DNA of 64,000 nucleotides from Mageeibacillus sp. UBA4314 (GTDB lineage: Bacteria; Bacillota; Clostridia; Saccharofermentanales; Saccharofermentanaceae): positions 2,161 through 66,160 of the forward strand of contig DGUI01000027.1 in assembly GCA_002394605.1 (NCBI GenBank), given 5' to 3'. This document shows, piece by piece, positions 1 to 64,000 of the stretch (its first letter is position 1; each line of letters begins with the position of its first letter). Under the pieces are notes generated by a model, which saw only the letters and a program-made list of their open reading frames with translations, was not told the DNA's origin and made no database searches. A program made the translations under genes and the position numbers.

Positions 1-113
1 CTGATGAGGAGAGTGAGAGGATCAGGGATATGCTGACCGATCTGACCGGCGGGAACGTTGTTTTTTCCAAGGCCGGGAGGAAGCTTATCAGGGGACGAGA
101 GCTATTGCTTTGA
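1..113 (+). CDS. 3' end of a gene entering from the left edge (possibly YigZ/IMPACT-family C-terminus)
   Basis: Open frame from nt 3 (DEESERIRDMLTDLTGGNVVFSKAGRKLIRGRELLL) ending at TGA 111-113; family guess from the short tail only. Confidence 0.35.
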   Translation, partial: DEESERIRDMLTDLTGGNVVFSKAGRKLIRGRELLL

Positions 114-201
114 TTTTGTTGGATTTTTGATTTAGTTTTGCCTAAATTAAAGCGCGAAACTGATATATTATGAGTGCAGATATTCAAGAGAGGTGATTCT
201 A

Positions 202-1581
202 ATGTCAGAAAACAATGAAGACAGGAAACTAATGGCGGCCTACAGGCGTAATCTGGTCATAGTGTTCGTTATGGCTGTTCTTTTGGCAGGAAGTATTATT
301 TTCTCAGCTCTGCAGACTGTTTACATTTACAGACTGAATACGGGTAAGACCGGTTTGCTGGATTATACATCCGGTGAGAGTACAGAAGAAGGAGAAGGCG
401 GAAGTGTTCATTCGCTGAGCAGTTCATCAGAAGATCTTCCCGAGCCCTGGTTCTCTCTGGAGGATGCAGCCGGCGCGACTAATACCGGCAAACAGAGGCT
501 TTCCGTAACAGACATCGTAGATAAGGTCAGTCCTGCGACCGTGTCACTCTACATCAGAGGCAAGGTCAACGGAGCAACAAGGAATATCTCTTCAGGTTCA
601 GCATTCATCATTTCTGAAGACGGGTATGCGGTAACTAATGCACACGTTGTATCGTCAGTGGCAACAGGGGATCAGGACTATGAACTCTGTGCTTCGATCC
701 ACGGAAACAAAGAACTGATCCAGTGCGAGGTTGTAGGCATTGATACACAGACTGACTGTGCTGTCATCAAGCTTAAGGAAGGCAGGAAATATGATCATGT
801 GACCCTCGGCAATTCTTCCGATCTCCGTGTAGGTGAGCTTGCAGTTGCCATCGGCAATGCGCTCGGTACGCTTGACGGAACTGTTACTGTCGGAGTCATC
901 TCATCACTTGACCGTACGATCTCACACGAACAGTACAGGCTGCCCGTTATCCAGACAGATGCTGCCATCAACAGTGGCAACAGCGGAGGAGCATTGATCA
1001 ACTCTTTCGGTGAGGTTATCGGGATCACAAACGCCAAGATGGTCGTAAACCAGTCTGAAGGTCTGGGATTTGCGATACCGATCGATACCGTCAAGCCGGT
1101 CATCGAATCGCTCATCAATTACGGTAAGGTAGTTAACAGGGCATATCTTGGCGTAACTGTCGCACAGGTGGAAGAGGATTCATATTACGGATCTGTCCCG
1201 GGTGTATACGTATATGAATATGTGAAGGACGGACCTGCCGATAAGGCCGGACTCAGGAATGGCGACAGGATCATAAAGATGGACGGTATTGCAATTAATG
1301 AAACTGATGATATCATTGTAATACGTGACAAACACAAGGTAGGCGATACCATAGAGTTTGAGATCGAGCGTGACGGCAAGCAGATGAAGATCGAACTTGT
1401 GGTCGGTGACGGCTCAGAATATGAAGGGAACTCTACTGTTTCGTCACAGCCCGATGATCCGGGAAGCACAGCTCCTTCAGGACGCACAGATCCTACTGAT
1501 CCATCCGGAAGCACGGATCCGTCCGGTTCCGGCGAAGACGGAGATGACTTCATTCCTGATGTATTCGGTGCAAAAAAATAA
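202..1581 (+). CDS. htrA: HtrA/DegP-family membrane-anchored trypsin-like serine protease with PDZ domain
   Basis: N-terminal TM helix; TNAHVV, D, IQTDAAINSGNSGG catalytic motifs; C-terminal PDZ (GPADKAGL); ATG 202 follows AGAGGTG. Confidence 0.93.
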   Translation: MSENNEDRKLMAAYRRNLVIVFVMAVLLAGSIIFSALQTVYIYRLNTGKTGLLDYTSGESTEEGEGGSVHSLSSSSEDLPEPWFSLEDAAGATNTGKQRLSVTDIVDKVSPATVSLYIRGKVNGATRNISSGSAFIISEDGYAVTNAHVVSSVATGDQDYELCASIHGNKELIQCEVVGIDTQTDCAVIKLKEGRKYDHVTLGNSSDLRVGELAVAIGNALGTLDGTVTVGVISSLDRTISHEQYRLPVIQTDAAINSGNSGGALINSFGEVIGITNAKMVVNQSEGLGFAIPIDTVKPVIESLINYGKVVNRAYLGVTVAQVEEDSYYGSVPGVYVYEYVKDGPADKAGLRNGDRIIKMDGIAINETDDIIVIRDKHKVGDTIEFEIERDGKQMKIELVVGDGSEYEGNSTVSSQPDDPGSTAPSGRTDPTDPSGSTDPSGSGEDGDDFIPDVFGAKK

Positions 1582-1602
1582 ATCGATCGGAAGGACATTA
1601 AG

Positions 1603-1710
1603 ATGGCCAAAAGCAATCAGAACAGAGGAGTGAAGATAGTAGCGATCATATTAGTGGTAGCAATGCTGGTATCCTTTGGAGCATCACTTATCCTGGCAAT
1701 AATGTCCTAA
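1603..1710 (+). CDS. Small 35-aa membrane protein, DUF4044/Prli42-like
   Basis: AAGGA RBS then ATG; MAKSNQNRGVKIVAIILVVAMLVSFGASLILAIMS*: basic N-terminus plus one hydrophobic helix; not in the ORF track. Confidence 0.6.
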   Translation: MAKSNQNRGVKIVAIILVVAMLVSFGASLILAIMS

Positions 1711-2345
1711 GAAGAACAACTGCCGTTGAACATAATGATTCTATCCTTCGCGGAAGGATAATCCGAATTTATCTTGAAGAGCTTAGCTTGTTCGATAAAC
1801 GGTGTGGAGCGGAGTTCAGATACGGGGGAACCCGTGACGGCGTTAATGATAGATTGAATGATTATAGCATGCGTAATAAGAATGACAGGACCGCAGGACG
1901 CGGTCCTGTTCTTTTCTTCGAGAAACTTAAGGATCTGTTCTGCGCGTCTTCGCGTATCGTGGAATGTCTCACCGCCCGCAACAGGAGTGAACTTATCAGG
2001 GTGGTGCTTGAAGTTGTCATAAGTCTCCGGCCACCTTGTCTTGCAGTCCTCGGCATACATTCCTTCCCATGCCCCGAGATCCATCTCCTTGAGCATATCC
2101 GTCACTGTGAAAGGGCACATGACATGACCGTCATCATCCGACAATGCGATGTAAGCCGTCTGAAGCGCCCTGGGAAGCGGACTGACATAGCAGGCCTCAA
2201 ACTTTACTCCCAGATCCCTGATGCTCTTGCGGAGCTCATAGCAGCCCCTGATCCCGTCATCAGTAAGGGGCGAATTCATTCGCCCCTGCATCTTAAGTTC
2301 CGTATTCCAAACCGTTCTGCCGTGCCTGGCGAGGTATAGCTCCAT
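1707..2345 (-). CDS. Histidine phosphatase (phosphoglycerate mutase-like) family protein
   Basis: LARHGRT motif, SPLPRA.QTA, E.DLG.WEG, LITHA; start at ATG 2345 abutting the upstream stop. Confidence 0.9.
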   Translation of the reverse strand: MELYLARHGRTVWNTELKMQGRMNSPLTDDGIRGCYELRKSIRDLGVKFEACYVSPLPRALQTAYIALSDDDGHVMCPFTVTDMLKEMDLGAWEGMYAEDCKTRWPETYDNFKHHPDKFTPVAGGETFHDTRRRAEQILKFLEEKNRTASCGPVILITHAIIIQSIINAVTGSPVSELRSTPFIEQAKLFKINSDYPSAKDRIIMFNGSCSS

Positions 2346-2346
2346 A

Positions 2347-3981
2347 TTACGGCACGTCCCTGATGGATGTGAGTCCGTTCTCGTCAAACTCGTATGTGTA
2401 CTCCGCACACTTCTCATCAAGGAATGCACGGTAGTTATTCATCCTTACAAAACTGTTGACCCTGTCATACCACTCCGGATTAGGTGATTCAGATGCAAAG
2501 TAGAGTACATAGAAATCACCGTCCATCTCAAAGATGGTCTTGTTGCCCGGAGTCCTGTTGTCGTCGAAGATCCATGAAGAGAACTCCTCGCTGTACTGCT
2601 CGGGATAAGTCATCTGGCTGTGCGTTACAACGAGTCTTCCTTCAAGGACTTCGCTGTTGTACTTATTCTCGATCTCGGAGAAGCTGTCAGCATCCGTAAC
2701 CGTCTCGTAGATCTCCTGTGCAAGTGACTGTGCCTGTGAGATGTTCGTGTTGCCGCTCTCGTCCTTTACAGAAGAGATGTGAGCGATATGCACGTCTCTT
2801 AAGTGAATGGACAGCTTCTGGCGCTGTACGAAAACAAGGATTACGGGGAATCCGTCGCTGTCGGTGAAGATGGTTGCATCACCGGGGCGTCTGTCTACGC
2901 CGAACAGCCAGTTGCGGAAATCCGAATGAGTGAAATCACCATATCTGCAGTTGGATACCAGAGTCGAATCCGGCTGCTCGAGAGTGGCCTTGGCAGCACC
3001 TGAGAAGTACTTGGCTGCGCAGCTCTCGAACTTGGAAGGATCATCTGCCATCTCGTCGATGATCTGCTGTGCATGGAGGTTGGCAGTCTCTACATAAGCC
3101 TGCTCACGCTGCTCATAAGCGATCCTTAAGATCTTGTAATCAACGAAGTCATATGTATTCTTGTCATTCTCATAAGCTTCTTCTGCCTGCTGGTCAGTAG
3201 CGGACAGTTCCTCAAGCTTGGCTCCGTCACCATAGTCGTCCGTGAAATACATCTTTGCCAGGAAGTTCAGGGCAGTCTGCTCGCTGACCTGGTTGCCGTA
3301 AACTCCCTTGATATATGTATCAAGAGATACGCCCAGAGTGTCGGCCTGTGACTTGAGCCAGGAAATATACGCCTCTGCACGCTCGAAATGCCTGTTCTCG
3401 ATATCAAGCCCCTTGGATACGGCATCATCGTACAGGATCTCGATGGACTGGAGACGCTGTGCCGTGTAGTCAAGGAAATAGTCCCTGTATGTGCTGTATT
3501 TCTCATCGTCCATGTAAGGGGAGGAGAGGAGGTTGGGGGTATCGGCTGCAAACAGGTCGACACCTTCCTCGATCATCGTATAGTGATACATAAAGCTGAA
3601 GTCAGCACTGCTGATCTTCTTGCCGTGGATGCTCAGAGGGCTGATGATAGAGTCCTTGCCTCCGACATTGTGGAAGATGGATGCTGCCACAGCGAGGAGC
3701 ACTACGATCACGCCAAGGATAACGAGCATGAGGCCTGATGACTTGGAAGGAGTCTTCCCGGCCGTCTCAGTCCCGTCTGAATCGAGTGTTATGTTGACTT
3801 CTTCCCTGGAATTATCCTCGGGAGCAGCTTCTTCTGCCACCTCAAGTTCGTCCGCAGGCTCAGAAGTCACGTCGACTTCAGATGCGGCCTTTGCGGCCAC
3901 GGACATCTCTTTATTCTCGGTTGTCTCTGTTATCTCTTTTATCTCTGCTGTCTCGTTCTTGTCGTTCTTACTCTTTTTCAC
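2347..3981 (-). CDS. Membrane-anchored PrsA/SurA-like foldase (two degenerate parvulin-like PPIase modules)
   Basis: Acidic N-terminus, single TM, SurA-N-like helical region, repeated 'F..W.F...R.PG...IF' segments typical of clostridial PPIases. Confidence 0.65.
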   Translation of the reverse strand: MKKSKNDKNETAEIKEITETTENKEMSVAAKAASEVDVTSEPADELEVAEEAAPEDNSREEVNITLDSDGTETAGKTPSKSSGLMLVILGVIVVLLAVAASIFHNVGGKDSIISPLSIHGKKISSADFSFMYHYTMIEEGVDLFAADTPNLLSSPYMDDEKYSTYRDYFLDYTAQRLQSIEILYDDAVSKGLDIENRHFERAEAYISWLKSQADTLGVSLDTYIKGVYGNQVSEQTALNFLAKMYFTDDYGDGAKLEELSATDQQAEEAYENDKNTYDFVDYKILRIAYEQREQAYVETANLHAQQIIDEMADDPSKFESCAAKYFSGAAKATLEQPDSTLVSNCRYGDFTHSDFRNWLFGVDRRPGDATIFTDSDGFPVILVFVQRQKLSIHLRDVHIAHISSVKDESGNTNISQAQSLAQEIYETVTDADSFSEIENKYNSEVLEGRLVVTHSQMTYPEQYSEEFSSWIFDDNRTPGNKTIFEMDGDFYVLYFASESPNPEWYDRVNSFVRMNNYRAFLDEKCAEYTYEFDENGLTSIRDVP

Positions 3982-3983
3982 TT

Positions 3984-4901
3984 CTACATCTCCTCTTCTT
4001 TAGGAACTATGAGATTTATGCACTGCTTTATGCATTCGATCGTTGTCGGCAGGGATGGTCCGCGCTCGCCGTCAAGATCGAGCACGATCTCAGGGTGTTT
4101 CTTCCTTGTCTCGATATGTATCTTATCGGACTGGAAATAGATGACTTTCTTGCTGTCAAGGTGATCGCCCACCATGAGCTTGCCCATGAGAGGGAAGATG
4201 TCGGTAGGTTCGACCTTCTTTACGATAAGCATGTCAAGGACCCCGTCCTCGATGTCAGCAAGTGACATGAGTTTGCGGAATCCTCCGACGCTCCTCGTGT
4301 TGGATACAAAGAACATGAGTGCATCGACATCGATGACCTCACCGTCGTGCTTTATGCGCAGGGGGATCGTATTCTTGATGGAGGACAGATCCTTGATCGC
4401 CGACAGCCAGTATGCGACAGGACCTATTGCAGTCTTCAACTCGCTTGATACCGTGTAAGCGACATCCGTGAGCATGCCGGCAGCTGCCACATTAAGGAAA
4501 TAGTCGTCGCCGCACTTACCGCAGTCAACGCGTCTGAACTCGGGATCCATCAGCATTCTTGCAAAATCCGAAGGCCCCTGGGGCAGGTGCATCGTGGTCG
4601 CAAAGTCATTGACCGTTCCTGAAGTATATATGGCGAGAGGGATGTCTATGCCTGCCGTGCAGATACCGGAAACTACTTCGTTAACGGTACCGTCGCCGCC
4701 TACGGCAAGGAGATAGTCATAATCACCGGGTCTTGTGTCCATCGCGAAAGCCTTCGCGTCACCCTTACCTGCAGTATAGTATATATCAGCCCTTGTCACA
4801 GCCTGCTGTGATACAAGGTAAGAAAGCATATCCTCGATGCTGATCTTTGCCGTTTCCCTGCCGGAAGAGGGATTTACGATGATTTTAAGCTTAAGCCCCA
4901 T
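3984..4901 (-). CDS. Diacylglycerol/lipid kinase, YegS/DagK/BmrU family
   Basis: IVNPSSG, AVGGDGTVNEVVSG, GTVNDFA, DLDGE motifs. Confidence 0.92.
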   Translation of the reverse strand: MGLKLKIIVNPSSGRETAKISIEDMLSYLVSQQAVTRADIYYTAGKGDAKAFAMDTRPGDYDYLLAVGGDGTVNEVVSGICTAGIDIPLAIYTSGTVNDFATTMHLPQGPSDFARMLMDPEFRRVDCGKCGDDYFLNVAAAGMLTDVAYTVSSELKTAIGPVAYWLSAIKDLSSIKNTIPLRIKHDGEVIDVDALMFFVSNTRSVGGFRKLMSLADIEDGVLDMLIVKKVEPTDIFPLMGKLMVGDHLDSKKVIYFQSDKIHIETRKKHPEIVLDLDGERGPSLPTTIECIKQCINLIVPKEEEM

Positions 4902-4983
4902 AATCTTTCCTTATTGTGATATCATTAGTTTATTTGATTATAACTTTATTTTTATTAAAATCGAAAGGCATTTATATTAATAT

Positions 4984-7698
4984 ATGAAAAATCTCTCAAA
5001 TTCAGCAAAATTTGAGGCAAAAAAACTGAAATTACAGCAAAGACGGGAGGATCTGCCCCAGTATCTGCTGGCGTTTCTTTTTCCGATGCTTACCGTAATA
5101 GCGGCTTTTGCCATCCTCCAGTGCTATCCTTTCGGCAACAGGACAATGCTGACGGTGGATCTCTATCACCAGTATGCACCGTACCTTGTGGCATTCAGGG
5201 ATAAGATCCTATCGGGGGACAGCCTGCTCTATTCGTGGAATGACGGTCTGGGCAATGAGTATTATGCTGCCTTTGCAAACTATACTGCCAGCCCTTTGAA
5301 CATCTTCTGCATATTTTTCACTGCCAAGACGATGCCGGTATTCATAGCATTCATAACTGCAGTAAGGGCCGGACTTGCGTCACTTACCATGACGATATTC
5401 CTCAAGGCGAACGATAATAACAAGCTCGACAACATAACCGTCGTATTTGCGGCTTCATATGCGCTCTGCGGATGGTTCGTCACGGATTTCTGGAACATAA
5501 TGTGGTGCGATGCCATGATCCTCCTTCCGCTTCTGTGCCTGGGACTTCGCAAGATGTTCCTCCAGAACAGCTGGTGGCTTTATATGGTTACTTTGGCAGT
5601 TGCAATCGCGACCAACTACTTCACGGGATACTTCCTTTGCCTGTTCCTCATATTCTTCGCCCCGATCTACTACATCATGCTCGCAGTTCCTGCAAAGGAC
5701 AAGACCGTTAAGAACAGATTCTCTGTCCTTAATCTAATAAAAGCAGCGGGCAAGTTCGGGTGTGCGAGCGTCATAGCAGGTGTATCGACGGCTTTTATCA
5801 CGATTCCTACATACCTGATCCTGCAGCACTGTTCCGCAACTGGCGGAGAGTTCCCCAAGGATTTCAACCTTACGGGTAATCTCTTTGATTTTCTCGGCAG
5901 ACTGATGGTCTCAGCGAGTCCTTCCATAAGGGACGGCATGGCAAATGTTCACTGCGGCATCGTAATAGTCTTTATGCTGCCCCTGTTCTTCATGCTCCCC
6001 AAGAAGTCCGGCATAGGACTCCGGCATAAGTTCGGTTTTGGAATAGCATTGGCGATCCTGTATCTGAGCTTTACCAACAGGACACTTAACTATATCTGGC
6101 ACGGCATGCATTTCCCGAATCAGATCCCTTACAGGGAATCGTTCCTCATGCCGTTCGTGCTTGTATTCATGGCATATCTCACGATAAGGAGGCTCAAGAG
6201 CATCCCGGCATCTGCAGTCGGTGCATCGATCGGAGGATCGTTCATCTATCTCGTGCTCTATGAAAAATTCGGCGAAGGGGAAGAGGGATATATCCAGATA
6301 GGTCTGACATTCCTGTTCATAATAGTCCAGGGCATCGCACTGAAGATAATAACGGACGGCAGGAAGTCAGGTCTGTTCTGCGAGACGCTGCTTACCGTCA
6401 CGATGCTCGTCGAGACTCTTGTCGGGAGCGTCGTGTCGATTGCGCTCGTTGCAAAGAACGAAGGCTTTGTCGGATATGATTTCTACGGCAAGAACTATCA
6501 GATCATAAAGGAATATGCGGATTCAGTCGAAGGAAGCGAAGGACACAGGTCTTTCGAGAGGAGCGAGCTGTTCCCCAACAATATCTGCAACATACAGTCA
6601 CTTTATAACATCAAGGGAATATCGATATTCTCATCAACGACGAGGGAGAGCTTCGTTAAGTACAACAGGAATTTCGGGTTCCACAACAATGGCATAAACG
6701 GCTTCAGGAATGCAGGTATAACCCGCCTCACGGCGTCCCTCTTCGGAGTTAGGAACCTTATTACGATCGAGGACACCAAAACGGTACCGCCTGTCTTTGA
6801 AGTCGAACATTCAGAAGGCGATGTTAAGGTGTACGGCAATCCTGATGCGCTTGCAGCAGGGTTTATGGTGGATGAGAGTGTCACAAAGTATGAGCCGAGC
6901 TGGAATGATTCCAATGCATTCCGCAAGACGAACGAGTGGCTTAATTCCATGGGTGTAAAAGGTGATACATACGAACAGATCGACATGGAGGCCATCGAGT
7001 CAGACAAGATGACAACGTCTTCAAGCGGCGGAAAGATGCTGTCATACTCCATCGTGACCGGCGTTGAGAAGCCTTCGTTCAAGATCTCGATAGATGATGC
7101 TTCCAGGGATGCTGACATATATGTCTATGCCAGTGCCAGCTGCGGCGGAACAGCGACCGTCAAGGTTGGAGATAAGGATGAGTATTCCTTTGAGATAAGG
7201 AGTTATCAGACCATATGTCTCGGGAAGTTCACCGGCGAGAAGATTACTCTCAATATCAAGTATTCCGGCAATCCCGGAAATTCGGTCATCGTATATGCGG
7301 CACAGCTGACTGATGCTGCTTTCCACAAGGCGATCGATACTCTGGGCAGGGATCAGCTGAATGTAACTGAATACAGTTCAGGCTATCTGAAGGGGCACAT
7401 TGATGTTACAAGGGACGGGCTCATGTTCATGTCGGTACCCTACTCAGAAGGATGGAGTGCCAGAGTTGACGGTACTGATATAGAGATAACGCCCATCGGC
7501 GATTCTTTTATCGGGATCAAGCTCGGCAAGGGCGGACATGATGTGGAGATTTCCTACATGCCTGCAGGATTAAAGGCAGGGATCGTGATTTCAGGCGTAA
7601 CCGTTGTGATAATGGCGGCTGTGATAGCCGTTACGGAGCTGATGAGAAGAAGGGCAAGTATCGATGAGACTTCTGAACAAGAAAAAGATCAGGTTTGA
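4984..7698 (+). CDS. YfhO-family GT-C polytopic membrane glycosyltransferase (copy 1)
   Basis: DLYHQYAP loop motif, many TMs, FPNQIPYRESF, C-terminal SVPYSEGWSARVDG + TM typical of YfhO. Confidence 0.88.
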   Translation: MKNLSNSAKFEAKKLKLQQRREDLPQYLLAFLFPMLTVIAAFAILQCYPFGNRTMLTVDLYHQYAPYLVAFRDKILSGDSLLYSWNDGLGNEYYAAFANYTASPLNIFCIFFTAKTMPVFIAFITAVRAGLASLTMTIFLKANDNNKLDNITVVFAASYALCGWFVTDFWNIMWCDAMILLPLLCLGLRKMFLQNSWWLYMVTLAVAIATNYFTGYFLCLFLIFFAPIYYIMLAVPAKDKTVKNRFSVLNLIKAAGKFGCASVIAGVSTAFITIPTYLILQHCSATGGEFPKDFNLTGNLFDFLGRLMVSASPSIRDGMANVHCGIVIVFMLPLFFMLPKKSGIGLRHKFGFGIALAILYLSFTNRTLNYIWHGMHFPNQIPYRESFLMPFVLVFMAYLTIRRLKSIPASAVGASIGGSFIYLVLYEKFGEGEEGYIQIGLTFLFIIVQGIALKIITDGRKSGLFCETLLTVTMLVETLVGSVVSIALVAKNEGFVGYDFYGKNYQIIKEYADSVEGSEGHRSFERSELFPNNICNIQSLYNIKGISIFSSTTRESFVKYNRNFGFHNNGINGFRNAGITRLTASLFGVRNLITIEDTKTVPPVFEVEHSEGDVKVYGNPDALAAGFMVDESVTKYEPSWNDSNAFRKTNEWLNSMGVKGDTYEQIDMEAIESDKMTTSSSGGKMLSYSIVTGVEKPSFKISIDDASRDADIYVYASASCGGTATVKVGDKDEYSFEIRSYQTICLGKFTGEKITLNIKYSGNPGNSVIVYAAQLTDAAFHKAIDTLGRDQLNVTEYSSGYLKGHIDVTRDGLMFMSVPYSEGWSARVDGTDIEITPIGDSFIGIKLGKGGHDVEISYMPAGLKAGIVISGVTVVIMAAVIAVTELMRRRASIDETSEQEKDQV

Positions 7699-9940
7699 TC
7701 TGCATTTGATACTGGCTTTCGTTCTGCCTGTCGTGATCATGGCTCTTGCCTTTGCGGCGGCGCAGATCAAGCCGGGCAGCATCCTTCCCGAAGAAGCAAC
7801 ATTAAGGTATTCCGAGATGGATGATGATATCCTTTGCTCTGTCGACGGGCAGATCAGTTCCTGGCTTACGGTAAGGGAATCGTTTGCTTCACAGGATAAG
7901 CTCGAAGGCATGGGAGGTGTCGAGCTGCTCATTACGGAGTATATGGATCCGTTCTTTATCCTGTCCCTGGGACTGCCCGTAAGCTGGCTGCAGGTCTTCT
8001 ACATGGTCTGCTATTTCCTGCGGTTCGGTCTCGCGGGGATCACGATGTTCCTTTTGTTGGACTGCTGCATAAAGGGTGAACGCAGTTTCAGCCTGTTCAT
8101 GGCAGTACTCTATTCTGTCTCGGCGGTCGCAATGCTGTCAGCCGGATCTGTATCCCTGATGAACCTTTATATCCTGTTCCCGCTGTTCCTGAGATACATG
8201 GATGCGCTTATTACGGGCGGGTCCTTTGTATCAGCAAGATACATACTTGTCAGCATGCTGGTGTACATATCGGGCGTTACAGGTCTTATCCAGGGCTGGA
8301 TCATGACCATATTGTTCGGAGTCTTCATATCGGTATTAAGATACGGGAAGTTCACGGCAGTATTCAATTCCCTGTCGCGGATAGTGATAAACTCGTTCGT
8401 TGGGGTTATCCTGACGGGGATCGTTAACATCCCGAGGCTTATGTCCATCAGTTATGAGAGTATTACGCCGGAGATCTTCGAAGAGGGAGAGATGAGATAT
8501 ACTTTCTTCGACCTTGTCTCATCCGTCGCGAGCGGCAGATCCGTAGATTCATCTGATGTCCTGGTACCTGCGGTCTATATTGGCATATTTACCGTCATGC
8601 TCGTTATCCTGCTGTTCCTTAACAGATATGTCCCGGTCAGGATCAAAGCTGCAGTTGCGGTGCTGACGGTGATCATATATGTCACATGTTCTTATACGGC
8701 AATAAGTGATGTGCTGTCGTTCACAGGCATCTCAACCGCATGTCAGGCTGCCCGTCTTGGAGGACTTACTGTCATGCTCTTTGTCAGCGCAGGCGTTTCC
8801 CTTAAGAACATCAGCGGCCTTTCCAAAGGAAGCATATATGCTTCCATTCTGTTCATGATCGCGGTCGTATGCATAGCAAATAATTCGGAGAATATCTACG
8901 GATACATGAATTACCAGCTCTTCATGACGGTAATATCAGCCATAGTTTCCGGTGTCTTTCTGCTGTCATATCTGGAAGGTGCAAAGAGATCTTATATGAC
9001 GGCTTTCTTTGCTGCCGCATTCATCGCTCTTATCATGAACTGCGGATATGTGTTCATGATGTCGGATGTCTCGCCTGAGGATTATGAGTGCGTAACATAC
9101 GAGTCAGGGACCGGAGATCTCCTGAGTATGCCTTCGAGGATACCGGTATTAGGTGACAGGGTCAGCTATGTTGTCGTTCCTTCTGACGGTTTTACCCCTG
9201 AGGATGGGGATGATCCTGCACTGGCTGTCAACAAGATCGCAAAGTGCATTCAGATCGATGAAGTATTCTCAGGATATGATACGGAGGAGATCATCAATAA
9301 CGGTTTTGAGTCTGAAGACGGCAGATATGTGCTCAAGGAGGATGAAAGCGAAATGATCCTTGGCATTGACGTTGACGACGGCGAAGACATATATGTCAGT
9401 TCAGGACTTAATGTGCCTATTACGATGGCGGAGATGCGCTTCTCCCTGTATGATGAGCCGGATGATCATTTCTTCCACGGACCGTTCCTCGAATGCATAT
9501 CTTATGACGGCAACACTTTTGAGGTCCAGCTGTTAGGCGGCAAGTCAGGCGGCAAGTCCGGACGTATCGGAGTATATACCCTTAACTCACACGAGCTTGG
9601 CAAACTGAAGATGGTCACAAGGCAGTTAGGTTCCGGCAAGTTTACGGTCAGTTCGGATATGGCCGGTGATAATAAAGGTTCAAAAACTCTCATTACAGGA
9701 ATCCCTTATAATGATAATATTAAAGTAAAGGTGAATGGCAGGAATGTTGATACCGCTGATTATCTGAACAGGGTCATCGCGGATATCGGGGATGTCGGAT
9801 CCGCACCGGTTGTTGAGATCACAGCTGAACTGCCCGGCATCTTTGCCGGAACGGTATTGTCTCTTGCCGGATTGGCGGTCTTTGTCTGGATCGCCTTCCA
9901 TAACCTCAGAGAAGGAGAGGAGAATGTGAGCCATGCTTAA
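7664..9940 (+). CDS. Divergent YfhO-like membrane protein (copy 2)
   Basis: Same TM layout and C-terminal 'ITGIPYNDNIKVKVNG...TM' as YfhO, but the N-terminal D-x3-Q motif is not recognisable; TTG start overlaps copy 1. Confidence 0.65.
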   Translation: MRLLNKKKIRFDLHLILAFVLPVVIMALAFAAAQIKPGSILPEEATLRYSEMDDDILCSVDGQISSWLTVRESFASQDKLEGMGGVELLITEYMDPFFILSLGLPVSWLQVFYMVCYFLRFGLAGITMFLLLDCCIKGERSFSLFMAVLYSVSAVAMLSAGSVSLMNLYILFPLFLRYMDALITGGSFVSARYILVSMLVYISGVTGLIQGWIMTILFGVFISVLRYGKFTAVFNSLSRIVINSFVGVILTGIVNIPRLMSISYESITPEIFEEGEMRYTFFDLVSSVASGRSVDSSDVLVPAVYIGIFTVMLVILLFLNRYVPVRIKAAVAVLTVIIYVTCSYTAISDVLSFTGISTACQAARLGGLTVMLFVSAGVSLKNISGLSKGSIYASILFMIAVVCIANNSENIYGYMNYQLFMTVISAIVSGVFLLSYLEGAKRSYMTAFFAAAFIALIMNCGYVFMMSDVSPEDYECVTYESGTGDLLSMPSRIPVLGDRVSYVVVPSDGFTPEDGDDPALAVNKIAKCIQIDEVFSGYDTEEIINNGFESEDGRYVLKEDESEMILGIDVDDGEDIYVSSGLNVPITMAEMRFSLYDEPDDHFFHGPFLECISYDGNTFEVQLLGGKSGGKSGRIGVYTLNSHELGKLKMVTRQLGSGKFTVSSDMAGDNKGSKTLITGIPYNDNIKVKVNGRNVDTADYLNRVIADIGDVGSAPVVEITAELPGIFAGTVLSLAGLAVFVWIAFHNLREGEENVSHA

Positions 9941-10922
9941 TTTCCCTATAAAAGACGGTGCCGAGTTTGTCGTTTTCGATATGGAGTGGAACCAGCCCAT
10001 ATACGGAAAGGAATATGATATCGACGTATCCACGCTTACCGGGGAGATCATCGAGATCGGTGCAGTCAAGTATGTATATGAGAATGGTCATATTATAAAG
10101 ATGAAGTCTTTCTCAAGGGATATTAAGCCCGTCGTATATACCAGCATACATTATCATGTTAAGAAGGTTACAAACAAGACCAACAGTGATCTGCAGCGCG
10201 GTGTCTCCTTCGCAAGGGCGTATAACGACTTTGCCAACTTCATCGGTTCTGCGCAGATCCTCATCGGATGGGGCAATTCTGACCCTGCCATGCTCAAGCA
10301 GAATCTCAAGTTCTTCGACATGGATGATGACCTGCATATCTATTTCCTCGACCTCCAGCCTGTGTTCTCGCTGTTCGGAGGGGAGAGGGGACGTCAGAGG
10401 AGTGTTGAGTTTGCCGTGGACTATTATGGCATCACCAAATCCAACGGATTCCATTCGGCAACGTCGGATGCGATATATACGGGTAAGATATTTGAGAAGA
10501 TATTCGAATGCAATAAGACGGCTCAGGTCCTGTCGGCGATATCAAGTTCTGCCATCGATCCGGATGTTGTAAGTGAATATACATTTGTCGGAAGTCCATC
10601 CAAGGATCCGGCCAAGGCTTTCGAAGGGGTTGATGCATTCTGGAAGAAGTGTCCCATTTGTGACAGCACCCTGTCTGAGAAGATACCGAGGTTCCGTATC
10701 AGAAAATCAGAATATGCGCTGTTCTACTGCAGGAACCATGGTGAATTCTTTGCCAGGAACAGGGCAAAGAAGAACCGTGACGGCGATACATATGTTGCCT
10801 CAGTGCTCAGGATAGCCACCCAGAATGACTATTATCTGGTCGCTTCCAAGAAGGAGGAATTTGACAAGTTTGGCATAGAAGGCGAGCCTAAGGAAAAGGA
10901 AGAGAATACGGAAGAAAACTGA
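9933..10922 (+). CDS. DEDDh 3'-5' exonuclease (KapD/ERI-like) with C-terminal Cys/His zinc-binding domain
   Basis: VVFDMEWNQ, IIEIGAVK, WGNSD, HSATSDA motifs; CPIC...C.NHG. Confidence 0.8.
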   Translation: MLNFPIKDGAEFVVFDMEWNQPIYGKEYDIDVSTLTGEIIEIGAVKYVYENGHIIKMKSFSRDIKPVVYTSIHYHVKKVTNKTNSDLQRGVSFARAYNDFANFIGSAQILIGWGNSDPAMLKQNLKFFDMDDDLHIYFLDLQPVFSLFGGERGRQRSVEFAVDYYGITKSNGFHSATSDAIYTGKIFEKIFECNKTAQVLSAISSSAIDPDVVSEYTFVGSPSKDPAKAFEGVDAFWKKCPICDSTLSEKIPRFRIRKSEYALFYCRNHGEFFARNRAKKNRDGDTYVASVLRIATQNDYYLVASKKEEFDKFGIEGEPKEKEENTEEN

Positions 10923-10981
10923 CTTATTAACAATTTGTTCACACTTTGTGCAAAAAAAATTAGCAAATTTGAAATCTTTTG

Positions 10982-11010
10982 TTGAAATTTGTTACAGGAT
11001 GTTTTAGAAT
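10982..11010 (+). promoter_or_regulatory. Sigma70/SigA-type promoter of the large pilin-like gene
   Basis: TTGAAA-N17-TAGAAT upstream of ATG 11065. Confidence 0.6.
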
Positions 11011-11064
11011 ACGGATAACAAATATAAAAAGGCAAACTATACATACGAAGGGAAGGTACTTCAT

Positions 11065-13020
11065 ATGATCAGAAAGTCAAAGATAAATGGTGACAAGCAA
11101 GGTATCATTCTTGTTATGGTCCTCCTGATCGTTGCAATGGCGATGATCTTCATCTCTGCGGCTCTGTTGCTTACAAATTCAACAAGGAGCAGACTCTACA
11201 ACAACGCAGAAGAGAGCCAGGCAAGACTTACGGTTACATCTGCTGCCGAGGCTTTATATCAGGCTCTCGAGATGCAGGAGATCAGTGACGATACGCTCGG
11301 AGCTCTTGCTGCAGGATCCGGTTCTACGTTGACATTGACAGTAGATGACGGAACAGTTGCAGGTATGGGTACCGCAGCTGATAACTGCACGAAGGTTCAT
11401 ATCTACGAGAAGAAGGTCAGCTCTGTTGACTATGTTTACATGGATTTCACAACAACGATCGGTCCCAAGTCCGAGAATGTCCGTATGATCCTCAAGGCTC
11501 CTACGCCTCCGGTCAAGACTAACCTCTTCAGCACAGTCATGGACCTCGCAGGTGCTGCAGGCGACCAGAACCTCGCTCAGTTCAATATCGGTGAGGGCGG
11601 CGGATCCAAGAAGGACAATGTTGTTGTCGTTCGTGGTTCAGGTAAGAAGTATGTTATCGACCGTGCAAACCAGGATATCTATTCAACTCATATCTTCGTT
11701 GGTGAGACAAGTTCAACATCGATCGATGTATGGCTCAGAGACTCATCATACTACGGCGATCTCGTATTCTACGGCGATTATGCAACACTTCACTGGGATC
11801 TCCAGCCTAAGATCAAGGGTAATGTATATTTCCTCGGCAAGTCTTCCGGTACTGACAAGAACGCTTTTACAGGTGTTGACAGCACATCAAGGACTTTCGG
11901 TGAGAACTCAGCTTCATGGGTATTTGTTAACCGTGTAGCAAATGGTGACACAGACCGTGTTGAGAACATGCTCAAGAACAAGACTTGCGTTCTCCTTCTT
12001 GACAGCTCAAACGACACAGGTGCAAGTGTAAGCTGGGACGATGACAATGCTTCCGGAATCTCTGCTTCTCAGAAGTCAACATGGAAGTCAAGTTATACAG
12101 CAGGTTCTTCCAAGATCACAAATCTCAAGAAGGCCATCAAGGATTACATGAGTTCAACATTTGACGGTGACGGAGCTTTCCCTACGACCGATCAGGCTTT
12201 GAACACTGTACATGTAAACAAGTCAAGCTCGGGAGCTGCTCAGTACACAGCTTCTAACTTCCTCAACACGTTTGCATATTCAGCTTCACATAAGACATTC
12301 CTCCCTGCAGGCAACTACAGGATCTATGATTCAGGTTCAGGTTCTCACAGCATGAACACATCAGCCAAGAACGGTCAGGGAGACATCAAGTATGTATTCC
12401 TTAACGGTGCATTTGATTACAACATCTACTTCGGCGCTGACTACGACATGACCGGTGTACTCTTCGTACAGCTTGGCGGTACAAAGAATTCTATCTGCAA
12501 CTTCATCCTTGAGAAGAATTGCGACCTGACACTCGGCTATTCGAACTACACAAACAATGATTACTACGGTACCGGTTTTGTATCAGTAAGTTCTTCAGGT
12601 TATTCAACTCCCGAGGCTATGTACACGGCATTTAGCACAATGAAGATGGGTTCAACAACAGCTTCTGTATATGACGGAACAAAGAGACCTTATATGTACA
12701 TCTACGGTATCGGCGGTACAAACGGCAACCATGTAACATTCGGTAACAGCGGCGGTGCAAGATGCGTAGTTGAAGCTTATGTTGGTCTGTTCGAGGATTC
12801 ATATCCCGGTAAGTCCATACTTGAGTTCTCAAATCAGCCTGTATACTTCTACGGCAGAATCCAGGCAGCTAAGTTCATCGCAGATACGAACAGCAACAAT
12901 AGCCACATCTACTATTGTCCTGACCCTAACTCTGATGATGATGATTCACCTAAGCCTGCAAGGACCGGTTACTCAGTATACGATGTTATCTACTACTACG
13001 ATTTCTCATCTCCTACATGA
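11065..13020 (+). CDS. Large PilX/GspK-type minor pilin (putative tip pilin/adhesin)
   Basis: Class III signal KQG|IILVMVLLIVAM with no Glu5, followed by 'EESQARLTVTSAAEALY' (PilX-N pattern); large Ser/Gly/Asn-rich beta-type C-terminal region. Confidence 0.78.
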   Translation: MIRKSKINGDKQGIILVMVLLIVAMAMIFISAALLLTNSTRSRLYNNAEESQARLTVTSAAEALYQALEMQEISDDTLGALAAGSGSTLTLTVDDGTVAGMGTAADNCTKVHIYEKKVSSVDYVYMDFTTTIGPKSENVRMILKAPTPPVKTNLFSTVMDLAGAAGDQNLAQFNIGEGGGSKKDNVVVVRGSGKKYVIDRANQDIYSTHIFVGETSSTSIDVWLRDSSYYGDLVFYGDYATLHWDLQPKIKGNVYFLGKSSGTDKNAFTGVDSTSRTFGENSASWVFVNRVANGDTDRVENMLKNKTCVLLLDSSNDTGASVSWDDDNASGISASQKSTWKSSYTAGSSKITNLKKAIKDYMSSTFDGDGAFPTTDQALNTVHVNKSSSGAAQYTASNFLNTFAYSASHKTFLPAGNYRIYDSGSGSHSMNTSAKNGQGDIKYVFLNGAFDYNIYFGADYDMTGVLFVQLGGTKNSICNFILEKNCDLTLGYSNYTNNDYYGTGFVSVSSSGYSTPEAMYTAFSTMKMGSTTASVYDGTKRPYMYIYGIGGTNGNHVTFGNSGGARCVVEAYVGLFEDSYPGKSILEFSNQPVYFYGRIQAAKFIADTNSNNSHIYYCPDPNSDDDDSPKPARTGYSVYDVIYYYDFSSPT

Positions 13021-13059
13021 TAGGATGAGCACATCAGAGAGTTAAGCACAAGCAAGAAC

Positions 13060-13087
13060 AACGGGCTGTCAGAGATGACAGCCCGTT
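13060..13087. terminator. Intrinsic terminator between convergent genes
   Basis: AACGGGCTGTCA-gaga-TGACAGCCCGTT perfect 12-bp stem. Confidence 0.8.
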
Positions 13088-13115
13088 TATCATTGTCATA
13101 GGATCAGAAGGAGCC

Positions 13116-13547
13116 TTATTCTATCGTCAGGAGATAAGCGCCGGAGTCTTTCAGCCAGACAAGAGTCTGGAACATCTCTGAGGCAGATATGCCGATCATG
13201 TCGGAAGGAATGGATATTCCAAAAAGAGAACAGCTCTCCGTACAGACGTATACGGCATCAGTCTTGCCGGAAGATACAAGGTCTTTGAACTTACCGCTAA
13301 GCACATTATCCGGACAGATCAGCTTTGTACCGGTGTCTATGAGATAGATACTGTCAATATGTTTATTGGCAGTAATGAGCGAATCAAAGAGTTCGCGGAG
13401 AAGATCCCTGCCATGCTTGTTGTCAGATGAATAATGATCGTGCTTTATGAACAGGGATATCCCGTAAGAACTGCTTTCTGCTTCGAGTTCATATTCATCC
13501 TTGACCAGGAACCCGAGATCATTTGCTTCCTTTGGATTGTTTCTCAT
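13116..13547 (-). CDS. DsrE/YedF-C-like hypothetical protein
   Basis: 'GRDLLRELFDSL...IYLIDTGTKL...VYVCTESC' resembles the DsrE-type domain of YedF; ATG 13547 has AGGAG RBS. Confidence 0.5.
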   Translation of the reverse strand: MRNNPKEANDLGFLVKDEYELEAESSSYGISLFIKHDHYSSDNKHGRDLLRELFDSLITANKHIDSIYLIDTGTKLICPDNVLSGKFKDLVSSGKTDAVYVCTESCSLFGISIPSDMIGISASEMFQTLVWLKDSGAYLLTIE

Positions 13548-14280
13548 CAAAATCACTCCTGTCTGAAGCGAGGAATCTCATTGAACGCTGAATGGCATTC
13601 TTAGAGTTACCCCACGGTTTGTCATTATTGCGGTAATCAAACTTCAGTGTGAACCACTCGACATCATCGATCAGTTCGCTGAAGTATTTCCCGTCATTCT
13701 GATAAAGAGCTTCCACAAGATCTGCAGCATCGTTCTGGGAGAGCTTGGCAGCTGCCCTTAAGAGCATGGCCGTGTGGGGAAGGCAGTGGGATTTCGCTCC
13801 CGCAAACTTCTCCTTAAAACCGTCTTCATGCTTAAACATATAAGTGATCACTTCAATGTAGTGACCCATTGAATCGTTAAGCTTGCTGCAGATCGGGCAT
13901 TCCTTTGTGCGCTTATCGATCTTATCTGCCAAAGCTGTAAGTTTTGATTTATAATCAGAACTTCTGCCCTTAAACAGTGATGACTTTCCGGGAATAGAAT
14001 CCTTCATCACATTCATCAGGTCGTCATTCACATCCTTAAGATGAGTATGGAGCATGAGCCCGAGGCCGAGCCTGTTCGCTTCCCGCCTGTTGAGCTTTCC
14101 CAGGTGATCCGGGCAGAATCCCGTCTTATTGGTGATCTTACGGGTATCAGGTTCCATCAGTGAAGGTCCCAGATAGTAATCAAGTTCGTTGGTCTCCGCC
14201 TTCGAAGCGAGCTCGCATAGGGGACAGTCACATTCTGACTGGTATGCATCGTTTACGGGGATCATGTATATTCTTTCCAT
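13519..14280 (-). CDS. DUF6062-family conserved clostridial protein
   Basis: IPVNDAY..ECDCPLC, MEPD.R..TN..GFC..H, CPIC, CLPH, KFDYRN motifs. Confidence 0.75.
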   Translation of the reverse strand: MERIYMIPVNDAYQSECDCPLCELASKAETNELDYYLGPSLMEPDTRKITNKTGFCPDHLGKLNRREANRLGLGLMLHTHLKDVNDDLMNVMKDSIPGKSSLFKGRSSDYKSKLTALADKIDKRTKECPICSKLNDSMGHYIEVITYMFKHEDGFKEKFAGAKSHCLPHTAMLLRAAAKLSQNDAADLVEALYQNDGKYFSELIDDVEWFTLKFDYRNNDKPWGNSKNAIQRSMRFLASDRSDFDEKQSKGSK

Positions 14281-14295
14281 TAACGCCTCCTCTTA

Positions 14296-15363
14296 TTACG
14301 TGTCAGCATGAACAAGTCTGTCGGCACGGACATTTACTTCGTTTATGGTGATGGACGTGAATTCCTCTACCGCAGCGCCAACCCTCTGCTGAGCCTGCGA
14401 GAGGACATCCTGTGCGTCAAACCCGTAGAATATGGAGATATTCAGGCTTATCGCGACACCGTATGTCTTCTTCTCTGTCTTGAAAGACGTGACCTCAGCA
14501 ATACCCGGGATGTCCTTAAGGACTATCTTGATGAGATCGAGAAGAGCATCATCCGATATCGAATAAGAACCGAGGGAAGAGAAGGTAGGTCTTACGACTG
14601 TTCTCTCGGATTCCGGTGCGATCGGCGTTATGCCGCGCTCGCGGTCGAGTCTCTGACGGAGCTTGCTGAAAGGATCAGAAAAATATCCGGAGAACTCGTG
14701 CTTGATTTCCATGCTCGGGACGGGGATCGTGTGCATGCCTTCAGACAATCTTGTGTTGCGTGCCAGACGTCTCTCTTCCTCGGTCGAGACATCCTCGATC
14801 CTGATGAGCATCGAAGGCTGGTTGAGCCATAGGTTCGTGCATATCTTCTCGAGCATTGAATCTGAAGTCCCCAAGATCATTAGGGCCTTCGGCATATTCT
14901 CGACCAGAGCCCTGCGCATGACCTCTGATCTGGTGGGATCTACAAATATTGCCTGCCTGACCGACTCGATCTTGGTCGGTGCCTTCTTGGCAGACGTTCC
15001 TGCGACTATCCTGCTTCCGTTGATCAGAAGTCCGTCATCGATTATGTAGTAGATCTCATTCTCGCCGGCGACCTTGATGGCCCTGGTGCTCTTGCCGGTT
15101 CCGGATTGACCGATAAAGGCAACAACTGCAATGTTCGACAGAGCATCGCGCGTCAATTGCTCGCTTGACAGTATCTTCTCGACATTGCGTTCGGATTCAT
15201 AGGAGTTGTTTCCGCCTGAAGCACCGGTCTTGTCAAATCTTCTCAGGGTATCCCTAAGTTCAGGGAGGAGCACACGTCTCCAACCGGCAGCGGTCTCTCT
15301 GGATTCTGCCGGGTTGTGAGAAGCATTGTGTTTGCCGTCAGAAGTATTTGCCATAGCTATCAA
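14296..15363 (-). CDS. P-loop NTPase domain fused to Asp23/Gls24 domain
   Basis: Walker A GQSGTGKS; C-terminal 'G.YSISD...V.I.L.I.I.YG.....V....Q..V...VE..T...I..VNV' Asp23 pattern; start could be ATG 15354. Confidence 0.75.
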   Translation of the reverse strand: MIAMANTSDGKHNASHNPAESRETAAGWRRVLLPELRDTLRRFDKTGASGGNNSYESERNVEKILSSEQLTRDALSNIAVVAFIGQSGTGKSTRAIKVAGENEIYYIIDDGLLINGSRIVAGTSAKKAPTKIESVRQAIFVDPTRSEVMRRALVENMPKALMILGTSDSMLEKICTNLWLNQPSMLIRIEDVSTEEERRLARNTRLSEGMHTIPVPSMEIKHEFSGYFSDPFSKLRQRLDRERGITPIAPESERTVVRPTFSSLGSYSISDDALLDLIKIVLKDIPGIAEVTSFKTEKKTYGVAISLNISIFYGFDAQDVLSQAQQRVGAAVEEFTSITINEVNVRADRLVHADT

Positions 15364-15374
15364 AGATCAGCCGG

Positions 15375-16100
15375 TCAGTTATCCCAGCTGTGGTAGTATT
15401 CCTGGATGTCTTCGTTCTCGTCCATCATCTCGAACATCTTCTCGAGCTGGGCTACCGTATCCTCATCTGTGATCTGCGTCAATGTCGTAGCGACAGGGCC
15501 GAGGCTCGAATCAACAAACGTATACCCCTTGGCTTCAAGGGCATCCTTGACCTCGTAATAGCTTGAAGGATCCGTTACGACTTCATAGTACTCGTCCTCA
15601 GCGACGAAGTCGGCTGCTCCGCACTCCAGGCTGTCGAGCATTACCGTATCCTCATCTTCAAAGTCCTCTCTTGAGATAAGGATGCTGCCCTTCTCTTCGA
15701 AAAGGAATGATACGCTTCCCGATACGCCCATGTTGCCGCCGTTCTTATCGAAAATATGCCTCAGATCAGCAGCAGTCCTGTTACGGTTATTCGTAAGCGC
15801 CCTGACCATGACTGCGACTCCGCCGGGACCATAACCTTCGTATGTGATCTCTTCGTAATCGTCGCCTTCGCCTGCACCGGCCGCCTTCTTGATCGCCCTG
15901 TTGATATTGTCATTGGGCATATTGGCAGCCTTTGCCTTAGAAATGATATCCTTAAGCCTCGAGTTGCCGTCAGGATCAGGGCCTCCGGCCTTGACTGCAA
16001 CGGCGATATCCTTTGCGATCTTAGTAAATACAGCACCCTTTGCTGCATCTGACGCTTCCTTCTTGCGGCGGATGTTGCTCCATTTGGAGTGACCTGACAT
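15375..16100 (-). CDS. yebC: YebC/PmpR family protein
   Basis: MSGHSKWSNI, YEGYGPGGVA, GGNMG..GSV.F.F hallmark motifs. Confidence 0.96.
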   Translation of the reverse strand: MSGHSKWSNIRRKKEASDAAKGAVFTKIAKDIAVAVKAGGPDPDGNSRLKDIISKAKAANMPNDNINRAIKKAAGAGEGDDYEEITYEGYGPGGVAVMVRALTNNRNRTAADLRHIFDKNGGNMGVSGSVSFLFEEKGSILISREDFEDEDTVMLDSLECGAADFVAEDEYYEVVTDPSSYYEVKDALEAKGYTFVDSSLGPVATTLTQITDEDTVAQLEKMFEMMDENEDIQEYYHSWDN

Positions 16101-16107
16101 AGTAAAA

Positions 16108-16956
16108 TTACCTCCCTGTTAAAAACATATAAATAATATGAACGACCGACACGGCCTGAAGGATACAGACTGTGGCGATCCCAAAATATTTATCGGATCT
16201 TGTGTTCTTTGTTACGGCTCTTGCGATCGAGTAGGAAAGACCATAGATGGCAAAATCAAGCCACTTGCTCGTAAACTGGTAATAGTAGCCGAACATGAAT
16301 ATCGATGAAAGCGTTATGTCCATATAGACATCGCCCTTCGTGTACTTCTTCTTCATCAGCAGCGCAAGCAGGAAGCAAACTGCGCATACGGCGCAGATCC
16401 TTCCTATCGTTACCCCGAGATTGATGAGTATCTCAACGATGCCTCCTTCGAGGATCCCGAAAGCGGGGGGAAGGATAACTGCAATGACAACGCATATGAC
16501 TGCCCAGACTGCAGTTACTATGTGGTTTGAACCGGTATCGTAGTAGATCATCATGGAAGATACGCAGGCTGCAAGGAGCAGGACATATGAGATAAAGTAG
16601 AGCAGGAAGAACGTCTGCTGGTTATATCCGAGATTGATGATAGCTGCGTAAGCATATTTGTAGACCCCGACCGACGCGATCAGGAAGAGAACGCCGGTAA
16701 AACTCTCGATCTTGGTATATCTCGAAGCGATGGGAGCGCCGCAGTACCTGCACTTGCCCTTGAGCGTCGCCCAGCTTATGATCGGTATCAGATCCTTGGC
16801 TCCCAGTTTATGTCCGCACGTCATACACATGGAATGTCCCTTGACTATCGTTCTTCCGGCAGGGAGCCTGTATATCACAACATTAAGGAAACTGCCTATG
16901 ATCACGCCGAAAACGCCGGAAATGAAAATAAAATAAACTGCCAGAAAAATATCCAA
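16108..16956 (-). CDS. pilD: Prepilin peptidase/N-methyltransferase
   Basis: GSFLNVVIYRLP, C..C...L...DLIPI.SW..LKGKCRYC; TTG start after GGAGG; C-terminal peptidase part divergent. Confidence 0.85.
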   Translation of the reverse strand: MDIFLAVYFIFISGVFGVIIGSFLNVVIYRLPAGRTIVKGHSMCMTCGHKLGAKDLIPIISWATLKGKCRYCGAPIASRYTKIESFTGVLFLIASVGVYKYAYAAIINLGYNQQTFFLLYFISYVLLLAACVSSMMIYYDTGSNHIVTAVWAVICVVIAVILPPAFGILEGGIVEILINLGVTIGRICAVCAVCFLLALLMKKKYTKGDVYMDITLSSIFMFGYYYQFTSKWLDFAIYGLSYSIARAVTKNTRSDKYFGIATVCILQAVSVVHIIYMFLTGR

Positions 16957-17057
16957 AGAAACACCTCCGTAAACTAAGAGTAATATAACATAAACGCGAT
17001 TTTATTAAAACATATTAATCTGTAACCTATTTCGGTAGACAAAATTCATAAATTTAC

Positions 17058-17086
17058 TTGTTTTTTGTGACATATTGTTATATAGT
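17058..17086 (+). promoter_or_regulatory. Putative SigA promoter of the pilB operon
   Basis: TTGTTT-N17-TATAGT in the AT-rich divergent intergenic region. Confidence 0.4.
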
Positions 17087-17189
17087 TTGATAAATATTAG
17101 GCTCGATTATTGTGTCGAGGTGTCTCCATTTGCGCCTCCCCATGTTATTGACCTATTATAACAGGCGTAGCCTTAAACCAGGAGGAAGT

Positions 17190-18857
17190 ATGAAGAGATT
17201 AGGTGATATCCTCATCGAGAGTGGATTCCTGTCTGCGGCTGAGCTTTCAGAGGCTCTGACCAATTCGAAGGAAACCGGCAAGCGACTCGGAGAGGTAATC
17301 GTCGATATGGGCTTAATGTCCGAGTTTGATATTCTCCGAGCAGTGTCAAGCCAGTACGATTACCCGATTATTGACTTGACCAGTATCGAGATCGACCAGA
17401 AGGCAACATCCCTTTTCGACGAGAAGTATTGTGTCGAGAACTGCGTTTTACCGATAGGTTTTGATGGTGACAATCTTGTAGTTGCTATCGATGACCCTAT
17501 GAACATCCTTATAATGGATGATCTCCAGTTCAGGTCAGGCTATAACGTAACCCCGATGCTTGCGACCAAGACATCTATCCTCGAGGCTGTTAAGGTTAAT
17601 TACGGTAAGGAGCAGGCAGCTCAGGCAGCCGAAGAGCTCGGCATCGACATGAGCCAGGATCTTGAAGGTCTTGATTCCGAATTGTCAGATGCGGTTAACT
17701 CAGCTCCTGTTGTTAAGCTCGTAAACTCAATGATCGATTACGCTATCAGAGCAGGATCATCAGATATCCATATCGAACCTATGGAAGACAGGGTTCGAGT
17801 CAGGATAAGAATCGACGGCGTCATGCAGGAAGTCATGAGCAACCCGCTCGCTGCAAAAGATGCCATCACTACCAGGATCAAGATCCTCGGCGGTATGAAC
17901 ATCGCTGAGAAGAGGATCCCTCAGGACGGCCGTATCAGAACAGAGATCAACGGCGAACCCGTGGACATGCGTGTATCCATCCTTCCTTGTATCACAGGTG
18001 AGAAGACGGTTATCCGTATCCTTGCAAAGAACGATGGCAACCTCAACCGTAAGTTCCTCGGCATAAGCGATCACAATAATGCGCTTATCGATAAGATCGT
18101 TAAGGTCCCTCAGGGCGTTTGCCTCGTATCAGGACCTACCGGTTCAGGTAAGACAACAACACTTTATACTATCCTTTGTGAGAAGAACACACCTGAAACT
18201 AATATCATTACAGCTGAAGACCCTGTCGAGATCCGTATCCCCGGACTTAACCAGTGTCAGATCAATGCTAAGGCCGGAATGACATTTGCTTCAGCACTCC
18301 GTTCTATCTTGCGTCAGGACCCTGATATCGTACTCGTCGGAGAGATCCGTGACGGTGAGACTGCCGAGATCGCGATGAGAGCTGCTATCACGGGTCACTT
18401 GGTTTTCAGCACCATCCATACGAATGATGCTGTATCTTCAATTAACCGTCTCATAGACATGGGTATCGAGCCTTACATGGTATCTACTGCCGTTGTAGGC
18501 GTCATCTCCCAGCGTCTCGTCAGAAGGATCTGTACCAATTGCCGTAAGACATACGAACCCGATGAGGCTCTCAAGGAACAGCTTCAGCTTGAAGATGGAC
18601 AGAAGCTCTATATGGGTGAAGGCTGTACTGACTGCAATGGTTCAGGTTATAAGGGCCGTATCGCTATCCACGAGATCATCTGTATGACCAAGGGCATGAA
18701 GATGCTTCTCGAGAAGCGTGCTACTGAAGAGGAAATGAGAGTCCTTGCCGTATCAGAAGGTACACAGATGCTCTTCGATTCTGCAAAGGCGCTTGTTCTT
18801 GAAGGTATCTCGACTGTTGACGAGATGAACAGAGTTGCATACTCAATTGACGGATAA
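17190..18857 (+). CDS. pilB: Type IV pilus assembly ATPase PilB (GspE family)
   Basis: N-terminal MshEN-like 'RLGDILI..G.L...EL..AL' and 'RLGEVIV'; ASDIHIEP, GPTGSGKTTT, EDPVE, LRQDPDIVLVGEIRD; ATG 17190 after GGAGG. Confidence 0.95.
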   Translation: MKRLGDILIESGFLSAAELSEALTNSKETGKRLGEVIVDMGLMSEFDILRAVSSQYDYPIIDLTSIEIDQKATSLFDEKYCVENCVLPIGFDGDNLVVAIDDPMNILIMDDLQFRSGYNVTPMLATKTSILEAVKVNYGKEQAAQAAEELGIDMSQDLEGLDSELSDAVNSAPVVKLVNSMIDYAIRAGSSDIHIEPMEDRVRVRIRIDGVMQEVMSNPLAAKDAITTRIKILGGMNIAEKRIPQDGRIRTEINGEPVDMRVSILPCITGEKTVIRILAKNDGNLNRKFLGISDHNNALIDKIVKVPQGVCLVSGPTGSGKTTTLYTILCEKNTPETNIITAEDPVEIRIPGLNQCQINAKAGMTFASALRSILRQDPDIVLVGEIRDGETAEIAMRAAITGHLVFSTIHTNDAVSSINRLIDMGIEPYMVSTAVVGVISQRLVRRICTNCRKTYEPDEALKEQLQLEDGQKLYMGEGCTDCNGSGYKGRIAIHEIICMTKGMKMLLEKRATEEEMRVLAVSEGTQMLFDSAKALVLEGISTVDEMNRVAYSIDG

Positions 18858-18875
18858 TATTAGGAGGTAACAAAA

Positions 18876-19994
18876 GTGGAAGAAGGTTTTACATTGACAA
18901 TGGAGGCCATCCTGGCCGAATCAGTCAGAAGGGGAGCGTCTGATACGCATATCACCGTAGGTCTCCCCCCGATGATCCGTGTTGATGGTCAGCTGATGCC
19001 TTTGAGCAAGCAGATCCTGACACCTGCAGATACAGAGTATCTCTGCAAGTCGATGATCGATAAGTCAAGGCAGCAGTATCTGAACGAGAGAGGAGAGATC
19101 GACTTCTCGTTTGTCGTTCATGATTACAGCCGTTTCAGATGCAACATCTACAAGCAGCGCGGATCTTATGCACTTGCTGCAAGAACGATCACCAACGAGA
19201 TCCCTACATGTGAGAAGCTGGGACTTCCGGCTCTCTTCAAGGAGTTGGCAGAGAGACCCAGAGGACTCATCCTTGTTACCGGTCCTACGGGTTCAGGTAA
19301 GTCAACGACACTCGCTGCCATGATCGGACATGTAAACAGCGTTAAGAAGTGTCATATCCTTACACTTGAGGAACCTATCGAGTACCTCCATATGCATGGC
19401 GAGGCTATGATCAACCAGAGAGAGATCCACGAGGATACACTGTCATTTGCTAACGCATTGAGAGCTGCTCTCCGTGAAGACCCTGATATCATCCTCGTAG
19501 GTGAGATGCGTGACCTTGACACGATCAGTACAGCTATTACCGCGTCAGAGACAGGTCACCTTGTTATGTCAACACTCCATACGTCCTCAGCTGCTGATAC
19601 GGTCAACCGTATCATCGACGTATTCCCGCCTCATCAGCAGGATCAGGTCAGAGTTCAGCTCGGTACCGTTCTTGTTGCAGTTATCTGTCAGACGCTCGTT
19701 CCCAGGATCGGCGGCGGACGCTGTGCTGCTTTCGAGATCATGATCGCTAATGACGCCGTACGTAACAACATCCGTGAAGGTAAGACGTATCAGATCGACA
19801 GTACCATCGCAACAAGCTTGTCGATGGGCATGTGTCCTCTTGACTTCTACCTCGCAGAACTCGTTAAGAGGAAGATCATCTCCAGAGAGACTGCTATCTC
19901 CAGATGCAGATTCCCCGATGATCTCAAGAGATATATCAACAATGTTGGAGGACCCGCTAACAGTCCTCTGTTCAGCGATCTGGATTTCCAGTGA
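18876..19994 (+). CDS. pilT: Type IV pilus retraction ATPase PilT
   Basis: GPTGSGKSTT, TLEEPIEY, ALREDPDIILVGEMRD, ETGHLV..TLH, NNIREGK (AIRNLIRE-like). Confidence 0.95.
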   Translation: MEEGFTLTMEAILAESVRRGASDTHITVGLPPMIRVDGQLMPLSKQILTPADTEYLCKSMIDKSRQQYLNERGEIDFSFVVHDYSRFRCNIYKQRGSYALAARTITNEIPTCEKLGLPALFKELAERPRGLILVTGPTGSGKSTTLAAMIGHVNSVKKCHILTLEEPIEYLHMHGEAMINQREIHEDTLSFANALRAALREDPDIILVGEMRDLDTISTAITASETGHLVMSTLHTSSAADTVNRIIDVFPPHQQDQVRVQLGTVLVAVICQTLVPRIGGGRCAAFEIMIANDAVRNNIREGKTYQIDSTIATSLSMGMCPLDFYLAELVKRKIISRETAISRCRFPDDLKRYINNVGGPANSPLFSDLDFQ

Positions 19995-20030
19995 TAACTT
20001 AAGTTAAAATTTTAGGAGGAGGATAAAGAA

Positions 20031-21233
20031 ATGCCTAATTTTAAATATCAGGTAATCGATGCAGCGGGCAAGACGTCTACCGGTGTCATTGATGCTGCCA
20101 GCATGGCTGACGCGTCAAGGAAACTCCGTGCAGACGGCAAGTATGTCGCATCGCTTTCACTTGATAAAGGTGCCGGATTTCTTAATTTCGGTGGCAAAAG
20201 GAAGTTAAAGACAAAAGAGCTCGTTCTTATTACGAGACAGTTGGCTTCACTGCTTTCTGCGGGCATAACGATCATCAGGGCTTTGGACATGTTGTATCAG
20301 CAGGTTGATACAAAGAATGCGAAAGCAATCGTTGGTGAGGTTTATGAATCCATTCAGGGCGGCCGTACCATGTCTGAGGCTTTCAAGGAACAACAGGGAC
20401 TTATTCCTAACATCATGACCAGTATGGTCGCTGCTGGTGAAGAGTCCGGTCGTCTCGACGAAGTTATGGAGAGACTTGCTGAGCACTTCCAGAAAGCTCA
20501 GAAGCTCAAGAACAAGCTGAGTTCAGCAATGGTTTACCCGAAGATCCTTGCGTTCGTTACTTTCGCAGTATCCTGGGGTCTTCTTACATTCCTTGTACCC
20601 AGCATCACGGCAACTATCGCAGACCTCGGCGGTAAACTTCCCGGTCTTACGAAAGCGATCATCGCTGTCAGTGACTCTCTGACGCATTTCTGGTATGTAT
20701 ATCTTGCAATTGTAGTATTCCTGGTTGGCGGCTTCAAGATGTGGAGAGCTTCAGAGAAGGGGCAGTATCAGTGGTCTTGGCTCATGATCCATATGCCTAT
20801 CGTCGGCAACATGACTAAGATGACGGCTACTGCGCAGTTCACAAGAACAGTTTCCACACTCCTTAAGTCTGGTATCTCCGTTCTTCAGGCTGTTGAGATC
20901 ACAGAGAAGTCTCTCGACAACGTTATCTTGGAGAAGAAACTTTCTGATGCGAGGATCGAGATCAGAAAGGGTGCTGCACTTTCCAAGTCTATCAAGGGCA
21001 TCGAAGAATTCCCTCCGATGGTATACGCTATGACGGCTATCGGTGAGGAGTCAGGTACTCTCGATACGATCCTTGACAAAGCAGCAGATTACTTTGAAGA
21101 TGAAGCAGACGCTGCTACAACAAAAATGACAGCAGCTCTTGAACCTATTATGATCATCGTTATGGCCGTTATCGTCGGACTTATCGTCGGTGGTATCGCT
21201 ATCCCGATCTTCAATATGGCATCGTTCATCTAA
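20031..21233 (+). CDS. pilC: Type IV pilus platform protein PilC (GspF family)
   Basis: Two T2SSF domains: RQLASLLSAG, AGEESG.LD..., MVYP, GEESGTLD, LEP. Confidence 0.95.
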   Translation: MPNFKYQVIDAAGKTSTGVIDAASMADASRKLRADGKYVASLSLDKGAGFLNFGGKRKLKTKELVLITRQLASLLSAGITIIRALDMLYQQVDTKNAKAIVGEVYESIQGGRTMSEAFKEQQGLIPNIMTSMVAAGEESGRLDEVMERLAEHFQKAQKLKNKLSSAMVYPKILAFVTFAVSWGLLTFLVPSITATIADLGGKLPGLTKAIIAVSDSLTHFWYVYLAIVVFLVGGFKMWRASEKGQYQWSWLMIHMPIVGNMTKMTATAQFTRTVSTLLKSGISVLQAVEITEKSLDNVILEKKLSDARIEIRKGAALSKSIKGIEEFPPMVYAMTAIGEESGTLDTILDKAADYFEDEADAATTKMTAALEPIMIIVMAVIVGLIVGGIAIPIFNMASFI

Positions 21234-21259
21234 TGTTAATTATTGAAAGGAGATAAATA

Positions 21260-22378
21260 ATGGATTTTTCATCATTTGGAAAGGCTTCATCTGAATTTGT
21301 TATAGACTGTTCCAGTTCCGATCTTAAGCTTGCAGTTGGATCATACAACAGGAAAACAGGTCTTGTGTTGCTCGATAAGGTTGGTGTAGTTCCCCTTGAG
21401 AACGACGCTATCAACGACGGTGCGATCGCAGACTCTTTCGGTGTTGTTATGGCTCTGAAGCACGCTATTGCAAGATTGGATATCAAAAACAGAGGAGCAA
21501 TAGTTACAACAGAGGGTGCTTTCATGCACACAAGAGATCTTGAGCTTCCCAAGGCTAAAGCTGAGCAGCTCAAGGATATGGTTAAGTACGAGGTTATGGG
21601 TCAGGGCAACAACAGAGAGATGACCATCGATTACATCATCTACGGTACAGCTCTCGATGAGGAAACAAATGCCCCTAAGTATAAGATCAGAGCAACAGCA
21701 GTTCCTGTTGATACGATCGCTGAGTACAGAGAATTCCTGAAAAACATGGATCTGACTCCCATCGCGCTGGACGTTAACCCCAACGCTATCAGGAAGCTCT
21801 TCTCTTCCGGTATCATCAACGGCAATGTAAACATCTCTCAGTCAACACTCCTGTTGGTTGAGCTTGCCGGTGCAACTACAACAGTTACGGTTCTTGATAA
21901 GGGCTTCCCGGTCCTCTCAAGAAGACTTGCTTTCGGTCATGCAAACATCCGTCAGGTTGCTGAGTCTGTTAAGAAGATGCAGGGCGGCGGAGACAATCAG
22001 TCTTCACTGGCTAGACGTCTTAACATCACAAAGTCTGACGCTGAGTCATTGATCCCTATCGAGGATATCGATGTATGGCATGAGACAGTTGCAGAGATCC
22101 CTTCTCTGCAGAGCGCTGTAAACGCATACTTCAAGAGCCTTGTTGAGACTGTTAACAGAACGGCACAGTTCTCAATTTCCAAGTTCCATATTGACAGCAT
22201 TAGCACATGTTTCCTCTATGGATCAGGTGCAGGTTACAAGAAAATCGACAAGGAACTGTCAAGACAGCTTGGCACACAGGTTGAGATCCTCAACACTCTC
22301 AGCACTGTCGCAGGTCCTAAAGATTTCATGCTGCCCCAGTTCGTAAATTGCTGTGGTGCACTTATTCGTGAAGATTAA
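21260..22378 (+). CDS. pilM: Pilus assembly protein PilM (actin-like)
   Basis: IDCSSSDLK..., 'AIVT..G...TR.LELP', GATTT, FLYGSGA; position after pilC. Confidence 0.85.
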   Translation: MDFSSFGKASSEFVIDCSSSDLKLAVGSYNRKTGLVLLDKVGVVPLENDAINDGAIADSFGVVMALKHAIARLDIKNRGAIVTTEGAFMHTRDLELPKAKAEQLKDMVKYEVMGQGNNREMTIDYIIYGTALDEETNAPKYKIRATAVPVDTIAEYREFLKNMDLTPIALDVNPNAIRKLFSSGIINGNVNISQSTLLLVELAGATTTVTVLDKGFPVLSRRLAFGHANIRQVAESVKKMQGGGDNQSSLARRLNITKSDAESLIPIEDIDVWHETVAEIPSLQSAVNAYFKSLVETVNRTAQFSISKFHIDSISTCFLYGSGAGYKKIDKELSRQLGTQVEILNTLSTVAGPKDFMLPQFVNCCGALIRED

Positions 22379-22393
22379 GGAGGAGGAAATAAA

Positions 22394-23341
22394 ATGGCAG
22401 GTTTAGGTTCAAAGAAAGATATTGCTAAGCGCGATCTGAATTTCTTTGCAGAATTTACTGCAGCAGCAGCAAAAATGACCAGATTGCTTGGTTATGGCGT
22501 TGTTGTCGGTATCGTAGTCGTAGCGATCATCGTAGGTTTTATCGTATGGGGAATCATCCGCAATGCGATTACACAGTCAGCCATCAACGATCTTGAGGCT
22601 CTGCTCGCATCCGATGAGTACGCAGGTCTCCAGGAAGATGCCGTAAGACTCAATTCAGAACTCACAGGATTCAACAATTACTACTATGCTCTGTCTCAGA
22701 TGAGAGAGCAGGTTGACAAGATCCCCGCTGTCCCCGTTGAGCTTACAAACATCATGGAGAAGTCAATACCTTCTGACTCTTACATTGATAAGTATGAGAT
22801 CAGCCAGACAGGTATGCATGTTGAGGGTTACACATTCAGCTACTACAGTGCATTGAATTTTGTAAATCTCCTCAACAAGTCAGATGTATTCTCTCTTCCC
22901 GTTCAGCTCGAGGTTCAAAGGGTAGATCCTTCAACTATCGGAAGCGTTGAGACATTCATCAGACAGGATGGAAAAGTAAATGCCATCAACAACTATTATC
23001 ACTTCATCGTAGAAGGTCTGCTCGTCAGCGAGGTACACGTATCTGTATCCAACTATCTGCGCACACCTGACGGAAAGGGCGGATTCGTCATTTCCAGCCT
23101 TGGCGGTGTAGAGGTTGAGAAGTATAAGGCAGGAAGCACATATGAAGTTAATAACATCGCTACATATGAGCAGTCCGGTGTAACATACAACCTGTCTCAG
23201 GTTGCTATCAACAGGGCAACACTTGCTCAGGACAAGGTTACACAGCTTGCAACAGACAACAAGATCAGCGGTATTGCTAATGACGATATCGAGATCCAGC
23301 TGTACTACAGTCCTGCAGAGAAGAAGGAGGGTGAAGCATAA
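22394..23341 (+). CDS. pilN: PilN-like protein with extra C-terminal domain
   Basis: N-terminal 'LNFF' PilM-binding motif, TM, coiled coil, 'IP.D..I...I......VEG.T....A..FV..L..S..F' PilN core. Confidence 0.75.
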   Translation: MAGLGSKKDIAKRDLNFFAEFTAAAAKMTRLLGYGVVVGIVVVAIIVGFIVWGIIRNAITQSAINDLEALLASDEYAGLQEDAVRLNSELTGFNNYYYALSQMREQVDKIPAVPVELTNIMEKSIPSDSYIDKYEISQTGMHVEGYTFSYYSALNFVNLLNKSDVFSLPVQLEVQRVDPSTIGSVETFIRQDGKVNAINNYYHFIVEGLLVSEVHVSVSNYLRTPDGKGGFVISSLGGVEVEKYKAGSTYEVNNIATYEQSGVTYNLSQVAINRATLAQDKVTQLATDNKISGIANDDIEIQLYYSPAEKKEGEA

Positions 23342-24360
23342 TGAATAATTTATCATTACGTGAAAAAGCAATTATCTATATTCTTTTCCTGGTTGTTATC
23401 GCTTTGCTTGCTTATCTGTTCGGTATCAGGACACTTAATAATGCAAACGCTGATATGCAGATCCAGCTTCAGGAACTTCAGGCAAGGAAGGAACAGCTCG
23501 ATCTCCTGAAGCAGGAAAACCAGAAGACTCAGGGAGCCATTGAGACCCTGAAGTCTGACATCGTTAAGTATGAGCAGTCTTTCATCAGCGAGATGAAGAC
23601 AGAGAACCTTGAGAAGTATGTTCTCGATGAATTCGAGAAGGCCGGCATGCCTTTCCTCGCAGACGTTAAGTCTGAGGATGTTCAGATGGAAGCCATCGTT
23701 CTTGCTGACGGTACATCTTCCAATGACTCGGTCAACTGTAAGAGGATCATCGCTAAGTATGCTACAACAGACGGATACGAGATCACACAGTACAATCTCA
23801 ATGAGAGCAACTATGATGAGAATGGCAACCCCAGGACATCATACCTCAAGGATATGCTGAACAAGACAGGTGTCTATAACGAAGAGAACAGGTATGGTTA
23901 CCAGGAATTCATTAAGGCACTTGCTACGATGGAGAAGGCTGATCCTGATTGCGTTAAGATCACAAAGATCGGTGCAGAGTCAACTCATGGTTACCTGACA
24001 TTGACAGCAGCTATCGATTTCTACGGAACAACTCTCACCAACAGACAGTCACAGGAGTCTGATGCTCATAAGGCTAAGTTCTACGGTGTATGGAACGGTG
24101 ACGGAGTCGATACAAAGGGCGGATTCATCGGAATGCCTTACAAGGTTGATAACCCTGACAGCTTGTGGAATGGTATCCTTATCGATCCTAACGAGCTTAA
24201 CGGATTCATCGAGAGACCGTTCGCAGCTTATCTCTCCAATGCACGCTTCACACAGCTCCTCTCTGAGAAAGGACTTGAGAAGATCGTTGGCGGCGGTATT
24301 GTTGCAGCTGATTCTGATAAGGTTCCTGAGCCTACTCCGGCTCCCGATGATGCAGCATAA
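23341..24360 (+). CDS. PilO-like protein (extended)
   Basis: 'LSLREK.II.IL' N-terminus, TM, coiled coil; translationally coupled to pilN (TAATG). Confidence 0.65.
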   Translation: MNNLSLREKAIIYILFLVVIALLAYLFGIRTLNNANADMQIQLQELQARKEQLDLLKQENQKTQGAIETLKSDIVKYEQSFISEMKTENLEKYVLDEFEKAGMPFLADVKSEDVQMEAIVLADGTSSNDSVNCKRIIAKYATTDGYEITQYNLNESNYDENGNPRTSYLKDMLNKTGVYNEENRYGYQEFIKALATMEKADPDCVKITKIGAESTHGYLTLTAAIDFYGTTLTNRQSQESDAHKAKFYGVWNGDGVDTKGGFIGMPYKVDNPDSLWNGILIDPNELNGFIERPFAAYLSNARFTQLLSEKGLEKIVGGGIVAADSDKVPEPTPAPDDAA

Positions 24361-24401
24361 CAACAATTTTGAAGAAATTGTGAAAAAATGTGAAAAAACT
24401 A

Positions 24402-24429
24402 TTGCAATTCAAAAAACAGGTGTTATACT
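24402..24429 (+). promoter_or_regulatory. Promoter of pilin 1
   Basis: TTGCAA-N16-TATACT with TG extended -10. Confidence 0.6.
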
Positions 24430-24473
24430 GTAGTTACAAACCAATAAACAAAAAATTCTAGGAGGAATTTACC

Positions 24474-24674
24474 ATGAAGAAGATTCAGAAGACAAAGAAG
24501 GGCTTTACACTCGTTGAGATGGTACTCGTTATTGCTATCATCGTTATCCTTGCTGCAGTTCTTGCACTTAGCATCGGTACATACCTCGGCAGAGCAAAGG
24601 CAGCTGCTTCTTCCATCAGCTTGCACAACTGGTCAATCTCTTCTGTAGACGCAGAGATCCAGGCAGCTCTCTAA
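24474..24674 (+). CDS. pilA: Very short type IV pilin 1 (probable major pilin; 56 aa mature)
   Basis: KKG|FTLVEMVLVIAIIVILAAV class III signal; strong AGGAGG RBS; own promoter and terminator. Confidence 0.88.
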   Translation: MKKIQKTKKGFTLVEMVLVIAIIVILAAVLALSIGTYLGRAKAAASSISLHNWSISSVDAEIQAAL

Positions 24675-24699
24675 TAGTTAGACTACTAGCTGACTAATG

Positions 24700-24728
24700 A
24701 CACGGCGGGGCAACCCGCCGTGTTTTTT
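24700..24728 (+). terminator. Intrinsic terminator after pilin 1
   Basis: ACACGGCGGG-gcaa-CCCGCCGTGT followed by a T run. Confidence 0.9.
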
Positions 24729-24766
24729 ATCAATTCATAAATTTTTAACAATTTGTTAATTTATTG

Positions 24767-24795
24767 TTGAAAAAAGTTGAAACACCAAGTATAAT
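24767..24795 (+). promoter_or_regulatory. Promoter of the pilin 2-3-4 operon
   Basis: TTGAAA-N17-TATAAT. Confidence 0.75.
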
Positions 24796-24829
24796 CTAGA
24801 TGTAAGAAAATACTTTCAGGAGGCACGCC

Positions 24830-25045
24830 ATGCACAAAGTGATGAAGTGTAGAAGAGGATTCACTCTGGTAGAGATCGTTTTGGTCATTGCAATTATCCT
24901 TATACTTGCAAGTGTTACCGCATTGAGTGTTTCAGATATATTGAGGAATAGTCAGCGTGGTCAATCGTCCGTCAGTGATGCCGTGACCTCTGCGAAGTCT
25001 GAGATCAGCAGCAAAGAAGCAGCGCTGAGAGGCTATGGTTTCTAA
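24830..25045 (+). CDS. Very short type IV pilin 2 (61 aa mature)
   Basis: RRG|FTLVEIVLVIAIILILASV; AGGAGG RBS. Confidence 0.85.
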   Translation: MHKVMKCRRGFTLVEIVLVIAIILILASVTALSVSDILRNSQRGQSSVSDAVTSAKSEISSKEAALRGYGF

Positions 25046-25060
25046 GTTGAGGAGGTATAT

Positions 25061-25645
25061 ATGATCAGGATTACTAAAGTTAAGACAAGTGTAGCCAAAG
25101 TTGGTTTTACACTCCTTGAAGTTATACTTTCAGTTGCCATCATGCTTGTATTGACAACGATGATGATGAACGGATTCGCAGCAACGATGTCCTACTCATA
25201 TCACACATCTGTGTTTGCATCAACAGCAGGTTCCAACTATGCTGATGCCATCACAAATGTTGCTACCAATTCAGCAAGTGGTCGTGGTGCTTACACAACA
25301 ATGGGTCCCGGTTACGGATCCATTACTGATAATGACTGCAAGAAGATCCATTTCTCACAGGCTATCGCCGGTACAGGCCAACAGGATATCAACGTACAGA
25401 TGTACAGAGAGAACGGCGGTGCTTCTGATGCCAACTCTCATGCATACAGATCAGAGGCTGAGAACTATGGTGAGGCAGCTGATGGTACATACGCTAACAA
25501 CAGGACTGCTTTCTACTACTATCCTAAGTACATCAAGAATGGTTCCCGTGAGAATACCCGCGGTAAGATATCCATCTATCAGTTCGGTGATGAATTCTGG
25601 TGGTATGATGAAGTTAACAACATGAAGATGTTCAAGGCATATTGA
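25061..25645 (+). CDS. Minor type IV pilin (PilV/GspI-like position)
   Basis: KVG|FTLLEVILSVAIMLVL; globular C-terminal domain. Confidence 0.82.
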   Translation: MIRITKVKTSVAKVGFTLLEVILSVAIMLVLTTMMMNGFAATMSYSYHTSVFASTAGSNYADAITNVATNSASGRGAYTTMGPGYGSITDNDCKKIHFSQAIAGTGQQDINVQMYRENGGASDANSHAYRSEAENYGEAADGTYANNRTAFYYYPKYIKNGSRENTRGKISIYQFGDEFWWYDEVNNMKMFKAY

Positions 25646-25665
25646 TAGGGCCCGGAGGTGTTAAG

Positions 25666-26232
25666 ATGACGGTTGTACATAAGAGTAATAAAAAAGGTTT
25701 TACATTACTTGAGATGATGCTCTCGATCGCTATCGTAACGATCGTAAGCGGATGCCTGGTAACATTGATGATCGGAGTTAAGGATTCTTATATCAATACA
25801 TATAACTCTGATGACTCTACAGATTATGCAATGCTCTTTGCCAAGGCTTTTGAGAATTCCTTCCTTGCAACGGTACAGGACTGTAATGGACACTCAGCAA
25901 CAAATGCTACATGGAAGATCGGAAACTATACCGGTGCAGACGGGCAGACACATCAGGATCTTCTGTTGAATGGTGCACCTCAGCTCAAGTTGTCACAGAT
26001 GAAGGTGCAGCAGAAGGGTACGAATACGATTACCGACAAGTGGAAGATCTCTATGACATATGAATATGTCATGGCTTCCGGAATGGTTAAGTACACGATC
26101 ACAGTTGTTGATAATTACTATGATCCCGGCGTTGTAAAGTGTGTATATAATGGTGGATTCTTCCTTCCTCACTTCGATAACGGAACGATCGATTCACACG
26201 ATGGTACATACATTACCTTCAGAGCTGCATAA
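25666..26232 (+). CDS. Minor type IV pilin (PilW/GspJ-like position)
   Basis: KKG|FTLLEMMLSIAIVTIV; ATG 25666 after GGAGG. Confidence 0.82.
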   Translation: MTVVHKSNKKGFTLLEMMLSIAIVTIVSGCLVTLMIGVKDSYINTYNSDDSTDYAMLFAKAFENSFLATVQDCNGHSATNATWKIGNYTGADGQTHQDLLLNGAPQLKLSQMKVQQKGTNTITDKWKISMTYEYVMASGMVKYTITVVDNYYDPGVVKCVYNGGFFLPHFDNGTIDSHDGTYITFRAA

Positions 26233-26255
26233 GAAGGATAATTTGAATAAGAGTA

Positions 26256-26288
26256 CAGGGGGCGGCCATTGTGCCGCCCCTGAGTTTG
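26256..26288 (+). terminator. Intrinsic terminator of the pilin operon
   Basis: GGGGCGGC-cattgt-GCCGCCCC stem followed by TGAGTTTGTT. Confidence 0.7.
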
Positions 26289-26314
26289 TTAACAAAAAAC
26301 CATTCAACTTATTG

Positions 26315-26343
26315 TTGACAAATGATGAAGACCAACATATAAT
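26315..26343 (+). promoter_or_regulatory. Consensus SigA promoter of tRNA-Gly
   Basis: TTGACA-N17-TATAAT. Confidence 0.9.
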
Positions 26344-26357
26344 AATTAAGCTGTTGT

Positions 26358-26432
26358 GCGGGATTAACTCAGTGGTAGAGTGTCACCTTGCCAAGGTGAA
26401 AGTCGCGAGTTCGAATCTCGTATCCCGCTCCA
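26358..26432 (+). tRNA. tRNA-Gly (GCC)
   Basis: GCGGGAT acceptor stem, D-arm AGTGGTAGAG, anticodon arm TCACC-TTGCCAA-GGTGA, GTTCGAAT T-loop, encoded CCA. Confidence 0.98.
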
Positions 26433-26433
26433 T

Positions 26434-26460
26434 AACGTCCCTGATGCAGGGACGTTTTTT
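26434..26460 (+). terminator. Terminator after tRNA-Gly
   Basis: AACGTCCCTG-atg-CAGGGACGTT followed by TTTT. Confidence 0.85.
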
Positions 26461-26518
26461 TATGCACATACAAAGCAGCCTGATACAGGTTATAATAGAG
26501 CAAAAGGAGGTATGATCT

Positions 26519-26770
26519 ATGCCCGGTTATTCATTTACTCCCAGGGGAGTCTGTTCAGTCAACATCACTTTCGATATCGAGGACGGTAAGATCCATAATG
26601 TGAAGTATGTCGGCGGCTGTGACGGAAATCTCAAAGCCATCGGCAAACTTGTTGAGGGAAAGGATGCCAGGGAAGTTGCTGACATACTTCGCGGCAATGA
26701 CTGCCGGGGAAGGGGAACATCTTGTGCAGATCAGCTGGCCAGGGCTATTGACAGCGCACTTCAAGCCTGA
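26519..26770 (+). CDS. TIGR03905-family TSCPD domain protein
   Basis: PRGVCS...F, FVGGC.GNL.AIGKLVEG, C.GRGTSCADQLA. Confidence 0.88.
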   Translation: MPGYSFTPRGVCSVNITFDIEDGKIHNVKYVGGCDGNLKAIGKLVEGKDAREVADILRGNDCRGRGTSCADQLARAIDSALQA

Positions 26771-26807
26771 TAGATGATATAATGTTTAGTGGTAGCGATA
26801 GCTGCAT

Positions 26808-29387
26808 TTGGAGGTTGTTTTGCAGAATAAGTCGAAGTCGAAGTTATATTATGCCTTACTGGCATTTCTTTTTCTGCTTATACTTAAGCTTATCCTGTTC
26901 TTTGATGACAAACTCCTCGTATGGCTCTATGACGGCGCATCGCAGCATCTGTCAGCTCTCAATTATTACTCTCAGTACTTAAGAGACGTTTTCTCCGGGA
27001 TATTACAGGGGAATTTCCAGATCCCCAGGTTCGATCTGTCGATCGGTGAGGGAAGCGATATACTAACTACTTTCCATTATTACTGCATCGGCGATCCTTT
27101 CGCATTCTTCAGTGTTTTCTTCAGGGGCGAACTGGTCTATCTGTACTATGAGTTCTCGGTGTATCTGAGGTTATTCCTGTCGGGATTCTCGTTTCTGTTT
27201 TTTGCAAAACATTTCGACGGCGGAAGTCTCATGAAGAAGGCTTCGGACATCGTGGTCGCGGCAGCAGCTCTCATGTATGCGTTCTCATGCTGGTCGGTAA
27301 CTTGCATGGGCCGTCACCCGTTCTTCCTTAATCCGTGCATATTCATGCCGCTGATCCTTGCAGGCGTCGAAATGATCATAAGCAGAAAAAAGCGAGGCGT
27401 CCTTCTTCTATCCGTATTCCTGTCATCACTTTCCAATCTCTACTTCCTTTACATGATGGCACTGATCACAGTGATCTATACCATGGTCCGCCTGATCGTG
27501 ATGCATGGAAAGAACATAAGAGAATACATAAGGCCGTTATTGACTGCCGCTGTTGAGGCCGGCATTGGCGTAGTCCTGTCGGGTGCCGTTTTCTACCCGG
27601 TCGCCAGGGTATTTCTGGGCGACTCAAGAGTCGGCGGGAGCAATAACGTAGGAATATTCTACCCGCTTAAGTATTATCTGACGTTCCCTCAGTCGCTGAT
27701 ATCCGGCAACCTTGATTACTACAGGCTGTTCGGGATAGGTGCAGTAGGTGTCATCATAATCTATCTGGTATTTGTGAGGAGCTCTTCAAGACTTCTCAAG
27801 ATATTCTTTGTTATCACGGCGCTCTTCCTGATCTTCCCGGTATTCGGCACGGTCATGAACGGCTTTGCCTATGCATCCGACAGATGGTGTTTTGTCCTGC
27901 CACTGCTTACCGGTGCGGGGCTTATTGTAATATGGAACGATCTGGTCAACATAAAGAAGACCGATGCGGTAATACTCATGATCTTAATGGCAGGCGCCAT
28001 CGTGCTGTCTGTAATAGGCAAAGATATGCAGGGGATCACCGTTATGTCATTAGGCGTGGTCATGATCCTTATCATGTTTGTCATGAAGAGATTGAAGGTC
28101 AGAAGCGGCATTGCCATAGGAGTGATCGCCGTATCTGTCCTCTGCGGCATGATCTTCTATATCATCCCGTTCCTGCCGCAGCTCGCACCGATGAGCTGGC
28201 TCAATGTCTACTACAACGGCAATGAAGCGGCATACATCGCAGACATGGATAAGTCGCGTCCCTTAAGATACTCCGGCAATATCCTCACCGAAAACGTATC
28301 TCCGCTGTCACAGATCTCTTCAACGCAGTTCTACTGGAGCAACGCCAATCCGTATGTCGGAGAGTTCAGGACCGATATCGCGTCCCCTGAATACCGCCTC
28401 TATTACTACACTGGATACAATTCCTCATACACGCTCCTCAATCTGTCGGGAAGCAGATATTATGCGCAGTCCGGAATGCAGACAGAACCGCTTCCTTACG
28501 GTTACGAGAAATGCGCACATATGGATATCGGCTATGACATAATGCGCAATGTAAACGATACCTCTCTGGTCTATTCCTACGACAGAACGGTTCCTGAGCA
28601 GCAGTGGAAGAGCCTTACGCCTACTGACAGGCAGGTGCTTTTAGCACAGGCAATGGTCGTACCGGAAGATAACGGTCCTTCAGTTGACATTGCCCCGACG
28701 TCCGTAAGTTCAAGAGTTACGTCAACGGATAATGATCAGGTCACGATCGAGTTCGACGGCAGGCCCGGCAGCGAGACATATATCACATTCAGCAACATGA
28801 GATCAGATCTTGCAGATACTTTATTCTTCATTTTCGTGAATATCCCTGAGACAGGGGAGACATATGTGCTCAACTATTACACGATGTCCAACTGGTACAA
28901 CGGAAGGGATGAGTTCTCGCTCAACTTAGGCTGGCACGAGGATGCGATCCACAAAGCCGTTATCACGGTCGAGAACGATCTGAAATATCAGTGTGACTAT
29001 TCCGTATCCTGCATCGATATTAACAGTTCATCCGGGAATATCAAAAGAAGGTTTGAGGTCAAGCCTGAGAACCTGAGCGTTGAGGCGCGCGGCACAAAGA
29101 TCAGCTACTCTGTCGATTCTCCTGATGAGAGATATTATGTTCTGGCAGTTCCGTATTCCAAGGGATGGACGGCTTATGTTGACGGCAGCAAGGCTGAGAT
29201 ACTGCGATCAAATATACAGTACATGGCTGTTAAGCTTGATAAGGGCAGGCATGATGTCATGTTCGTCTATTCGGGTGATCAGGACACGGGTATTTATATG
29301 AGCATAGCAGGACTTATTGCTACCGCAATATATCTTGTCTGTGGTAAAATCATAGATAGAAAACGATCAGAGGAGATTGCACCATAA
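26808..29387 (+). CDS. YfhO-family GT-C glycosyltransferase (copy 3)
   Basis: DGASQH loop, W-less 'IGEGSDI...YYCIGDPF', HPFFLNP, NGFAY..DRW, AVPYSKGWTAYVDG + C-terminal TM. Confidence 0.88.
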   Translation: MEVVLQNKSKSKLYYALLAFLFLLILKLILFFDDKLLVWLYDGASQHLSALNYYSQYLRDVFSGILQGNFQIPRFDLSIGEGSDILTTFHYYCIGDPFAFFSVFFRGELVYLYYEFSVYLRLFLSGFSFLFFAKHFDGGSLMKKASDIVVAAAALMYAFSCWSVTCMGRHPFFLNPCIFMPLILAGVEMIISRKKRGVLLLSVFLSSLSNLYFLYMMALITVIYTMVRLIVMHGKNIREYIRPLLTAAVEAGIGVVLSGAVFYPVARVFLGDSRVGGSNNVGIFYPLKYYLTFPQSLISGNLDYYRLFGIGAVGVIIIYLVFVRSSSRLLKIFFVITALFLIFPVFGTVMNGFAYASDRWCFVLPLLTGAGLIVIWNDLVNIKKTDAVILMILMAGAIVLSVIGKDMQGITVMSLGVVMILIMFVMKRLKVRSGIAIGVIAVSVLCGMIFYIIPFLPQLAPMSWLNVYYNGNEAAYIADMDKSRPLRYSGNILTENVSPLSQISSTQFYWSNANPYVGEFRTDIASPEYRLYYYTGYNSSYTLLNLSGSRYYAQSGMQTEPLPYGYEKCAHMDIGYDIMRNVNDTSLVYSYDRTVPEQQWKSLTPTDRQVLLAQAMVVPEDNGPSVDIAPTSVSSRVTSTDNDQVTIEFDGRPGSETYITFSNMRSDLADTLFFIFVNIPETGETYVLNYYTMSNWYNGRDEFSLNLGWHEDAIHKAVITVENDLKYQCDYSVSCIDINSSSGNIKRRFEVKPENLSVEARGTKISYSVDSPDERYYVLAVPYSKGWTAYVDGSKAEILRSNIQYMAVKLDKGRHDVMFVYSGDQDTGIYMSIAGLIATAIYLVCGKIIDRKRSEEIAP

Positions 29388-30097
29388 TGGATACTTTATA
29401 TGTTGTCATGCCGGCTTATAACGAGGAAGAGAATATCGAGGCTGTTATAAGACAGTGGTATCCGGTGCTGGCATTGGGTTCTTCCGATTCCAGACTTGTC
29501 ATAGCTGACAGCGGAAGCGTTGACAAGACACACGATATAATCGAGGGGATGAAGGAGAACGGCTATCCTCAGCTTGAGGCATATCCCGATACATTGAAGC
29601 AGCATGGCCCCAAGGTTATCGCACTCTACAAGTATGCGATCGATCATGGCGCTGATTATGTTTTCCAGACTGACTCTGACGGACAGACAAATCCTGATGA
29701 GTTCACGGCATTCTGGGAGATGAGGAATGCATATGATGCTCTGTTCGGAAGAAGGGTCAACAGGGGAGACGGTAAGTCGAGAGCTTTCGTGGAGAAGGTT
29801 GTATGTTTCCTTCTGAGGCTTTATTTCGGAGTTAAGGTCAAGGATGCGAATGCGCCATTCAGACTCTTTAAGACTGATGTGCTCAGCAAGTATGTCGGAA
29901 GATTCGAAGAGGATTATAACCTTCCTAATATCATGCTCACGACATTCTATGCTTACTATCATGAGAATTACTGTTTCCGCGACATCACTTTCAAGCCCAG
30001 GCAGGGCGGTGTTAATTCCATTAACATCAAGAAGATCTTTAAGATCGGCTGGAAGGCATTAGGTGATTTCCGCAGGTTCAAGAAGACGATGCGATGA
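29387..30097 (+). CDS. GT2 glycosyltransferase (polyprenol-phosphate sugar synthase, CsbB/GtrB/DPM1-like)
   Basis: VVMPAYNEEENI, D.GS.D.T, QTDSDGQ, D.NAPFRL; coupled to YfhO-3 (TAATG). Confidence 0.9.
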   Translation: MDTLYVVMPAYNEEENIEAVIRQWYPVLALGSSDSRLVIADSGSVDKTHDIIEGMKENGYPQLEAYPDTLKQHGPKVIALYKYAIDHGADYVFQTDSDGQTNPDEFTAFWEMRNAYDALFGRRVNRGDGKSRAFVEKVVCFLLRLYFGVKVKDANAPFRLFKTDVLSKYVGRFEEDYNLPNIMLTTFYAYYHENYCFRDITFKPRQGGVNSINIKKIFKIGWKALGDFRRFKKTMR

Positions 30098-30471
30098 GGA
30101 AGCCCGTTAATAAAGGTTTGAGGAATGCCCTTATAGCGGGGGTGCTGTTCCTTCTTGCAGGCATCGGGTATTATGTTTTTATCAGGATCACCGGAACTAC
30201 GATCCATTGCACCATAAGATCCGTAACCGGGTATCTGTGTCCCACATGCGGCATAACCCATATGTTCATGAACCTGTTTGAGTTCAAGTTTGCCGAGGCA
30301 TTCAGGTGTAATCCGTTTATGTTCATAACCTGGCCGCTCATAGGCGCGGAGATACTTTATATCTTCTATGTCGGGGGCAATAACAGGGAACTTCCCAAAT
30401 GGAATTACGTAATGCTGTATATATATATTGGTTTATTGATCTCTTATGGTATAATCAGAAATGTTATTTAA
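30094..30471 (+). CDS. DUF2752 family membrane protein
   Basis: C.IRSVTGYLCPTCGITH.F..L....F.EAFRCNP motif. Confidence 0.85.
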   Translation: MRKPVNKGLRNALIAGVLFLLAGIGYYVFIRITGTTIHCTIRSVTGYLCPTCGITHMFMNLFEFKFAEAFRCNPFMFITWPLIGAEILYIFYVGGNNRELPKWNYVMLYIYIGLLISYGIIRNVI

Positions 30472-30501
30472 CAAATATTTTTATCAATAGGGGGTCTAGA
30501 T

Positions 30502-30864
30502 ATGGAAAATCAGGAATTCCAGAACTACGGACAGGTCTACAACCAGATGAATGACGGCGGAAGCGCACCTTCAGGCGGTAAGGGTCTTGCAGTTGCATCA
30601 CTGGTTCTTGGCATTGTAGGTGCGGTAATGGGATGCTGCTTTTATATAGTTGGTATCGGGTGCGGTATTGCTGCAATTGTCATGGGTGCTATTGCTAAGA
30701 AGAAGGGACAGCGCGGAATGGCTACAGCTGGTCTAATTCTTGGTATCATTGCAACTGTTATCTATGCAGGTGCTTGGATATTCACTATTATTTATGCTTC
30801 AACGCATCCGGAGTATATGGAGAATTACAACAGAATTATGAACTCACTCCTCGGCAAGAAGTAA
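30502..30864 (+). CDS. DUF4190 family membrane protein
   Basis: GLAVASLVLGIVG...CC...GI..GI.AIVMG...K....G.A.AGLILGII. Confidence 0.82.
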   Translation: MENQEFQNYGQVYNQMNDGGSAPSGGKGLAVASLVLGIVGAVMGCCFYIVGIGCGIAAIVMGAIAKKKGQRGMATAGLILGIIATVIYAGAWIFTIIYASTHPEYMENYNRIMNSLLGKK

Positions 30865-30891
30865 TACCTGATAAGAGTCTAAGATCAAACG

Positions 30892-30920
30892 GAGCCGGTC
30901 CTTTACGGGACCGGCTTTTT
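30892..30920 (+). terminator. Intrinsic terminator
   Basis: GCCGGTCC-tttacg-GGACCGGC followed by TTTTT. Confidence 0.8.
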
Positions 30921-30940
30921 ATGATCTTTGAAAATAATTG

Positions 30941-30969
30941 TTGACAAAACCTGATACTCCAGATAAAAT
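30941..30969 (+). promoter_or_regulatory. SigA promoter of metY
   Basis: TTGACA-N17-TAAAAT. Confidence 0.82.
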
Positions 30970-30974
30970 ACCAT

Positions 30975-30999
30975 AAAACCTATCGAACAGATAGGAATT
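30975..30999 (+). promoter_or_regulatory. CymR/Rrf2-like operator overlapping the transcription start
   Basis: AAAACCTATCGAACAGATAGGAATT contains the CCTATC-N5-GATAGG palindrome and the ATNGGAATT end recalled for the B. subtilis CymR box. Confidence 0.55.
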
Positions 31000-31022
31000 A
31001 TAGAAAAAGGAAAAGGCACATC

Positions 31023-31079
31023 ATGATCAACTACTTTGAATCATTGGTAAGAGCTAATTACAGATGCGGACGAATGTGA
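31023..31079 (+). CDS. Putative 18-aa leader peptide MINYFESLVRANYRCGRM
   Basis: AAGGAAAAGG RBS, ATG 31023, TGA 31077-31079; lies within the metY 5' leader and ends in Cys-Gly-Arg-Met. Confidence 0.5.
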   Translation: MINYFESLVRANYRCGRM

Positions 31080-31140
31080 TCCCGCTGTTCTGACGCACTT
31101 TATTAAATTACCAACTATTCATATAAAAGGAGAATCGATC

Positions 31141-32424
31141 ATGAGTAACTATAGATTTGAGACACTTCAGCTTCACGTAGGACAGGAACAGGCAGATCCC
31201 GCAACAGATTCCAGAGCAGTACCTATTTATCAGACAACATCATACGTATTCCATAATTCAGCACACGCTGCTGCAAGATTCGGTCTTGCCGATGCAGGCA
31301 ACATCTACGGAAGACTTACAAATTCCACACAGGATGTATTGGAGAAGAGAGTGGCAGCACTGGAGGGCGGTGTTGCAGCACTCGCAGTAGCTTCAGGCGC
31401 AGCAGCCATCACATATGCACTCGAGGCGCTCGCACAGGCAGGTGACCATATCGTTGCACAGAAGTCCATCTACGGCGGTTCTTACAACCTTTTGGCACAT
31501 ACCCTTAAGCTCCTCGGTGTCGATACGACATTCGTTGATATCCACAACCTTGCAGAGGTAGAGGGCGCGATCCGTCCTAATACGAAGGCAGTATTCCTTG
31601 AGACGCTCGGCAACCCCAACAGTGATATCCCCGATATCGAGGCAGTGGCAGCAATTGCCCACAAGAACAGCATCCCCGTAGTCATCGATAATACTTTCGG
31701 TACGCCTTACCTTATCCGTCCGATCGAGCACGGCGCTGACATCGTTGTACATTCAGCTACGAAGTTCCTCGGTGGACACGGCACGACATTGGGCGGCATC
31801 ATCGTTGATTCCGGCAAGTTCGACTGGAAGGCAGCAGGCAAGTTTGCCCCCATCGCAGATGCAAACCCCAGCTATCACGGAATCTCTTTCGCGGATGCAG
31901 TTGGACCTGCAGCATATGTAACATACATCAGGGCTATCCTGCTCCGTGATACAGGCGCTGCCATCTCACCGTTCAATGCTTTCCTGCTCCTGCAGGGTAT
32001 CGAGACCCTGTCACTGAGACTTGAGCGTCACGTTGAGAACACGAAGAAGGTTATCGAGTTCCTGTCTGACAACCCCAAGGTTGCAAAGATCAACCACCCT
32101 TCACTTGCTGATCATCCGCAGAACGCACTCTACAGGAAGTACTTCCCTAACGGCGCAGGATCGATCTTCACTTTCGACATCAAGGGCGGTCAGGAAGAAG
32201 CACACAAGTTTATAGATGCACTTGAGATATTCTCTCTGCTCGCTAACGTTGCTGATGTTAAGTCACTTGTTATCCATCCTGCCACAACTACTCATTCGCA
32301 GTTGTCAGCAGAGGAACTGGCTGATATCGGCATCAATCCCGGAACGATCAGACTGTCCATCGGTACTGAGCATATCGATGACATCCTTGCTGATCTGCAG
32401 AAGGGCTTCGACGCATTAAACTAA
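31141..32424 (+). CDS. metY: O-acetylhomoserine aminocarboxypropyltransferase/sulfhydrylase
   Basis: FETLQLHVGQE, VPIYQTTSY, YGRLTN, HSATKFLGGHG (PLP Lys), ANVADVKSLVIHPA.TTH. Confidence 0.95.
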   Translation: MSNYRFETLQLHVGQEQADPATDSRAVPIYQTTSYVFHNSAHAAARFGLADAGNIYGRLTNSTQDVLEKRVAALEGGVAALAVASGAAAITYALEALAQAGDHIVAQKSIYGGSYNLLAHTLKLLGVDTTFVDIHNLAEVEGAIRPNTKAVFLETLGNPNSDIPDIEAVAAIAHKNSIPVVIDNTFGTPYLIRPIEHGADIVVHSATKFLGGHGTTLGGIIVDSGKFDWKAAGKFAPIADANPSYHGISFADAVGPAAYVTYIRAILLRDTGAAISPFNAFLLLQGIETLSLRLERHVENTKKVIEFLSDNPKVAKINHPSLADHPQNALYRKYFPNGAGSIFTFDIKGGQEEAHKFIDALEIFSLLANVADVKSLVIHPATTTHSQLSAEELADIGINPGTIRLSIGTEHIDDILADLQKGFDALN

Positions 32425-32440
32425 GAGCCATATAACAAAG

Positions 32441-32482
32441 AAGGAGCCGGGCATCTCCAATTGAAGACCCGGCTCCTTTTTT
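32441..32482. terminator. Bidirectional intrinsic terminator
   Basis: AAGGAGCCGGG...CCCGGCTCCTT followed by TTTT. Confidence 0.82.
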
Positions 32483-32500
32483 GTTTGTCTTAAAAACCGA

Positions 32501-32935
32501 TCACTTAACGATCTTGATCTTATCTCCAATAACGGGAATAGAGAAAGGAAGATTCCTTGCGGCGCTGATGATGCCGAGTACTCTCAGAGCGATGATACCG
32601 CCGTAAACACCGAATGAGAGGATGGAGATGAGGAATCCGAGATGGAGCAATCCGAAAACTAGCCCCAGAATGAACAGTGTGATGCCGCATGCACCTGTAG
32701 CGATATCGATGAGGATACCATTGTTAACATGTCCCCTGACGAAAGGCATGGTCTTCTCAGGTCTGATGAGGAGACCCAAGAGCCAGAGCATACCGCAATA
32801 AGCGAGGATGCTGAACAGCTTGGCATTGGTTCCTGCGGGAGCAGACTGCTGATTTGTATAAGGCTCGGGCTGACTTAAGATCTGCTTGGCCTGTGCTGAT
32901 TCCTGAGAAGGATCATAGTTCTGATTGTTTTCCAT
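32501..32935 (-). CDS. DUF4870-like membrane protein
   Basis: 'FSILAY.G.LWL.GL......FVR.H.N.G.L...' and 'IPVIG' pattern; three TMs. Confidence 0.65.
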   Translation of the reverse strand: MENNQNYDPSQESAQAKQILSQPEPYTNQQSAPAGTNAKLFSILAYCGMLWLLGLLIRPEKTMPFVRGHVNNGILIDIATGACGITLFILGLVFGLLHLGFLISILSFGVYGGIIALRVLGIISAARNLPFSIPVIGDKIKIVK

Positions 32936-33025
32936 ATTATTCCCTCCATATGCGCATAATGGTAATATAGTATCATTATACTTTAAAAGTTTTCATTTTG
33001 GAAAAATATTGAACGGGAATGGACA

Positions 33026-33748
33026 ATGAAAGTAACAAGATATCACAAAGGCGATAAAACAACATATTCTCTGGGCGCAACGGTCACGATGGAGTATCTG
33101 GTAAACAGGCCTTCTATAGTACGTGCCGTCATCCTGCATCCTGATACGTCACCTGAGATAACGGACAGGATAAAGGAACTCTGCAAAGGAACCGGCATTG
33201 AGATCACATACGATGCCAAGGCATTTAACATTCTCTCCCAGAAAGAGAACTGCTTTGTAATAGGCGTCATCGATGTTGAGGAAGACAGGATAGGGGAGGG
33301 TTCCCATGTCGTCCTGGTCAACCCGTCCAACAGTGGCAACATGGGAACCATAGTAAGGAGCTGTGCAGGTTTTGGTATAGACGGCATAGCAATAGTCCTT
33401 CCGGCTGCTGACATTCATGATCCCAAGACGATAAGGGCCTCCATGGGGGCGACGTCGAGGGTCAATGTGGAAGTGTTCGAGACTTTCGAAATGTATAGAG
33501 AGAGGTTCCCGGATAATAATCTGTACCCGTTTATGCTCGATGGAAGCAAGCTTTTGCAGGAAACGGAGATAATAAGCCCGTTTAGCCTGATCATGGGCAA
33601 CGAGGGATCAGGGTTGCCTCAAAAGTTCCGGTATATCGGACAGCCTGTCAGGATAGAACATACAAACGCCATAGACAGCCTTAATCTGCCGATTGCGACC
33701 AGTATCGGACTGTATGAAGCCACAAAGAAGCGTTTTATTGAAAAATAA
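33026..33748 (+). CDS. TrmH/SpoU-family RNA methyltransferase
   Basis: NPSNSGNMGTIVRS, K.IRASMG, IMGNEG.GL, SLNL..A..I.LYE. Confidence 0.9.
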   Translation: MKVTRYHKGDKTTYSLGATVTMEYLVNRPSIVRAVILHPDTSPEITDRIKELCKGTGIEITYDAKAFNILSQKENCFVIGVIDVEEDRIGEGSHVVLVNPSNSGNMGTIVRSCAGFGIDGIAIVLPAADIHDPKTIRASMGATSRVNVEVFETFEMYRERFPDNNLYPFMLDGSKLLQETEIISPFSLIMGNEGSGLPQKFRYIGQPVRIEHTNAIDSLNLPIATSIGLYEATKKRFIEK

Positions 33749-33751
33749 CTA

Positions 33752-33780
33752 TTGATAATCAAAAACAATCATGATAGACT
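33752..33780 (+). promoter_or_regulatory. Promoter of rpsT
   Basis: TTGATA-N17-TAGACT with TG extension. Confidence 0.65.
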
Positions 33781-33824
33781 TATCGGGTTAAATTAAGATT
33801 ATTATTAATACGGAGGAGATACTA

Positions 33825-34082
33825 ATGCCTAACATTAAGTCAGCTATCAAGCGTGTAAGCGTAACTGAGAAGAAGACAGCTGCCAACAAGATGAAGAAGA
33901 GCGAGATCCGCACTACTGTCAAGAAGGCTAAGGCTTCCGTTGCTGCAGGTGAGGCAACTCCCGAGACATTGAAGAATGTCCAGAAGACACTGGATCAGGC
34001 AGCAGCAAAGGGCCACATCAGCAAGCAGGCTGCATCCAGGACAAAATCAAGGATCGCTAAGGCTGCTAATGCCGCAAAGTGA
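33825..34082 (+). CDS. rpsT: 30S ribosomal protein S20
   Basis: MPNIKSAIKR...N...KS..RT..KK, LDQAAAKG.I.K..ASR.KSR. Confidence 0.97.
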   Translation: MPNIKSAIKRVSVTEKKTAANKMKKSEIRTTVKKAKASVAAGEATPETLKNVQKTLDQAAAKGHISKQAASRTKSRIAKAANAAK

Positions 34083-34109
34083 TCGGTTGTTTTGAGCAAT
34101 TATATTAAG

Positions 34110-34145
34110 ACGCAAATGTGTTGCACACATTTGCGTTTCTTTTTT
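34110..34145. terminator. Bidirectional intrinsic terminator
   Basis: ACGCAAATGTGT-tgc-ACACATTTGCGT followed by TTCTTTTTT. Confidence 0.85.
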
Positions 34146-34149
34146 GTTC

Positions 34150-35391
34150 TCACACAACAACAGGCGGAATGTCGCGGGAATACCCGGGCGGCATGCCCAT
34201 TACAGCCCCCGCCAGATCATCCGCCTGTAGACTTAAGCCGGCACACGCCTTAAGTTCACTGTGTTCCAGAAAATCCGAGTAATTATGGATGATCGGGAGT
34301 CTGCTGCATTTTCCCATTATCTTCAGGCAGTATCTCCCGTCGTGATCGAAGCCGAGGACACGTATATACATAGGTTCCTTGCTGATCATATCATCGCGGA
34401 TGCCCAGGATCATCATGGTAAGGGCGCGGTATATCCTCGGCATCGTAAAGTGCTTCGTTGCAAGCTTTGAGGAAAGAGCATCAAATGTATCTTCCCCTGT
34501 CCTCAGATCATTCAGGACATTGCTGACATAACCGGCGAGCCCGTCGCCCATGAACCTTATATCCTGAATATCGTTGCGGGGACATGAGATCACCCTGGAA
34601 GCATACGCATCCGGGTCAGCAGGATGGAACTTGCCGCATGACATGGCACTGAGCATGACTGAGGCAGCTTTGTCCGGCATCTTGCCGTTAACGGCAGATG
34701 CGACCTGTGACAACGTTCCTGAAGTGCCATATATTGCTGTCCTTATGGCAGATGCTGAATAGAACTCCTGTTCATCCCCATGATCCGTGTCAGAGTAACC
34801 CTGACCTTCACGGGGGATCATATGGATCTTAAACTTGGCCCCAAACTTCCTTATCGCCTTCATATACTCTATCGCGAGGATGGTGTTGGGGGACTTCAGG
34901 GCATCCTTGAGATCTCCGTCACCCGTCATACCCGTAACTGCAAGTACAGCCTTGGAGTTTGCCAGCGGGAAAGAATCCCCCGAACTTAATGCATCCTTGA
35001 GTGCCTCTTTATACTGTTCGCTCTCATAGAGCGACGGGTCTGACAATGTTTCAACCAGCTCAGGCGAACTGCAGTCGATCCCCCAGGCGATATCAGTAAC
35101 GACGCCCGTTGCCATAAGCGACCTGACGGCACCCTGCGCAAACTCCGAAGCCGGTGCACACGCAAACTCTACGGGCAGTTCCAGAACAACGTTGCTGCCG
35201 CACAAAAGAGACTGACGTGCCCTGATATGCTTGGGCGCGACGGAAGGAAGCCCCCTCTGCGTCAACGGTCCGCTCATTATGCTCATGACGATGGCGCGCG
35301 GGTCCCCGACGCGCTTCCTGGCTTCTGATATCAGGTATTCATGGCCCTTGTGAAAAGGATTATATTCTGCGATTATCCCAATAACTCTCAT
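34150..35391 (-). CDS. tmcAL: tRNA(Met) cytidine acetate ligase (YlbM/TmcAL)
   Basis: IIAEYNPFHKGH, SG..TQRG.P, VLELP, PN.ILAIEY, SASAIR, IRVLGF...GR. Confidence 0.88.
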   Translation of the reverse strand: MRVIGIIAEYNPFHKGHEYLISEARKRVGDPRAIVMSIMSGPLTQRGLPSVAPKHIRARQSLLCGSNVVLELPVEFACAPASEFAQGAVRSLMATGVVTDIAWGIDCSSPELVETLSDPSLYESEQYKEALKDALSSGDSFPLANSKAVLAVTGMTGDGDLKDALKSPNTILAIEYMKAIRKFGAKFKIHMIPREGQGYSDTDHGDEQEFYSASAIRTAIYGTSGTLSQVASAVNGKMPDKAASVMLSAMSCGKFHPADPDAYASRVISCPRNDIQDIRFMGDGLAGYVSNVLNDLRTGEDTFDALSSKLATKHFTMPRIYRALTMMILGIRDDMISKEPMYIRVLGFDHDGRYCLKIMGKCSRLPIIHNYSDFLEHSELKACAGLSLQADDLAGAVMGMPPGYSRDIPPVVV

Positions 35392-35467
35392 TACTCATTA
35401 TTACCTTAAAATAGTCCTGCAAGTGGTTTATAATCTGAATTATATTTCAAAAGGACGGTGTTATGCA

Positions 35468-36778
35468 ATGAATAATAGGTCGAAGACGATAGTGGGAATA
35501 GCAGTCGCTGCCCTGCTGGTCTTTGTTCTCTATATCGTGTATGTCAACGTATTCGTCAACAAGCACAGGTATAAGCTCGAACACCGTGAGACGGGCGGGC
35601 AGGAATACCGCAACATCGCTGCCGAGAGCAGCATAATGCCGTCTTATATGTGGCGCAGGATAAAGGATATGCTGATCGATGGTGATTACATCATGTCTGA
35701 TCACTTGATGGAGGGAAGGCTCGCTACCCAGACGGCCGAGTCCTCCGGCAAATACTATCTGACTGATCAGTCCCTGCTTCTCCTCAAGTACCTCGCCGAA
35801 GGTGACAGGGGAAGTTCCAGATCTCTGGTCAAGGCGGTCAACCGTGATTTTCGTAATGATGACGGATCATACAGGGGAGTCCTCTACAAGGACGGGACGG
35901 AAGATAAGAGCTACTCCAATAGCGATGAGATGTCTTTCCTTGAAGCATATGTTGAATACTACAGTGCCTATGGCAGCAAGGAGGATCTTGAGAATATCAA
36001 TAAGCTGGTGTCACTCCTTTTCGACGGGAACGGCGAGATGAAGCCGGAGAAGCTCAGGAGCGCCGTATACGTGTCATCGGACAATGTAAGCGGAGAGATA
36101 TCGGACGATGCGCCGGTACCGAGCTTTGACCATATCTATGGCGGCGAGGATGTTACCGTATCGGGAAGCAGTGAGCAGAGCGAGATCTTCGAGTTTGAAG
36201 GTGTCAGGATATGTGACATCAATCTCGAACTCATAAAGAACCTGGAGAATAACGGTCTTATCGCAGCCGGCGCTTTCGACAGGATGAGCAGGATAGTTAA
36301 GGAGTCCGTGGCATCTGAGGACATCCCTTACTATGCATATGCATACCGCAGGAATGAAGATGGCAGTATCACCTACAACTATTCGTACGGCAGGGCAGCA
36401 TCGATTTCAGTGGAACTGTCGTTAAGGACAATGGTCAACCTGGCCAGAACGGGACAGCTCGACCAGGGCATCTATAACATGTTCAAGCTCAATATGATTA
36501 ATGACGGCTACCTTACGAGCAATTACTATATCGCTACGGGAAGGACAGGCGGAACCGAACTTGCGGGCTCATACTGCGATGCGCTCCTTCTTGCCAGGCT
36601 CCAGGAAGATGAAGAACTCTACGGGACGGTCTGCAGGATAATGTCTGTCAGGATCGCGACGAGCAAGAAGAGCAAAGCCATATACATGGTGTTCAGGGAA
36701 GAGGATGGCAGATACAGATTCTACGCCGGAGAAAACCTCAGACTCTTCCTCATCACGAAAGGTATGTTTGCCGTTTGA
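35468..36778 (+). CDS. Membrane-anchored six-hairpin/GH8-like (YdaJ-like) hypothetical protein
   Basis: N-terminal TM; 'YYLTDQSLLLLKYL' and 'YSNSDEMSFLEAY' loosely resemble GH8-like segments; in-frame ATG 35468. Confidence 0.4.
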   Translation: MNNRSKTIVGIAVAALLVFVLYIVYVNVFVNKHRYKLEHRETGGQEYRNIAAESSIMPSYMWRRIKDMLIDGDYIMSDHLMEGRLATQTAESSGKYYLTDQSLLLLKYLAEGDRGSSRSLVKAVNRDFRNDDGSYRGVLYKDGTEDKSYSNSDEMSFLEAYVEYYSAYGSKEDLENINKLVSLLFDGNGEMKPEKLRSAVYVSSDNVSGEISDDAPVPSFDHIYGGEDVTVSGSSEQSEIFEFEGVRICDINLELIKNLENNGLIAAGAFDRMSRIVKESVASEDIPYYAYAYRRNEDGSITYNYSYGRAASISVELSLRTMVNLARTGQLDQGIYNMFKLNMINDGYLTSNYYIATGRTGGTELAGSYCDALLLARLQEDEELYGTVCRIMSVRIATSKKSKAIYMVFREEDGRYRFYAGENLRLFLITKGMFAV

Positions 36779-36803
36779 AATACGCGCGTATAAAGAGTAT
36801 ACT
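36775..36803 (+). promoter_or_regulatory. Promoter of pta-ackA
   Basis: TTGAAA-N17-TATACT; spacer contains the palindrome ATACGCGCGTAT. Confidence 0.65.
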
Positions 36804-36862
36804 TTTCTTTAGTGTGTATTTATCTCAAGACACAAAATCTTATATTTTCGAGGCGACGTAAT

Positions 36863-37861
36863 ATGGCATTTATTGACGACATCAAGGCCCGTGCAAAGGC
36901 CGACAAGAAGACGATCATCCTGCCTGAGTCAATGGACAGGAGAACATTTGAAGCAGCTGCCGAGATCCTGGCAGAGGACATCGCGAACATCGTTATCATC
37001 GGAACAGATGAGCAGATCAAGGCGAACAGCGAAGGTCTGGATATCTCCAAGGCTACGATCATCGATCCTTTTACAAATGAGAAGACAGATACTTACATCA
37101 ATGAGTTCTATGAACTCCGTAAGGCTAAGGGAATGACACCCGAACAGGCTAAGGAGTCACTCCTCGGCGATTACATGTACTATGCCTGCATGATGGTCAA
37201 GATGGGCGACGGTGACGGTATCGTATCAGGTGCATGCCACTCAACAGCAAACACATTAAGACCTTCACTCCAGATCATCAAGACAAAGCCCGGTACGAAG
37301 CTCGTATCTGCTTTCTTCGTAATGGTAGTTCCGGATTGCGACATGGGTGAGAACGGTACATTCGTATTCGGTGACTGCGGTCTTAACCAGAACCCCAACC
37401 CCGAAGAACTCGCTGCCATCGCAGGTTCTTCTGCTGAGTCTTTCAAGCTCCTCGTTGGCAAGGATCCCATCGTTGCAATGCTCTCACACTCTTCAATGGG
37501 TTCAGCTAAGCACGACGACGTTACAAAGGTCGTTGAAGCAACGAAGATCGCCAAGGAACAGTATCCCCAGTTCGCTATTGACGGCGAGCTCCAGGCAGAT
37601 GCTGCAATGGTTCCTTCCATCGGCGCTTCCAAGGCTCCTGATTCAAAGGTTGCAGGTAAGGCAAACGTATTGATCTTCCCTGACCTCGATGCAGGCAACA
37701 TCGGTTACAAGCTCGTTCAGAGACTTGCAAAGGCTGAAGCATACGGACCTATGTGCCAGGGTATCGCTAAGCCTGTTAACGATCTGTCCAGAGGATGTTC
37801 TGCAAAGGATATCGTAGGCGTTATCGCTATTACAGCAGTCCAGGCTCAAGCACAGGGCTGA
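36863..37861 (+). CDS. pta: Phosphate acetyltransferase
   Basis: ILPES.D.R, VSGA.HSTA, DCGLNQNP, MLS.SS.GS, IDGELQ.DAA, FPDLDAGNIGYKL. Confidence 0.97.
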   Translation: MAFIDDIKARAKADKKTIILPESMDRRTFEAAAEILAEDIANIVIIGTDEQIKANSEGLDISKATIIDPFTNEKTDTYINEFYELRKAKGMTPEQAKESLLGDYMYYACMMVKMGDGDGIVSGACHSTANTLRPSLQIIKTKPGTKLVSAFFVMVVPDCDMGENGTFVFGDCGLNQNPNPEELAAIAGSSAESFKLLVGKDPIVAMLSHSSMGSAKHDDVTKVVEATKIAKEQYPQFAIDGELQADAAMVPSIGASKAPDSKVAGKANVLIFPDLDAGNIGYKLVQRLAKAEAYGPMCQGIAKPVNDLSRGCSAKDIVGVIAITAVQAQAQG

Positions 37862-37876
37862 TAAGGAGGATTTTGA

Positions 37877-39067
37877 ATGAACATATTAGTAATCAACTGC
37901 GGAAGCTCATCATGTAAGTTCCAGCTCTTTGATGTTGACAAGGGAATCGTTCTTGCCAAGGGAAATGCTGACAGGATCGGTATCGACGGCAAGTTATCTT
38001 ATAAGCCGGCAGGTAAGGATGAGATTGAGAAGGAAGTATCTCTCCCTGATCACAAGGTTGCTGTAAAGCTCGTTCTCGCACAGCTCACAGATCCCGAGAC
38101 AGGTGTTATCTCTGACGTATCCGAGATCGCAGCTGTCGGCCACAGAGTGCTTCACGGCGGTAAGTACTACAGTGAGTCTGTCATCGTTAATGACGATGTT
38201 AAGAAGGTCATCAGGGACTGCTTTGATCTCGGACCTCTCCACAATCCCGCTAACCTCATCGGTATCGAGGCTTGTGAGGCTGCACTTCCTGCAGGCACAC
38301 CCCAGGTAGCAGTCTTTGATACTGCTTTCCACCAGACAATGCCCCCCAAGGCATACATGTACGCTCTTCCTTATGAGTACTATGAGAAGTACTCCATCAG
38401 AAGATACGGCTTCCACGGCACGAGCCACCGCTATGTATCCAAGCGTGCTGCTGAGTTCCTCGGTCTTGATACAAAGGGACTCAAGATGATCACATGCCAC
38501 CTCGGCAACGGTTCTTCATTCGCAGCTGTCAAGGACGGCAAGTGCGTAGACACATCAATGGGTCTCACACCTCTTGCAGGTATCTGCATGGGTACGAGAA
38601 CAGGTGATATCGATCCCGCGATCGTTCCTTTCATCCAGAAGAGAGAGGGCAAGACAGCTGAGGAGATGGATACCCTTATGAACAAGAAGAGCGGCGTTCT
38701 CGGCGTATCAGGCGTAGGCTCTGACTTCCGTGACCTCGCGAAAGCGGCAGGTGAGGGCAATGAGAGAGCTCAGCTCGCACTCGATATGTTCGTATACCAG
38801 GGTCAGAAGATCATCGGCTCATATGCAGCTGCAATGGGCGGCGTTGATGTAATCGTATTCACAGCCGGCATCGGTGAGAACACATGGAACATCCGCGAAC
38901 AGATGATCGCTCCGCTGGAGTTCATGGGTGCCAAGATCGATCCTGCAAAGAATACGGGCATCAGATCAGAGGCAGTCATCAGTGCTGATGATTCCAAGGT
39001 TAAGATCGTAGTTATCCCCACAAATGAGGAACTTGCGATCGCTCAGGAGACACAGGCTCTCATCTGA
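37877..39067 (+). CDS. ackA: Acetate kinase
   Basis: LVINCGSSS.K, GHRVLHGG, PLHNP, VFDTAFHQT, YGFHGTSH, TSMG.TPL.G, FTAGIGEN, PTNEE. Confidence 0.97.
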   Translation: MNILVINCGSSSCKFQLFDVDKGIVLAKGNADRIGIDGKLSYKPAGKDEIEKEVSLPDHKVAVKLVLAQLTDPETGVISDVSEIAAVGHRVLHGGKYYSESVIVNDDVKKVIRDCFDLGPLHNPANLIGIEACEAALPAGTPQVAVFDTAFHQTMPPKAYMYALPYEYYEKYSIRRYGFHGTSHRYVSKRAAEFLGLDTKGLKMITCHLGNGSSFAAVKDGKCVDTSMGLTPLAGICMGTRTGDIDPAIVPFIQKREGKTAEEMDTLMNKKSGVLGVSGVGSDFRDLAKAAGEGNERAQLALDMFVYQGQKIIGSYAAAMGGVDVIVFTAGIGENTWNIREQMIAPLEFMGAKIDPAKNTGIRSEAVISADDSKVKIVVIPTNEELAIAQETQALI

Positions 39068-39094
39068 GTTTGAGCTTGATAATGTGATCAACGG

Positions 39095-39123
39095 AGGGGT
39101 TGTCAACTGTGACAACCCCTTTT
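39095..39123 (+). terminator. Terminator of pta-ackA
   Basis: AGGGGTTGTCA-actg-TGACAACCCCT followed by TTT. Confidence 0.88.
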
Positions 39124-39225
39124 AGATGTGAGTGACGCAGATTGGATCCGGTGAAGAAAGTGGTTAAGCTCCGCAGGGGTGTCCCGGGTGTCATCTGAGT
39201 GGTGGTTTATGGCTGCCTGATGATC

Positions 39226-39328
39226 TATTCTATAAAGTGCTCTATGTAATGGAAAAACATAGAGTGGTTTATAGAATATTCTATGTATCGCTCTATGTAA
39301 TGAAAATACATAGAGTGTTTTATAGAAT
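39226..39328. repeat. Two tandem ~51-bp imperfect palindromes (REP/BIME-like)
   Basis: Unit 1 TATTCTATAAAGTGCTCTATGT-N9-ACATAGAGTGGTTTATAGAATA; unit 2 ATTCTATGTATCGCTCTATGTA-N7-TACATAGAGTGTTTTATAGAAT. Confidence 0.8.
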
Positions 39329-39377
39329 GAGCTGATCCCACGACCGGGATGTTATAATATAAAGATGGAGGTGTCCG

Positions 39378-40700
39378 GTGAAAGCGAACATCAGAAGATC
39401 TTTATTGTCAGTTGTGACTTCAGCGATCCTTCTAATGCAGGTCATCTTGCCTGTAAGCGCGAATACGGACTCTGAAGAGAGGAGCACCTGGGAAGAAGTC
39501 GAAGAATACTGTCTGAGTTTCCTTGGCGGTTTTGCAGAACCCAACTGTGCTGATTATGTCAGCATGATAATGCAGGACTGCGCATATTATCTCGGGACCT
39601 TTGTGCAGCATCCGCGTGCCAAGGAGATGCGCAGGATGCTTGTCGATAATGAGTATAACCTCGTAGCTTCCAACACTACATACCGTAAGTCTGCCGGCAT
39701 GGGCAAAGAAGAATCCGTTGTTCTCGGCAACTGGATCGGAGACCACGCCCTGCCCGGTGACATCCTCGTTTGGGTCAGGAATTCCACGCATGATGTCGAT
39801 AAGACAGGATGCTGTCATGTCAGCATTTACTGCGGTATCAAGGAAGACATGAAGGAGTATAACGGTCAGACAACCTGGCCGTCACATATTTCCGATAAGG
39901 GTGCGGGCGGGATCGTAGTCTGTCAGCCGCTGTGGGAGTATATCAACAAGGGTCCTAATTCAGGCAGGGGATATGGTATCTACATCTATAGAAGACCGGG
40001 CGACCGGATCAAGAATCCCAAACAGGGCAAATGGTATCAGGATGACATCGGGTACACTTTCACGGGGACGGACGGCAAGGCCAGGAGGGCTGAGTTCGCC
40101 GAGATCAAGGGAAGCACCTATTATTTCGATGAGATGGGTTATATGGCGACCGGATTCAGGGAGATCGATGATAAGACCTATTATTTCAGGAAGGACGGTT
40201 CGATGGCTGTCGGGTGGAAGCAGGTCGGAGACAGCTGGTATCTTTTTGATAATGAGGGTGCCGCCAGGCAAGGCTGGGTCAGGATCAAGAAGGATCATTA
40301 CTATATGGGCGATGACTTCAGGATGGTTACGGGCGTAGCCGAAATAGACGGCAGGATCTATGGCTTCGGCAGCGATGGGAAGATGGTAAGGAAGCGCTGG
40401 GTAAGGTCAGGCAAGGAATGGTATTATTTTGACAGTAACGGCGAACCCTCGAGATCGGTCACTAAGCGTGACGGAGTCCTCTTCCTGACGGACAGGGACG
40501 GCGCCCCGCTGTCAGGCTGGTATAAGTACGGTAAGGGACAGCGCTACTTTGAGCAGAATGGCAAACTCGTCTCAGGCTGGAAGAGGATCGACGGCAGCTG
40601 GTACTATTTCAGGGCTGACGGACTGATGATGACAGGACTTCAGAACATCGACAGTAACTATTACTACTTTAACAAGGATGGTGTGATGCAGACAGGCTAG
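39378..40700 (+). CDS. Secreted NlpC/P60-CHAP-like cell-wall hydrolase with CW_binding (choline-binding-type) repeats; ends at a premature-looking TAG
   Basis: Signal peptide; NCADYVS...PGDILVW...HVSIY; about ten 'TGW..I.G..YYF...G.M' repeats; GTG start after GGAGG. Confidence 0.78.
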   Translation: MKANIRRSLLSVVTSAILLMQVILPVSANTDSEERSTWEEVEEYCLSFLGGFAEPNCADYVSMIMQDCAYYLGTFVQHPRAKEMRRMLVDNEYNLVASNTTYRKSAGMGKEESVVLGNWIGDHALPGDILVWVRNSTHDVDKTGCCHVSIYCGIKEDMKEYNGQTTWPSHISDKGAGGIVVCQPLWEYINKGPNSGRGYGIYIYRRPGDRIKNPKQGKWYQDDIGYTFTGTDGKARRAEFAEIKGSTYYFDEMGYMATGFREIDDKTYYFRKDGSMAVGWKQVGDSWYLFDNEGAARQGWVRIKKDHYYMGDDFRMVTGVAEIDGRIYGFGSDGKMVRKRWVRSGKEWYYFDSNGEPSRSVTKRDGVLFLTDRDGAPLSGWYKYGKGQRYFEQNGKLVSGWKRIDGSWYYFRADGLMMTGLQNIDSNYYYFNKDGVMQTG

Positions 40701-40883
40701 ATCAAGACCGGCGGCAAGACTTATTTCTTTACGCCTGAGGGATATGCCCTGACAGGCTGGAAAAGGTTCGGGAACGACTGGCTTTATTTCGATAAGGACG
40801 GCGTAATGCTCACATCTGCAAAGGTCACGATCGGCTCACGGGAATATGTTTTTGACGGCAAAGGAGCCTGCGTTAATATCTGA
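40701..40883 (+). pseudogene. In-frame continuation (60 aa, ~3 more CW_binding repeats) behind TAG 40698-40700
   Basis: IKTGGKTYFFTPEGYALTGWKRFGNDWLYFDKDGVMLTSAKVTIGSREYVFDGKGACVNI* continues the repeat register; the TAG sits where Trp (TGG) is expected. Confidence 0.8.
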
Positions 40884-40946
40884 GACAATAATCGGTCATA
40901 TGTCGTGGTATAATACCCTGTAAATGATATACGGAGATATATACCC

Positions 40947-43355
40947 TTGGAAGATCTTAACAGCGATTTTTTTAATGAGATACAGAACATCTATAATGAC
41001 GTTAACGGTTCACAGGATCCCGGCTCAGATGCCGATATGCTGCTTGAAGGGCTTAACGATGAACAGAGGCAGGCAGTAACGCATCTTGACGGCCCCCTGC
41101 TCATCCTTGCAGGCGCAGGATCCGGTAAGACGAGAGTCATCACATACCGCATAGCCTATATGATGAAGAAGCATAACGTGAGGCCTTCGCAGATCCTGGC
41201 GATAACCTTTACAAACAAGGCTGCCAACGAGATGAGGGAGCGTATAACCGCCATCGTGGGTGACAGTTCAAGGTATATCTGGTGCGGGACGTTTCACAGC
41301 ATCTTTGCGAGGATCCTGAGGAAGCACGCAGAACTGCTGCACTATTCTGATAATTTTACGATCGTCGATACTGACGAGCAGCTCAAGCTCGTGAAGGATG
41401 CGATGAAGGAACTGGATATCGATGAGAAGAAGATCAAGTCACGCTCCATACTTTATGAGATATCGTCTGCGAAGAACAAGATGATAACGCCGGACCGGTA
41501 TCTGGCAAGTGCCTCGGGTGATTATACTGCAGCAGCAACAGGGAAGGTCTATAAGAGATATTCAGAGATGCTCCTGCTCAATAATGCGATGGACTTCGAC
41601 GATATCCTGATCAACATGACAAGGCTCCTCGAAGAGAATCCTGACATCCTTGAGATGTATCAGAATAAGTTCAGGTACATCATGGTGGACGAGTATCAGG
41701 ATACCAACCTGCCGCAGTATAAGGCGGTCATGCTGCTTGCCAGGAGTCACGGCAACATCTGTGTTGTCGGTGATGACGACCAGTCGATCTATTCTTTCCG
41801 CGGTGCGGATGTCAGGATGATACTTAATTTTGAGAAGGATTTCCCGGGATGCAAGGTCATCAAGCTTGTCCAGAATTACAGATCGACGGGGTATATCCTC
41901 GAAGCGGCGAACCAGGTCATCGCGAATAACAGGAAGAGGAAGAAGAAAGAACTCCGCACTTCTAACGGCGATGGTGACAAGATAGTTGTTGTCAATACTG
42001 ACAGCCAGATGGGCGAGGCGGATTTTGTTGCCGGCACCATCAAGAGATTTGTCGAGAAGGGCAAGTACAAGTATTCCGACTGTGCAGTTCTCTACAGGAT
42101 CAATTCACTGTCGCGTTCGATAGAGAGTTCGCTCAGAATGCAGGAGATCCCGTTCAGGGTCTATGGCGGTCTGAGGTTCTATGACCGTAAAGAGATCAAG
42201 GACCTTCTGGCATATCTGAGGATCATCAGCGATCCTGCTGACAACCTGGCTTTTGAGAGGATAATCAACGTGCCTAAGCGCGGCATCGGAGATACCACCG
42301 TCGATAAGATCAGGCTCATCGGCGCGGAGACCGGAAGGAGCATGTTCGACATCGCGTCCAATGCTTATGAATTTGACGACCTGATGCGTGTGTCATCAAG
42401 ACTTAAAGAGTTTACGGATCTTATCAACGAGATGAGGATGAAGCTCAAGGAAGAAGACCTTAATTTCGCGGGGTTTGTTGAATATGTTCAGGATAAGTCG
42501 GGACTTATCGCAGAGATCATAGCACAGCGCGAGAAGAAGGGCGAGATCGTGGACAGGGTCGAGAACCTGAAGGAGCTCCTGACGGAAGCTTCGGAATTTG
42601 ACAATGCACACAGGGAAGGCAACGCGGCTCTGTCACAGGAAGAATATGATCTGCTGGCTGAACAGGGATTTGCCACTGCTTCCTCCACTGAAGGGATACT
42701 GGCGCTGTATGTTGCCAATGCGGCACTTTATACTGATGAAGAGAGAGACGAAGAGAATGACGATTATGTGAGGCTCATGTCCATCCACAGTGCCAAGGGT
42801 CTTGAGTTCGGTCTTGTATTCCTGGTCGGTGCGGAGGAGACGATCTTCCCGAGCTACAGATCGATCCAGACGGAAGATGACCTTGAGGAAGAGAGAAGGC
42901 TGATGTATGTTGCGATAACGAGAGCCAAGAAGAATCTCTTCGTAGTAATGACAAGGCAGAGGATGCTCTTCGGTCAGACGCAGAGCAATATGCCGTCAAG
43001 GTTCATAAAGGAGATCAATGGTGACCTGCTCTACAAGATGGGCACCAGACGGCCTGAACCGCAGGTATCCGCAGCTGCCGCCAATCCGAGAAGGGATGAG
43101 GCGAGGAGAGCGATCAGTTCTGCATTGTCTACGAAGTTTACCGGAGTCAAGGCGAAGAAGCAGACGGTCGGCAAGGAAGGGTGCCTGAAGCCGGATGAGA
43201 TATCTGTCGGGATGAAGGTGATCCATGACAGGTTCGGAACGGGGGAAGTGCTGAAGTGCGAGCCTGTCGGAGGCGATGCGCTGATCACTGTTGATTTCGA
43301 CGGAATGAGGAAGAACATGCTCGCCAGAGCAGCATCTCTCAGAAGAGCGGAGTGA
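40947..43355 (+). CDS. pcrA: ATP-dependent DNA helicase PcrA/UvrD
   Basis: LAGAGSGKT, TFTNKAA.EM, VDEYQDTN, VGDDDQSIYSFRGA, NYRST, H.AKGLEF, EERRLMYVAITRA, C-terminal Tudor-like domain. Confidence 0.96.
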   Translation: MEDLNSDFFNEIQNIYNDVNGSQDPGSDADMLLEGLNDEQRQAVTHLDGPLLILAGAGSGKTRVITYRIAYMMKKHNVRPSQILAITFTNKAANEMRERITAIVGDSSRYIWCGTFHSIFARILRKHAELLHYSDNFTIVDTDEQLKLVKDAMKELDIDEKKIKSRSILYEISSAKNKMITPDRYLASASGDYTAAATGKVYKRYSEMLLLNNAMDFDDILINMTRLLEENPDILEMYQNKFRYIMVDEYQDTNLPQYKAVMLLARSHGNICVVGDDDQSIYSFRGADVRMILNFEKDFPGCKVIKLVQNYRSTGYILEAANQVIANNRKRKKKELRTSNGDGDKIVVVNTDSQMGEADFVAGTIKRFVEKGKYKYSDCAVLYRINSLSRSIESSLRMQEIPFRVYGGLRFYDRKEIKDLLAYLRIISDPADNLAFERIINVPKRGIGDTTVDKIRLIGAETGRSMFDIASNAYEFDDLMRVSSRLKEFTDLINEMRMKLKEEDLNFAGFVEYVQDKSGLIAEIIAQREKKGEIVDRVENLKELLTEASEFDNAHREGNAALSQEEYDLLAEQGFATASSTEGILALYVANAALYTDEERDEENDDYVRLMSIHSAKGLEFGLVFLVGAEETIFPSYRSIQTEDDLEEERRLMYVAITRAKKNLFVVMTRQRMLFGQTQSNMPSRFIKEINGDLLYKMGTRRPEPQVSAAAANPRRDEARRAISSALSTKFTGVKAKKQTVGKEGCLKPDEISVGMKVIHDRFGTGEVLKCEPVGGDALITVDFDGMRKNMLARAASLRRAE

Positions 43356-43385
43356 ATGATATAATATCTGTTGGAGGGCGTTACC

Positions 43386-44606
43386 ATGACCGATATCACC
43401 AACTTATTTGATCTGTACAGTGAAGCTTTCAGAGATATTAACATCAGCACCGGAGTAAGCGATACGAACCGTGAACTCCTTGATCTTCTCAAGAGGGAGA
43501 AGGACAGTTCGCTGTCCTCTTACGCGATGCATCTGTCGAGGAGCCGCGGAAGGGTCAGGGCTGAGAATGACTCCGATATCAGGAATCCCTACGAGAGGGA
43601 CGTCGGAAGGATCATATTCTCACAGTCCTTCAGAAGGCTTAAGCATAAGACACAGGTGTTCTTCAATCCCACGAATGACCATATCTGCTCAAGGCTTGAA
43701 CATGTTCTCTATGTCTACTATATCGCATCTACGATCGGCAAGGCATTGAATCTCAATACGGATCTCATCCAGGCGATCGCGTTAGGTCACGATATTGGAC
43801 ATGCTCCGTTCGGCCACAGCGGTGAGAGATTCCTGAACAAGTGTCTCAAGAGCCGTGAACCTGACAGGTTCTTTGAGCATGAGGCTCACGGCATCAGGGT
43901 GGTGGATGTGCTCGAGAGCAGAGGTGACGGAGCCGGCCTTAATCTGACATTTGAGGTCAGGGACGGGATCCTGTCGCACTGCGGAGAGATCTATGATGAG
44001 AAGGTGATAAGGCCTTACCGCGATAAACCTGATAATGAAGTATCGTATCTTATCCCCAAATCACAGCGGAATGCCCCTGCAACTCTTGAAGGATGCGTTG
44101 TAAGATTTGCCGATAAGATCGCATATGTCGGAAGAGACGTCGAGGACGCCCTGAGGACCGGCCTGATCGAAGACATCAGCGACTTCGCACCTGAGGCAGC
44201 AGCTGTCCTGGGACAGAATAACTCGCAGGTCATAAACACGCTGGTAGAGGACATAATCAACTGCAGTCTGTCCAAGGATGAGATAAGGATGTCAGATATG
44301 GCAGCCGAAGCCCTGCAGAAGTTCCTGACGACCAACGTTAAGCAGATATATCAGGCACCTAAGGTAATGGTGTATGAGAAGACGGTAGAGATTATGATCA
44401 ACGGTCTGTTCGATGCGTTCTATAATGCAACCGGCAATCTGGAGTCGGCATTCCACTCCAAGAAGAGTTCCATAAGGGGATTTGCAAAGTTTGCACTCTC
44501 TCACCCAGAACCTGATTGTCCGGATGCGGTCAAAGTAACAGATTATATCGCCGGCATGACGGACCAGTTTGCAACGGAATGCTTCAATGAACTCTACAAG
44601 AATTGA
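43386..44606 (+). CDS. HD-domain deoxyguanosinetriphosphate triphosphohydrolase-like protein
   Basis: R.PYERD..RII.S.SFRRL.HKTQVF, RLEH, ALGHDIGHAPFGH.GE, TLEGCVVR.ADKIAY, DYIAGMTD.FA. Confidence 0.9.
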   Translation: MTDITNLFDLYSEAFRDINISTGVSDTNRELLDLLKREKDSSLSSYAMHLSRSRGRVRAENDSDIRNPYERDVGRIIFSQSFRRLKHKTQVFFNPTNDHICSRLEHVLYVYYIASTIGKALNLNTDLIQAIALGHDIGHAPFGHSGERFLNKCLKSREPDRFFEHEAHGIRVVDVLESRGDGAGLNLTFEVRDGILSHCGEIYDEKVIRPYRDKPDNEVSYLIPKSQRNAPATLEGCVVRFADKIAYVGRDVEDALRTGLIEDISDFAPEAAAVLGQNNSQVINTLVEDIINCSLSKDEIRMSDMAAEALQKFLTTNVKQIYQAPKVMVYEKTVEIMINGLFDAFYNATGNLESAFHSKKSSIRGFAKFALSHPEPDCPDAVKVTDYIAGMTDQFATECFNELYKN

Positions 44607-44629
44607 GGAAGAAGGATAAGGAGAAAGAT

Positions 44630-45256
44630 ATGGGCGATGATAAGAATTACGGTTTCTATGCGATGCTCGACAGGATGCAGTATATTGCACGCTGGGGACT
44701 GATGCGTAATTCCAGGACGGAGAATATCAAGGAGCACAGCTTCGATGTGGCTGTGATCGCACAGAGCCTGGCTTTCCTGTATAACCGCAATAACAGCGGA
44801 AAGGAAGGTTTTGAACCACTGGACCCGTACAGGGTCGCGGCATATGGTCTTTACCATGACTGTACTGAGATCTTAACAGGTGATCTTCCCACTCCCATCA
44901 AGTACAGGAACAAGGAGATAACAAGGGCTTATAAAGAAGTCGAATCAGAGGCTGCAAGGACACTTGCGGGCTTGCTTCCCGAAGACCTTCAGGATGAGTA
45001 TATAGATCTTCTCGACCCTTCTTACGAGGGCGAGGAAGGCGCTGTAATGAAGCGCCTCGTAAAGGCTGCTGACAAGATATCTGCTTACATCAAATGCATG
45101 AGGGAAGAATCTACAGGCAACAGGGAATTCTCTTCTGCCATGAAGACTCTTGAGGATTCCATCAGGGCGATGGAGCTTCCTGAAGCCGATGAGTTCATGA
45201 GGTGTTTTATACCGCCGTTCGGTTATAACCTCGATCAGTTGAACGGGGAGAACTGA
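44630..45256 (+). CDS. yfbR: 5'-deoxynucleotidase YfbR-like HD protein
   Basis: RMQYI.RWGLMRN.R.ENI.EHSF.VA, YHDC.EI.TGDLPTPIKY, VKAADKISAYIKC..E...GN.EF. Confidence 0.9.
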   Translation: MGDDKNYGFYAMLDRMQYIARWGLMRNSRTENIKEHSFDVAVIAQSLAFLYNRNNSGKEGFEPLDPYRVAAYGLYHDCTEILTGDLPTPIKYRNKEITRAYKEVESEAARTLAGLLPEDLQDEYIDLLDPSYEGEEGAVMKRLVKAADKISAYIKCMREESTGNREFSSAMKTLEDSIRAMELPEADEFMRCFIPPFGYNLDQLNGEN

Positions 45257-45267
45257 GAGGACGGGTA

Positions 45268-47772
45268 ATGCGAGGCAAGAGAAGACCTGAATATCTTTTT
45301 CTATCCCTTGGTTTTGCTCTGGCGGGGATCATAGTCACGATCCTGATGATGATCGTGATGATATCCTCATCCCATTCCGGCGTCTCCAAAGACCAGGGAT
45401 TAGAACAGATCGTGGGAAGGGCTGAGAAGATATCAGGAAGTTCTTCTTCTGCACAGAACAGGATATCAGGTGGCATGTATTCGCTCGGGGACTATCTCAT
45501 CTCAGTATTCGAATCACCGGAGTATCTTGCTTCCTGTGAGAACGATCAGAGATTTGCTTCAGATCTTGTCATGGTACTTAAGGGCAGTGATGACATCAAC
45601 GCCGTAACAGAGGTAATGTCCGCACTGGGCAGTGAGACCAGGATGAGTGTCATCAGCAGGATGTCAGGCGATATAAAGAGCAGTTACAAGGCTACCGGCA
45701 GGCTTCCCGGCCCGGATGAAGGTTATGTGGCATCGGCAAGTGTGAATGAAGGCTTTACCCGGGAAGGAAGCATCCTCATGGGGATCAATAAGACATCCGG
45801 ATCGCTTCAGTACAAAGGCAGCGGGATAAGAGCAGATATCCTTACTGACGGTTCGATCTGTCACGGTTACCTTAATCTCGGAGATGCCGGCGTATCCGGG
45901 GAGAGGGCTTTCGAGGTGTCATGGGATACGGCGCAGGCAAGACCGGGGCATCACAACGTTGATCTTCTCTTCAGGACGCAAGACGGCAGGAGCTTTGTGG
46001 TACCGGGAGGAGAGACGGACATACCTGATTTTGAAGATATAGCAAATGACAGGGCTTATGAAGGAGTCCTTCCTTCGGACTCTGATTCTTCGTGGTACAG
46101 GTTCAATTGCGAAGACCGCGATGCATATGTGAACATTGTTGGTATGACCGGCGATCTCAAGGCATCCCTGTATGATCTTTACGGGAATCTTATCGGAACA
46201 AATGACATCAGTGGGACCGGATATGAAGTGCTGCGTGCGAAGAGCCAGGATATTGCTCAGGCTTCGAAGATCACCGGTATAGAAGGATTGTCCAACTGTT
46301 TTTATGTCCGCATACAGCGCGGAGACGGCGTGGAAGATCCCGGTCAGGACATAGACTACATGCTCGTCCAGAGCCGTGACGTTGCCAGATATAACGGCAC
46401 ATACATGGCCGTAATAGAGAATGACGGAGAGAATGTTAAGCTCATCGATAAGGATCGCGACATGTTCGAAGAGGCAGTATCCAAGGCGGATCTGCTTCCG
46501 CTGAACGGAACCCTTTGTGATGTGTCCGTGAAAAACGGGGTTACGGGGGAAGCGGTCAATGTGTGGCCCGGATTTGATCCGCTCAAGAATGAATATGCAT
46601 ACTATATGACGGGCGCTTCCGAAGTCAAGGTATCTGCAGTATCCCAGGAGGGATATGCCGGCAAGGTCTCTCTTAATGCAGGTGATAAGCAGATCAGCGT
46701 TGAGGGTGGTGAATATGACATCTATCTTGATAACGGCCTTAATGTCATGAACATTGAAGTTCAGTCCTTTACCGGTGACATCAATGAGTATAAGTTCTAT
46801 TTTCTCTGCGGCGATGATGACAGTGAATTTTACAGGACTACATTGTCCGCTTTCCCCAAGTCATATACGAACGGACTGCTCCTCCTTCACATCCAGCATC
46901 CTGATTACAAGTTCACGCCTTATGACACCGGACTTGATTTCAACGAGGTGCTCAAGGTGGAGGATTCCGGCGGAAGGAGCCTGGCGACCAACAGGTATAA
47001 CCCGACTTATGTCAGACCCGATTCCAGGATCTATGATGCGCCTGACTGGATGGCCGTTAAGACTGAAGTCGTAAGCTATTACATGGATCCGCGCAATTTC
47101 CTTGTTACCGACAGGGTATTCATGTTCGAGAGGCAGTCTTATAACCCGCAGTATCATACGGCAGAAGGCGTTAAGGCAATGATCTCAGGTACGTTCATGG
47201 ACACTGATGATTATGATTATGCCTCAGCGATCATGAGCGCGGCTCAGACGAGCGGTGTATCACCTTATCTCCTTACGAGCAGGATCCTCACCGAAATGGG
47301 GTCGAACGGGCAGTCCAAACTTGCTTCCGGAACCGTTGAGGGATTTGAAGGGTACTATAATTTCTATAACATCGGTTCTTACGGAACGACCGAAGAAGGC
47401 GGACCTGTGCTGAAGGGTGCGCAGTATGCGCGCTGGGGCTACGATCCGGAAGAGCAGCAGATCTCGGAGAAGGAAGCTTCTTATCTGCTTCCCTGGGATA
47501 CAAGGGAGAAGGCGATCACGGGCGGAGCATTATGGATAGCTGCAGGTTATATCAATAACGGACAGGATACATTGTATTTCCAGAAGTTTGATGTCGTGGA
47601 CAACGGCACCGGCCTGTATGATCACCAGTATGCGGGAAATATAATGATGGCATATTCGGAAGGTAACAGGTATTATAAGAGTTATCTTAAGACAGGCCAG
47701 CTTGATAATACTTTTGAGTTCATCATCCCGGTCTACGGTAATATGCCCGAACAATACGGAGATCTGCCATGA
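45268..47772 (+). CDS. Membrane-anchored multidomain peptidoglycan hydrolase (cadherin-like beta-sandwich + GH73-like glucosaminidase)
   Basis: N-terminal TM; 'GFDP.K.EY.Y' cadherin-like domain; C-terminal YYMDPRNFL, GVSPY.L.SR...E.G, GYYNFYNIG, GQDTLYFQKF, HQYA.NI. Confidence 0.75.
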   Translation: MRGKRRPEYLFLSLGFALAGIIVTILMMIVMISSSHSGVSKDQGLEQIVGRAEKISGSSSSAQNRISGGMYSLGDYLISVFESPEYLASCENDQRFASDLVMVLKGSDDINAVTEVMSALGSETRMSVISRMSGDIKSSYKATGRLPGPDEGYVASASVNEGFTREGSILMGINKTSGSLQYKGSGIRADILTDGSICHGYLNLGDAGVSGERAFEVSWDTAQARPGHHNVDLLFRTQDGRSFVVPGGETDIPDFEDIANDRAYEGVLPSDSDSSWYRFNCEDRDAYVNIVGMTGDLKASLYDLYGNLIGTNDISGTGYEVLRAKSQDIAQASKITGIEGLSNCFYVRIQRGDGVEDPGQDIDYMLVQSRDVARYNGTYMAVIENDGENVKLIDKDRDMFEEAVSKADLLPLNGTLCDVSVKNGVTGEAVNVWPGFDPLKNEYAYYMTGASEVKVSAVSQEGYAGKVSLNAGDKQISVEGGEYDIYLDNGLNVMNIEVQSFTGDINEYKFYFLCGDDDSEFYRTTLSAFPKSYTNGLLLLHIQHPDYKFTPYDTGLDFNEVLKVEDSGGRSLATNRYNPTYVRPDSRIYDAPDWMAVKTEVVSYYMDPRNFLVTDRVFMFERQSYNPQYHTAEGVKAMISGTFMDTDDYDYASAIMSAAQTSGVSPYLLTSRILTEMGSNGQSKLASGTVEGFEGYYNFYNIGSYGTTEEGGPVLKGAQYARWGYDPEEQQISEKEASYLLPWDTREKAITGGALWIAAGYINNGQDTLYFQKFDVVDNGTGLYDHQYAGNIMMAYSEGNRYYKSYLKTGQLDNTFEFIIPVYGNMPEQYGDLP

Positions 47773-49208
47773 GAACAGTGATCAGACGACGCATATGTGC
47801 ATTTATGGTATTGGTCATGACCTTATCGGTCATTGTCTATCTCATGCCTTCAAGGGATGCGGATGCGGCAAGTCTCATCAATCTGTCGGTCAAGGCGAAT
47901 AACACGGACCCCGGTGCGGGTGATGTAGTGACCATTTCCGTCTATGCTGATAATTTCCCTGAGATAGTCAGCTTCGGTCCCATGAAGATACATTTCGATG
48001 CGGCACTTGCCGAGTATGTTTCCGTTGAACTGGGACCTGAGATATCTTCGTTCATCTACAATGTCACCCAGGACAATAATTACGTTAACATATCTGCGAT
48101 CGACCAGTATTTCCAGGATGGTGAGTCAGAGCATTCTGCGTTCGATATCGATGAGCAGATGATACTGTTCACGATATCGTTCAGAGTTAAGCAGGATGCA
48201 TCGGGACAGATCCCGTTCTGGATCGAAGAGCCGGGCGATTTTATCTCCTCAGACGGCAAGAAGGTATCCACTGTAGTCGACAATTCGATCAGTGTTACGA
48301 TAAGCAACAGGATCTCAAGTGAAGCTGCTCTTCTCAGCCTGTCGATCAATGAGGGTACGATCGAGCCTCCTTTCGATACGGACATTACTGAATATGAGGC
48401 AACGGTTGAGAGGACAGTAACAGATCTGTATGTAAACGCTACGCCTTCCAATCTGTGGGCCGGCATCGTCATCAACGGCAACAACAATCTTCAGATAGGC
48501 GAGAACTTCGTTACGGTCATAGTTACGGCTCAGGACGGGGTAACGCAGAAGGAATACCACATCAAGGTAACACGTAAAGAGAGCTATGTACCTGACAATG
48601 CGGTCCTTGTTGATGACAAGGGCGTATCGTACAATTTCCTTGATTATCCGCAGAATACTGATCCGCCGGAAGGATTTACGACAGGTATCAAGACGATAAA
48701 CGATTTCTCGGTGCCGGCATTTGTCAAGGATGGATTCTCAAGCGTACTGTTCTATCTGTACGACGGTGAGAACCCTCCGGGTCTGTATCTGTATAACGAG
48801 GATCTTAAGACAGTTATCCCTTACAGGGAGGATCTTACGGTAATGCAGAGCAGCAAGATACTGTTCAGGGCTAATATTCCCGAAGATCTGGAACTTCCCA
48901 AAGATTTTGTTAATAGCGAACGCGCGATCAATGATATACTCTATACCGGTTATACTGATGCCGAGGGAAGATTCGTGTGTTATCTGGCGGATGAGGCCGG
49001 AGAGGCTGATTTCTACTCTTATGATGAGGTGGATCATATATTTGTAAGGTATGTTCCGGTTGACAGAACGGCTCAGAAAGCCTATAGTGCTTTGTTGACG
49101 GTGTTCATGATCACCACGGCTGTAGAAGCCCTGTTCCTGGTCGTTATTGTCATCATCGTGCACAGGGTTCTCTCACAGAGGAAGAATCCGAAGCCGAGAA
49201 GAGTTTAA
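47769..49208 (+). CDS. Surface protein with cohesin domain + cadherin-like beta-sandwich + C-terminal TM
   Basis: Signal peptide; 'GDVVTISV.......SFG..I.FD...EYVSV' and 'LFTISFRVK' cohesin pattern; 'A.LLSL.I..G.IEP.F..DITEY...V' cadherin-like domain. Confidence 0.72.
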   Translation: MRTVIRRRICAFMVLVMTLSVIVYLMPSRDADAASLINLSVKANNTDPGAGDVVTISVYADNFPEIVSFGPMKIHFDAALAEYVSVELGPEISSFIYNVTQDNNYVNISAIDQYFQDGESEHSAFDIDEQMILFTISFRVKQDASGQIPFWIEEPGDFISSDGKKVSTVVDNSISVTISNRISSEAALLSLSINEGTIEPPFDTDITEYEATVERTVTDLYVNATPSNLWAGIVINGNNNLQIGENFVTVIVTAQDGVTQKEYHIKVTRKESYVPDNAVLVDDKGVSYNFLDYPQNTDPPEGFTTGIKTINDFSVPAFVKDGFSSVLFYLYDGENPPGLYLYNEDLKTVIPYREDLTVMQSSKILFRANIPEDLELPKDFVNSERAINDILYTGYTDAEGRFVCYLADEAGEADFYSYDEVDHIFVRYVPVDRTAQKAYSALLTVFMITTAVEALFLVVIVIIVHRVLSQRKNPKPRRV

Positions 49209-49224
49209 AGGAGTATTTGTAATA

Positions 49225-49830
49225 ATGGGTGCAATAAAAACAGTATTGTACGGTGGAGAGCATCTGAGCGAGAAGCAGGAGAAGTTCCGTAAGATATTTA
49301 TGTATCTTGTCTGTGGTGCTTTCACTACGGTTGTCAATAATGCTGCATTTCTGATCTTCGACCTTGTGGTCAAGCAGAAAGCAAATGTGTCCATCTTCGG
49401 ATATGAATTTGATATGATGGTCCTGCTCAACCAGGTTATAGCATGGACCCTTGCCGTTCTGGCAGCATACATCACCAACAGGATCTTTGTATTCAGATCT
49501 TCAGGAAGCGTAGTAAGGGAGCTTTTGAGCTTTGCGGCTGCGAGAGTCGTATCATTCCTGATCCTTGAACTCGGAGTGTTCGCGATCATGATCGCTATCT
49601 GTGAAGGACTGTTCGGCATTCCTCAGGAACAGCCGGTGTTCACGATCGGCAGCTTCAATTTCACATATCTGTATCTGCTCAAGGTACTTAACTCGATCTT
49701 AGTTATTATCGCAAACTATATTATGAGCAAATTGTTCGTATTTAAGAAAGAAGACCTGAAATCATATGACGGACAAAAGACCGACGGCGAACAGGGATCA
49801 GATACCGAAGTTCCTGACAGAAGCGAATAG
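49225..49830 (+). CDS. GtrA-family polyprenol-phosphate-sugar flippase
   Basis: YLVCGAFTTVVN, 'AW.LAV..AYITNR.FVFRS', 'IIANY..SK.FVFK'. Confidence 0.88.
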   Translation: MGAIKTVLYGGEHLSEKQEKFRKIFMYLVCGAFTTVVNNAAFLIFDLVVKQKANVSIFGYEFDMMVLLNQVIAWTLAVLAAYITNRIFVFRSSGSVVRELLSFAAARVVSFLILELGVFAIMIAICEGLFGIPQEQPVFTIGSFNFTYLYLLKVLNSILVIIANYIMSKLFVFKKEDLKSYDGQKTDGEQGSDTEVPDRSE

Positions 49831-51193
49831 ATTCGGGATCAATCCCGGCCTTACCAGGATCAAAAGGTTGTGTGAGCTTCTCGGACATCCCGAGAAGTCC
49901 TTCAGGGTTATCCATATAGCAGGTACCAACGGCAAAGGCTCGGCAACGGCATTTGCTTCATGCATGCTGGCTTCTTCGGGGCTTAAGGTGGGTGTGTATA
50001 CATCTCCTTTCCTGGAGCGTTTCTCTGAGCGTATCAGGGTGATAGACGGTTACGAAGGACTGATCTCTTATTCAGAGGATGATTCATATGGCGAGATAGA
50101 TACTGATTCACTATACAGGCTTTCTGAGGAAGTCAGGAAGGCATGTGACAAGGTGACAGCTGAAGGGATCGAGCACCCCACGGAATTTGAACTCGTAACC
50201 GCAGTCTGCTTCCTTTATTTCAAGGAGCAGGGAATAGATATAGCAGTCATGGAGACCGGGCTTGGCGGAAAGCTCGACTCGACTAATGTTTTTGACGATC
50301 CCATTGCAACGGTGATCACTTCGGTGGGACTTGATCATATGGGAGTCCTTGGAGATACGGTCGACGACATCGCTCATGAGAAAGCAGGCATATTCAAGAA
50401 GGGGTGTCCTGCGTTCTGCCCTGATCCGCACAGCATGATATTAACTCCGGAAGAAGCGGATGCCGTAGAGAAGAGACTTAAGGAGGAAGCAGACCTTACA
50501 GGCTGCCCCTTAACGTTCATATCTCCGCGGACAGATACGGTCAGGTATACGGATGACCACAGGATGAGGTTTGTCTCTGATGCTCTGGGCGGCAGGGAGA
50601 TCATAACGTCCCTTGCAGGAGACCATCAGTGTTCAAACTGTTCCGTAGCAGTAAGTGCTGTCCTTGAGGCAGCAGCAATGTGGCCTCAGATAACGGCTGA
50701 TACATGCATGGAGGGGATCAGGCTGACACGCTGGAAATGCAGGGCTGAGATCATGTCAGATGACCCCTGTGTGGTCCTTGACGGCGGTCATAACCCGCAG
50801 GGCGCCAGGAGCTTTGTTGATGTGTACGGCAGACTCGACGGCGGAAAGCTGATAGATAAGCCCGTAAGGCTCGTGACAGGCGTCATGGGCGACAAGGATA
50901 TCTCAGGGATAGTAGAGCAGTATAAGGCAGGCGGTCTTAAGATAGGCGAGATATGGCCCGTCAAGGTGGATAACCCCAGAACGGCACTCCCCGATGACCT
51001 TTATAATATTTTTAATAAAGTGTATAATAAAGAGATTGACAGAGGCGGATCAGACATTCCAGAGGAGGCTGTACGGCTCGCCTATGCAAGATCACAAACA
51101 GATAACATGCCGCTGGTCGTTACAGGATCCCTGTATCTTCTGGGACAAGTGAGAGGCACATTGAAAGGAATCATCGGATGCACGACTACTTGA
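49766..51193 (+). CDS. folC: Folylpolyglutamate synthase/dihydrofolate synthase
   Basis: IHIAGTNGKGS, VYTSPFL, E.GLGGKLDSTN, I.SVGLDH..LG, DGGHNP.G, TGSLYL.G. Confidence 0.94.
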   Translation: MTDKRPTANRDQIPKFLTEANRFGINPGLTRIKRLCELLGHPEKSFRVIHIAGTNGKGSATAFASCMLASSGLKVGVYTSPFLERFSERIRVIDGYEGLISYSEDDSYGEIDTDSLYRLSEEVRKACDKVTAEGIEHPTEFELVTAVCFLYFKEQGIDIAVMETGLGGKLDSTNVFDDPIATVITSVGLDHMGVLGDTVDDIAHEKAGIFKKGCPAFCPDPHSMILTPEEADAVEKRLKEEADLTGCPLTFISPRTDTVRYTDDHRMRFVSDALGGREIITSLAGDHQCSNCSVAVSAVLEAAAMWPQITADTCMEGIRLTRWKCRAEIMSDDPCVVLDGGHNPQGARSFVDVYGRLDGGKLIDKPVRLVTGVMGDKDISGIVEQYKAGGLKIGEIWPVKVDNPRTALPDDLYNIFNKVYNKEIDRGGSDIPEEAVRLAYARSQTDNMPLVVTGSLYLLGQVRGTLKGIIGCTTT

Positions 51194-52074
51194 GTCTTAT
51201 CTTGGGAATAAGCCCGATAGAAGAGAAGGATCTTATCCTTTTTGATGTAAGTGTTGAAGAGAAGGCGAACATCATCAGGCAGTTCAACAGGGCTTTGCTC
51301 AATGCAAAGGGTGACGGTACTGATGTAGCGCAGATCTTCCTCAAGCCGCTGATAACGAAGTACCCGCAGTGGGGTGATACGGCTCTTGTCTTCGGTCTTT
51401 GCCTGGCGCGCGAAGGCCAGTTCTCCAGAGCTGTCCAGAGCCTGGAATTTGCGATCAACAACACGCTCGGTCATGAGCAGTATCTGGCCATTGCCCAGGA
51501 TGCCCTGAGGAAGTGCAAGGAAGATGTTAAGATACCGGCAAGTGAACTTCCGCCGGTCAATTTCGCTGACAAGATGAAGAATGCCCAGATGGCTGAAGGT
51601 TCATCCCCCGCAGAGAGGAAGAACTATCAGGCTCCGATCCTGATGAAAGCGTCCAAGGGCGTTAACTCATTCCAGATGGCATCTGACAAGGAACGCCGCG
51701 ACATAATGATGAGATCGGCTTCCGGCGGAGACGAACTGGCGAGCGATGACATAGATATAGAGAGCATGATGACTCCTGCCGATAAGGCAAGGCTCGGTGT
51801 CAAGATCGGTATCGGCGTGGTGATCCTTGCCGCTGTCGCTCTTCTGGTGTTCCTCGTCATCATCCCTCTTCTCACAAAGCTTAAGCTTGCTGATGAGAAT
51901 GCAGAGAGGATCGATTACATAATGGACAGATTCGAGGAATACAAGGACGATCCTGAGGTCAACCAGGTCCTCGTCGATTATGCCAAGAAGTTCAATATCA
52001 CAAGTATAGACACAACTGCAGTCCAGACTTCCGCTTCCGCGGAGGATACGGCTGCCGCTTCAGAGAAAACTTAA
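51178..52074 (+). CDS. Hypothetical protein with TPR-like N-terminus and C-terminal TM
   Basis: 'FGLCLAREG.F.RA...LE.A' TPR-like helix pair; hydrophobic segment GVVILAAVALLVFLVIIPLL. Confidence 0.5.
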   Translation: MHDYLSLILGISPIEEKDLILFDVSVEEKANIIRQFNRALLNAKGDGTDVAQIFLKPLITKYPQWGDTALVFGLCLAREGQFSRAVQSLEFAINNTLGHEQYLAIAQDALRKCKEDVKIPASELPPVNFADKMKNAQMAEGSSPAERKNYQAPILMKASKGVNSFQMASDKERRDIMMRSASGGDELASDDIDIESMMTPADKARLGVKIGIGVVILAAVALLVFLVIIPLLTKLKLADENAERIDYIMDRFEEYKDDPEVNQVLVDYAKKFNITSIDTTAVQTSASAEDTAAASEKT

Positions 52075-52087
52075 CTTGGAGGGCAAG

Positions 52088-53593
52088 ATGAAGTATATAA
52101 GCACAAGAGGTTACGAGACTAAGTTTACGGCTGCCGAGGCCATCATGCAGGGCATTGCTCCTGACGGAGGTCTCTTCGTTCCTGAGGAGATACCTGTACT
52201 GTCCAGGGGCGATATCGAAGCAATGAAGAATATGAAGTACTACCAGCTGTCTGCCAAGGTACTGTCCAAGTTCCTTGATGGTTTTACCGAAGAGGAACTC
52301 TTGGGCTACACGGCTGCTGCATACGCAGAGGAGAAGTGGGGTGAGAATACGGTTCCCCTCGTACAGATGAACCCGTACAATGACAGGGAGTACATTCTGG
52401 AACTGTGGCATGGTCCCACGTGTGCATTTAAGGATGTTGCACTGCAGCTCCTTCCTCACCTCATGACTGCATCCATCGCCAAGACAGGCGCGAAGGATAA
52501 GGTGTGCATCCTCACAGCGACCTCCGGCGATACTGGCAAGGCAGCTCTTGAGGGATTCAAGGATCTTCCCGGAACGGAGATCATCGTATTCTATCCCACG
52601 GGCGGCGTATCTGAAGCACAGAAGCTCCAGATGGTAACGACGGGCGGCAGTAATACTCATGTCATCGCGGTCAACGGATGCTTTGACGATGCGCAGACGG
52701 GTGTTAAGAAGATCTTCGGCGATGATTCTTTCGCTGCTGACCTCAAGGCGCACGGCATCAGGCTGTCTTCTGCAAACTCGATCAACTGGGGCAGGCTGGT
52801 CCCCCAGATCGCTTACTATGTATATTCTTACGTCGAGCTTCTCAGGACCGAGAAGATCGAAATGGGCGAGGCCATCAACATCGTCGTTCCCACGGGTAAC
52901 TTCGGCAACATCCTTGCTGCATGGTTTGCAAAGCAGATGGGCATCCCGATCCACAAGCTCATCTGTGCGTCCAACCGTAACAAGGTACTCTGTGATTTCT
53001 TCAACAACGGCAAGTATGACCGCAACAGGGAGTTCTACAAGACGACGTCTCCTTCAATGGATATCCTCATCTCCTCCAATCTGGAGAGACTCCTTTTCGA
53101 GGTCACGGAGAATAATTCCGCACTTGTAGTAGAGTGGATGAATTCGCTTTATTCAAAGGGCACATACACGGTCGACCAGAACACTCTTAAGGTCCTTCAC
53201 AGGATGTTCGTAGGCGGATTTGCTGACGAGAAGGGTGTCTATAAGACAATCCTCGATGTATATGACAGGACTGATCATGTGATCGATACGCATACGGCCG
53301 TAGGCTTTAACATCTATAACCGTTATCACCAGAGATCCGGTGATGAGCATAAGACCGTATTTGCTTCCACGGCTTCCCCGTTCAAGTTCGCGCCTGCAGT
53401 AATGGATGCGATCAGGGGCGAAGGCTACAGCAACGGAAGATCTGTTGAGACTGTCATCTCCGAATTGTCGGAAGAGAGCGGCCTTGAGATCCCTGAGGGC
53501 ATCAAGGACCTGTCTTCCAAGGAAATCAGGCACAAGGATGTCATCGATAAAGAAGACATGATGGACAAGGTCAGACAGATACTTATCGGGTAA
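52088..53593 (+). CDS. thrC: Threonine synthase
   Basis: MKYISTRG, G.APDGGLFVP, ELWHGPTCAFKD, TATSGDTG, SANSINWGRL, VPTGNFGN, SPSMDIL.SSN.ERL. Confidence 0.97.
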   Translation: MKYISTRGYETKFTAAEAIMQGIAPDGGLFVPEEIPVLSRGDIEAMKNMKYYQLSAKVLSKFLDGFTEEELLGYTAAAYAEEKWGENTVPLVQMNPYNDREYILELWHGPTCAFKDVALQLLPHLMTASIAKTGAKDKVCILTATSGDTGKAALEGFKDLPGTEIIVFYPTGGVSEAQKLQMVTTGGSNTHVIAVNGCFDDAQTGVKKIFGDDSFAADLKAHGIRLSSANSINWGRLVPQIAYYVYSYVELLRTEKIEMGEAINIVVPTGNFGNILAAWFAKQMGIPIHKLICASNRNKVLCDFFNNGKYDRNREFYKTTSPSMDILISSNLERLLFEVTENNSALVVEWMNSLYSKGTYTVDQNTLKVLHRMFVGGFADEKGVYKTILDVYDRTDHVIDTHTAVGFNIYNRYHQRSGDEHKTVFASTASPFKFAPAVMDAIRGEGYSNGRSVETVISELSEESGLEIPEGIKDLSSKEIRHKDVIDKEDMMDKVRQILIG

Positions 53594-53599
53594 TTCTAT

Positions 53600-55525
53600 A
53601 TGTCTGACAGGAAGAGGTTGATCAGAACGGGAATAGCAGCTGCCATTTTGGCCGCAGTCTATGTTGTTCTGATAGCTTTAGCTCCAAGGCTGTCTTTCTG
53701 GTCTTATCCCACAAGATTTAACTTCTCAGAGAATACGGAAGAGAAGGTCATAAACAGCGGTGATATATATGAGCATACCTTTAACATGCCTTACGACAGG
53801 ATCATCTCGATCGATCCCGGACTGAAGAACAATTCTTCGAATGTCATAAGCATTGACGGTACCATCGAGCTCATTGACGGCAACGGGAACGTAGTATCTT
53901 CCAGGCACGTTACATCTGCTTATGATTCCATATTCAGCTTAAGGGAACCGGTCGCCTGCGGGACAACTTATACGGTAAGGTTTACTGTTGTCTCGGTAGG
54001 ATCAACGGGTCCTTCCGTCCTTATCAATGCTGATGACAGTAGCATGGTATTCACCATCGCAGGCACCGTCAGCGGATCATCTGCAAAGCTCATCTTTGCG
54101 GGCATCTATGTCCTGATATCCGCCATGGTGCTCCTTTATGTCTACAACCTCGACAAGAAGGGGATATCTGATGCAAAGATGGCTGACAGGGTCTTCATCG
54201 GCGTTTTGATCCTGTGCTGTGTCTTCCTGATCTGCCAGTACTACGATCTGTTCATGATAATCAAGAGCGCGCTGCGCATGCTCGATTCGTTCAAGAGCGG
54301 CAACATTACTGATTATTACGGATTCTCCTATGCAAGTGAACTTACCTCACAGAGCAATAAGATGCTCTTTGCATATGAGTATAATTTCTTCCAGATCTTC
54401 TTTGTTGCCATACTGATGCTCCCGCTGTCCTTTGCATATAACGGTGACATCAACGGGGGCGGCATCGATGGCCTGATATGCGTTATCTACCTTGAGGTGA
54501 TACTTGCGGTGCTCCTTATCGTTTGCCGCAGGCTTATAGGCAGGATAACAAAGATCACGTCACTTGATGATAAGTATCTGAAGGAAGTGCAGACCCTTTT
54601 TATCTTCTCGCCCATGCTCCTGTACATATCGGTCGCATACGGCCAGATAGATCTGATGTACATGATCGTTATCATACTGGCACTGCCTTTCTACTACAGG
54701 AAGAAGTACTATCTGTTCTCGCTTATCATGTCACTTGCAGTTGCCATGAAGACACTGCCGCTCATGATCTTCATTCCCCTGATACTTCTCGCAAATAAGA
54801 GGATCAGGGACATAGCAGTTAACTTCCTGATCGTTATGGTGCTGCCTGTGGCTACGGCGCTCATATTCGAAGGGTCTTCAGGTCACAAGGCGATATCTGC
54901 GGTAATCCGGGAGGATTACTCATATCTCGACAGGATAACCGAATGGCGCCTTGGTGACACAACATCCATCTTCGTCCTGTGCTTTGCGGCAATCTGCATA
55001 GTCTGCTTCATGCACAAGACGGATACGGAAGATAAGACAAAGTTCCTTTATGATTCGCAGCTTGCGGTATTTGCCGTATACGGGGCGTTCATCTCATTCG
55101 TTACGTGGCATCTGCAGTGGATGATCCCTGCAGTTCTGGCTCTGTCGCTTCTGATCCCGCTCATTAAGGACAAGAGGATCCTGATCATGGATACCGTCCT
55201 CGAGATACTGTTCATAATGACGGCAGCATTCATGGGCACATCCACGCACATGACAAACTTCGGGATACTTCCCCTTATCACGAACGAGTATTCTGATGCT
55301 CCCGAAATGACGACGATATATAATAACATCTCTTCGATCACGACTGTTGTCATCAGGACATGTCTTGCGGCTGTTATCATGTATACTCTTTACATGCTGG
55401 TCAGGAACAGGAAAGAAGATAAGATCGAATACGTTCCTTCAAGCAGGACGGCAATAACTGGAAGAGGTCTTGTAATGTATGCAGTGACGGCATTCTTCTG
55501 CTGGACTTTCTTCTATGTGGGGTGA
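53600..55525 (+). CDS. GT-C superfamily membrane glycosyltransferase (GT87/DUF2029-like)
   Basis: Polytopic; 'SP.LLY.S..YGQ.D', 'LAVAMK..P', 'WHLQW' patterns; N-terminal extracellular beta domain. Confidence 0.6.
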   Translation: MSDRKRLIRTGIAAAILAAVYVVLIALAPRLSFWSYPTRFNFSENTEEKVINSGDIYEHTFNMPYDRIISIDPGLKNNSSNVISIDGTIELIDGNGNVVSSRHVTSAYDSIFSLREPVACGTTYTVRFTVVSVGSTGPSVLINADDSSMVFTIAGTVSGSSAKLIFAGIYVLISAMVLLYVYNLDKKGISDAKMADRVFIGVLILCCVFLICQYYDLFMIIKSALRMLDSFKSGNITDYYGFSYASELTSQSNKMLFAYEYNFFQIFFVAILMLPLSFAYNGDINGGGIDGLICVIYLEVILAVLLIVCRRLIGRITKITSLDDKYLKEVQTLFIFSPMLLYISVAYGQIDLMYMIVIILALPFYYRKKYYLFSLIMSLAVAMKTLPLMIFIPLILLANKRIRDIAVNFLIVMVLPVATALIFEGSSGHKAISAVIREDYSYLDRITEWRLGDTTSIFVLCFAAICIVCFMHKTDTEDKTKFLYDSQLAVFAVYGAFISFVTWHLQWMIPAVLALSLLIPLIKDKRILIMDTVLEILFIMTAAFMGTSTHMTNFGILPLITNEYSDAPEMTTIYNNISSITTVVIRTCLAAVIMYTLYMLVRNRKEDKIEYVPSSRTAITGRGLVMYAVTAFFCWTFFYVG

Positions 55526-55529
55526 TGAT

Positions 55530-56048
55530 ATGAATATGGACGGAAGGAAACAAAATATACGTACGATAGTCTATACGGGTGTTGTGGCGGCACTTTATGT
55601 TGTGCTGACGCTTCCTTTCGCACAGGTTGCATACGGACCCGTCCAGTTCAGGATGGCTGAGGCGCTCACGATCCTTCTCGTATTCGGACTGAGGTTCATA
55701 CCGGGCGTGTCCCTTGGATGCCTTATCGCGAATGTACTCAATCCCGGAAGCCTTGGTCCGGTCGATATCATCTTCGGAACACTGGCAACAGTCATCGCGG
55801 GATTCGGTTCAAGATGGATCGGAAAGAAGAAGGACGTACTTGGAATAATACCTCCCATCATCGCCAACGGACTTATAGTCGGCTTCTATCTGCCGTTCCT
55901 TCTGGTCGATGAGGGGAGTTCGGTGAAGGGGTCAGCGATACTGATCAGCATGGGTGAAGTCGCGCTTAGTGAAACGGTCGTAATGGTCCTCATAGGACTT
56001 CCGCTCCTGCTGGTGATCAAGAGAACATCTCTTAAGGATAAACTTTGA
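55530..56048 (+). CDS. queT: QueT-family transporter
   Basis: AALYVVLT......YGPVQFR.AEAL, G..LGC.IAN, D..FG.LAT, PP.I.N. Confidence 0.85.
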   Translation: MNMDGRKQNIRTIVYTGVVAALYVVLTLPFAQVAYGPVQFRMAEALTILLVFGLRFIPGVSLGCLIANVLNPGSLGPVDIIFGTLATVIAGFGSRWIGKKKDVLGIIPPIIANGLIVGFYLPFLLVDEGSSVKGSAILISMGEVALSETVVMVLIGLPLLLVIKRTSLKDKL

Positions 56049-56049
56049 T

Positions 56050-56670
56050 ATGGCACACTATTTTGACGAGGTCCCTGATACGAAGACGGACCGCAGGATG
56101 ATCGATTACAGGGTTGACGGAACGAACTTCACCTTCGTTACCGACAGCAGTGTATTCTCGCGCAGCGAGGTCGACTTCGGATCATCATTGCTCATCGAGG
56201 AACTGATTAGGGACTGCAGGGAAGACGGCCGCGGCAGCGGGGATTTCCTGGACCTTGGATGCGGCGTCGGTGTCGTCGGGATCGTGTTCAAATACAAGTT
56301 CATGCGTTTTGAGGTTACGGGCGTGGATCTTAATTCGAGAGCCGTAAGCCTTGCCAATGAGAACGCATCGAAGAATGGGGTTAAGGCAAGATTTGTACAA
56401 AGTGATGTCTTGGATAAGATACCTGATAGTGTACAATTTGATGTTGTAGCTACAAATCCGCCGGTCAGGGCCGGCAAGGCAACGGTCTTCAGATTCTACG
56501 ATGAAGCGTATGCCAGGATGAAGGATGGAGCTGCGATCTATGTGGTCCTGCAGAGGAAGCAGGGCGCTCCGTCCACGGAGAAGAAGCTGAACGAGCTGTT
56601 CGGCAATTGTGAGACACTGGCCATCAAGGGCGGATACCGCGTTATGAAGGCAGTAAAGAGAGGGGAATAA
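56050..56670 (+). CDS. RsmC/YbxB-like small class I SAM methyltransferase
   Basis: MAHYF, F.TDS.VFS...VD.GS, LDLGCG.G, TNPP.RAGK, ..KQGA.S, GY.V. Confidence 0.88.
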   Translation: MAHYFDEVPDTKTDRRMIDYRVDGTNFTFVTDSSVFSRSEVDFGSSLLIEELIRDCREDGRGSGDFLDLGCGVGVVGIVFKYKFMRFEVTGVDLNSRAVSLANENASKNGVKARFVQSDVLDKIPDSVQFDVVATNPPVRAGKATVFRFYDEAYARMKDGAAIYVVLQRKQGAPSTEKKLNELFGNCETLAIKGGYRVMKAVKRGE

Positions 56671-57708
56671 ATGTTTGATCTGTTACCGTATCCTTTGACG
56701 GATTCGCTGCTGATGTTCTTTATCTACAGCTTTATCGGTTGGGTGATAGAGGTCATATACTACGGTGTTACTGAGGGGCATTTCATTAACAGGGGTTTTC
56801 TTAACGGACCTCTTTGTCCTGTTTACGGCATAGGATTCTACTGTGCATTGTGGTTCTTCGAACCGCTCAAGAGCAGTGTATCCGTTATATTCTATGGTTC
56901 GGCAGTCTGCTGTACCGTTGTGGAACTTATCGCAGGCGTTATCCTCTATCAGGCATTCCACCTGAGATGGTGGGATTATACGGATTATGCCATGAACTTC
57001 AAGGGATTCATCTGTTTCAGGTTCGGTATCTACTGGGGTATCGCGGGAACGCTTGGCGTATATCTGCTCCACCCTGCAGTCTTAAGGGTCATAGGATGGC
57101 TCAATTTCCCTGCCAAGGTGACGATCCTCGTGATCCTCGGCATTATAATCGTGATCGATATCATCGCTACGGTAGCAGGTATCATCGGGTTCTCCAATAA
57201 GCTCAAGCTGTTCACGAAGATATCATCGACCGTTAAGAGCACTTCTGATTTCATCGGCGGCAATATCTATGGAACTGTTGGTACCATCATGGAGATGGAG
57301 GGCACGATCAAGGATTCCTACGATGAATACCGTAAGCTTGTTGAGACACACAAAGCTGAAGAGAATGAACTTGCAAGGCGTCACCGTGAGGAGGAGAAGG
57401 AATACTTCCAGAAGTTCCTCTCTTCCGGTAAGGATGCAGCGATCAAGACCAAGGATATCGCAGGCGGCAAGATGTTCGGACTCGTAAAGAGCTTCAACAT
57501 CGTCGAGAAGAGGCTCATCCGTACCGTCAATGCCAAGAGCATCAAGTCCGGTGTGTCCAACGCATACGGCAAGGCACTCAATGTTATCAGGTTCGGATAC
57601 TTTAAGAACACTGCAAACAGCAACCCTGTCGATATGGTCCCTGAAGACATTACGCTTGAAGAAGAACAGAAGGTAATGAGCGAAGATGAAGATATTGTCA
57701 GCGTCTGA
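56671..57708 (+). CDS. Putative ABC-transporter permease (CmpB/DUF-type membrane protein) with coiled-coil tail
   Basis: F.IYSF.GW..E, NRGFL.GP.CPVYG.G, RWWDY....N..G.IC. Confidence 0.8.
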   Translation: MFDLLPYPLTDSLLMFFIYSFIGWVIEVIYYGVTEGHFINRGFLNGPLCPVYGIGFYCALWFFEPLKSSVSVIFYGSAVCCTVVELIAGVILYQAFHLRWWDYTDYAMNFKGFICFRFGIYWGIAGTLGVYLLHPAVLRVIGWLNFPAKVTILVILGIIIVIDIIATVAGIIGFSNKLKLFTKISSTVKSTSDFIGGNIYGTVGTIMEMEGTIKDSYDEYRKLVETHKAEENELARRHREEEKEYFQKFLSSGKDAAIKTKDIAGGKMFGLVKSFNIVEKRLIRTVNAKSIKSGVSNAYGKALNVIRFGYFKNTANSNPVDMVPEDITLEEEQKVMSEDEDIVSV

Positions 57709-58201
57709 TATCCACGGTTCCATTAACTGGGCTCAGAAGATAATAGACAGGTTCCATGAAGAGAAGGCTGATAAGCTCCTTCTGTTAGGAGACCTGCTCT
57801 ACCATGGTCCGCGCAATGATCTCCCCGGGGATTACCGGCCCAAGAAGGTCATAGAGCTCCTGAATTCCGAAGCTCACAACATCATAGCCGTCAGGGGCAA
57901 CTGTGATACGGAAGTCGATCAGATGGTCCTTGAGTTTCCGATAATGGCAGACTATGCATATATCATCTCAGGCGAGACGGTTATCTTTGCTACACACGGC
58001 CATAAATACAATCCCAAGACACCTCCCGTATCGCTACCTGAAGGTGCCATACTCCTTTGTGGCCATACCCACATCACGGCAGATGAGAAGTATGAAGGGT
58101 TCAGATATATGAATCCGGGTTCGCCATCCATTCCCAAGAACGGCTCGAAGCCTTCTTATATCATCATCGAGGACGGGCGCGCCGAACTCAAGGAATTCTG
58201 A
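57686..58201 (+). CDS. yfcE: YfcE-family metallophosphoesterase
   Basis: SDIHGS, LGD.LYHGPRN, VRGNCD.EVDQMVL.FP, THGH, GHTH, NPGS. Confidence 0.92.
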   Translation: MKILSASDIHGSINWAQKIIDRFHEEKADKLLLLGDLLYHGPRNDLPGDYRPKKVIELLNSEAHNIIAVRGNCDTEVDQMVLEFPIMADYAYIISGETVIFATHGHKYNPKTPPVSLPEGAILLCGHTHITADEKYEGFRYMNPGSPSIPKNGSKPSYIIIEDGRAELKEF

Positions 58202-58203
58202 TC

Positions 58204-58728
58204 ATGAAGAAGGTAACTGTTGCAATACTCTTTCTTTGTCTATGCCTGATCTATGTATCATCCTGCAGCTCAAAGACTGTTGAGTCTTCTTCAGAGAGAA
58301 CAACAGATGTATATAAGTTTCTGGGTGAATATGCATATGATTCACCTCTCGTTGCATTTGTCTATGAACCTGTGGAAGGGGAAGACGAATCCGGCATCCA
58401 ATACCGGAAAGTAACCGATATCGACGGTCTAATGAGATCCGGTGTTACTTTGCTTTTATACTTTACCAGCTCTATGTCAACTGATATGGACGGCATTACG
58501 GCCGGAGCAGAGGATATTGCCCAGAATACCTGGGGAAAAGTGATCGTCCTCATGATCGATGTTCTCGAGAACAAGGATCTTGCGTCACAATTCAATATCG
58601 AACAGGTGCCTGAATTCGTGATCGTAAGATCTTCCGGTGAGATATCGAGATTTGAAGGGTATAATCATGATATATGGACAATTAATGAAGTTACCGCTTG
58701 GCTAAAATCTAATGGAATAGAGGTCTGA
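58204..58728 (+). CDS. Exported thioredoxin-fold protein lacking CxxC (possible lipoprotein)
   Basis: Hydrophobic N-terminus with ...SSC; 'IDV.EN..LA..FNI..VP.F......G.....EG' thioredoxin C-terminal pattern. Confidence 0.55.
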   Translation: MKKVTVAILFLCLCLIYVSSCSSKTVESSSERTTDVYKFLGEYAYDSPLVAFVYEPVEGEDESGIQYRKVTDIDGLMRSGVTLLLYFTSSMSTDMDGITAGAEDIAQNTWGKVIVLMIDVLENKDLASQFNIEQVPEFVIVRSSGEISRFEGYNHDIWTINEVTAWLKSNGIEV

Positions 58729-58737
58729 AGACATAAT

Positions 58738-59229
58738 ATGAGTTATTACATAACGACTGTGGGACAGGATAGTCACAGATTCAAGGAAGGGACCGGTGAA
58801 GGCGAAGGTATTATGCTCGGCGGTGTTCTGATTCCGTGCGATATGGCTTTCGATGCGAATAGTGATGGTGATGTCCTTCTTCATGCTGTCACTAATGCGA
58901 TTTCGGGGTATACATGTGTCAATGTCCTTGGAGGTGCAGCTGATAAACTGTGTCTGGAGCAGGGGATCAGGGACAGTTCTGTATATATCGCTGAGGCATT
59001 GAAGGATGTCCACGGTGCACAGATACTCCATGTATCTGCTACGATAGAATGCCTGAAACCCAAATTGATGCCGTATATCCCTAAGATGAGAAGCCGTATC
59101 GCGTCTCTTCTTGATATTCCCGAACTGTCAGTCGGTATTACTGCTACAACAGGAGAAGGTCTTACCGGATTTGGCCGCGGTGAAGGAGTACAGGTATTCG
59201 TTCTTATCAGTTGGAAAGTGGATGACTGA
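58738..59229 (+). CDS. ispF: 2-C-methyl-D-erythritol 2,4-cyclodiphosphate synthase
   Basis: G.DSHRF, LGGV.IP, SDGDVLLHA, P....., .ATT.EGLT.FGRGEG. Confidence 0.9.
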   Translation: MSYYITTVGQDSHRFKEGTGEGEGIMLGGVLIPCDMAFDANSDGDVLLHAVTNAISGYTCVNVLGGAADKLCLEQGIRDSSVYIAEALKDVHGAQILHVSATIECLKPKLMPYIPKMRSRIASLLDIPELSVGITATTGEGLTGFGRGEGVQVFVLISWKVDD

Positions 59230-59857
59230 CGGGATCGTAGGTCCAGATGGAATACCGCTGCGGCTCCCTGTGGATATATAGTCCCTTCACCTTGTAGATC
59301 TCGTGGCGTGACACCAAATGCCAGTTCCTGCGGTCGTTGAGATAGTATCCGCTCTCGGAATCAGCATAATAATACAGCATTACCTTGTGTCTGAGATCCT
59401 TCTCCAGCATGTTGATGAACTCCTTGAAGGCATCAGCTTCCATAGGCCTGTACATGAATAACATGTCATAATCGTTATAATCCAGCTCGAAAGCGTTCCC
59501 GGTAATTATCCTGATCTGAGGATAACCGGACGACCATTCTCTGGCGATATCTGCCACCTCGGGATCGATCTCAACACCTGTAAGAGTAAGATCGGCACCT
59601 GTGCTCATGAGATAGGCCAGGACGCGTCCCTTGCCGCATCCGATATCGATAAGTGAGGCTTTGCAACCCTTATTGATATTCCCGAAGATCTCCTCGAGAC
59701 CTCTGTATGGTGCTGATTGGCTCCCTGTGGCTCCATGTGATTCGCTGTAACGCGAAGGAACAAACCTGGCAAGAGACATTCCGCAGATATGTTTATCCCT
59801 CAGGTGGTCAAGGAACCTGGATATCTTAAGTGAGAGTTCTACAACAGGGTTATTCAA
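59207..59857 (-). CDS. Class I SAM-dependent methyltransferase
   Basis: IDIGCGKGRV, GVEIDP..A, GNA, MY.P; TTG start after GGAG. Confidence 0.8.
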   Translation of the reverse strand: MNNPVVELSLKISRFLDHLRDKHICGMSLARFVPSRYSESHGATGSQSAPYRGLEEIFGNINKGCKASLIDIGCGKGRVLAYLMSTGADLTLTGVEIDPEVADIAREWSSGYPQIRIITGNAFELDYNDYDMLFMYRPMEADAFKEFINMLEKDLRHKVMLYYYADSESGYYLNDRRNWHLVSRHEIYKVKGLYIHREPQRYSIWTYDPVSHPLSN

Positions 59858-59969
59858 TGTGTTAGCTCCTTGGTGTCATTTTGTGCAAAGAAATAGTTCT
59901 ATCATAGATTTACTATACATGGTCTGAGTAGTAAAATATAGTGTGACATATTGGACGGAGGATCACTTT

Positions 59970-61697
59970 ATGAGTAGATCGATATGTAAGAGATTAGCAA
60001 TGATAATCGCAGTAGCCACGGTTGTCAGTTCGTTCTCGGCTTTTGCGTTTGCTGACAACGAACAGGTGACAGAGCCTGATGCGACTGTAAGTGGAGATAT
60101 CACTGAAGAGACAAAAGAGACTTCAGACGAGGAAGTATCTGTGTCTGAGATCCCTGCCGCTGAAGGCGTAGATGAAGGAGCTCCGGAAGAGATCGTGCTT
60201 CCTGAAGAGACTGAGGTCAGGAATGAAGAGGAACAGACTCCTGACGCCATTACAGAGGCAGCTGCTGAAGACGATACTGAGGTGAAGGTCGCAACAGGTA
60301 CTGTTGCGAAGTATAACGATGCAGAATCATCTAAGCCTTTGTTCCACTTGGATACAAATCCTTATGCTGATAAGATACCGTTTTTGCCTGATCTTGATCA
60401 GGGTGTTGAATTCACAGGTATCCCTGATAAGGTAAAAGCATACAGGGTATATACCAATTCCCATTATAACTCTACGATAGTTATCCCGCTTACAACAGAA
60501 ATGCTCAATAAGTATGTATTCAGGCCTACCAGGAACAATACAGGCAGCGACTATATTATTTTCTGGTTACCTTTCGATAGGAATTTTGAACTGAACGGCA
60601 AAGCTCGTGATTATGATCTGGGACTACAATCTATGACGGATGATATGAAGTTCTGGGCTTATGATGAGGCAACAGGAAGCCTCTCAGAGACTTCAAAACC
60701 GGCAGGACAGTACTATTGTTACAAGATACCGGTCAACGGAGGCGCTCTTAACAAGTATAAATGTCAGTACGCTTATCCCCTGATCTCTGATTACAATAGT
60801 GAATATACGGATGCCGAACAGACTCTTGTTAAGGAGAGTGAGCTTCCAGATCCTTCCGTAGTAAAGATCTACTACCAGAAAGAGCCTGAAGCTTCATGCA
60901 GGGATTACACACCTAAGAAGCCTGCCCAGACGAATGCAGGATCATACACCTATAAGTATCGATATTGGCCTGCTGACGGAACAAAGAATCTGTATTTTAA
61001 CATTTTGGACGATAGCCGTGGCGGTTCTATTCACTCATATACAGCTACGATCGATCCGGCAACGATCAAGGTCTATGCCGAAGATGCGTCCAAGTATGAG
61101 TACGAATCCGATCCCAAGTTGGAGTATAACTGCAGCGGACTTCCGGCCGGATGCCGTGCGGTGGAAGGAGAGCTCGCCCGTGAAGCCGGTGAGAAGCCCG
61201 GTACTTACGATATTACTCAGGGTTCACTTAAGATAGACGATAACAACTATACGCTTGATTTCACCGGAGCTAAGTTTGAGGTCAAGGAGATTGTGTACAA
61301 ATTTACAAAGGGTAACGGTGATACATGGACGAAGGAGAGCGGTAAGGATCTGACATTCAAGGTATCCTGTAATTATAAGGATGATGAGGCGATCGACAGG
61401 TTCATCGGCGTTTCTGTTGACGGTGAAGATCTTGATGATGATCAGTACACTGCAAAGACAGGCAGTGTCATCCTCACTTTGAAGGCTGATTACCTTGAGA
61501 CACTTGATGCAGGCAAACACACGATCGAAGTGGAATTTGAGCATGATAAGACTGCAACAGCCAAGTTTACGATCGAGAATGCACCTGAGCCTTCGCCACA
61601 AACAGGTGACGGCATAAGTCCGTTTATACTTGTGATCGCAGGACTTATGACAGCTGCAGGCGCTGCTTTTGTCTACAAGGCAAAGAAGGCTTTATAA
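59970..61697 (+). CDS. Sortase-anchored surface protein (MBG-type Ig domain + X2-like domain, SPQTG sorting signal)
   Basis: Signal peptide, acidic linker, 'EL.RE.GE.PG.Y.I.QG.L....NY.L.F' MBG pattern, 'V.VDG..L....Y....GS....L...YL..L..G.HT' domain, SPQTG-hydrophobic-KAKK tail. Confidence 0.75.
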   Translation: MSRSICKRLAMIIAVATVVSSFSAFAFADNEQVTEPDATVSGDITEETKETSDEEVSVSEIPAAEGVDEGAPEEIVLPEETEVRNEEEQTPDAITEAAAEDDTEVKVATGTVAKYNDAESSKPLFHLDTNPYADKIPFLPDLDQGVEFTGIPDKVKAYRVYTNSHYNSTIVIPLTTEMLNKYVFRPTRNNTGSDYIIFWLPFDRNFELNGKARDYDLGLQSMTDDMKFWAYDEATGSLSETSKPAGQYYCYKIPVNGGALNKYKCQYAYPLISDYNSEYTDAEQTLVKESELPDPSVVKIYYQKEPEASCRDYTPKKPAQTNAGSYTYKYRYWPADGTKNLYFNILDDSRGGSIHSYTATIDPATIKVYAEDASKYEYESDPKLEYNCSGLPAGCRAVEGELAREAGEKPGTYDITQGSLKIDDNNYTLDFTGAKFEVKEIVYKFTKGNGDTWTKESGKDLTFKVSCNYKDDEAIDRFIGVSVDGEDLDDDQYTAKTGSVILTLKADYLETLDAGKHTIEVEFEHDKTATAKFTIENAPEPSPQTGDGISPFILVIAGLMTAAGAAFVYKAKKAL

Positions 61698-61732
61698 GCA
61701 TTATCAGAAGTTAACGGGGTTTGCCCCGGAGT

Positions 61733-61766
61733 AATATCAGCCCGGTATGCCGGGCTGATATTTTTT
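61733..61766 (+). terminator. Intrinsic terminator
   Basis: AATATCAGCCCGG-tatg-CCGGGCTGATATT followed by TTTT. Confidence 0.88.
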
Positions 61767-61784
61767 GTAAGTTGATATTCGGCA

Positions 61785-61910
61785 TTTCCTAGCAAATCGA
61801 CTGTTTTTTCCTAGCAATGCTAGGAAAAAAGTTGATTATGGTATGAATCATAGCAAAGTGGGCAAATCATCCTAGCAATGCTAGGAAAATAGGCAGGTTT
61901 TGCTAGGAAA
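61785..61910. repeat. 126-bp element with 12-bp terminal inverted repeats and internal palindromes (MITE/REP-like)
   Basis: TTTCCTAGCAAA (61785-96) and TTTGCTAGGAAA (61899-910); internal TTTTTTCCTAGCA-A-TGCTAGGAAAAAA (61804-30) and TCCTAGCA-A-TGCTAGGA (61870-86). Confidence 0.75.
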
Positions 61911-61932
61911 CATCCTTAAGCAGGCTATTGCC

Positions 61933-61941
61933 TGTTATAAT
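61933..61941 (+). promoter_or_regulatory. Extended -10 promoter giving a probable leaderless transcript
   Basis: TG-T-TATAAT ends 6 nt before ATG 61948; no Shine-Dalgarno. Confidence 0.55.
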
Positions 61942-61947
61942 ACTCAC

Positions 61948-62745
61948 ATGGACATAAGGATCATAGTTGCTGCCCATAAAGAAGCTCCGATGCCGACAGA
62001 TGATATGTATCTGCCGGTCTTTGCAGGCAGCTCGCTTGCTGACTCTATCCCTGAGGGCTATCAGGCTGATAATGAAGGTGAGAATATATCATTTCTTAAT
62101 CCTATGTACTGTGAACTCACGGCTTTATACTGGGGATGGAAGAATATTCCGGGTGTAACTTCGGAGAGCTCTTATCTTGGGATGGTGCACTACAGAAGGT
62201 GGTTCGGATGTAAACGCAAAGGTGCATTCGGTAAAGCGGACATTATTCGTTATATCGGCAAGAAGAAAGTCATGGTGCCGAGGGCGAGGAACTATTATAT
62301 AGAGACTCTCAAGACTCATTATTGTCACACGCACGGCAGCAGTACACTGGATGAATGTGAGAATGTCATTAGAGAGTTGTACCCGGAGTATCTTGAGAGC
62401 TTTAACAAGGCTCTGTCCAGATCATACGGATATATGTTTAACATGATGATCATGAGAGGTGATTTGCTGGATCAATATCTTTCCTGGCTGTTTAAGTTAC
62501 TATATGAATTGACGCTGAGAATAGACAACACCGGTATGAACGATTACGACAGGAGATATCCCGGAAGGATCGCTGAACTGCTGCTGAATGTATGGATCGA
62601 ATATATGAGATCAACTGGTGTGATCAAACACCATGATGTAGGAACACTACCCTGGTATTGCACGACGGGTGATAACAGAAAGGAGAAGGCAAAAGCACTT
62701 CTCAAGGCGAAATACAAGGGCGAGAAGTACCATAACAGTTTCTGA
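61948..62745 (+). CDS. DUF4422-family polysaccharide glycosyltransferase
   Basis: I.VAAHK, Y.PV.AG, D..GENIS..NP.YCELTALYW.WKN, G..HYRR.F, FNM.IM......Y..WLF, GRI.E.LLNVW. Confidence 0.85.
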   Translation: MDIRIIVAAHKEAPMPTDDMYLPVFAGSSLADSIPEGYQADNEGENISFLNPMYCELTALYWGWKNIPGVTSESSYLGMVHYRRWFGCKRKGAFGKADIIRYIGKKKVMVPRARNYYIETLKTHYCHTHGSSTLDECENVIRELYPEYLESFNKALSRSYGYMFNMMIMRGDLLDQYLSWLFKLLYELTLRIDNTGMNDYDRRYPGRIAELLLNVWIEYMRSTGVIKHHDVGTLPWYCTTGDNRKEKAKALLKAKYKGEKYHNSF

Positions 62746-62786
62746 TGTGGTAATATTGCGGAAAACTATCTTAGGAGAATACAGGT

Positions 62787-63584
62787 TTGGGAACAGCGAT
62801 AAGATCGGCGAAAAAGTCTTTATCAAGATTTGCCTCAAACAGATTTCTGTTTGAGGAACTGGTGAAGCGCGATTTCGAGCATAAGTACAAGCGGACAGTG
62901 CTTGGAATGGCATGGAGTGTATTGTCTCCTCTTCTCACTCTCCTGGTAATGAGACTTGTTTTCACAGGTTTTTTTGGCAGGACCACACCGCATTACACGA
63001 TCTATCTCTTTGCCGGAACTATTGTGCTGGCGTACTTCAAGGAAGCAACAAATAACGGTATGACCTCAATGATCAGCAATGCTTCTGTTATCAATAAGAT
63101 AAATGTGCCCAAGTATCTGTTCCTGTTCTCGCGGAATGTGTCGTCGCTTGTTAATTTCGGGCTGACGCTGATAGTCTTTTTTATCTTCTGTATTGCCGAC
63201 GGGATTACGTTCCGTGTGAGTTTTTTGCTCCTGGTATTTCCTGTTCTGTGCCTGGTCATAATGAATCTTGGTATCGGAATGATCTTATCGGCGCTATATG
63301 TTTTTTTCAGAGATATCAAATATCTGTATTCGGTATTTCTTACTCTGCTGACATATCTGTCTGCGATATTCTACACGGTAGATTCATTCGACATAAAGAT
63401 ACAGAGATTGTTTCTTTTAAACCCTGTATATGTGATCATAAAGTATATCAGGACCATCGTCATAGACGGCAGGATACCTTCTGTTGAATATCACTGCCTG
63501 TGTCTTATATACGCTGCTCTGTTTGCATTGATCGGAGCTTTCTTTTACAAGAAATATAACAGAAAATTTGTATACTACTTCTAA
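62787..63584 (+). CDS. wzm: Polysaccharide ABC exporter permease (Wzm/TagG/RgpC-like)
   Basis: ELVKRDF..KYKR.VLG..WS.L.PLL, KI.VPKY, RDI.YL, LNP.Y. Confidence 0.92.
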   Translation: MGTAIRSAKKSLSRFASNRFLFEELVKRDFEHKYKRTVLGMAWSVLSPLLTLLVMRLVFTGFFGRTTPHYTIYLFAGTIVLAYFKEATNNGMTSMISNASVINKINVPKYLFLFSRNVSSLVNFGLTLIVFFIFCIADGITFRVSFLLLVFPVLCLVIMNLGIGMILSALYVFFRDIKYLYSVFLTLLTYLSAIFYTVDSFDIKIQRLFLLNPVYVIIKYIRTIVIDGRIPSVEYHCLCLIYAALFALIGAFFYKKYNRKFVYYF

Positions 63585-63592
63585 GGTGAAAT

Positions 63593-64000
63593 ATGGGGAA
63601 AGTGATCGAGTGTAAAGACGTCAGCATCAGATATATAACGGGTGATCTTAAGGCCATCGGTCTTAAGGAATTCGTTATGCGCAAGATCACAGGCAAATAC
63701 CATGTAACGGAATTTTGGGCGGATAAGCATGTGGACTTTGTTCTGAACAGTGGCGACATGCTGGGTATAATCGGTACAAATGGTGCAGGGAAAAGTACAC
63801 TCCTTAAGGCTATATCAGGAATAATGGATCCCAAAGAAGGGTCTATTAAGGTTAATGGTAATATTGCGGCTTTGCTCGAACTAGCCAGCGGATTTGACGG
63901 TGATATGACAGTCAGGGAGAATGCCTATCTTAGGGGAGCAATGCTCGGATATACCCGTGCATTTATGGATGAAATGTATGATGAGATCATCGCTTTCGCG
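63593..64000 (+). CDS. wzt: Polysaccharide ABC exporter ATPase (Wzt/TagH/RgpD-like), truncated by the window end
   Basis: MGKVIECKDVS..., FWA...V.F....GD.LGIIG.NGAGKSTLLK, LLEL.SGFD..MT.RENAYL.G. Confidence 0.92.
   Translation, partial: MGKVIECKDVSIRYITGDLKAIGLKEFVMRKITGKYHVTEFWADKHVDFVLNSGDMLGIIGTNGAGKSTLLKAISGIMDPKEGSIKVNGNIAALLELASGFDGDMTVRENAYLRGAMLGYTRAFMDEMYDEIIAFA

Follow-up and report, generated by a model that had tools for sequence, protein, structure and literature searches.

In most other Firmicutes, metY and metNIQ are controlled by S-box or T-box elements, the textbook form of RNA-only control. The window analysed here, a stretch of 64,000 nucleotides from Mageeibacillus sp. 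UBA4314, carries a metY gene for which neither element can be found: no Rfam family, S-box and T-box included, was matched between 29000 and 34000 even at E <= 10, in agreement with a sequence-only reading of this DNA. How, then, is this gene regulated? The metY gene (31141-32424, + strand, as are all features located below) encodes a PLP enzyme of the O-acetylhomoserine sulfhydrylase type with 427 amino acids (Pfam PF01053, E = 1.3e-133). Its transcription unit is isolated by the intrinsic terminator of an upstream DUF4190 gene (the ORF at 30502-30864 matches DUF4190), which was read from the sequence as GCCGGTCC-loop-GGACCGGC followed by TTTTT (30894-30920). A sigma-70-type promoter, TTGACA-17-TAAAAT, matches the consensus at 11 of 12 positions (30941-30969), and TTGACA recurs at the equivalent place in orthologous metY leaders. 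From this promoter we infer a transcription start at about 30976 and a leader of about 165 nt. An operator-like palindrome, AAAACCTAT-N7-ATAGGAATT, lies at the transcription start (30975-31001), with a 17-bp core, CCTATCGAACAGATAGG, at 30979-30995.

The leader contains a small upstream ORF (uORF), MINYFESLVRANYRCGRM, of 18 codons and a TGA stop at 31077-31079 (31023-31079). It is preceded by the Shine-Dalgarno region AAGGAAAAGG (31007-31016), which ends 6 nt 5' of the ATG; within it AAGG occupies 31013-31016, leaving a 6-nt spacer to the start codon at 31023-31025. The ribosome-binding site and the uORF were thus present as the sequence-only reading had described them, and so were the only Cys codon (TGC, 31065-31067) and the only internal Met codon (ATG, 31074-31076), both within the last four codons. 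The uORF closes with CGA-ATG-TGA (31071-31079), that is a rare Arg codon, the codon of Met18, which is invariant in the family described below, and the stop; this is our proposed pause site. The earlier reading had further suggested two mutually exclusive pairings around the end of the uORF, GCGGA (31066-31070) with TCCCGC (31080-31085) and TGCG (31065-31068) with CGCA (31094-31097), the latter ahead of a terminator-like TTTATT. The letters are there, but the pairings are no better than chance: for the segment 31056-31110 the predicted folding energy is -9.6 kcal/mol (z = -1.1), a stability reached by 27 of 200 shuffles. A 4-bp stem followed by TTTATT is not a terminator, and the terminator scan found none between the uORF and metY (31080-31140). 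These alternative hairpins and the terminator were therefore rejected.

On comparative evidence we regard it as established that the uORF is a real, conserved and presumably translated leader ORF specific to methionine genes; by its sequence, the window's leader is a member of a widespread, unnamed peptide family in gut and rumen Clostridia. When one genome of each species was scanned with AAYTWYMGNNNNGGACGAATGTG, at least 120 loci matched, and about 100 of those listed encoded M-x3-F-E-K-L-(V/L)-R-x-N-(F/Y)-R-x-G-R-M. Metagenomes were scanned with FEKLxRxN(F/Y)RFG fixed and the later codons left free, again yielding at least 120 loci, with 55 distinct sequences among the matches listed. Together the two scans gave 166 distinct copies among the matches listed, hereafter the listed members, with the consensus x3-F-E-K-L-V-R-x-N-F/Y-R-x-G-R-M and the fixed positions F5..L8.R10.N12.R14.G16-R17-M18. 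The sequence-only reading had let its proposal fall if the uORF were not conserved; conservation at the amino-acid level was found throughout these 166 sequences, which makes the uORF more than a chance ORF. An in-frame start with a Shine-Dalgarno sequence 5' of it was present in 144 of the 166 listed members, and Met was residue 18 in 113 of these 144. By record title the carriers include Oscillospiraceae, Ruminococcaceae, Acutalibacteraceae, Lachnospiraceae, Christensenella, Mogibacterium, Butyricicoccus, Blautia, Roseburia and others. A few carrier MAGs are labelled Treponema, Bacteroidaceae, Hallerella or Coriobacteriaceae, where gene transfer and binning error are both possible.

Codon use was examined in 105 copies among the matches listed. 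The invariant Leu is encoded by all six of its codons (CTT 36, CTG 27, CTC 17, TTA 11, TTG 7, CTA 3), and the invariant Arg two residues later likewise (AGA 57, CGG 15, CGC 12, CGT 8, AGG 8, CGA 4), from which it follows that selection acts on the amino-acid sequence. The 14 C-terminal residues are conserved with every second residue fixed (L.R.N.R.G-R-M). The end of the peptide behaves differently. At the unconstrained positions of the 55 metagenome matches listed, Arg came next in 54 and Met then followed in all 55. The codon of this penultimate Arg was CGA in 48 of the 55 matches listed in this unbiased scan, and the Gly codon before it was free (GGA 36, GGG 12, GGT 4, GGC 3). CGA is the rarest Arg codon here, accounting for 1.9% of Arg codons in the long ORFs of this genome, and at the other two Arg positions of the peptide it was used in 4 and 21 of the 105 listed copies. 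At the nucleotide level, GGACGAATGTG is nearly invariant.

What follows the Met is variable. A stop comes directly after it in 51 of the 166 listed members, about a third. The remaining 115 have tails of 1-40 residues, which consist of Cys to 23%, against 1.5% in the proteome, and in 108 of these 115 listed members at least one Cys falls among the first eight residues of the tail. Among the 55 metagenome matches listed, the codon after Met was a stop in 20 (TGA 17, TAA 3), Cys in 21 and another residue in 14. Of the Cys and Met codons that the sequence-only reading had put forward for sensing, that for Met is invariant, together with the Arg(CGA) before it; Cys15 of the window's peptide is a minority variant and probably incidental, since position 15 is Phe in 79 of 105 copies among the matches listed.

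Within the genus, 400 nt upstream of 30 metY orthologues (65-89% identical) were extracted and aligned. An upstream ORF with an in-frame CGA-ATG was found in 22 of the 30, and in 19 of these the sequence was CGA-ATG-TG, the TG opening either a stop (TGA) or a Cys codon. The CGA-ATG leaders fall into two forms. Type A leaders encode a peptide like that of the window, such as MIGYFERLVRANYRCGRM with its stop in the sister species (L002), FQSLVRANFRCGRMCCSCSNSRCSD within the longer ORF of L011, and MLRRNYRNGRMCLCMCTR at the end of that of L026; in L024 the peptide, MFTIQKETRHNYRQGRM, ends in TRHNYRQGRM and a stop and contains no Cys at all. In the sister species the 18-codon frame is intact, and the changes within it are synonymous or conservative. 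Type B leaders, such as MSATYRKSMCMCMMPCWYEMEIECFSCHVDDQDTRM in L016, are crowded with codons for Met and Cys and are followed by an intrinsic terminator, and they still terminate in CGA-ATG-TGA. Terminators were found 3' of the leaders in L008, L016-L023, L026 and L030. The alternation of TGA with TGT or TGC after the Met raised the idea that the TGA is read as selenocysteine or read through. This was rejected because in eight other leaders the in-frame sequences past the TGA are unrelated and soon reach a stop.

The genes that follow these leaders are almost uniformly methionine genes. Among the 154 listed members with a downstream ORF, 148 precede metY (129), metQ (16; NlpA lipoprotein) or metN (3; ABC and NIL domains), and the few remaining targets are a URO-D-family gene or a ThiF/TcdA-like gene, the latter assigned by reading its sequence. 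Spacings between the Met codon and the gene start cluster at 52-80 nt among the matches listed, whatever the length of the tail; in the window the spacing is 67 nt, within the family norm. By the same comparison metY would be the gene regulated by the window's leader.

To relate the uORF to metY expression we folded the leader RNAs in silico. The whole leader of the window (30977-31155) has a predicted folding energy of -40.7 kcal/mol (z = -3.61), which was not reached by any of 200 shuffles. In the predicted hairpin the uORF forms the 5' arm; the 3' arm (31094-31147, pairing with uORF positions 31020-31068) is made up of the spacer, the metY Shine-Dalgarno sequence and the start codon, and Arg-Met-stop lies near the apex. 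The metY Shine-Dalgarno sequence, AAGGAG (31127-31132), and the start codon are thus predicted to lie inside the 3' arm. In 111 listed members the metY Shine-Dalgarno sequence was mostly paired in the predictions, with partners at -18 to -7 and +6 to +14 from the Met codon. When a ribosome was masked at Arg-Met, the modelled probability that the Shine-Dalgarno sequence is unpaired rose from 0.29 to 0.57 in these 111 members, compared with 0.30 for a ribosome masked at codon 4 (p ~1e-12). For the window itself, the model left the Shine-Dalgarno sequence at 0.33 when Arg-Met was masked (0.33 to 0.33), and raised it to 0.82 when the early uORF was masked. A second, queued ribosome must therefore be assumed in the window, because only masking of the early uORF frees the Shine-Dalgarno sequence there.

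The duplex formed by a leader's own arms was predicted at -28.9 kcal/mol for the window and -34.2 kcal/mol for the sister species, against means of about -13 to -17 kcal/mol with the arms of other members; family-wide, own and cross arm energies did not differ. The 3' end of the uORF paired with metY Shine-Dalgarno regions at -11.6 kcal/mol and with those of unrelated genes at -10.8 kcal/mol (p = 0.16). RNA covariation, a check proposed in the sequence-only reading, was not significant for the pairing of anti-Shine-Dalgarno and Shine-Dalgarno sequences at fixed register across the family. Compensatory pairs suggested by RNAduplex were rejected as an artefact of free alignment: they vanish at fixed register, and unrelated Shine-Dalgarno regions pair nearly as well. 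Pairing of the uORF with the metY Shine-Dalgarno sequence, as modelled, is plausible but unproven. In 21 of the 111 listed members, against 3.4 expected, the spacer contains at least 6 nt complementary to CGAATGTG, ACATTC being an example, and this enrichment may explain in part why the nucleotides of CGAATGTG are conserved.

Our preferred reading, which we hold to be slightly more probable than not, is that the uORF encodes a translated cis-regulatory leader peptide which, by means of a ribosome pause, replaces S-box and T-box control of genes for methionine synthesis and uptake in many Clostridia. The pausing ribosome probably lets the leader report a shortage of methionine or cysteine. A scarcity of Met-tRNA, or in the tailed variants of Cys-tRNA, would make the ribosome pause with CGA in its P site and AUG or UGY in its A site. 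The paused ribosome, in the window probably together with a second one queued behind it, would keep the uORF strand of the hairpin unpaired, leaving the metY ribosome-binding site free so that MetY could be made. With ample methionine, termination at the UGA would be prompt, the hairpin would re-form and metY translation would stay low. The conserved peptide of 14 residues and the CGA codon would serve to make a pause at a single codon long and sensitive. Most simply, the sensed step is decoding at the Met codon and at any Cys codons present, since the Arg-Met core persists in leaders with runs of Met and Cys, the tails are rich in Cys, and the target genes are those needed when methionine or cysteine runs short. 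Conservation of the peptide and the use of a rare codon, CGA, further suggest that nascent chain and P-site codon have been shaped to produce the pause. In yeast, CGA read by an inosine tRNA is inhibitory.

A new kind of nascent-chain sensor is a possible account, though one less likely than not, of the same observations. Here the peptide in the exit tunnel and the P-site CGA, decoded by an inosine tRNA through I:A wobble, would slow the acceptance of Met-tRNA or release at the UGA, which would make a single Met codon a sensitive gauge of methionine supply, or the chain would directly bind a sulfur metabolite. In both cases a methionine-specific arrest peptide would stand in for SAM riboswitches in Clostridia that are abundant in gut and rumen.

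The most serious rival, which we nevertheless consider unlikely, is a ligand-sensing arrest peptide. TnaC senses tryptophan and SpeFL senses ornithine; by analogy the FEKLVRxNFRxGRM chain would bind methionine, SAM, homocysteine or a similar compound in the exit tunnel and block or permit peptide-bond formation or termination at Met18, and tRNA charging would not be the signal. As expected of such peptides, the 14 residues nearest the peptidyl-transferase centre are conserved and the length is fixed at 18; moreover, about a third of the listed members end at Met and a stop, mostly UGA, with no Cys codon to be read (for example L024). A UGA after the Met can, however, also be explained as a one-step mutation from UGY, and the Cys content of the tails (23%) and the many Met and Cys codons of the sister leaders fit the sensing of codon supply better. 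The direction of control is a further difficulty. Genes for biosynthesis and uptake should turn on when the end product is low, and in the predicted folds it is the stalled ribosome that opens the ribosome-binding site, so that a stall induced by a ligand would have the wrong sign unless the ligand signals shortage.

It is considerably less probable that the product is a trans-acting micropeptide, for instance a partner or regulator of the methionine enzymes or transporters with which it is co-transcribed. Purifying selection on the peptide sequence would be accounted for, as would the position of the ORF, which among the matches listed is always the first cistron of methionine operons. A free peptide does not explain why its C-terminus may be a stop at residue 18 or a tail of 1-40 residues, why the rare CGA is selected at one position only, why the spacing between the Met codon and the next gene is constrained, or why the Arg-Met core is embedded in otherwise unrelated, terminator-linked leaders rich in Cys and Met; nor did it match any entry in Pfam, NCBIfam or PDB. 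Slighter still is the case for an element that acts purely as RNA, a riboswitch or a protein-binding leader in which the reading frame is incidental. The near invariance of GGACGAATGTG as nucleotides, the enriched spacer complement of CGAATGTG (21 of 111 listed members) and the significant structure of the leader all point towards RNA, but the use of all six Leu and all six Arg codons at invariant residues, the Shine-Dalgarno-led starts (144 of 166 listed members) and the 18-codon distance (113 of 144) speak against it, and neither covariation for a fixed helix nor an Rfam match was found. Least probable of all is that the ORF is a functionless, decaying remnant in this genome whose Cys-rich tail has been cut off by the TGA: the window does lack about 18 nt after ATG-TG in comparison with L011, has TGA where its relatives have TGT, and retains SRCSD in frame 3' of the stop, but forms that stop after Met18 make up about a third of the listed members across distant taxa, the sister species keeps the same frame, and the core, the Shine-Dalgarno sequence, the length and the 67-nt distance from Met to ATG are all at the family norm.

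Compared with known systems, the leader shares with the trpL, hisL, pheL, thrL, leuL and ilvL attenuators of Proteobacteria a short ORF in the leader of an amino-acid operon. In these classical cases, the speed of the ribosome at codons for the operon's own amino acid sets expression, and they act through terminators, like the Cys/Met-rich leaders of the genus and two further leaders in this genome described below. The window has the leader ORF with its ribosome-binding site, but it has no terminator or antiterminator before metY, and with one Met and one Cys codon the uORF has no codon run. Its family differs further in its 14 conserved residues and the selected rare codon CGA, and in its occurrence in Clostridia. 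We know of no methionine specificity described for classical leader-peptide attenuation, and the literature searched contained no methionine-specific case. For a hungry-codon mechanism, a sensor of one Met codon would be unusually small. The conservation of the peptide is a separate observation, for which a hungry-codon mechanism alone gives no reason.

Other likenesses concern the ribosome pause itself. In ermC and cat translational attenuation, a stall in the leader ORF melts a hairpin that hides the next ribosome-binding site, as predicted here; in those systems the sequence of the leader peptide matters and the effector is a ribosome-bound antibiotic. The effector in the present case is presumably the supply of aminoacyl-tRNA, and the pairing differs in lacking support from covariation. 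TnaC, SpeFL and the MTO1 region of plant CGS1 resemble the window's peptide in having their critical residues within the last 14 or so positions of a short conserved nascent chain, in stalling at or next to a stop (UGA in TnaC, and by prediction here), and in controlling genes of the cognate pathway; the MTO1 region responds to SAM and belongs to the gene for the first step of methionine synthesis. As in arrest peptides generally, the C-terminal 10-17 residues or so are conserved at a fixed distance from the predicted stall codon. These systems differ in that they induce catabolic or decarboxylase genes via Rho or degrade their own mRNA, and they have no sequence similarity to the window's peptide. 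The S-box (SAM-I) riboswitch and the Met T-box are functional analogues, but they are RNA-only sensors of SAM and of uncharged tRNA, and neither is found at metY here.

Among published systems, the closest are the Cys leaders predicted for Actinobacteria (Seliverstov et al. 2005, PMC1262725) and the polycysteine leaderless sORFs of mycobacteria (Canestrari et al., bioRxiv 10.1101/834739). These uORFs control sulfur and cysteine genes through the wait for charged tRNA-Cys, and the Cys-rich tails of the present family look like them. They are leaderless and Cys-only and have no conserved peptide core, whereas the window's family is led by a Shine-Dalgarno sequence, has a core of 18 residues up to Arg(CGA)-Met, targets methionine genes and can dispense with its tails.

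No description of the family leader or of the letters of its motif was found in the literature searched. Rfam gave no matches on the leaders of 11 related loci, and the peptide had none in NCBIfam, Pfam or PDB, nascent chains included. Nine of ten family peptides were absent from a collection of 15 billion proteins, which indicates that gene callers are blind to the family, and the tenth had no name. The proposal of the sequence-only reading, that of an undescribed attenuator or arrest peptide for sulfur amino acids combined with a repressor site, is thus supported by a conserved peptide, its position before methionine genes and the lack of any named family. The finding would place a third, ribosome-based control of methionine genes beside the S-box and the T-box in Firmicutes, in groups that dominate gut and rumen communities. 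It also offers a compact and testable case of a single sense codon that may have become an amino-acid sensor with the help of one rare codon and a conserved nascent peptide.

This genome contains no further GGACGAATGTG uORFs, so the window's copy is its only type A leader. A search for small ORFs rich in Cys and Met identified two more leaders, both on one contig (C40). The first, MRKMCCCRMYDFRAMDRFSPGVCRC followed by a stop, has a promoter with 12 of 12 matches and a terminator, and precedes genes for a Cys/Met-PLP enzyme (metB/C-like), a PALP protein (CysK-like), metN and metI. The second, beginning MYKINCTTIDMMCCRMPNSR, is followed by a GC-rich hairpin and a T-run, a terminator that was read from the sequence and had been missed by the terminator scan, and then by metQ. 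Both contain CCRM encoded as TGT-TGT-CGA-ATG. In the first leader the bases that follow Arg-Met, CTTCCGGGCG, and those of the terminator's 5' arm are complementary, which fits ordinary attenuation logic. The single SAM-I riboswitch of the genome precedes metK, and seven T-boxes occur elsewhere.

The sequence-only reading had placed a repressor as a second layer on the leader, and this part gains support, as the palindrome of the metY promoter recurs at five other sulfur-related promoters and beside an Rrf2 gene. The form AAAACCTAT-N7-RTAGG is found at all three leader-bearing promoters (metY, metB/C-cysK-metNI and metQ) and also before cysK-like, nifS-like and ECF-S-like genes, which were named from their first residues only. 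One of two Rrf2 genes is divergent from the promoter of the C40 operon; about 2.5 kb separate the other from the cysK-like site. The palindrome is likely to be a putative Rrf2/CymR-type repressor site, for which a recurrent palindrome before sulfur genes and an Rrf2 gene are both present on sequence grounds; it presumably resembles the CymR box of B. subtilis. Such a site at the transcription start would add a second, transcriptional layer of control. Together, the leader and the Rrf2 repressor would form a small sulfur regulon in this genome, which can be of help in annotating uncultured Clostridia and modelling their metabolism. Genome-wide, the bare palindrome shows no over-representation (8 sites, about 8.6 expected); sulfur-related genes are faced by 6 of the 8 sites.

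Within the genus, the leaders of several metY orthologues (loci L008, L016, L017 and L019-L023) are rich in Met and Cys codons and are followed by an intrinsic terminator, as exemplified by a peptide reading SMCMCMMPC...CFSC...RM-stop. The metY locus therefore alternates across the genus between two leader designs, this one (type B) and the conserved peptide with an 18-residue core ending in Arg(CGA)-Met (type A), with CGA-ATG-TGA retained in both. In the type-B leaders listed, a CTTCTC within the CFSC codons is conserved and is complementary to GAGAAG at the 5' arm of the terminator, and because of this complementarity CTTCTC may act as an antiterminator. Six further metY orthologues (L003, L004, L007, L009, L025 and L028) carry neither leader type. 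Upstream of metY they have other palindromes, for instance TTATAGG...CCTATAAC and GGTTATCAAA..TTGATAACC, which suggests different operators or regulators at these loci.

On contig C40 (locus L273) of the genome from which the window derives, an Rrf2 regulator gene (7447-7881, plus strand) is divergent from two leader-controlled units on the minus strand. The first (7427-3459) consists of the leader MRKMCCCRMYDFRAMDRFSPGVCRC, closed by a stop codon, and a terminator, followed by genes for a Cys/Met-PLP enzyme and a CysK-like protein and then by metN and metI. The second (3410-2252) comprises the leader MYKINCTTIDMMCCRMPNSR..., a hairpin with a T-run, and metQ. CGA-ATG is present in both leaders. 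Further sites of the palindrome AAAACCTAT-N7-RTAGG were found in the same genome on contigs C9 (around 19172), C17 (around 20999), C43 (minus strand) and C40. Of the genes that the palindrome precedes, named from their first residues only, one is cysK-like, another is a nifS-like gene for a cysteine desulfurase, and a third encodes an ECF-S-like membrane protein of 173 aa. Taken as a group, these genes look like a small sulfur regulon of the Rrf2/CymR type.

Variants of the leader family were also observed. At L013 and L137 the module NFRCGRMCCSCSNS is duplicated in tandem within the leader ORF, giving one frame with two CGA-ATG sites. In metagenome contigs (L157, L176, L212 and L251) the leader has the tail GRMSPSRTQLLCGS..., and the gene that follows, of about 256 aa, looks, from a reading of its sequence, more like a ThiF/TcdA-type gene (E1-type enzyme) than a Met gene. 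Type-A leaders also occurred in genome contigs (L048, L053, L063, L086 and L093) from MAGs labeled Bacteroidaceae, Hallerella, Coriobacteriaceae, Sodaliphilus and Treponema, reflecting either horizontal transfer or binning errors; at L093 a URO-D family gene lies downstream.

Around 32434-32526 of the window, matches to sRNA and miRNA families were weak and far under their thresholds, and the segment looks like a bidirectional terminator hairpin. Just downstream of metY lies a 144-aa ORF on the minus strand (32501-32935) without a Pfam match. A group II intron fragment (RF02001, 73 bits) occupies the end of contig C40 (1-128, minus strand).
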